From: Guillardia theta CCMP2712
Taxonomy: Eukaryota; Protista; Cryptophyta
DNA: 40,130 bases
NCBI RefSeq assembly: GCF_000315625.1
Contig: NW_005434643.1
Location: forward strand, 423,965-464,094
Reading direction: 5' to 3'
In this document: positions 1-40,130 of the stretch, in pieces
How positions within the stretch are numbered: the first letter of the stretch is position 1
Layout: each line of letters opens with the position of its first letter
Position numbers and translations under genes: made by a program
Notes under the pieces: generated by a model
Database searches by the model: none
What the model was told of the DNA's origin: nothing
The model's input: only the letters and a program-made list of their open reading frames with translations

Positions 1-76
1 ATCAAATTGCATAAGCCCACAACGAGGCCGAGCAACATTCTAGCATTCTAATAAACTCACATAATAATAATAATAA

Positions 77-94
77 TAGGGTTTAGGGTTTAGG
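77..94 (+). repeat. Short telomere-type repeat tract (TAGGG TTTAGGG TTTAGG)
   Basis: About 2.5 copies of the plant-type TTTAGGG repeat, directly after AATAAA (50-55) and (ATA)6 (61-78) and directly before the 19-bp array. Confidence 0.6.
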
Positions 95-622
95 AGGTTC
101 CTTATTTCCTGGCAGGTTCCTTATTTCCTGGCAGGTTCCTTATTTCCTGGCAGGTTCCTTATTTCCTGGCAGGTTCCTTATTTCCTGGCAGGTTCCTTAT
201 TTCCTGGCAGGTTCCTTATTTCCTGGCAGGTTCCTTATTTCCTGGCAGGTTCCTTATTTCCTGGCAGGTTCCTTATTTCCTGGCAGGTTCCTTATTTCCT
301 GGCAGGTTCCTTATTTCCTGGCAGGTTCCTTATTTCCTGGCAGGTTCCTTATTTCCTGGCAGGTTCCTTATTTCCTGGCAGGTTCCTTATTTCCTGGCAG
401 GTTCCTTATTTCCTGGCAGGTTCCTTATTTCCTGGCAGGTTCCTTATTTCCTGGCAGGTTCCTTATTTCCTGGCAGGTTCCTTATTTCCTGGCAGGTTCC
501 TTATTTCCTGGCAGGTTCCTTATTTCCTGGCAGGTTCCTTATTTCCTGGCAGGTTCCTTATTTCCTGGCAGGTTCCTTATTTCCTGGCAGGTTCCTTATT
601 TCCTGGCAGGTTCCTTATTTCC
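95..622. repeat. Perfect 19-bp tandem array (AGGTTCCTTATTTCCTGGC)x27.8
   Basis: Unit starts at 95 and the last partial unit starts at 608, so 513/19 = 27 full copies plus 15 bp. No variants or spacers seen. Confidence 0.97.
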
Positions 623-749
623 CACTTGGACAGTCGGACTCCGAGGGAGGTCAACATAACTTAACATAACATGGCATGCCAGGCTTCAGTCGGAACTTGG
701 AACACTCAGTGCGCCCGAAATGATTCAGGGCCACAAAAAATATTTCACT

Positions 750-2074
750 GTGGAACAACTTGAACTTGAATTGAGGGGGTGTTCGGCCTGAAACTTGATC
801 TTTGTGTCACGGTCACTGCCGCGCAAGCAAGTCCAACCTACATGGAACAACTTGAAAATTGAGGAGGTGTTCGGCCTGAAATCTTTGTGCCAGTGTCACG
901 CTCCTCCAAGTTTCAAGTTGTTCCATATAGTTTGGAGCAAGTCCAACCTACATGGAACAACTTGAAAATTGAGGGGGTGTAAGAACTCGCCGCCGATAAG
1001 TTCTTGGAGACGGCGAGAAGTTCAGGGTATTGCGTCTCATCGGTAGACGAAGCTCAGCGACTCAGATGGAAGTGGGCTTTGACATAGGTCTGGAATTAAG
1101 GAATCAGGACACGTGGCCAGTGTCCAGGGCGCTGTGCATTGTACGTTGGTGGTGTTGTGTGGTTCTTCTGAGAGTTCTATCATCATCAGTGAATGTGTTA
1201 GAGACCGTGACTGCACAGCTGTGTATCGTTGCCAGGTGAATAAGGTTGGGGTAAGGATCTCAGGTGTACTGAGAGATAGTGTTTGGTCTTGGGTTAAATA
1301 GCCTGATAGAGTCTGGCCAGTGAGGTCACCGGTGGAGGTTGATTCGATTAGCCGGGGGTGTTCGGCCTGAAATCATTGTGTGTCACGCTCCCGGAGTCCA
1401 AGTTTCAAGTTGTTCCATATAGTTTGGAGCAAGTCCAACCTACATGGAACAACTTGAAAATTGAGGGGGTGTTCGGCCTGAAATCATTGTGTGTCACGCT
1501 CCTGCGGCCTGAAATCATTGTGTGTCACGCTCCTCCAAGTTGTTCCATATAGTTTGGAGCAAGTCCAACCTACATGGAACAACTTGAAAATTGAGGGGGT
1601 GTTCGGCCTGAAATCATTGTGTGTCACGCTCCTGCGGCCTGAAATCATTGTGTGTCACGCTCCTCCAAGTTTCAAGTTGTTCCATATAGTTTGGAGCAAG
1701 TCCAACCTACATGGAACAACTTGAAAATTGAGGGGGTGTTCGGCCTGAAATCATTGTGTGTCACGCTCCTGCGGCCTGAAATCATTGTGTGTCACGCTCC
1801 TCCAAGTTTCAAGTTGTTCCATATAGTTTGGAGCAAGTCCAACCTACATGGAACAACTTGAAAATTGAGGGGGTGTTCGGCCTGAAATCATTGTGTGTCA
1901 CGCTCCTGCGGCCTGAAATCATTGTGTGTCACGCTCCTCCAAGTTTCAAGTTGTTCCATATAGTTTGGAGCAAGTCCAACCTACTTGGAACAACTTGAAA
2001 ATTGAGGGGGTGTTCGGCCTGAAATCATTGTGTGTCACGCTCCTGCGGCCTGAAATCATTGTGTGTCACGCTCC
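750..2074. repeat. 106/137-bp satellite with an internal 26-bp-stem hairpin
   Basis: The anchor C(A/T)TGGAACAACTTGAAA recurs at 841, 951, 1443, 1573, 1710, 1847 and 1984. Later units have a 137-bp period (106-bp monomer plus a 31-bp internal duplication CGGCCTGAAATCATTGTGTGTCACGCTCCTG). Confidence 0.95.
978..1353. mobile_element. 376-bp insertion with target-site duplication; solo-LTR-like
   Basis: Interrupts a satellite unit at GAGGGGG|TGTTCGG. GGGGG is duplicated at 973-977 and 1354-1358 (alternatively an 8-bp GGGGGTGT TSD with element 981-1353). One end is TGTAAG; the other end (..TTAGCC) is non-canonical. Confidence 0.65.
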
Positions 2075-2159
2075 CATCGCAAGTCAGCTTTGATGGCCAT
2101 TATGGCCTTCACAGGCGTGGCTGGCCCTCCGAAGCTCAATCATGATGCATCGCCAATAC

Positions 2160-4075
2160 GATATCAAATATCAAAATAAAAAATATCAATGTTGAAAGTT
2201 TCCCGCCACTGTGAACTCTGCGAAGCCGTACAGATATGAGGATGTGCAGCGTTTGACAGAGCAAGACAAGTCAGGTGAGCATTATCTCTTTTTTTCATCG
2301 AAATTATCACGGGAAGAGATCCAAATGACGTGTTCTTGATGCAGGTTGGAATGATTTGCAGCCTTTGGCAACTTGTATGAGATTGATGAACGGGTGAAGA
2401 CTTTGGCAAGTGCCCAACCAATATTACAAACCGGTATCCAGGAGTACGTAGACGTACCAGTAAGCCGCCCAGCATACAAAACTCTCGAGACAATGGCTGC
2501 ATACGAAGGGGGTTTCGACACATCGCAGAACTGTCCCGATGTGAAAAGGTTGTGACATGAAATGGGCACAAACAAAGATAAGTTCAGGACTCGGGAGTCG
2601 ATCAGGTCTAGGCAAAATATTGACATGGTCATCTCACTGCATGGAAGAACATGCAAAACTGAAGGAAAAGCTCAACGGAAAGTTCTAAATGAACAGATAC
2701 AGCGCATTTTAGCAGTCACGGTCGGAGCAGCTCGATGCTTGAAACAAAGATGATCCTCAGTACAATCGAATGATGACAAGTAAGTCCCGTGGTTCGTGAA
2801 GGATTCTTCATCCAATTCTTAAGGATGTGTTGGAACGATGAAACATTTTGCAAATCACCAATTTCATCACACTGACTGATGCATCATGTAAATATTACTG
2901 GTGTGAACTTGCATCAGATTCTGTTCATCGGATGAGCCGCTACCAAGCAGTTGATGTCACAGCAAACAAGAGAGCCGTTTTGAAGATGTTGATATTCCTG
3001 ACCGTAGAGCATTCAAGATGTGGCCACATGTCACATGCTTCTTGGTTAACGCAGATACACCCTCGCCAGGCAAAAGATGGAACGTCTTCAGGATTACAGG
3101 GAGGTCGGTTGTGCTTGTACCCTGCTTGTAACTCTTCTAATAAAGATATGATAACCTGAATGTGCAATTCTGTTTGTTGATTCACAGTGTTTGCGACTCG
3201 ATTGCAATCATCGAGTGCTTGCTCTGTTGAACAAGGCACTCCTCTGTAGAGCCATGCGACAAGAACACTACAGTTGCACGGTAGCATTGCGACACCAAGA
3301 CAGGATTGATCCGATGAACGTCTCATTTATTGATACGCAAAGGCATCATCTGCACATTGCTTCATTTCTGACTAGGTTTCTGTGCAATCGAAATCCTTGT
3401 GAAAATATCATGACAGAGGAAAAATTTGAAGCGAAACGGAAAAATCATCGAAATATGATCATAGATATAGTGATTCATGATCAACAACGGTTCTCTACAG
3501 TCATCTATGCGGGCAGGAACAGTCATCTTCTGTGCAAACGTCTCTTCATGTATCGTTGAACGGTTGAGTGCATGTAAGACTTGCCTCCATAGAAAGGTGA
3601 AGTGCATGAATCCTGACTGTAAGACTAGAAGAATTGAAAGCAAGTGATGACATGAGAACACATATCTAGACAGAAAAGTCGCTCAAGGTACAGCTGGATA
3701 CAAATTTCTCACAAATCACAGTCATGCATTTGAGCGCAACGTGCAACCTACGGCAATTTGAATAAAGGGTCAATCAGAGTTGATTCTGTTCAATGGTGTA
3801 TCGATTATCAATTCCTTACCTGATCATAAAAATTTCATCTTGTCTTCGAAGAATATTTGCAAGTACACCCGCGGATTGTTTGAACCTAGGGTGCATATTC
3901 CATTGCAGGATGGATGATTCAAACCTTGGCCCAACCTGTAGAGTTGAGAAAGAAGCTCGATCATCTCTTACAGGTATGATATGAGATCTTCATCTCATTT
4001 CTATCTCAGTTGGGTTGGATTCGAAGTCTCTCAATATCAAAGTTCATCCTGGTGAGTCAGGAAGGCACCATTTCA
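2160..4075 (-). other. Possible multi-exon or degenerate gene of unknown function
   Basis: Non-repetitive, moderately AT-rich sequence with open stretches on the minus strand (e.g. ORF 2940-3326) and splice-like signals. No recognisable domain and no consistent model could be built. Confidence 0.2.
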
Positions 4076-4719
4076 TCGCTTCTTGCTCGTCCAGGGAGAG
4101 GGGGCTTGGGGAATGAGAAATGGGTGTTACCCCCACCCCCTATTGTAGAGTTTCAAACTCGTTCAAAGGTGGGTAGTTGAGGGTGCTCCATACCCACCCC
4201 ACCACCCAAAATGACTCAAACGGAGGGGTTCTCGGATCCGAAGGAGTCCCGCCTCCATCACCCCCTCTCATTTGAATTCAAGATGGTTCAGGCCGACCCC
4301 ACATACAGGCTTGCAGTTTTCTTATGTATGCCCATATGATTTGATCGGACAGGCCCCAGGTTCAAGGGATGAAGCAATTCACCAGCATGCTTGAAGATTT
4401 TTCATGGGAGTGGGGTTATACTTGTACCGGATGTGTACAATACATAGGGGAGAACCCCGAATGGTACCAAAAGAGTACCAAAGTCACATGGTTCGGACTG
4501 TACTAACTGGTACCAAGAAATTGTACTCAAGAAGACCCTACCCCTGAAAAAGTTCTGCTTGGCTCTTCGTGATTTGAATTCGGAACACGGTCGGAAGACC
4601 CACCCCGCCCCCACATGAGGCGTGGTATGCGTGGATTTGAATCTACCACCCTCACCGCGAAACGTTTTAGAGCTCCAAGGTCAATTGAGAAAGGCAACGC
4701 TATGGTCCGATCCGTCACG

Positions 4720-4787
4720 GATTGTACCGTGTCCTCCGAGGCTCCGACGGTACGGTACTGATTTATAACTTAACTTTGACGGTAAAG
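4720..4787 (+). repeat. Dispersed upstream element, copy C (degenerate)
   Basis: GATTGT..CCTC..GTACTGATTTATAACTTAACTTTGA..GTAAAG aligns with copies at 15838-15926 (-) and 34240-34316 (+). Confidence 0.7.
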
Positions 4788-4909
4788 AAATGGTCGTACC
4801 GTGTAGTAGAGTGCCACGGAGCGCCGGCCGCTCCCAGAGGCTCGGTCACGGTCAACGGTGTAGACGTGCCACCGTGCAGACTCACAGCGCCCATGTGCCG
4901 GCTGACTCG

Positions 4910-5951
4910 ATGAAACAGTCGGAGTATGAAATCACTCGTTTTCAGCATGACCTGTCCAAAAAAAGAATCAGCGAGATAGAAAGCCCCCTGGAGCAAACCG
5001 TAGAGGGCAAGGGAGGCGTTCCGAACAAGTCAGCAGAAACCAATAAACCTGTTTGCAGAAATCTTGACGACATTCAACCCATGCAGACCTCATATCCTAC
5101 CCATCCCCTCTCAGCTAGCACCAAGCCTAAAGCAAAGATTGATCATCCTCGTACAGTTGTAATCCAGTCCAGAACCAAGAGCGGTCTCATCCGCAAGGAT
5201 AAGCCCGTCCATGTCACCAACCAACTGCTGCAAGACCTCTTCCACATGAAGCAAGAAGACGCTGCCTCCTTCCTGGTACCCCTTCCTCTCCCTCCTCTCC
5301 TCCAGTGCATCCGCTCATCTCCCTCTCCCTATCATCTCCCCCTCGCTCCTCCCCTCCCCCCCGCTCTCGGAGGCCTGCTCCGCCTTGCGTACTTACGTGC
5401 ACCTTCCCCAGGGCGTGGCCTTGACCAGCTTGAAGATCGCTTGCAGGAAGCTCGGTATCATCCGCTGGCCCTACAAGCGAGGATGCCGCCAGTCCTCCCC
5501 CAGCCCAGCTGGCTCCCCCGTCGACTACATCAGCTCCCCCTCAGACATCGTCGGCTCGCATGGCAGCTCGCCTGTAGGAGACGAGCTCGACGGCATCGAG
5601 CTCGACCATGTCGACACCAGCACGAGGCCAAGCAGCTGGATGGAGGCGTCGGAGGACACAGGAGCATCGACGGCTATGCACGTGGAGGAGGACAACGCGG
5701 GGTCGGCGGCTGGAAGCCTCAGCTCTGGCAGTGTCGAGCCGGGACCATCACAGGGTCAGGAAGGAGGAGGAGAGAGGCGACGGGAGACGGGAGACGGATG
5801 GTGCAGCATGTCAGACTGGCAGCCGGGAGAGGGGGCGTTTGTGGACATGACGGAGTCAGGGGAGGGGATGGGCTTGGGGTGGCTGGAGGAGTACATGCCA
5901 GGGGGAGGGAACGAGTACTTTATGGGGGGAGTTTATGACTACGTTATATAG
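4910..5951 (+). CDS. RWP-RK domain transcription factor; join(4910..5275,5412..5951), about 301 aa
   Basis: Splicing GT 5276 to AG 5411 gives VTNQLLQDLFHMKQEDAASFL|GVALTSLKIACRKLGIIRWPYKR, the RWP-RK signature, followed by an acidic/Ser-rich tail. Confidence 0.92.
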
Positions 5952-6193
5952 ATGTGTGAAAGGAGACGAGAGAAATGTTACGATGAATATACACAAGAGT
6001 TTCACACGTGGTGGGCTTACATGCAGCCATCGAAACCAGAATATGTTAGGTAGATAATGTTATACAATGATTGATGCGCAGAAGTACATAGGGAGTAAAA
6101 TAGAACAAAATTTCGAAGGTCTCCAATATGAATCTCGGAACATGACAATTTTCAGGCCTGTAACATTTCAGCTTAGCTTTCAGCTGACCGTAT

Positions 6194-7180
6194 CTAATAG
6201 CCTTGCAGTGATTTCCCTTTATGTTGCAGCGTTCGCGCCTTTGCCCTCACGCTTTGTCGCAGCGTAAGGTCTCCTTCCACGTGTCGTACTTCTTCATGTT
6301 GCGATCCTTGCGATCCAAAAAGAATTGTCAAGAAGCTATGCAAGGATTCAGGGGCAGAGAAGGGATGGCGGAAGAGAGGGAGAGCGAAAAATTGGAGGGG
6401 GGAGGGGGTCGGGGGGCGGGCAGGAGGGAGGAGGAGTTGGGGGAGGGGGGGCTGCAGGTATGCAGGAAGGAAGGATGGGTAACACAGAGGAAAGAGATGA
6501 GGGGAGGAGGGGAGGCAGGACTGGAGGCAGGAGGGGAGGAGGAGGAAGAGGGGGAGGAGGGGGAGGAGGGGGAGCGGGGGGGGGGGGCGGACTTGCTGTC
6601 CGATCCTGGTCCGATCCAGGGGTCCGATTTTGACCAGGGAGTGGGTAGTAGCGGGGATGAGGAGCACAGGTACTAAAAGTGGAGCAACATGCGATAGTCA
6701 GGTTGGGGGAGGAGGAGAGAGGAAGAAGAGAGGCAGAGGAGGAGGAGAGAAGGAGGAGAGATGAGGGATGGGTATGCATGAGCACCGCACAGAGTCGCTG
6801 TGGTGTGAGATGAGGTAGGGAGCAACCATAAGCACACAAGGAAAGCAAGAAAAGGGAGAAGAGAGAGATTAGGTGGCGGGGGGAGGGAGGGGGGGGGGGG
6901 TTATCATGAGAGTGTGCGTGAAGAATATTTATGTGCCCCTGTTGACGACTGTTGCAGGTGCAATGAGGTATGTTGACGAGAATGGCTTCATGTTCCCAAC
7001 CTTGATCTCCCTTGCCTGCATATCTCCAGCTCTCTCGTTTCTTTCGATCTAGTCTTGCCATATCCTGCTTTCTTCGGACTTACCTCTTCATGCTTCCCTG
7101 CCTCTCCCCTCCCCTTCCTCTCGTCCCATCCGTCTCTGCCTTCTTCCCCATCCACTGCTCCGTTTCAGCCTGACTCATTG
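6194..7180 (-). CDS. Possible small multi-exon hypothetical gene
   Basis: Minus-strand GTAAGT donor near 7083 and short exon-like islands (AREIKVGNMKPFSSTY; DRNMKKYDTWKETLR) between low-complexity intron-like tracts. No domain recognised. Confidence 0.3.
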
Positions 7181-7216
7181 GAACTCCAAGACTATTAGCT
7201 CGGCACAGCTGTTGAC

Positions 7217-8817
7217 ATGACTAGCTTGCGCTTGAGAGTGAGATGCGTGTAGCCCCCTCCTCTTTGTTGCTCACTGCTGGGTTGAAGGTGCTGGAATGCG
7301 ACTTGCGCTGCCTTGCTCCAGTCATACCGCGTGAGTGATGATGATGATGCTATTGACGACGACAAAAACAACGATGATGAGGATGACGATTACGACGATG
7401 ACGATGACGATGACTACCACTACGATGATGACGACGATGACGATGACGATGACGACGACGATGACGATGATGATGATGATTATGATGATGAAGCTTGTTG
7501 AGGACACACGGAAAACATGAGGATGGATAACAATTGCGAACACAGAGACGCTAGAAACGTGCGAAAGGGCACTGCCGGATATACATCTTTTCGTTTCTTC
7601 GAGGGTGGTACCGCAATCCTGTCAAGTCTATCTAAGAGCTCCTGACGCGTGCGGCAGATACAGAGCATGGGATCCAAGACTTGCGCGACTTTTGTGAAGC
7701 CAAGGACGCTGCGGCCGTCATGGGACGAAGAGTTTTCCCTCATGGTGCGATGAAGGATGCGAGGAGAACATCCGACATTGACGACTCGCCTGCTCTGACG
7801 CTATGGCTGCTCCCATGCCAGGTTGAGGAGGACAACGCTGAGTTGGAGATGGTTATATACAGCTTTCACAAGAGCGGTAAGGACGGGACGGACCGTGGAA
7901 GCTGCCCTGTGAAGTGTGCTGCTGTTTCCAGGGAGCCATACCTTCGTCGGGAGCGTGATAGTTCGCCTACACGTGACGTCGTCTCCGAGGACGTGATTGC
8001 TGCTGATGCCCATGGACCCTGCAGGACATCGAGAACGGGGAGACGGTCGACGAGTGGTACCCTGTGAAGCTGAACCAGGGGCTCAGGGTAAGATTTAGCT
8101 GTCTGTATGTGCTGAAGAGATGCTGGACGTCTCTCCCTCGTCCTCCCTTCTCCGTCTTCCTCGTCCCCTCGGCCACTTCCATTCACTGCCTTCACTTTCA
8201 ACCTGTGTCGCACACTCTTTCTCTCTCCATGCATGCATGCATGCATACATCCTCTGTGCATCGTCCTACTTGGACTCGATCTCCTCCTAGCTCACTGCGC
8301 CTGCTCTTCCTTCTCTCGCTCTCTTTGTCATGTTGACTTTGACTCTCAAGAACGGGCGGGGGCCGGAGGATCCCCTGCTGCATGTGCAGCTGACTGTCGC
8401 GCAATTCCGGTACAATAGGAGAAGAGTGGGAGGGAGGAGGGGGAGATGAGCAGCGATGAGCAGAGGAACGAGGCAGAGAGGAGAGGAGAGGAGAGGAGAG
8501 GAGTGCAGAAGAAGGTGGGAGGGGGGAAGAAGTGAGCAAAGATAGATAGGAAGGGAAGAGGGTAAAATAATTGAGAGAGAAAAAGGGAGAGAAGGAGGAG
8601 AGTGAAGCAGCAGATGGAGTGAAGAATGCAGGCGGGAGGCTCGGATGATGTAGAGAAGAGAGGAGAGGAAGGCAGGCAGGAAGGAAGGAAGGAAGGAGAG
8701 GGAGGAAGGATGGTGAGGAGGAAGGGAGGAGGAGAGCTTACGATTGCGGCGTGCAGATGGGAGCCTCTTCCTCCTCGACCTCTCGATTTCATCGCTGAGT
8801 ATCGAATGCCAGCACGA
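7217..8817 (+). CDS. C2-domain protein (multi-exon; 3' end unresolved, may extend to about 9200)
   Basis: In-phase exons give MTSLRLR|VLECDLRCLAPVIP|QTLETCERALPDIHLFVSSR|IQSMGSKTCATFVKPRTLRPSWDEEFSLM|VEEDNAELEMVIYSFHKSG|SHTFVGSVIVRLH|DIENGETVDEWYPVKLNQGLR|NGRGPEDPLLHVQLTVAQF, which is a C2 fold pattern (T..K.RTL.P.W.E.F; F+G.+.+.L; +DEWY.+). Confidence 0.8.
7335..7490. repeat. (GAT/GAC)n trinucleotide microsatellite, intronic
   Basis: Direct inspection; lies inside a GT..AG intron of the C2 gene. Confidence 0.9.
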
Positions 8818-10010
8818 GTGAGCACTTGAGGAGAAGACTGTGATGATGTTGATGATGATACTGAGGAGGAGGAGGAAGAGGGAGGAGAATGATGATGATG
8901 ATGATGGAGATGATGGAGATGATGATGATGATGATGATAATCAAGATGATGTCCCTCTGTTTTCTTCATCTCTTCTGGGCCCTTTCCTTAAGACTGACCA
9001 CCTCCTTCCTCCTCTTCCTACCATCACTCCCCCCCCTCCCATATCCTTTCATGAACACTCACTTGATGATTCTGGTCACAATCTGCTGCCCTCGCATCAT
9101 TGGCTGACCAGTTCTCGCAGTCCTTCCCGGGGAGAGTCTGCTGCTCAGCCCCGTCTTGCCCCGTCTCATGAGAACAAGAGCACAGCTCGAGTGGACGGAG
9201 GAGGTAGACGGAGACGGAGATGGAGACGGAGACGGAGACGGAGACGGAGAGGGGGAAAGGGAAGGGAACAGAGTCAAGGGGATAGAGGGTGAGTCAAGGA
9301 GGAGGAGAGAAGGAAGGGGGAAGGAGGAGATGGGGAGAGAGAGGAAGGAGATGGGGAGAGGATGAGGGTGGAGGATGAGGCAGATGCGAGAGGTGGTCGG
9401 TTGTTGAGAGGATGGGCAAGGGCATCGATGTCTGAGTAGATCAGTGATGTCTCGCTGTGGTAATAAGGATGTCACTTTGATCGTCTCGTCTGATTAGCCT
9501 CGTCGGTGCTTCTTCGTAACTTTCCCCCTTTGGTGCCTTTTGTTCTCCTCTCCCTCAACGCTCGGTTCACTCCCTTCTCCTCCTCCTCCTTCCCACTGTT
9601 CTCCATCCCCTCCTTCGTCATCTTCATCATCATCTTCATCCCCATTTCCACCTTCTTGCTAGTGTTATTGTCTTCTTCTCATTCCTCGTCCTCGGTCCAC
9701 CTGCCCTTCCCTCTCGCTCAGCCTCAAACAGGCGCAAGAAGCCCATCCAACCTCAGCAACTCCTCGCTATCCTTCAGCTGGCTTCTCATCCTTGACCGCC
9801 TTGTCTGCAGCCATCGTCAGCCTCCTCCCCTCAAGGTAGATCCTCTCACTCTCTTCCTCCTCCTTCACTTCCTCCTTCTCCTGCAGTTCAGCTCCGCCGG
9901 CCTCTTGCTTCTCCTCCTGCCCCTCCTCCTCCTGCCCCTCCTCCTCCTTCTCGCCGCCAGGGGTTTCGCTGCTCGCGCCATGTCAACTGGAATTGTAGTC
10001 GCATGGAGTT

Positions 10011-15170
<5,160 letters not shown>

Positions 15171-16137
15171 GGCAGGTCAAACTCGACTTTTAACCGTACG
15201 GTCAACCGCCGCTTTGCGGCTTTCTCGTCCCCCCTCAGCGGCCGCCGTAGTGACGGGCCGCCCAGGCGGCCCGGGCCTGTTCTGCCCGCGGCAGGCCCGC
15301 CGGGCCATTCAAGGCTCCGGGCCCGCCGCCGCCGGCAGCGGCAGTCCCGCCATGATCATTTCTGACTCCGACTCCGTCCCTCAGGCCGCAGCTCGCTGTG
15401 TCTAAGTTTGAAGTCTCTCAGTCTCGGAGGCTCGCCGACAGTGACTCGGAGCCACGGTCACCGGTGGGCCACCGTCGTTCAACCGTTCCGTGGCACTGGC
15501 ACTGACCGCCGGTGACTCAGCCCGGCCGGGCCTTCGGGAGCCACGGTGTCCGACTCAAGCACCCGGGCTTTACTACGCCGGCTGACAACGGCAGTGAGTC
15601 ACCCGGTTGCTAGTAACTGCCTAGTAAGGCCCCCGCCCGGCCGCCCGGCGCCCGGGCCGGGCCGGCCGCCCGGCCGCGGCGCGGCCGGGCCGCCCCGGTT
15701 GGCAGTGGCCCGTTTCAAGAGTCCGAAGTTTCCGAAGTTCGGGGGCCGGCGGGGCCCTCAATGACCGTTCAGTGCCCCAGTGGTGACTGCCAGACTCGGA
15801 CAGGCTCCCGCTCGGACGCCGGGCCAACTGAAGGCTTTCCTTTGTGACTCAAAGTTAAGTTAAAAATCAGTACGAGGACAATCAGGACTCCGGGGAGAGT
15901 CAAGGAGGCTTGACCCTGACACTGTCGCACAGGCCAAACGGAGAGAAGAGAAAAGACAGCGAGAACCAAACCTAATCCTGCCGACTGCTGTCCCCCGTGA
16001 CTCGCTGGGCCGCGGCACTCGGATCGGACTCGGACGCCGGGCCAAGGAGCAAGTCCTAGGGTGAGGGCGCCGGGTTCAACGGTTGCCACCGACTCACAGT
16101 GACTTCATTGGACTTCCGTTCATTAATTCAGCCACTA
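15171..16137. promoter_or_regulatory. GC-rich divergent promoter region between the DNAI7-like and protease genes
   Basis: Lies between head-to-head ATGs (15170 -, 16138 +). CpG-rich and dense in GACTC/GAGTC, CAGTG, ACGGT and CCGG words. Confidence 0.6.
15838..15926 (-). repeat. Dispersed upstream element, copy A
   Basis: Reverse-complement match to 34240-34316 (ACTCAAAGTTAAGTTAAAAA.CAGTACGAGGACAATCAGGA..GAGTC.AGGAGGCTTGACCCTGACACTGTC) with two small insertions. Confidence 0.9.
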
Positions 16138-16484
16138 ATGTCAGAGGGCATACCTCAGACCCTGCCGTTCGGAAATGCACTGCCGCAAGTTTGGTGGGTT
16201 GACTTGTCAACTTCGGTACCGGGTACTACTACGCGGCCATAGCAGGTAGTCAAAGGATACCTGAAAGGACTGCCGCAACTTCCGCTCACCAGCGCGTCAG
16301 CAGTCGCCATGTCCTCGGAACCCAAAGATTCGCACCACTACGTCGTTGTTGATGGCCTTGCCATCGCCAACAGAGGCCTCAGGGTGACGATAGCATGCTC
16401 CAACTTTGATTCTCCTACTGCTCTTGCCCTCCGGGCCGCCTGCCCCTGCTGCTGCTGCTGCTTCCCGGAGCCCCCCCCCCCCCT

Positions 16485-16517
<33 letters not shown>

Positions 16518-19500
16518 ACGTCTCGCTCCTTCCAGGCTTCTCCTCCCAGGCTTCTCTTCCTCCCTTGGTCTTGAGACTACCTCTACTTTCCCTTTCCCCC
16601 TGCTGCGCCTGGTCCTCCTGCAAACTTGTGGATTGTTCCGAGCAGCAGAGGAGCGATCAAGAACGAGCATGACTGTGGAGCCTTCTAGATCCCTCCCAAG
16701 AAGCAACCAGCCACAGGCAGAGTCAGACTCGGGTCTGCTCGTCCGGTGGAGGTCTACAAGCCCAAGGCGAGCGTCCCGGACAGGATGGACCTCCGTAGGC
16801 TGCATCATCGCTTCGTCGCCCCACTCATATTGTCCGGTAGGCAAGTGGATGACCGACGTCGAGTACCAGGGGCAGACAAACTCGTGAGGGTCGCCCATGC
16901 CGAGGGAAAGGTAGCTGATCCATGGCAGCTGCTGCGCCAACGCGGTGGCGGGAGCCTACGAGTACCTGTGCAAGCGGCAGGCAGAGAAGACCGGAGACAC
17001 CGTAGGAGATATCTCGAGGTAATCCGTATCAGATCGGCAACAGGTGACGCAAGCTGCTCTAACAACATGGCGCAGGCTCTTCATCTACTACGTCGGTCGC
17101 CTTGCCGACGCTGCAAGTGAGACGATGGAGCTATAGCTTCACCTTGGAGTGATTGCGAACTCAGTGTACAATGAGGAGCACCTTCCGCTCGAGGATGGCG
17201 GGATGACTGTATGCTCGACGACGTGGTTCTTCTTCGGCTGCTGACAATGACCACCTGCAGGTTGACGGCGCCATCAAGGCTCTTCAGGTTTGCGTCAGAG
17301 TCAACTTGATGAGGCCGGACATTTCATGCTTGTTGCGACAGAGCAAGGGAGCGTGCCTTGAAAAGAACTGGGACTTTGACGGGAGCAAGATCAACCAGAA
17401 GCCGCATGAACATTGCTTCGAGGAGGTACCTAGCTCCTTCCAACCTCTTGAGCTGAGCAGTAGAGCTACAGGCCCTGAAGTACAAGATCCGAGATGCTTT
17501 GAAAGTTCCACTTGACCTCCAGACCATGAAGGAAAGTCTCTCGGAGCATGCAGACGTACCGGCTGAGTGCTGCTGCAGACGTGCCTGTCGGACGGTTTCC
17601 CCATCGTCTTCGGGCTGAAGTTGACCGAGAGCTTCATGAAGCCTGCCAAGAAGTTCGCCTCCTCCCTTCCTCCTCTTGCCTTCTCTCAGCGCCTCACAGC
17701 GGTTACGTTCCTAAGCCCGACCCCAACGACCCCGACGCCTCTGAGCATGGCGCGCATGCCCTTCTGCTCGTCGGGTAGACGGCGGGAAGTCTCCGCCTCG
17801 GTGGATGACCAGGAGGACGTGGCAGGTACTCGGACCCCGACCAATGCTTCATCGTGAGGAACAGCTGGGGGAGGTGAGGGAAGTTGCTCGACGAGCAGAA
17901 GGTCATGAGCATCTGCAGCACGTGGGGAGTTGATGGATACTGCTTCGTCGCTTACGACTACGTCTGCAACCCGGCCTACAACCTCGTGGAATACGTCGGC
18001 CAATGTGATGCATTTGATACATGGAAGGAGGGAGAAGGGATGTAAGGGACAGGAGATAGGAGAGAGACGGAGGTGGACAATGAGGATGGTGGTGGTGGTG
18101 GTGGTGGGGAGGAGAGGAGGGAGAGGAGGAGGAGGAGAGGAGGAGGAGTAAGGGGCGGAGAGGAAAGGAGGCAAGACAAGCACAGGGGCAGGAGGGGCTC
18201 GTGAGAGCCCGGAAGTGACTTCGTTTTTACAGGGGCAATCAGAGGCCTTGAAGACTATGACTTCACTCCTGAAGATGGTTGCTCGTCTATCTACTCCTCG
18301 ATCTACTTCTTCTATCTACTTGTCGATCTACTTCTTCTATCTACTGCTCGATCTACTGCTCGATCTACTTCTTCTATCTACTGCTCGATCTACTGCTCGA
18401 TCTACTTCTTCTATCTACTGCTCGATCTACTGCTCGATCTACTTCTTCTATCTACTGCTCGATCTACTTCTTCTATCTATTGCTTGATCTACTGCTCGAT
18501 CTACTTCTTCTATCTACTGCTCGATCTACTTCTTCTATCCACTGCCTCTTATTCCCCTCTCTCCAGGTGTTCCTAGCCAGGAGCACATTGTTGACAGGTC
18601 CAAGGTAGTCGCGTCTCGCTGCATCTCATTCCACCTCAAGACTTTTTTATCCGCACGGCTACCTGCTTGCTCCCTCTTGTTGTTCTGCTGGCTAGACTCT
18701 TCCTCATACCTCATCCTCTCTCTCCTCCTCGAGTCCCTGGCCACCTGACGTGCAGCCCAGGACGACGAGCAAGTGAAGCCTCAGATCGAGGTTTCCTCCC
18801 TGCGCATGGCCTTGCGGTCGAGCTGACGATCTCACGGCAGGTGCGGGAGAAGGAGATGCATCCTGTTGACGGAGGTGAAGTGCTGTCGTGCTGTGCGAGG
18901 CATGGGATGAGACAGGTGGACGAATAGGCAAGGACTTCGGAGACATGTTCGATCCGCTCGCAGAAGCTCGTGAGAGACGATGCGCTCAGATGGGAGCGAA
19001 CTGAAGTCTGGCTCAGGTCGAGTCTTCAAGGCCATCGACACGGATGGATCTGGTTACATCGAGCCAGGGGTGAGACTGCACTTACGCGTCCTCCCTCTTC
19101 GTCACCCCTGATCTTCTCCTCCTCCCTCCTCCCCCCCCCGCCCCCGGCCCCGACCCCCTCGCTCCTCTCTATCGTCTCCATTCTCTCGCTCCTCACCTGC
19201 TCAGGCTGCTCCTGCTGCTGCAGCCCTTGTGTGCTGCTCGCCCTCGCCCTCTCCTCGTCCTCTCCTCGTCCTCTCTCATCTATCGTGTTCAACTCTCATC
19301 GACTTCTCGCGCTGACCTTGCGGATGGCGTCGCAGGAGCTCAAGTCTGCCTATCGCCTGGTGACGTGGACGGGGGCGAGCTAGGAAATGCGCTGACGTGA
19401 GCCCGGCAGCAAGGGCTGTACATCACCGACGACCAGCTGAAAGCCGTGATGAGCATGGTGAGGACGACGAGAACCAGAGGAGGAGACGGTTGACACAGTC

Positions 19501-19657
19501 GCCGCAGTATGACACCTCCAAGGACGGCAAGATCGACTTCGACGAGTACTGTGTGGTGAGGCTGAGGGCATAAGAGCGAGAGGGCAGACATTCTGTGACC
19601 GCAGCTGCTCTGCAGATGATCGGCTTCAAGGACAAGGACGGCAACATTACTGTCTAG
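16138..19657 (+). CDS. Papain-like (C1A, xylellain-type) cysteine protease with a C-terminal EF-hand pair
   Basis: Exons give VPDRMDLR, VEYQGQTNS|CCANAVAGAYEY (catalytic Cys), RLFIYY, GACLEKNWDF, GFPIVFG, HGAHALLLVG (His), FIVRNSWG (Asn) and WGVDGYCFVAYDY. In-phase exons then lead to VFKAIDTDGSGYIEPG|EL and YDTSKDGKIDFDEY; stop at 19655-19657. The 5' exons are less certain. Confidence 0.88.
18284..18545. repeat. Intronic minisatellite built from two interleaved units (TCTACTGCTCGA / TCTACTTCTTCTA)
   Basis: Direct inspection; lies within the intron of about 18278-18566. Confidence 0.9.
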
Positions 19658-20873
19658 TCAGCCCACCGGCCACCGTCACTTAACGTCTGTCAGGTAGAAT
19701 CTCATGCTGCCCCCTGGCCGTCTCAGTGCCACCGTGATGGTGGACTCTTCAGTGAACTTCGGAAGATACTCGACGTAACAGATTTTTTCCTCCGAGCCTG
19801 AGGATCGTCGACGGTCTGAGCCCAGGCTCTGATCATTTGTGTGAACTTGCCCCTGGCGGGCAGCGGCGGTGCCTGCCGGCGGCGTCCCAACTTAACTTGC
19901 CATGACCCGGCCCTTGAACTCGGCAGGCGCTCCGGCCCTCAATGCCCGGCACACTGGCTGTGACAGCCTGGCCCAGCCTGGCAATGCTCTCGGTCCGGCG
20001 GACTCCCGGAGTCTACGGTGGCACAACTCAGTGACTCAGGCACCCGGACGTGCGCACCGCCGCCGAGTGGCACTGTGGGGCCCGGCGAACCATGACCGTA
20101 CGGGTGGCCAAATAATTAGTCACGTTTGTTAAATCGGTAAGTCATCGGTAAGTTTAGACTTCATGGTGACTCGGTGAGCTTCAAGTTCCGAAGTTCGGCG
20201 GCGAAGTTCGACTCATGCACAGCGGTGATCCGGGACGGGAGTCCGCGGGCTACGTAGCCTAGTAGTGCAGTGGCCGTCGGGCGCCGCGCCCTAAGGGCTC
20301 CGACTCTGTACGCCAGCCGACCGGTGACCTCAGCGCCCTCCGGTAGCCTGACCGTGCCAGCTCGAAGTCGGTGCGGCCCCGCGCTGCGGCCGATCGGACC
20401 GGCCGTCAGTCCCCGGGCCCGGCGACCCGCCCCGGACTCTGATGCGGCCCGGGCCTTGCGTGAACTCAAAACGTCGTGAGTCACTGAGAGCCTCGGAGAT
20501 CTTGAGTTTCAATCTTGATTTTAGTCAACTCGGGATTTCAACTCATGGCCGTCTCTGTGGGGTGGGAACGGTAGGGTCCTGCTGTGGGTTGGGTAGGTAG
20601 GGTACCAACAGCCAAGTTGCACTAGGGGAGCTAAAAGAGGTAGTTTTTGATTTGTACGGATTCTGTCGGTGCAGGAAACGTTCAGCGGTACAAATAATCT
20701 GTCTAAAAACGATTTCATATACCGAGATATCAGTCTCGTACCTCGATTCTTTGTACCAGTATAAAACTGTTGTGCAACAACTTGTTTTGAATCACAAACT
20801 ACTTAAAAAGTTATATTCAGGAGTGGCAAAGGAAACGGATCATAACAAATGGCTAAAATATAAAAAGTAAAAG

Positions 20874-20874
<1 letters not shown>

Positions 20875-20922
<48 letters not shown>
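20875..20922. repeat. (TA)n microsatellite
   Basis: About 24 TA units. Confidence 0.95.
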
Positions 20923-20923
<1 letters not shown>

Positions 20924-21599
20924 TTTACAAGTGTGGAGGGCGGAATCAGTTGTTCATAAGGGTAGGGTCAGTTGGGTAGGCTTCCGTAGGACCCCGTCGA
21001 TCCCTCGAAACTAGAGGTAGACACCAAGGTGGGTAGTAATTTATTTACTGAGCTTGGTGGGGTGATAGTACCCACCCCAATCAGCGGTTATCTTCCTGAC
21101 AGCGAGTGATTTTCGCAGGGGTCATGCAAGAGCCTCTCTCGTACTACCCCATCTTTGACTGACATTTTCCCAATCGTCAGACCCTACCCACTTCAATCCG
21201 ACATCTGACCTAGTACCCCACCCACCCACCACCCCCGACAATCGATGAAACCTTTCCACCCTACCCTGGGTATTGACCCCTGCAGGAACGAACCCCCACC
21301 CCATCGTTTTAACCTACGCTCATTTGTCCATCCCTGGCTAAATGCGCCACGCAGGTACCCCGAGAATTAGACCAGCCTGAGGGTGACACCCCCGGTGAGA
21401 AGGTGGGTACCCCCGGTAGAGTGAAATCAGATCGTTCATTCTCAGATGGTATGACCTTGTACGGAATTCACTAGTACCTGCCAGATGAAAACTCGGAAGC
21501 AGGGTAGGGTCATCGTGACCACTGTGACTTCGGCTTGCCATCACCGGATACATGGTACCCCTACCTATGATACTCGACCACCCACCCCATCATACATGG

Positions 21600-22300
21600 A
21601 CGAGTTAGAGTCGCTGTGCCGCGCATGCCGCGCGCTTCCGCGGCTCTTCGTGTTAGCAATCAACGGCATGGGCATGGTCGTGGGGTCGTTATCCCATTTA
21701 TCCTTCATGTCGCAATTTCTATGCCACCACTCTGAGCTGATTGTCCTACCATGATCACCTGCATAACCCCGTCACGATTGTAGAGTCTCAGCCTAGCATG
21801 CTGGAAAGCAAACCCTGCAGTGTGTAGGGGTAGTTTGTATTCATGGTAGGTCGCATTATGAATCTACGGTGCATCTTAACATGATTGATCATTTCTTTTA
21901 TTATGATGCTTACAATCTTGCACAGTAGTTCAGTATCTGATTTGGTCATGTGAAACTGCTGTCCATTCAAGATGCAGCCTTGCAGACGTAGCCGTTTGAA
22001 ACCAGTAGCAGGGTGGCAAGAAATTACTGTCTGAATGACAATCATAGTCTGCATAAGTTTGTCGTTGTGAATGATCTGACAGAGTGCATAACCCTTTGAT
22101 AGTGAACGAAAACAAGCACCTTCTTTAGTTGGTCCCCTGGATGTATTTCACGTTTCAAAGATATCTGAATGTGTCTGCGGATGTTTGATATTGGATTTCT
22201 CTTGAAGATAATCAATGTCTCCCGTCGTTTCCTCTCCTCCATGTGCTGACCATGGGAATTTTCGCAGATTGCAACCATGCTCTAGGGAATTGAACATGCG
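21600..22300 (-). CDS. Possible short-intron hypothetical gene
   Basis: Exon-like pieces (HIQISLKREIHPGDQLKK|IIHNDKLMQTMIVIQT|..GQQFHMTKSDTELLCKI|) separated by GT..AG segments of about 50 nt. No domain recognised. Confidence 0.25.
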
Positions 22301-22481
22301 TAGAGGATTTTTCTGACACAGAAGAGTATCGGACCTCCTGAGATGCAGCGCAGCACTATGTAATGCTTTCTAGAATCTTGACGATTCCAGGATGACTTTT
22401 TGTGTCTGATCAGGTCGACATCCTCATCGTCTTCCAGCTCATACAACTTGATAGGGCAGGTATTCTTCAGGTGGGACTAGG

Positions 22482-24473
22482 TTGTCAAATCGTAACCTTG
22501 AGCTCAAGTTGCGCGGGAATAAGAAGTACAAGCTTGTAAAGAAACTGGGTATCTTGTGTCTCTTATAGATCTTCTAGATGGTGATTGTCGATTTAGGGTC
22601 TGGATCTTTTGGTGAAATCTTTCTCGGCACGCACGTTACCAATGGAGCCGAAGTGGCTATTAAGTTGGAGCCAGTCAGAACGATGCACCCGCAGCTTCTG
22701 TATGAGGCGAAGGTCAGTGAGATCCAATCTCAAGGAGCTGTTAAATTATGCCTGCCTAGGTCTTTCGACACCTTCGTGGCGGACAGGGAATTCCGGAGAT
22801 CTTGTGGGTTGGCACTGAGGGTGATTCCAATGTGATGATCATGGACTTGCTTGGTCCGTCGCTTGAAGATCTGGTAGATCAATAGTTTGTATTTGAATCC
22901 TCTGACGTGATAATTGCATGATCAGTTCAACTATTGTCACCGTAAATTCTCACTCAAGACTGTGTTGATGGTTGGCGATCAGGTAGTTTTCATGCGTGTA
23001 GGAAAAAATGATGCATTTTTGACACTGCATTGCTTACAGATGATAACCCGTCTCGAGTATATTCACAGCAAAGCTTTTCTTCATAGGTTCTGATATTTCA
23101 CTTCTGGTTTCCACTGAATTGAACTCTGCTCGGAAGAGACGTGAAGCCAGATAATTTCTTAATGGGGACACATCGGAAAACTCATCAGGTCTGCTTCAAT
23201 TAACTTCTGCTTTTCTCTTGTACCGATGGAGTCTGTCATAGGTCTATATTATCGATTTTGGACTTAGTAAGCGCTATGTGGATCCTCGCACAAGCCAGGT
23301 AAGCGTAGTGTTCTAATGTCGGCACCCCGGCTCACTTCGCAATAGCACATAGCGTACCGTACTGGTAAAAGCTTGACGGGTACAGCAAGATACGCCAGCA
23401 TTAATACGCATCTGGGATTGGAACAGGTTACTCTACTTCTACAAAGGTGGATCGTCATGATTTTGCAGGGCCGTCGAGATGATTTGGAGGGTCTCACCTA
23501 TGTACTTTTATACTTCCTTCGAGGGCAGCTTCCATGGCAAGGGCTTCAGGTATGTGCAGCGATTAACTCCAAATATTTGACCACGAAACTATGAAGGCTG
23601 CAAATCAAAAAGAAAAATATCACAAGGTACATTATCGCGTTATTCCTCATGCAGCACTAATTGGGCTCGTTCAGATTTGTTTGAAGAAACAAAACGTTCC
23701 AGTTAGGGAGCTGTGTAAAGGCCTCCCTGCGGGTATCCTGTGCACCAGGCATCGCATTTTTCATTGACTGCATTATAGAATTCGGAACACTCCTTTGCTA
23801 CTGCAGAAATCTAAAGTTTGAAGAAACTCCTGATTACAACTATTGTAGAAAGGTAGCAGGACGATGTTATGTTGAATGAGATGGTGGTCACTGTACATTT
23901 GGCAGTTGCTGCGAGAGGTCTTTGAAGCTCACAATTTCACTCTGGATTACGTGTATGATTGGACTATCAAGCAAAGGGAAGCAAGCTCGTCAGGCTCCAG
24001 CGCGACCGTGGAGCCCAACCCTGAGGTAAAGAGTGTTTGTCTTTTCGTTCCCGTGTTGCACACTTGATATTGATCGCCAAACAACTTTATGACCACACAT
24101 AACAAATTTTCTTTACAATCTCGTCACGAAGATCTTATCACGAAATGCCCAGTTGTCTGCGGAAGCTGAGCCAGCTGATTCTGGCCCCCGCGAAAGGTTT
24201 GAACTGAGCTTCGCATGGAATTCTCAATGGGCTGACAGTTGCTGGATCAGGGAGAGAGAGCGTGACAAGGAGAAGGACAAGGAAAGGGAGAGGGACAGAG
24301 AAGTCGACCCCGGGTTAACGAACAGCCCCATGGGTGTGAGTAGTCAAAACAATGCCTTGAGAGGCGGGGCTGTGAAGAAGAGTGGAGGGGTGAATGCAAA
24401 GCCGGTACCCGAGCTCAACAGCCAGGTTGTGGTGGAACTGACAGTTGGGGCAGGGGGACGTCAACAAATCTAG
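22482..24473 (+). CDS. CK1: Casein kinase 1 (start codon not resolved; lies upstream of 22482)
   Basis: YKLVKKLG|[33 protein letters not shown]|[11 protein letters not shown]|[54 protein letters not shown] and DYVYDW are all CK1-specific motifs, split by introns of about 50 nt. Confidence 0.97.
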
Positions 24474-24742
24474 TCAATGTAAAACTCAGTAATTTTTCTG
24501 ATTCTTCGATTTTCACCGATGCCTCGTTACGGACGTAGACTTCTGAACTCCTGTATGGAAAGGAGGATGCGGCAATGGTCTGCTGCTTGCAGTCAAGCGT
24601 CATTTTGACCTCTGTTGATGGATGCGAGCTACTCTCATGACGAGGATAAGCTTCATGGCTGATAATGAAAAACTTTGCACTGATTTTTAGAGGTGGTTGG
24701 GTTAAGGCAGAATCGTTGATGGGGAAAGATGCGATAGAGAGA

Positions 24743-27700
24743 CTAGTCCTCCTCCTCCTTCGAGTGCAGCCACAGCCGCGTCCTCCAGCTCCCATCGACT
24801 GGGACCACCATGTACTCCTGCAAGAAGAATGAGGCAAACTACGAACATGAAGAGGGATGGGAGACAGAGGCAGAGGTCGTGTTGGGAGAGGAGGAAGAGA
24901 GAGAGGAGGGAGGCTCGTGAGGAGTCACCAGTTGCTCGCTGACCAACTCCCTAGCTTGCTGCAGCATCTGCCAGCAAGGAAGAGAGAGATCAGGGGAAGA
25001 ACTAAGAGCGCGATCTCCGACTTCACCTCCCGTGATGTGTCGAACCTCTCGAGCTTCGGAGGGCCTGGAGAAGGCAGCACTTGAGATGTTGAAGAAGATG
25101 ATGGTCGAGGGAAAAGAGCAAGGAGGACGGGAGAACGGGAGGACGGGAGGACGGGAGGACGGGAGGACGGGAGGACGGGAGGATTGAGGAGGATGAGGAT
25201 GACTCTGAGGGTAGACGGCGAGGAGGAGGACAGCATGGAGGAGGACAGCATGGAGGAGGAAGGGAGGGAGGTGGTGGTGGATTTAGGAGGACCGGCGGCT
25301 GCCTGCTCTTGCTTCTTTTGTCCCTTGCCGAAACTGCGAGCCAAGTGAGAGGCAGCGACGTGCAAGCCTGCCTCACCTCATCATCCTTCTGAGCCGATTC
25401 TTGGCCATGATGACGTGCGCGGCCCCTTTGAACTTGTTGACTGCAGAGCCGTCAGGAGGAGGAGCAGCGGATAGAGAGAGAGGGGAGAGGGGAGGAGGGG
25501 AGAAGGAGGGGGGGGGAGGGGGGGGGATAAGCAGGAGGTGATTGAGGAGAGCGGGAACGATGAGGAGGATGAGGAGGATGAGGAGGATGAGGAGGATGAG
25601 GAGGATGAGGACAGTGCGGTGGTGGTGGTGGAACGATGAGGAGGAGGAGGGGCAGAGAAGGAGGGAGGGCATATCACGTAGAGCCTTCTTCCTCGCCTTG
25701 ATATCCTCTGCCTGCCAGACTTGCATGAACTCAACAACCTGCCGACCCGTCAGCCACAACCGTCGAACGAGCGGTGACGTCACCAAGTTGGTAAGAAGGT
25801 TGCAGAGGCCGATGCCCATGATGACATACCCCATCATGAAGTAACCTGAACTCTCTTCAGCGCTACCGCCTCCACCAACTCTTTCAAGTCCTTGTCCTTC
25901 CCCTTGTCCTCGTTCTCGTACACGCTCTGTTCCTTCTGACCCTTTTTCTATCCTTCTTCCTCAGAAGTCTTCTTCTTCCCTCTCCCTCCCTCCCTCCCTC
26001 CCACTCCCTCTCCTCCCTCTCCCTCTCCTCCCTCTCCCTCTCCCTCACTCTCTTGCTCTTCCTCTTCTACATGAATCCCGTGAGTTCATCCCTCTCCCCC
26101 CCTCCTCCTCTATCTGCTCCTGCTCTCCCTCTACCAACATCTGCCACCTCCATCTCCTCCAAGCCTCTTGCCCACCAGACACGAAGGCAATCTTGACAGG
26201 GGAGCCCGACTTGTCGGCAATGTGTACGAGGCTGCAGGACTTGTCAGTGGGAGGGCAGGAGGAGGAGGAGGAGGCGGAACCCGTTCCAGTCCTCCACGAA
26301 GAGCAGAAAGGTAGAAAAGAGGCCTGAGCTGGCGGTGTTGAAGTTGGGGAGATCTTCCCTGTAAATGTCGTGACGGACAAAACAGGATAAGAAGGAGTAG
26401 TTGGAGGAGGACGCAAAGGAGGAGGAGGAGGAGGAGGAGGCAGGGGAGGGAGGAGGGGAAGAGAAAGAGAAGGAGGATGAGGAGGAGGAGGAGGAAGAGG
26501 AGGAGGAGGGGGAGGAGCAAAAGGAGAGAGGAGTATCTTACGAGGTGGAGGTGACATTGAGCTCAGAGGTCACGGGAGGAGAGCACTGGTGGGTTGGATG
26601 TGCCAGCAGCTCCATGCCGATGCAGCAGAACGCGAAGACTGTGCTTGCGACGAGTGCAGCGAAATCGAGGAGGAGAGGACCAACCTGAGGCAGGTGGATC
26701 ACTGGAATGGGAGGAAGAAGAGATGGAGCTTGAAGAAAGACGAGGAGCACGCTGAGGCAAGAGAAGTTGGGGAGCAGGAGCAGAGGAAGCGGGTAGAGGA
26801 GAAGGAAGTGGTGGTTGTAGTGGTGGTTTCATTGGTGGTGGAGGAGGAGGAGACAGCGAAGAGATCGTATGGCTTACTTGAGTGCAGAAAACGATGAGAT
26901 ACCTTCTGGAAGGAGCATGGTAGAGAGCGACCCTCTTCATGAAGATCAGAAGAGCAGCAGGAGGAGAGGAGAAGGAGAAAAAGAGTGGGAGGGGTGGGAG
27001 AGAGACTAGAGAGGGAGGAAGGGCGGGAGGAGAAATGTACCAAAGATCGGACAGCAGCAGCAGCACTGAGCAGCTGTGGCCATGGGACGGACCATGATTC
27101 GGCTATCGCGACACAGTATAGAGCCTGGAGGAGAAGAAGGAAAGGGAGAGGGAGAAGGAGAAGGAGAAGGAGAAGGAGAAGGAGAAGGAGAAGGAGAAGG
27201 AGAAGGAGAAGGAGAAGGAGAAGGAGAAGGAGGAAGTGGAGGAGAAGGAAGTGGAGGAGGAGGAAGAAACGTGGGGGGTCATGAGTGCAGGAGACGGCAA
27301 AGGAGAAGATGAAACAGTCAGCCTTGGATTGCGTTGGAATAGGCGTACGAGGAGAACGAGGAGGCGGAAGAGCAGCAAAAAGAGGAGGAGAGGAGGAGAA
27401 AGTCGGAAGAGCAGCAAAAAAGAGGAGGAGAAGGAGAAAGCAACGGAGGAGGCGGAAGAGGAGCAAAAAAGAGGAGGAGGAGAAGGAGAAAGCAAAGGAA
27501 GAGGAAGGGAAGAAGGAGGGAGGGCGGAAAGGGGGGGGGGCGGGCTGGGATTGAGGATAAGAGAGGGTCGGCAGTTGACCTGCGCTAGGGCACAGAAGAC
27601 GAGGACAAAGCAATCAATCATCCTCCACTCTTCTACAAGAACCTGGGAGGCAGGCAGAGAAGTCAGCGAGCGCAAGGAAGAGACAGAGAGACAGAGAGAG

Positions 27701-29386
27701 AGATGGAGGAACGAGCAAGAGCGACGGAGGTGGAGGCGGAGGAAGAAGAGGAGGAGGATGAGGAGGAGTGGGGGAAAGCGAGTTTGTTTTCTTCACCTCC
27801 TTCAAGAAATTGAAATCGACGATCGCAAGATACTGAAGATGCAGCACACTTGCAGCGAGCATGCAAGTGCCCAGCTCAAGCTGACTCTGAGAGTCAAGGA
27901 GTCACGTCCTGCATCGAGGAGGGGACGGGGAGTAGAGGAGGGAGGAGGCGAGAAGGAGGATGAGGACGAGTACGAGAGCAGGCAGAACAGGAAGCGCAAG
28001 AGAAACAGAAGGAAGTGGAGTAGGAAGAAGTCAAGGAGGACGAGGAGAACAAGGAAGAAGAGGAGGGCCAAAAGAAAGAGCAGCAAGAGCAAGAGCAAGA
28101 GCAAGAGTAGGAGGACAAGAAGTTGAACGTCTACTTGGAAGAGTGCGACAGAGTCTAGTCCGCAGCACAACAAGATGCTGTCCGCAAGGATCATCTTGAA
28201 ATTCATGGCGTCCCATGCCAGGAAGTCCACTTTGCGCGTCCCGACCTGATGAAAGCAAACAAGGAATGAGCGAAGAGGTGAACAAGAGAGGAGAGTAAGG
28301 AGAGGGGAGGAGAGGAGAGGAGAGGAGAGGAGAGGAGAGGAGAGGAGAGGAGAGGAGAGGAGAGGAGAGGAGAGGAGAGGAGAGGAGAGGATAACGGAGG
28401 GAAGGGGAGGAGACAGCAGAAGAGAAGAGAAGAGAAGGGGTTTGACGCCGAAGGGAACAACAATCGTTCCAAACGCACTCTTGTCTCAACACACACTCTG
28501 GTCTGTATTTCATCATTCTCACTTTGCTGACGCTCTTGACAAACTTTGCTCTCCGCAGGGATTGAAGATATTGAAGATCGTTGATAGTGATAAAGTTGCT
28601 CTCCTACAAACGCATTGTAAGTCAGCACGGCGAAATTCACGACATGGCTGGAGGGAGCAGGAGGAGGGAACATGAAGGGGAGAGGAAGCAAAATGAAGTG
28701 TCTCTGGAAAATTCAGAAGATTGAAGGTACACTGCTTGTTGAGTTGGGAAAAGTGAAAAAGAGTTGAGACGATCAAGATGAAAGGTTATGATGATAGCGA
28801 TGATTGCAATGTCGATCACGACGATGATGCCAAGACTCACAGTCTTGCATGCGTTTGTGAAGATGATCTGCAAGAAAACATCTCAACAAGCATTCTCTTG
28901 AACCTCTCCGTCTTCCTCCCTCCACACTCTTCTCATCCTGTTTGTACCTTGAGGTGCCGGGGGTTGGAGTCGTACGGTCGCAGATAGTGCATCATGTCAA
29001 CGTATTCCTTCCAGCCGATCTTCCCCTCGTTGTTCACATCCAGCAGCTGGAAGGCCTCCTGCTCCCCAAGACGAAGTCACGAGCATACATAGTGGAAGAC
29101 GATGAGAGCGGCGGAAGGGACCTCCAAAAACTCCTGCTCTCGTCCTCCTCCATCTCCTCCTACTGCTTTCTGGCGCTGCTGCTGCTCCTCCTCCTCATCC
29201 TCCTCCTCCTTGTCCTCATCCTCCTCCTCCTAGTCCTCATCCTCCTCCTCCTTGTCCTCATCATCTTCCTTCGTGTCCTCCTTCTCCTCCTCCTCCTCCT
29301 CCTCCTCCTCCTCCTCCTCCTCCTCCTCCTCCTCCTCCTCCTGCTCCTCCTCCTCCTCCTCCTCCTCCTCCTCCTCCTCCTCCTCC

Positions 29387-29453
<67 letters not shown>

Positions 29454-32340
29454 CATCCTCCACATCCTCCACATCCTACTCCTTCTCCTTCTCGTCCTCC
29501 TCTATTCCACTCAGTAATATATTGCTCCTCTTCAAGCTCATCCTGNNNNNNNNNNNNNNNNNNNNNNNNNNNNNNNNNNNNNNNNNNNNNNNNNNNNNNN
29601 NNNNNNNNNNNNNNNNNNNNNNNNNNNNNNNNNNNNNNNNNNNNNGATGCTCCCTGCGACATCCTCGATCATCATCACTACCTCGGGATCAAGACCATAA
29701 GGAGGGAAGTTCTGAAGTGGCTGCAGCAGCTGAACCTCCACCAGTACCTCAGCAGGACGTCAGCTCAGCCTCCTGCCTCTCACACACTCGCTCACCGTCC
29801 TTGCAGGTTTGAGTTCGCCGACCTCTCGCGCCTGCGCCTGTCGCTGATTGAAGATCCTTCTCCTCCCTCCTCCTCCCTCCTCCTCCTCCTCCTCCTCCTC
29901 CTCCTCCTCCTCCTCTTCAAACACCCCAACTTCATTATTGTCCCTGCTCCTGCCTCCCCCCCTCAATCCCCAAGCTTCTCCACTCCAGCCTCCCTCCCCC
30001 TCTCCTCTTCTCCTTGCCGACCTCAATCGTTTTATCTCGCTCCTCCTTCTGTGCCGTGAGATCTTTGTCGCTCTCTTCGCCGTAGAGGTCTCCGACCTGA
30101 CCAGCAACGTCAGACAAGCCCTTCACACCTCAAGCCCCTGCCCCTGTCCCCGCTCTTGCTCGTGCTCTTGCTTCTGCTCCTGATCCTGCGCCTGCGTCTG
30201 CGCCTGCGCCTGCGCCTGCACATTCTTTCTTTTCCCCCTGGACCTCTCCTCGCTTCCCTCCCTCTCCTCCTCTCTCTTCAGATTCTCCAGTTGTGCGAAG
30301 AGCTTCATCGTATCCTGCACTTGCGACTCACCATTCCGAGCACCATGGACATGAGGTAGAAGCCAACGAAAGTGATAAAGACCTGTTTTCTTGTCAGAGA
30401 ACTCGCCAGGCAAGGTTCCTCGCTCACCCCGAACAGCAGGAGGGAGGCAGGGTGATGACGGAAAGTCTGTGATGAATCAGAACGGTCGCAGGAGACTTAT
30501 TCCCTGCTTCGACTTCCACAACTCACTTGAACGACGACCGGGTCAAAGTTGTCAAGGGTGCTGAGCATGAACAGGAGACGATATGTCGGGAGAATGTGCG
30601 ACATGCTGGATCGAGAGCGGTCAGTACCTGCCTGTCCACTCCTCCGCCCAATCACGCCTCCTGCTACTTTCTCCATCCTTCCTCCTCCTATCTGTCCTCC
30701 TTCAACTCCTCCTTCCGGTCCTCAAGTCTCTTCTCCTCTTCTTTCCATATCTGTTCCACTCCTTCCGCCCTTCACCAACCTGTCTCCTTCAAGATCCAGC
30801 TGTTGGTCTTCTGGAAGAGCTCCTGTCCAGCAAACGCGACATATCACGTCAGCGAGGTCAGAGTCAGCTCCCTGCTGTCGCTACCGTAGAGCCTGACACA
30901 GATAGCACCGAAGATGGAAAGGAAGCCGATCCATGGGCCGGAGAAGCTACTTGCAGTCAGAGGAGTACGTGAACCTTCCCCTCACCTTGTGGCCAACTTG
31001 ACGCACATGACCGGGAGGAAAGAGGCGAGGAAGCGAACTTCGGGTAGCTAGAAGGCGCAGGGTCAACCGTGTCATTCGCAAAATGAGGATTTCAAGTCAT
31101 TCAATGTTGCTGGTTCATGGATTGCAACAGATTTCATGATTTGCACCGATAAGATATCGAACGAACAGAAGTGAAGCTCGTTGCTGACCTTGCTTGTGAT
31201 GTACACGAGACGGAAAGGCCTTGAAAACCGGAGTCCACAGATCTGATTGATGAAGAGATAGTAGTCGAGCTAGCAACAACCGTCACTGCCCGCACAGCGA
31301 AGAGCAGACCGGTCGCACAATGAACAGGACGACGATCAGTGTGTGAATGTAATGCCAACCCCTCTCCTGCAAGATTTCTCAGATGTCACATGGCAGGTTA
31401 CATCAGGGCACATACCCCGGGCTTCAGACCACAGTGAGAGGACCAGATGATCTTCATGGAGATGTCCATGGTGTATATCACGATGCAGGCGAACTCTACT
31501 CTCATGACCTGACCAAGCCATAAGTGCATGCGCCATCTCTTCGTCGAAGCAGCAGGGAGCGCAGGAAAGCACATCGTTCATGCTACCATGAGAGAGTCGA
31601 GGTGTTGGAAGTTCCAGGAAGTAAGATGGTTGGCTGTGAGGAGGGGAAACGGGTCAGACAACCCTTGCAGCCCAGCTGACAGAGATGGTCGATTCTCAAC
31701 TCACGTGATTCCCAGAAGATGGTAAGAGAGTGACAGAAGCAGGCCACGAGCACTGCATACTCCCACCACTTGTTCGAGTACAACTAGCAAGCAGAGCTCT
31801 CAGGGCCGGGGCATCACAAAACACGGATCTCTTACAAGGAAAACCGCCTGTCTCCAGACCGGGGCATCTAGCAGGGAGAACAGTCCATACTTACCTCGCC
31901 CTGTAGCGAACACAACTCAAACGACAGGCTCGCATCACAACAGCACTTTGCGCAATAGCGCAAGAGCATAGCAAATGATATCATGAGGGAATGTCTCCGT
32001 CCTCACAATCATTTCGGGGGAGAAAACCTCTTAGCAGAAAAGATTCGTTGCAAACAGTCAACTTCGTCATGTTCTTTCGTCTATTCGTCACACATTTCCA
32101 AGACATCGCCTGCATGTCGAGACACCCTCGGACATTCTCTAGGTCAAATATACGGCCAGAGGCAACAAAACATGGCAGAGCGTCATCATGCACCATGGAG
32201 GAGAAGAGCTTCGCACAAGGAAGCGGAAGTAGCAGGCGGAGCTGCTAGGAAGCATGCTTAGCCATCAGTCGCTCTGCCTCACCTTTGAACGCATCTTCCA
32301 GCAAGACGCACCCTCGACGGATCCGCTCCCTCCGCTCCAT
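24743..32340 (-). CDS. TPC: Two-pore channel-like protein (2 x 6TM with linker EF-hand); spans the assembly gap
   Basis: N-terminal GCVLLEDAFKG; IS1 WWEYAVLVACFCHSLTIFWE; IS2 VEFACIVIYTMDISMKII; IS5 FLSIFGAICVRLYG; pore I LLFMLSTLDNFDPV; IS6 LLFG|VFITFVGFYLMSMVLGM|VGDLY; EF-hand AFQLLDVNNEGKIGWKEY; IIS3 WRMIDCFVLV; IIS5 VFAFCCIGMELL; pore II NFNTASSGLFSTFLLFVEDWNG; IIS6 YFMMGYVIMGIGLCNLLTNL|VVEF. Confidence 0.85.
27152..27230. repeat. (GAGAAG)n intronic polypurine microsatellite
   Basis: Direct inspection. Confidence 0.9.
28307..28390. repeat. (GGAGA)n intronic polypurine microsatellite
   Basis: Direct inspection. Confidence 0.9.
29185..29477. repeat. Compound (CTC)n(ATC)n intronic microsatellite
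   Basis: Direct inspection; source of the spurious poly-E/D, poly-S and poly-L ORFs. Confidence 0.9.
29546..29645. other. Assembly gap (100 N)
   Basis: Run of N inside the TPC linker region. Confidence 1.
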
Positions 32341-32763
32341 GTTAGGTCGCGCTTTGATCCCCCACCCCACCCCCTTGTCTTGAGCTTTTGACTTCGAGAG
32401 AGGCTGAAGGATGGGGTCGTAGTAGGCATGGAGGGGGTGAGGGTACCCCAACCCCGTTTGACGCCCCCACCAGACTGTGACTTTGACCCACGTATTGACA
32501 GACCTCAAATTTGATGCTCAAACATTTGAATTATCTCCAAGTAATTTCAAATCTGTCTTAAAAATCAACTCTACCACAACTGGAAGCCAGTTCACCGCCC
32601 GACAAAACTGGTTCCATGCACCCTCACCCCTTTCCTCGCCGCCGCCTGCTCCTCCTGGCCAGTAGCACCAGCGAGGTTCTCTTGTCCATGCCAAGTTGTA
32701 CTGGCATGTCAAGACCAGTGACCCCCTGACGAACAACGAACAAACAAACAAGATCACGACACG

Positions 32764-33474
32764 ATGTTGACTATGATTTATGCGAGAGCACTCGGAGAGA
32801 CTGAATACCAGCGCAATGAAATTGCAAGGCTGGCCCAAGTGAAGGAGATTATCAGTGAACTGAAGGGCAATGAACATGCAAGGCTGATTGAAGAGATTGA
32901 AGCTATCCGTGAAGAGAAGAACAATCAAATCGTAAGGCTGACAAACATGTACAGAAGACGGGAGATATCCCGTGAGGATCTCTACTCAACACGTATGGCT
33001 CGACTCTCTGAAAGATTAGCCTGCCTCGAAGCAGAACGCGTTGCAACTCTGAACAATAGGGATTTGATCGAGATCGGCATGCTACGAATCCACCGCAATA
33101 TAAGCATACGCAAAGGCATCAGGAAAACTGTACGCAATCACCTACTGATGGGCAAGGACTCTTTAAGCCTGAGCAATCATTCAAAACAAGTGTGCCAGGA
33201 CCTGGCCCAGTACGACTTTGGTCTAGATGAGAGGTCAGTTGCAGAAGCACTGACGAACCTGATGCTCGAGATCTCAACATCGCTCCATGGCCAAGTCTTT
33301 CTACTAAACGAACCGCCAGGGTGCTATGTAGGAGGATCGCCACCGTTTGCGAATGATCCGATGGTCTATCTGGTGGATGGATCGAAGAAGCAGAGGTGTA
33401 CACTTCATCAAGGTAAGGTTTTACCACTGGTTGCCCCCACCTGGGCTTTTGAAGCCTCGAAGCCGGAGGAATGA
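32764..33474 (+). CDS. Hypothetical protein, 236 aa, intronless, N-terminal coiled coil
   Basis: Uninterrupted 711-bp ORF of non-repetitive composition with an E/R/K-rich helical N-terminal half. No family recognised. Confidence 0.55.
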   Translation: MLTMIYARALGETEYQRNEIARLAQVKEIISELKGNEHARLIEEIEAIREEKNNQIVRLTNMYRRREISREDLYSTRMARLSERLACLEAERVATLNNRDLIEIGMLRIHRNISIRKGIRKTVRNHLLMGKDSLSLSNHSKQVCQDLAQYDFGLDERSVAEALTNLMLEISTSLHGQVFLLNEPPGCYVGGSPPFANDPMVYLVDGSKKQRCTLHQGKVLPLVAPTWAFEASKPEE

Positions 33475-34239
33475 GTGGAAGGATGTGATGGGTAAAAGGA
33501 TCGAGGGGAGGGCATCGAGTGTGTTTGGAAGATGAAACGTTACCCTTTGGCGCGCTCAGCACATTCCTCCAATATGCCTGATGTGTCAGCTTACAGCGTA
33601 GCAATCAGTTACCGCGCTGACTTATGATGGTTGCCTTGATGGACACCCACAGGTACTTGGGGTGATAGCTCCTTGGCGCAGCTTGATGCTGTCGCGGTAT
33701 GACAACGACTGGCTCCCATCGCCCGCGGCCCGATCTATTCGGGACGTCTGGCAGTGCGCTTCAAGTTTTATCCCAGCCCAGCAGCATGTGTGCCCGCGGC
33801 CCCATCCCTCCTGCAGTGTCTTCGTTTCCTCAGTATTCGAGCCAAACTTTTCGAGCGTCAGCGATTCCTGTTGGCACACCACTCCAGCTTCTCTCAGTGC
33901 TCAACGTTGAGTAGCAGAGACTGAGGCAACCCGGTTGATGAACTTCTGTCTCAGTTCACCCCTCAGTGCAAGGTGACCTCAGAAGTTAGTACGGTAGTAG
34001 CCGGGCACCGCAGCCCTTTTGAATCGACTACTAAAGAAGGCCCGTGGCCAATCATCGCCGCGCGAGGTCCGATCCTCACAGGCTCCTACCGACGGATGCC
34101 GCCCGGTACGGTAGGCCTTTCAGTCGCCGGACGGCATGACTCGCCGCGCCTTGCCAAGCCTTGGTGGCACCGTGACCGTACCGTCCGATCACAGTGACCG
34201 TCCGATCACCGTCACGACCGCCGTACTACTGTTCGATCG

Positions 34240-34316
34240 GACAGTGTCAGGGTCAAGCCTCCTCGACTCTCCTGATTGTCCTCGTACTGCTTTTTAACTT
34301 AACTTTGAGTAAAGGA
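34240..34316 (+). repeat. Dispersed upstream element, copy B (most compact)
   Basis: GACAGTGTCAGGGTCAAGCCTCCTCGACTCTCCTGATTGTCCTCGTACTGCTTTTTAACTTAACTTTGAGTAAAGGA; matches 15838-15926 (-) and partly 4720-4787. Confidence 0.9.
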
Positions 34317-34703
34317 GTACGGTCGGACACTGGTCACCGGGTCCCGGCAATGCGGCACCGTGAGGCGGGCCGGGCGCCGCCGGGGGCCCGGCCCCGCTGA
34401 CAGTGACGGTGAGGGGCTTCGGAACTCGGAAGTCGGAGTACTGCCCGGTCACCGGTTTCAGTGAGTGCGGCGCCCGGGGCCCGGCCCGGCCCCGCCTCTG
34501 AGGCTCCGAGGCTCGGCGGCGAGCTCGCCGCCCCGGCGGAGACCCCGGGCCGGGCGGTCCGACTCTCAGTCACCGGGCCCCGGGCACAGGACTCCGGGAG
34601 TCAGAAGACCGTACCTTGCAGGGTATTTGATGTGGGTAGGAGTAGAGGACTCAGGGATTAGAGGGTAGTAGGGTGGGGGGTGGCAGAAGATATAAGGCGG
34701 AAC

Positions 34704-37250
34704 ATGGCAATGCAGTATGTTATGCTGGCGGCGCTCGTCGCGAGCTCGTCAGCGTTCATGAGCTCGACGATGAGCAGTAGACTGACGGCGAAGAGAGTAT
34801 GGACGAACAAGGCCTCCTATAGGGTGAACGCCCCTGCTGCGCGGAAAGCAGCCGTGCCATTGAGGATGGGTAAGTGACCTTTGTCTTTCCCTGCCATCGT
34901 CCTTTGCGGACAGTCCTGCTCCTCTATTGCCGCCAGCGACCTGACTGACATTGCATCTGTAAAGCTTCCTCTACCGATGCGCAGTACGGCAAGTCCTTCG
35001 TCGTGGATGCGGCGGAGGAGCACACTGCTACAGTGATCTGGCTGCACGGACTAGGAGACTCGGGGAAGGAGTGGACGAAGCTTGCTTCAGCCATCTCCGT
35101 TCCCTGGGCGAAGTTTGTGTTTCCAACAGCGTCAAGACAGCCATCCACCATCTGCGGTGAGAAAGCGAAGCTCCTTGCAAAAGGCCCTGACGTGTTGGTG
35201 GGGAGCAGAGGGAGCGACTATGAACTCTTGGTATGACATTACGGGGCTGGGGGTCAAGGAGCTCAGATCGGACGTGGAGGGGATACAGAAAAGCATTGAC
35301 CACATTCACTCGCTTGTGAAGGCAGAGATTGAGTCCGGTACCCCCAGGTTCTGCCCCTTTCTTTACTTTCCACTTACCCACCTGCGTGGCCTCTGTCCCT
35401 CCTCCCCCTCTCTCTGAACCCCCCCCCAACACCCACCCCCACACCTTCCAGCTTTCCTTTCTCCTCTCCTTCTTCCCTCTCCCTTCCTTGCTGCGAGATA
35501 TCGGTATGTCCGTCTTGGAACGTCCTCACTGTATTTGTAGCGAGCGAATTATCTTGGGAGGATTCTCACAGGGAGGGTGTGTTGCGATCGCGGCCGCCAT
35601 GAAGTTTGAGCAAGAGCTAGGAGGAGTCATGGCTGTAAGCTCGTGGTATCCTCGTGGAGTTGCCGACCAACCCACTCCAGGCAAGCCGTCTGCCTGCTCC
35701 TCCAGCTCCTGCTGTTGCTCCTGTTCTTGTTCCTGCACCGCCTCGAACAACATTTCCCATCCTCTCCTTCTCGTTTCCGTTCGTCTCCTCCTCTCGCAGC
35801 TTGCCCTTCCTCTTCTGACGCCTTGGCAGCAAACAAGAAGCTGCCGGTCATGCTCTGCCACGGAGAGGTCGATCCCATTGCCAAGGTTGAGTGGAGCAGG
35901 AAGGCATTCGAATACCTCCTAGACATGGATATGCCGGCGGAGGGGAACGTCTACCCTGGGGTTGGGCACGAGTTCACCCCCGCGGAAGTGACGGACATGA
36001 AGGAGTTCATCCAGAGGAACTGCCCCCCGACCTTCACCGTGAAGCTTCAGAAGCCCCTGGGCGCTGTGATGGAAGAGGCGGAGTACCCGCAGGGGGCGGT
36101 GAAGATCGGGTCTCTCAAGGAGGGAGGAAACGCGGAGACGAGCGGCAAGCTGCAGGTGGGCGATCAGATCGTCCGGATCAACGGCAAGCTAGTCCGCACC
36201 GAGGGCTTCGACAGGGTCATGGAGACCCTGGTCGCTGCTGAGGGCGAGGTGGAGCTGAAGATGGTGAGGCCGATCCCCGACAGAGACGCAGACTGGGCGA
36301 GTCTGTCAGGGGAGGAGCAGGAGAGGCGGTACAAGGACGCTGGCGGGGTGATCAAGGTGTGTAGCGACGGCCCGTGCAGCAAGCAGGGGGCCAAGAACGT
36401 GATCCGATGGCTCAAGGAGCTCACGCCGGTAGGGAAAGCCAGCGGCATGCTCCCTCCTCCCTCAGCTCTTCTGCTCCCTGACCCCCACGAAAGTGTTTCG
36501 CTCACTCGCTCGCTCGCTCGCTTCTTCTCCTTTCCTCTCCTGCCCTACTTCCCTGCTCCGCTCCCCTCTTCTTCTGCACTTCGCTCTTACTTCCCTGTCC
36601 TCTGCACTCGCCTCCTCTTCCAACTGCTCCTTGCTCTTCTATGCTGCCTTGTCACGTTTCCTTCCAGCCCGAGTTAAGCGTCACTCGATGCGGATGTACC
36701 GGCAACTGCGGCAACGGGCCCAACCTCGTCATCGGAGGCAAGGGAAAGGATGACCGGGTACTCTACGGGGTCAACACAGTTGGAAAGGCAGTGAAGATGC
36801 TTCGGGAGGAATATCAGATCCAGGTATCCGAAGTTGCTGCTGCTGCTGACAATGATGATGATGATGATGACGATGGAGAATGATGATGATGATGATGATG
36901 ATGAAAGTGAAGTGGTAGCACAAGTGATTGCTTTGACCATTTCAACGCTAAGAATGGAGGAGAAGCTCTCGCTGCTTCATGATGGAGCTAACAATCATTC
37001 TGACAGACGGACCCTGTTGTTGTTCAAAGAATCCTCAACCCCTCCAAGATTGCCGAGTTTGGAATTTCCGACGAGCTTGTCAGGCAGGTATGACATCAGA
37101 GTATTACCACATTCCCCCCCTTCCCTTCTCCTCGCTGCTCCCTTCTCCTCCCTTCCTCTTCCTATCTCTTCTTTCGTCTCATTTTCTCTCTCTCAGGGAA
37201 TTCTTGCAAGCGTCACTATCCGCGGGTCTTTCGAGACCAACCGCTTCTGA
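34704..37250 (+). CDS. Predicted plastid-targeted acyl-protein thioesterase/carboxylesterase + PDZ + thioredoxin-like [2Fe-2S] ferredoxin fusion
   Basis: Leader MAMQYVMLAALVASSSA-F plus an S/T/R-rich transit-like stretch. Esterase motifs IWLHGLGDSG, FVFPTA, MNSWYDI, GGFSQGG, HGEVD, YPGVGH. PDZ FTVKLQKPLG..GGNAETSGKLQVGDQIVRING..VELKMVR. Fe-S motif IKVCSDGPC..|..RCGCTGNCGNGPN. Final exons TDPVVVQR..|GILASVTIRGSFETNRF*. Confidence 0.88.
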
Positions 37251-37637
37251 TCCTATAGGACGGCTTAGAAACTTCCGATCTCTTAGTAAATCTCATGTGA
37301 TGATCCGGACCCACCCTCAGGTGTGCCTTGGCGACTCCCGGACGTTCAGTGTCAGGCCCGGACCTGCCAGCTCCCGGAGTACTACCGGCGGTCCGACTCC
37401 AGGCCATGACGGTGTCGGCATCCGAGATCAAGGAGGCAACGGACAGTATGCGCGAGTAGAGTCAGAGGGTCGGGGTGTAGTCAAGCTTCATGGAATACCA
37501 AGGGAACCACCAGACTCAACTCATGTCAACCTCCCCGCGCCTTCAACAGCTCAGCAACCACGCAGCGTGCACCTGTGTCATCTTGTCGCATGTGCCGTCG
37601 GGAGGCTGGCGTTAGCCCATACTGTGCTGGTCTCCAT

Positions 37638-38739
37638 TCACGCATGCCCTCGCAGGTCAACGACCACAATTGTGATGTTGTCTTCGCGTCGATCGATGAG
37701 CTTCTGCAACTCTTCTGCCGGATCCTCTTCTTCCGTCAGGGTGTCGAGACGCCGAGCCACAGCTTCGTTTGTCACGGTTGCCCATAATCCGTCGCTGGCA
37801 ATCACCAGAAACTTGTGCTGCTTCGTGAGCAAGAGCTCCTTTATCTCAGGGTCTGGTATGATGCAATCATCTATGGGCATCCAAGTCTTGTGGCGTAATC
37901 GTGCTTTTGCTTGAGACTTCTGTCGCCTATGCATCGAGACATGGCGAGCCCTCTGACTCGGTTGATGGACCTTCCGTTGATTGTATAGCTTTCAATCGCC
38001 TTGTCGTTGGCTTCGATGCGCTTCCGTTCCTCGGGCTCAGACGGGTCGTGATCAGTGCTCATTGGCATGGGCTCTCCCTCACCGCAGATGATCGCCCGGC
38101 AGTCTCCAGCATTCGCCACGAAGAGACGATCTCCATCGATCACTGCCAGGATTGCTGAGCTGCCATCGTCCCAAGGCTGTGCTAGCGCTCTCTTCTCGGC
38201 CTCAAGGAAGCTGCTTGTCAGGCTGGCTCCCAATGCGCTGTCTTGAGGGCCCGAACTCTGCATGATCTGGTCCCTCAGTATCCCTACGATCTCTGTGCTC
38301 AGCAGCTTGGCAGCGCGATCACCAGAGTGTCCGTCGAAAACCCCGACACGTGTTTGTCGTTGTGGAAGCTAAACTGCGCCACATGCGTATCCTCCATGTC
38401 GAGCCTGTCGCCCCGATCTTCATAAATCCAAAAGCGAGGCAGTGGCCTGCTGCCTTGGCCCGAGTTTGTGGCGGCTGTGGGCTCTGAGGAGATGGCGATG
38501 TTCTGCTCGTCTCTTACCTCTGACTTCAATCCTGAGTCTTCCTGACTCACAGGTGCCCTCACGTCGTCAAGTTGGCTGAGGTCATTTGACTTCGAAAGAG
38601 GACAATCTTCTTGCTCCTGGAAACATCCAATCAACAAATCAAGTCGGCAATCTCTCATCAGCAAACACAGCAAACTGAGTACAAGAGGCTCGCTGCACAG
38701 GCAACATGTGCGTGCGCGACAGAGAGCATCGTGTACCAT
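37638..38739 (-). CDS. Protein phosphatase 2C (PPM) with an apparent frameshift (possible pseudogene or assembly error)
   Basis: RGDRLDMEDTH, (V)GVFDGHSG, DGSSA, LFVANAGDCRA, STDHDP..EERKRIE, LAMSRCIGD, PDPEI, FLVIASDGLW and EDNITIVVV. The motifs are spread over three frames with breaks near 38346 and at 37871-37917. Confidence 0.88.
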
Positions 38740-38899
38740 GTAGTAGCCCTGAGTGCCGAAAAAGGCTGGTAGGATTGGCCGCGGAGAGGAAAACCAGGTA
38801 GCTGTGACTGTCAGATGCTGAGTAAAAATCTCGGCTGAGGTTGGTCGGGGATGAGGGGCCCGGCCTATCCGATTGAATGGCCGCCGCGGTGAGAAGCTC

Positions 38900-39825
38900 A
38901 ATCTGACGCGACCTTCTCGGCAAGTAGTGCCACGGTCACCAGTGCCGGCGGCCCGGGCACCGTCCGAGCCGCTGCCTCCGACCCGGAGGAACCGTTTGCA
39001 GTGCCGGCAAGCTTGAAGCCTGGGCTCGGCGTACTACGGCAGTGACGGTACGGTGCGCGGCGGCTGCCCGGCCGGGTCCCGCGGTCCGCCGTGACGACTC
39101 CCCGCGGGGCGATCCGATATACAAGGGCTGACCCCCGGACTCCGGCGTGATTCCATCATGAGTCAAGACCGTATCGGCATTGCCGGCGGGGGGCGGCACT
39201 TAGTGACTGCGGGCCCGGCCGGCCCGGGCGGCCCAGGCTGGCCCGCTCTCACTGGCGGCTGTGCTTTCGGAAGACTCTGATGATCGGACGATCACCGTCG
39301 AGCCTGGAATGATGACGATCATACGGTAGCTTGTGAGAACTTCGGAAGCCGCATCTCGGACTGTATACTATGATAGTACTATCAGTGATAGCCTACTGAG
39401 CCGGCCGGGGCCGGGCCGCCGGCCAGCCCACCGACGGTCCGATCGCCGCCCAGTGCGTCGAAGTCATGACCCGGACCGTGGCATGACTTCGACGCACTGG
39501 CACTGTTCAGTTATATCGGCCGCGCGTTTCGGGCCGGGTCGGTGACCGCCGAGTCCGATCCGACCGGCCGGGCGTGCCCGGCCACGGTGACCGGCCCCTT
39601 GCCCTGGGTGAGTAGTCTCTCCGCTCGGAGTTTCTAACGCTGGGTGCCACTGTGATGATGCGGCCTAACGGTGACTATGCTACCGTAACTGCCAGTGTCG
39701 GAAAGCCTCAGTTAGCGCCTCCGCCCCGGGGAGTCCGAGGCTCTATTTCCGAAGCCTTTTCCGAGTCATCGTCAGTGACAAGGGTTGTCATAGTTGGCAA
39801 ACAAAAAGCCTCTGGTAGCACTGCC
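38900..39825. promoter_or_regulatory. GC-rich intergenic / divergent promoter region
   Basis: Upstream of PP2C (-) and of a likely ATG at 39826 (+). Same word composition as 15171-16137, 19660-20520 and 33975-34620. Confidence 0.5.
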
Positions 39826-39864
39826 ATGGCAGGAGAACTCAGCGATCAAATTCGATCGAACCAG
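39826..39864 (+). CDS. Possible first exon of a gene running off the window (MAGELSDQIRSNQ)
   Basis: GCCATGG context after promoter-like DNA, followed by CAG|GCAAG (possible GC donor) and intron-like microsatellites. Confidence 0.3.
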
Positions 39865-39929
39865 GCAAGAATAAAGACGATCAGATCAAAGAGGATGATG
39901 CCGATGCCGATAACATTGATGATGGAGAT

Positions 39930-40009
39930 CATGATGATCGGATGACGATGATGGAGATGAAGAAGATGATGAAGATGATGATGATGGCGATGATGATGAT
40001 GATGATGGC

Positions 40010-40069
<60 letters not shown>

Positions 40070-40130
40070 GGTGGTGGTGGTGGTGGTGGTGGTGGTGGTG
40101 GTGGTGGTGAGTGAGTGAGTGAGTGATGAG
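39930..40130. repeat. Compound (GAT)n(GGT)n(GAGT)n microsatellite
   Basis: Direct inspection. Confidence 0.9.

What the first reader, a model, noticed from the sequence alone, without database searches (positions are those of the whole stretch)
34704..37250. Plastid-targeted thioesterase-PDZ-[2Fe-2S] triple fusion
Seen: an APT1/LYPLA-like alpha/beta hydrolase with a full Ser-Asp-His triad, a PDZ domain and a thioredoxin-like ferredoxin motif (C-x4-C ... C-x3-C-x2-GP). The hydrolase C-half, the PDZ and the first Cys pair lie in one uninterrupted exon (about 35800-36428), so the fusion is not a gene-model artefact. The leader is a signal peptide ending SSA-F plus a transit-like stretch, the known stromal-import signature of complex red plastids. 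Known: APT1-type enzymes are normally single-domain deacylases or lysophospholipases. Inference: a redox- or Fe-S-sensing, PDZ-scaffolded deacylase in the plastid, hinting at redox-controlled protein S-deacylation or lipid remodelling there. I do not know this architecture from any described protein.
Basis: partly seen in the sequence, partly recalled or inferred. Interest (0 to 1): 0.75.

Follow-up and report, generated by a model that had tools for sequence, protein, structure and literature searches.

The report
Cryptophyte plastid esterase-PDZ-ferredoxin fusion protein
This alga (Guillardia theta) has one real, conserved gene that joins a fat- or protein-deacylating enzyme, a protein-docking domain and a probable iron-sulfur domain and sends the product into the chloroplast; I found this combination only in cryptophyte algae and described in no paper I could search.

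Summary
Window 34704-37250 (+) is one 8-exon gene of Guillardia theta encoding 508 aa. It has four parts:
- a bipartite plastid leader (signal peptide ...SSA|F plus a basic, Ser/Thr-rich transit peptide);
- a complete APT1/APT2-type serine hydrolase (E 1.7e-44 to human APT2; Ser/Asp/His invariant);
- a canonical PDZ domain;
- a diverged thioredoxin-like [2Fe-2S] ferredoxin domain (C-x4-C-x26-C-x3-C-x2-GP) followed by a conserved 46-aa tail ending -NRF.

The hydrolase C-half, the PDZ and the first Cys pair share one exon, 35830-36428. The start is corrected from about 35800 because intron 4 is GC-AG. Full-length transcripts from at least 12 related cryptophytes carry the same contiguous architecture, including the exon with the second Cys pair.

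The ferredoxin domain is the most conserved part: 86% mean pairwise identity against 69% for the hydrolase. A HMMER scan of 1.84 billion representatives found the PDZ-ferredoxin-tail module only in this family. The deposited model (GUITHDRAFT_94393, partial) is truncated and mis-spliced, which hides the fusion.

Cluster binding, substrate and redox control are inferred. Partial precedents exist: DGAT3 (acyl-lipid enzyme plus the same ferredoxin type) and ENH1 (plastid PDZ plus rubredoxin). I rate it a new architecture built from known domains, of moderate interest.

The parts
34704..34869 (+). Exon 1: start codon and bipartite leader. The signal peptide covers about aa 1-17 (34704-34754) and ends SSA. 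Phe at +1 is codon 34755-34757. A basic Ser/Thr-rich transit peptide follows.
   Evidence: Translation. The same ...A|F layout appears in orthologues. P0016 (the NCBI model) starts here.
34965..35156 (+). Exon 2: start of the mature protein and hydrolase N-terminus, with the oxyanion-region motif WLHGLGD.
   Evidence: Abhydrolase_2 44.3 bits, profile 3-56. tblastn of P0001 gives 92% identity.
35209..35347 (+). Exon 3: hydrolase segment equivalent to the APT lid-loop region (MNSWYD...).
   Evidence: Abhydrolase_2 profile 60-102. Translation.
35541..35680 (+). Exon 4: nucleophile elbow GFSQGG (Ser codon 35566-35568). It ends before a GC donor at 35681.
   Evidence: Abhydrolase_2 41.7 bits. The window encodes RGVADQPTP in frame after SSWYP, matching the invariant R204, G205, D208 and P210 of the family.
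35681..35829 (+). Intron 4, GC-AG. The NCBI model instead uses GT at 35654 and AG at 35799, which gives a non-conserved insert.
   Evidence: Comparison of P0016 with P0001 and the other orthologues. Transcript mapping.
35830..36428 (+). Exon 5: hydrolase C-half (Asp 35871-73, His 35967-69), PDZ (about 36039-36266), linker, and the first Cys pair (C-x4-C, 36360-36377) of the ferredoxin domain.
   Evidence: One open frame. Abhydrolase_2 and PDZ both match in this single exon. 96% aa identity to P0001.
36668..36823 (+). Exon 6: second half of the thioredoxin-like ferredoxin domain. The CGCTGNCGNGP motif has ligand Cys at 36695-97 and 36707-09, plus an extra invariant Cys at 36689-91.
   Evidence: Translation. 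PF01257 profile 105-127. The transcript L001 joins this segment directly to exons 5 and 7.
37007..37087 (+). Exon 7: first part of the conserved C-terminal tail (TDP...DELVRQ).
   Evidence: Translation. Alignment.
37197..37250 (+). Exon 8: end of the tail (GILASVTIRGSFETNRF) and the stop codon at 37248-37250.
   Evidence: Translation. -NRF is invariant in 12 orthologues.

Best explanation
A nucleus-encoded, plastid-stroma-targeted serine hydrolase of the APT/LYPLA (Abhydrolase_2) family. It carries a lineage-specific C-terminal module: a canonical PDZ domain, a thioredoxin-like ferredoxin domain and a conserved 46-aa tail ending -NRF.

Shown: the gene structure, the domain composition, the intact triad, the four invariant cluster-type Cys, the conserved bipartite leader, and conservation of the whole architecture across cryptophytes.

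Inferred:
- The protein is imported through the ER and periplastid route into the stroma.
- The hydrolase cleaves acyl ester or thioester bonds (lysolipids, acyl thioesters or S-acylated proteins).
- The ferredoxin domain binds a [2Fe-2S] cluster through C390, C395, C422 and C426 (P0001 numbering). It reports redox or Fe-S status, or accepts electrons, much as the same domain type sits on the plastid acyl-lipid enzyme DGAT3.
- The PDZ docks the enzyme on the C-terminus of a partner or substrate, or on its own -NRF tail.
For: Gene model:
- Eight exons total 1527 nt, giving 508 aa, the same length as P0001. Each exon translates without a stop.
- All exons are collinear with the transcript L001.

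Hydrolase:
- phmmer gives 1.7e-44 to human APT2 and 8e-40 to APT1 over the whole fold, with GFSQGG, HGE-DP and the catalytic His aligned.
- The Foldseek top hits are 5syn, 6bje and 1fj2.
- S175, D227 and H259 are invariant.

PDZ:
- PF00595 at 2e-8 to 1e-10.
- Foldseek matches PALS1 and GRIP1 PDZ domains at rmsd 1.5-2.4 Å.

Ferredoxin:
- PF01257 matches 3 of 3 orthologues at E 2e-4 to 4e-3, across both Cys pairs.
- A five-sequence profile against the PDB gives a best E of 0.0012 (HydC). Nearly all 50 rows are NuoE, NDUFV2, HoxE, HydC, FdsG or Aquifex Fd4.
- NCBIfam nuoE_fam matches 5 of 5 members.
- The ESM Atlas top clusters all carry PF01257.
- The predicted secondary structure runs strand-helix-strand-strand-strand-helix.
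- This is the most conserved domain, at 86% mean pairwise identity.

Leader: conserved ...A|F. The +1 Phe rule separating stroma from periplastid compartment is described in PMC12136025.

Precedent: AtDGAT3 binds a [2Fe-2S] cluster through C-x4-C-x27-34-C-x3-C (PMC6250708).
Against: - No single ferredoxin match passes a curated threshold (PF01257 scores 20.5 bits against a cut-off of 24.8).
- The AlphaFold models are mediocre (pLDDT 68 for the whole protein, 60 for the domain alone). Foldseek found nothing for the isolated domain, and VIA-align gave only Z 4-4.5 to thioredoxins.
- The Cys spacer is 26 residues, one shorter than the range quoted for DGAT3 and its homologues.
- No G. theta cDNA was examined. 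Support for the splice pattern comes from a relative with 85% nucleotide identity.
- No signal-peptide or transit-peptide predictor was available.
- Substrate and regulation are entirely untested.
Confidence: 0.6

Rival explanations
1. The Cys-rich thioredoxin-fold domain no longer binds an Fe-S cluster. It acts instead as a dithiol/disulfide switch, a zinc site or a purely structural interaction domain.
For: The matches to PF01257 are sub-threshold. There is a fifth invariant Cys, C420, two residues before a ligand Cys. The isolated-domain model matches plain thioredoxins only weakly.
Against: All four ligand positions, and the Gly-Pro after the last Cys, are invariant in every member, including the most divergent one, P0205. 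They align exactly with the ligands of HydC and HoxE-type proteins. Near-invariance of the residues around the Cys fits a cofactor site.
Confidence: 0.2
2. The enzyme acts mainly in plastid acyl-lipid metabolism, as a lysolipid or acyl-thioester hydrolase working alongside TAG or galactolipid turnover. It would not be a protein S-deacylase. The ferredoxin domain would play the same, still unknown, role as in DGAT3.
For: The APT/LYPLA family includes lysophospholipases and bacterial carboxylesterases (PDB titles). DGAT3 is a soluble plastid acyl-lipid enzyme with the same ferredoxin type and possible acyl-CoA hydrolase activity (PMC6250708). The abstract of bioRxiv 10.1101/2021.01.17.426997, listed, reports that Chlamydomonas DGAT3 localises to the chloroplast.
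Against: A PDZ domain normally reads protein C-termini, which points to a protein partner or substrate. No specific sequence kinship to DGAT3 was tested, because no DGAT3 sequence was available by reference.
Confidence: 0.4
3. Gene-model artefact: two neighbouring genes (a hydrolase and a PDZ-ferredoxin protein) were wrongly merged.
For: The NCBI model GUITHDRAFT_94393 stops at ...NCPPT and is flagged partial.
Against: The hydrolase Asp and His, the PDZ and the first Cys pair sit in one open exon. At least 12 independent transcript-derived proteins of 448-517 aa carry all the domains.
Confidence: 0.02
4. The protein resides in the periplastid compartment or the ER lumen rather than the stroma.
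For: Localisation was not measured, and no prediction software was available.
Against: [quoted passage not shown] It is the feature that separates stromal from periplastid pre-proteins in cryptophytes and diatoms (PMC12136025).
Confidence: 0.1

Closest known systems
Human acyl-protein thioesterases APT1/APT2 (LYPLA1/LYPLA2; PDB 1fj2, 5syn, 6bje)
   Same: The whole alpha/beta-hydrolase domain aligns at 35-38% identity, with the same GFSQGG nucleophile elbow and the same Asp and His positions.
   Different: APT1 and APT2 are single-domain cytosolic proteins of about 230 aa. This protein has a plastid leader and about 230 extra C-terminal residues (PDZ, ferredoxin, tail). It also has a family-specific invariant Cys four residues after the nucleophile.
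Plant and algal DGAT3 (soluble diacylglycerol acyltransferase with a C-terminal thioredoxin-like [2Fe-2S] domain; PMC6250708)
   Same: An acyl-lipid-active soluble enzyme joined to a C-terminal thioredoxin-like ferredoxin domain. The Cys pattern is C-x4-C-x(27-34)-C-x3-C. It has a chloroplast transit peptide, and the role of the cluster is unknown.
   Different: The catalytic part is unrelated (it is not Abhydrolase_2), and there is no PDZ domain. The spacer here is 26 residues. Direct sequence kinship of the two ferredoxin domains was not tested.
ENH1-type chloroplast PDZ-rubredoxin proteins (At5g17170; PMC6634066)
   Same: A plastid protein that combines a PDZ domain with a Cys4 iron redox domain.
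   Different: The iron domain is rubredoxin (mononuclear Fe), not a thioredoxin-like [2Fe-2S] domain. There is no hydrolase domain. It occurs in the green lineage.
Thioredoxin-like [2Fe-2S] ferredoxins and subunits (NuoE/NDUFV2, HoxE, HydC, FdsG, Aquifex Fd4; PF01257/cd02980)
   Same: The four Cys ligands, the Gly-Pro after the last Cys and the predicted fold order align.
   Different: These are subunits of NADH dehydrogenase, hydrogenase or formate dehydrogenase complexes, or free ferredoxins. The domain here is very diverged (sub-threshold) and fused to an esterase. G. theta's ordinary NDUFV2-type gene lies elsewhere, on contig C15.

Membership tests
Abhydrolase_2 / APT-LYPLA serine hydrolases (PF02230) | Significant full-length match to the family profile and to solved members | tested here: met
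   PF02230 scores 177 bits over profile 4-215 of 217 in P0001. The window exons cover profile 3-215 in order. phmmer gives 1.7e-44 to APT2.
Abhydrolase_2 / APT-LYPLA serine hydrolases (PF02230) | Catalytic Ser (G-x-S-x-G), Asp and His present and conserved | tested here: met
   S175, D227 and H259 are invariant in 12 orthologues and align with the APT2 triad motifs. The window codons are 35566-68, 35871-73 and 35967-69.
Abhydrolase_2 / APT-LYPLA serine hydrolases (PF02230) | Esterase or thioesterase activity | not testable with these tools
   Needs an enzyme assay.
PDZ domain (PF00595) | Profile match above the curated cut-off, and the PDZ fold | tested here: met
   34.9-42 bits against a cut-off of 23.2. 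Foldseek matches PALS1, GRIP1, PSD-95 and MPP7 PDZ domains at E about 1e-6 and rmsd 1.5-2.4 Å.
PDZ domain (PF00595) | Carboxylate-binding loop (x-hydrophobic-G-hydrophobic, preceded by a basic residue) | tested here: met
   K-P-L-G-A is invariant (K287, P288, L289, G290) at the start of the domain. Ligand binding itself was not tested.
Thioredoxin-like [2Fe-2S] ferredoxin (PF01257 / cd02980) | Profile match above the curated cut-off | tested here: not met
   17.6-21.6 bits against a cut-off of 24.8 (E 2e-4 to 4e-3). The matches are consistent but sub-threshold. I treat the domain as a remote member of the superfamily, not as a certified Pfam member.
Thioredoxin-like [2Fe-2S] ferredoxin (PF01257 / cd02980) | Four Cys in a C-x4-C ... 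C-x3-C pattern, aligned to known ligands | tested here: met
   The pattern is C390-x4-C395-x26-C422-x3-C426, invariant in the family. The Cys align with the ligands of HydC 8a6t_C, 2auv and 7p5h_C.
Thioredoxin-like [2Fe-2S] ferredoxin (PF01257 / cd02980) | Thioredoxin-like fold | tested here: inconclusive
   The predicted secondary-structure order fits. The VIA-align top rows are thioredoxins, but only at Z 4-4.5 on a model with pLDDT 60. Foldseek found nothing.
Thioredoxin-like [2Fe-2S] ferredoxin (PF01257 / cd02980) | Binds a [2Fe-2S] cluster | not testable with these tools
   Needs UV-vis/EPR and Fe/S analysis.
DGAT3 | DGAT3-type N-terminal acyltransferase region plus the ferredoxin domain | not tested
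   No DGAT3 sequence was available by reference. The N-terminal domain here is plainly Abhydrolase_2, so it is not a DGAT3 orthologue. The likeness is in design only.
Stromal pre-proteins of complex red plastids (bipartite leader) | Signal peptide with a small-x-small cleavage site, an aromatic residue at +1, and a basic, hydroxylated, acid-poor transit peptide | tested here: met
   In the window...SSA|F is followed by about 38 residues with 8 Lys/Arg and no Asp/Glu. The same layout occurs in 7 full-length orthologues. The rule is stated in PMC12136025. It was checked by eye only; no SignalP or ASAFind run was possible.

The most novel reading that the evidence does not exclude
The first APT-family deacylase placed under direct control of an Fe-S cluster. 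In the plastid stroma, the redox or occupancy state of the [2Fe-2S] domain would gate the hydrolase. One possible route is the PDZ domain catching or releasing the protein's own invariant C-terminal -NRF tail as a latch. That would couple acyl-lipid or protein S-acyl turnover to photosynthetic redox or iron status. Together with DGAT3, it would point to a general and so far unexplained link between thioredoxin-like [2Fe-2S] domains and plastid acyl metabolism.
Probability: 0.15. Interest if true: 0.75.

Novelty: new variant of a known kind. Interest (0 to 1): 0.5.

Why it matters
Each domain is well known, but I found the combination nowhere else.

- The ferredoxin domain and tail are under the strongest constraint in the protein, so they are central to function rather than decoration.
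- If the cluster is real, this is a second, independent case (after DGAT3) of a thioredoxin-like [2Fe-2S] domain joined to an acyl-handling enzyme in a plastid. A soluble, easily assayed esterase could make the unexplained role of that domain testable.
- It would also be a rare case of a canonical PDZ domain at work inside a plastid.
- The G. theta reference annotation truncates and mis-splices this gene, so proteome-based surveys of that genome will miss the architecture.

Tried and rejected
1. Folding the ferredoxin-plus-tail part alone (pLDDT 60) and searching it with Foldseek gave no usable match. VIA-align gave only weak thioredoxin rows at Z 4-4.5. This is not decisive.

2. The one big HMMER search used PDZ + ferredoxin + tail as query. 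PDZ-only proteins filled the 150 listed rows. It shows that the combined module is confined to this family, but it says little about the nearest relatives of the ferredoxin domain on its own.

3. Word searches with the ferredoxin part returned only fragments of the same family.

4. A pattern scan of 185,579 prokaryotic genomes with the ferredoxin profile found no relative.

5. I followed up a hit to the tail on contig C212 as a possible independent 'tail domain'. I rejected that reading: it is a 2.06-kb segmental duplicate of window 36853-38912 at 92.8% identity. It carries only exons 7-8 and part of the neighbouring PP2C gene.

6. I looked for the tail docking into the PDZ domain in the model. 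The tail has pLDDT below 50, and the same isolated bridge residues appear when the PDZ is absent, so there is no support either way.

7. Pfam on the nearest single-PDZ proteins (P0161, P0164 and others) found no rubredoxin or ferredoxin partner.

8. Paper searches for the architecture or the locus tag returned nothing.

9. The spliced G. theta protein was never assembled or searched as one sequence, following the operators' rule. Exons were searched by reference, and full-length work used the natural transcript L001/P0001 of a relative.
Full report
**Organism and locus.** The window belongs to Guillardia theta CCMP2712. The NCBI protein 'hypothetical protein GUITHDRAFT_94393, partial' (P0016, 281 aa) is 100% identical to the translated exons. 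The window is G000:C31:423965-464094.

**Gene model.** I translated each candidate exon by reference. I also mapped a 1574-nt transcript-derived contig of a related cryptophyte onto the window (L001, encoding P0001, 508 aa; 85% nucleotide identity, and 96% amino-acid identity in exon 5). The mapping is collinear and gives eight exons:

| Exon | Coordinates |
|---|---|
| 1 | 34704-34869 |
| 2 | 34965-35156 |
| 3 | 35209-35347 |
| 4 | 35541-35680 |
| 5 | 35830-36428 |
| 6 | 36668-36823 |
| 7 | 37007-37087 |
| 8 | 37197-37250 (stop at 37248) |

- The exon lengths sum to 1527 nt, giving 508 codons plus the stop, the same length as P0001.
- All introns are GT-AG except intron 4 (35681-35829), which is GC-AG.
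- The GC donor is supported by conservation. The window encodes RGVADQPTP in frame after SSWYP, and R204, G205, D208 and P210 are invariant in the family.
- The NCBI model instead splices 35654 to 35799, which inserts a non-conserved PCPSSSDALA. It stops at ...NCPPT and is flagged partial. The deposited annotation therefore hides the PDZ and ferredoxin parts.
Full-length analyses used natural transcripts of relatives.

**The observation.** It is confirmed.
- Abhydrolase_2 matches exons 2, 3, 4 and 5 in profile order.
- PDZ (PF00595, E 2.1e-8) and the hydrolase C-terminus both lie in exon 5.
- That stretch is open from 35643 to 36677. The co-linearity of hydrolase, PDZ and the first Cys pair therefore does not depend on any splice decision.
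- The Cys motifs read VCSDGPC in exon 5 and CGCTGNCGNGP in exon 6.

**Hydrolase.**
- The domain aligns over its whole length with human APT2 (E 1.7e-44) and APT1 (8e-40). GFSQGG, HGE-DP and the catalytic His are superposed.
- A whole-protein AlphaFold model (pLDDT 68, pTM 0.69) retrieves APT2 and APT1 first. Bacterial carboxylesterases, LYPLAL1 and SOBER1 follow.
- S175, D227 and H259 are invariant in 12 orthologues.
- G. theta has several other Abhydrolase_2 paralogues but only one copy of this fusion.

**PDZ.** The domain is of the canonical, non-permuted type. PF00595 matches more strongly than PDZ_2. Foldseek matches PALS1, GRIP1-PDZ6, PSD-95 and MPP7 at rmsd 1.5-2.4 Å. The carboxylate-binding loop K-P-L-G-A is invariant.

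**Ferredoxin domain.** No single match is strong, but every line of evidence points the same way.
- PF01257 matches all three orthologues tested, across both Cys pairs (profile 67-128), at E 2e-4 to 4e-3. The scores of 17.6-21.6 bits fall below the 24.8-bit cut-off.
- A single sequence against the PDB gives HydC, a HoxE-like subunit and Fe-hydrogenase gamma as its top three hits, with all four Cys aligned.
- A five-sequence profile of the domain (A3, built from natural transcript slices) improves the best E to 0.0012. About 45 of its 50 rows are NuoE, NDUFV2, HoxE, HydC, FdsG, NfnC or Aquifex Fd4.
- NCBIfam nuoE_fam matches 5 of 5 members.
- The ESM Atlas top clusters all carry PF01257, at scores of 0.85-0.86. 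This is a lead only.
- IMG's pipeline names some environmental copies 'predicted esterase/(2Fe-2S) ferredoxin'.
- The predicted secondary structure is strand-helix-strand-strand-strand-helix.
- The isolated-domain model is poor (pLDDT 60). Foldseek found nothing, and VIA-align gave thioredoxins only at Z 4-4.5.
- The Cys pattern is C-x4-C-x26-C-x3-C. The pattern quoted for DGAT3 and its homologues is C-x4-C-x27-34-C-x3-C (PMC6250708).

I conclude that this is a remote member of the thioredoxin-like [2Fe-2S] ferredoxin superfamily. Cluster binding is inferred.

**Conservation.** Across 12 full-length orthologues, the mean pairwise identity by region is as follows:

| Region | Mean pairwise identity |
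|---|---|
| Ferredoxin domain | 86% |
| C-terminal tail | 77% |
| Hydrolase | 69% |
| PDZ | 59% |
| Leader | 27% |

In the ferredoxin domain, 64% of columns are invariant. The 46-aa tail ends in an invariant -NRF and matches no Pfam family.

**Targeting.** Exon 1 reads a hydrophobic signal peptide ending SSA|F. About 38 residues follow with 8 Lys/Arg and no Asp/Glu, ahead of the conserved mature start. Every full-length orthologue has the same ...A|F junction: P0001, P0005, P0010, P0012, P0166, P0181 and P0205. An aromatic residue at +1 of the transit peptide distinguishes stromal from periplastid pre-proteins in cryptophytes and diatoms (PMC12136025). No predictor or experiment was available.

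**Distribution.**
- The word search with exon 5 found 17 proteins, all of this family.
- The HMMER scan of 1.84 billion representatives with PDZ + ferredoxin + tail found two full-span clusters (P0002 and P0018, whose full-length member P0205 has 517 aa) plus fragments. All other rows matched the PDZ part only.
- Searches with the ferredoxin part alone found only family fragments.
- Prokaryotic genomes gave nothing.
- The named sources are Guillardia, Geminigera (P0010) and Teleaulax (P0181). The remainder are unnamed marine and freshwater metatranscriptomes.
- I therefore regard the architecture as cryptophyte-specific as far as these tools can see. The absence of more distant versions in other algae is not proven.

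**Literature.** No paper combined 'thioredoxin-like ferredoxin' with PDZ. None combined acyl-protein thioesterase with chloroplast and PDZ. None cited the locus tag. Two partial precedents exist.
- DGAT3 is a soluble acyl-lipid enzyme with a chloroplast transit peptide and a C-terminal thioredoxin-like domain shown to hold a [2Fe-2S] cluster of unknown role (PMC6250708). The abstract of a preprint listed reports chloroplast localisation for the Chlamydomonas enzyme.
- ENH1-type proteins are chloroplast proteins that combine a PDZ domain with rubredoxin (PMC6634066).

**Mechanism (inferred).**
- The pre-protein enters the ER, crosses the periplastid membranes and reaches the stroma.
- The mature protein of about 450 aa hydrolyses acyl ester or thioester bonds through the Ser-Asp-His triad.
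- The C-terminal module supplies regulation or partner binding. The [2Fe-2S] site would sense or transmit redox or Fe-S status. The PDZ would bind the C-terminus of a partner or substrate, or the protein's own -NRF tail.
- I put 0.6 on the overall statement (architecture, plastid location, active hydrolase, cluster-binding domain). I put about 0.15 on the specific redox-latch version.
- A lipid substrate is at least as likely as protein S-deacylation.

**Verdict.** This is a real gene with a correct observation. It is a new domain architecture built from known domains, confined to one algal lineage, and its biochemistry is untested. Interest is moderate.

Noticed in passing
window 36853-38912; L010 (G000:C212:34500-41500) 1516-3548: A 2.06-kb segmental duplication at 92.8% identity, in opposite orientation. 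It copies only the last two exons of this gene and the 3' part of the neighbouring PP2C phosphatase gene to contig C212. Its boundary lies in the trinucleotide repeat of intron 6. The C212 copy of this gene is therefore a truncated fragment.
   Followed up: yes
window 35654-35829 and 36030-36040: The deposited NCBI model GUITHDRAFT_94393 is mis-spliced at intron 4. It uses a GT-AG pair instead of the conserved GC-AG intron 35681-35829. It is also truncated at ...NCPPT, so the reference proteome lacks the PDZ and ferredoxin parts.
   Followed up: yes
window 36827-36912: A (GCT)n/(GAT)n trinucleotide microsatellite lies inside intron 6, directly after the exon 6 donor.
   Followed up: partly
window 34330-34611: A GC-rich stretch (63% GC in that kilobase) just upstream of the start codon, with several nested imperfect inverted repeats (arms 29-39 nt, 72% complementary). 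It may be a repetitive or mobile element, or a promoter-region structure.
   Followed up: no
P0001 residue 179 (window codon 35578-35580) and residue 222: An invariant, family-specific Cys sits four residues after the nucleophile Ser (GFSQGGC); human APT2 has Ala there. A second invariant Cys lies in LCHG, just before the catalytic Asp. They could form a thiol redox switch near the active site. Distances in the model could not be inspected.
   Followed up: no
P0161 (219 aa), P0164 (295 aa): The nearest single-PDZ relatives (44% identity, same KPLG...EE start) carry an unrelated conserved C-terminal region (…RFFGIFST…SYSCNVSAT…) that has no Pfam match. This looks like another uncharacterised algal PDZ protein family.
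   Followed up: partly
G000:C15:353572-354125 (L011/L012): The only above-threshold PF01257 gene in the G. theta genome is a two-exon NDUFV2/NuoE-type gene. It is unrelated to the fusion.
   Followed up: partly
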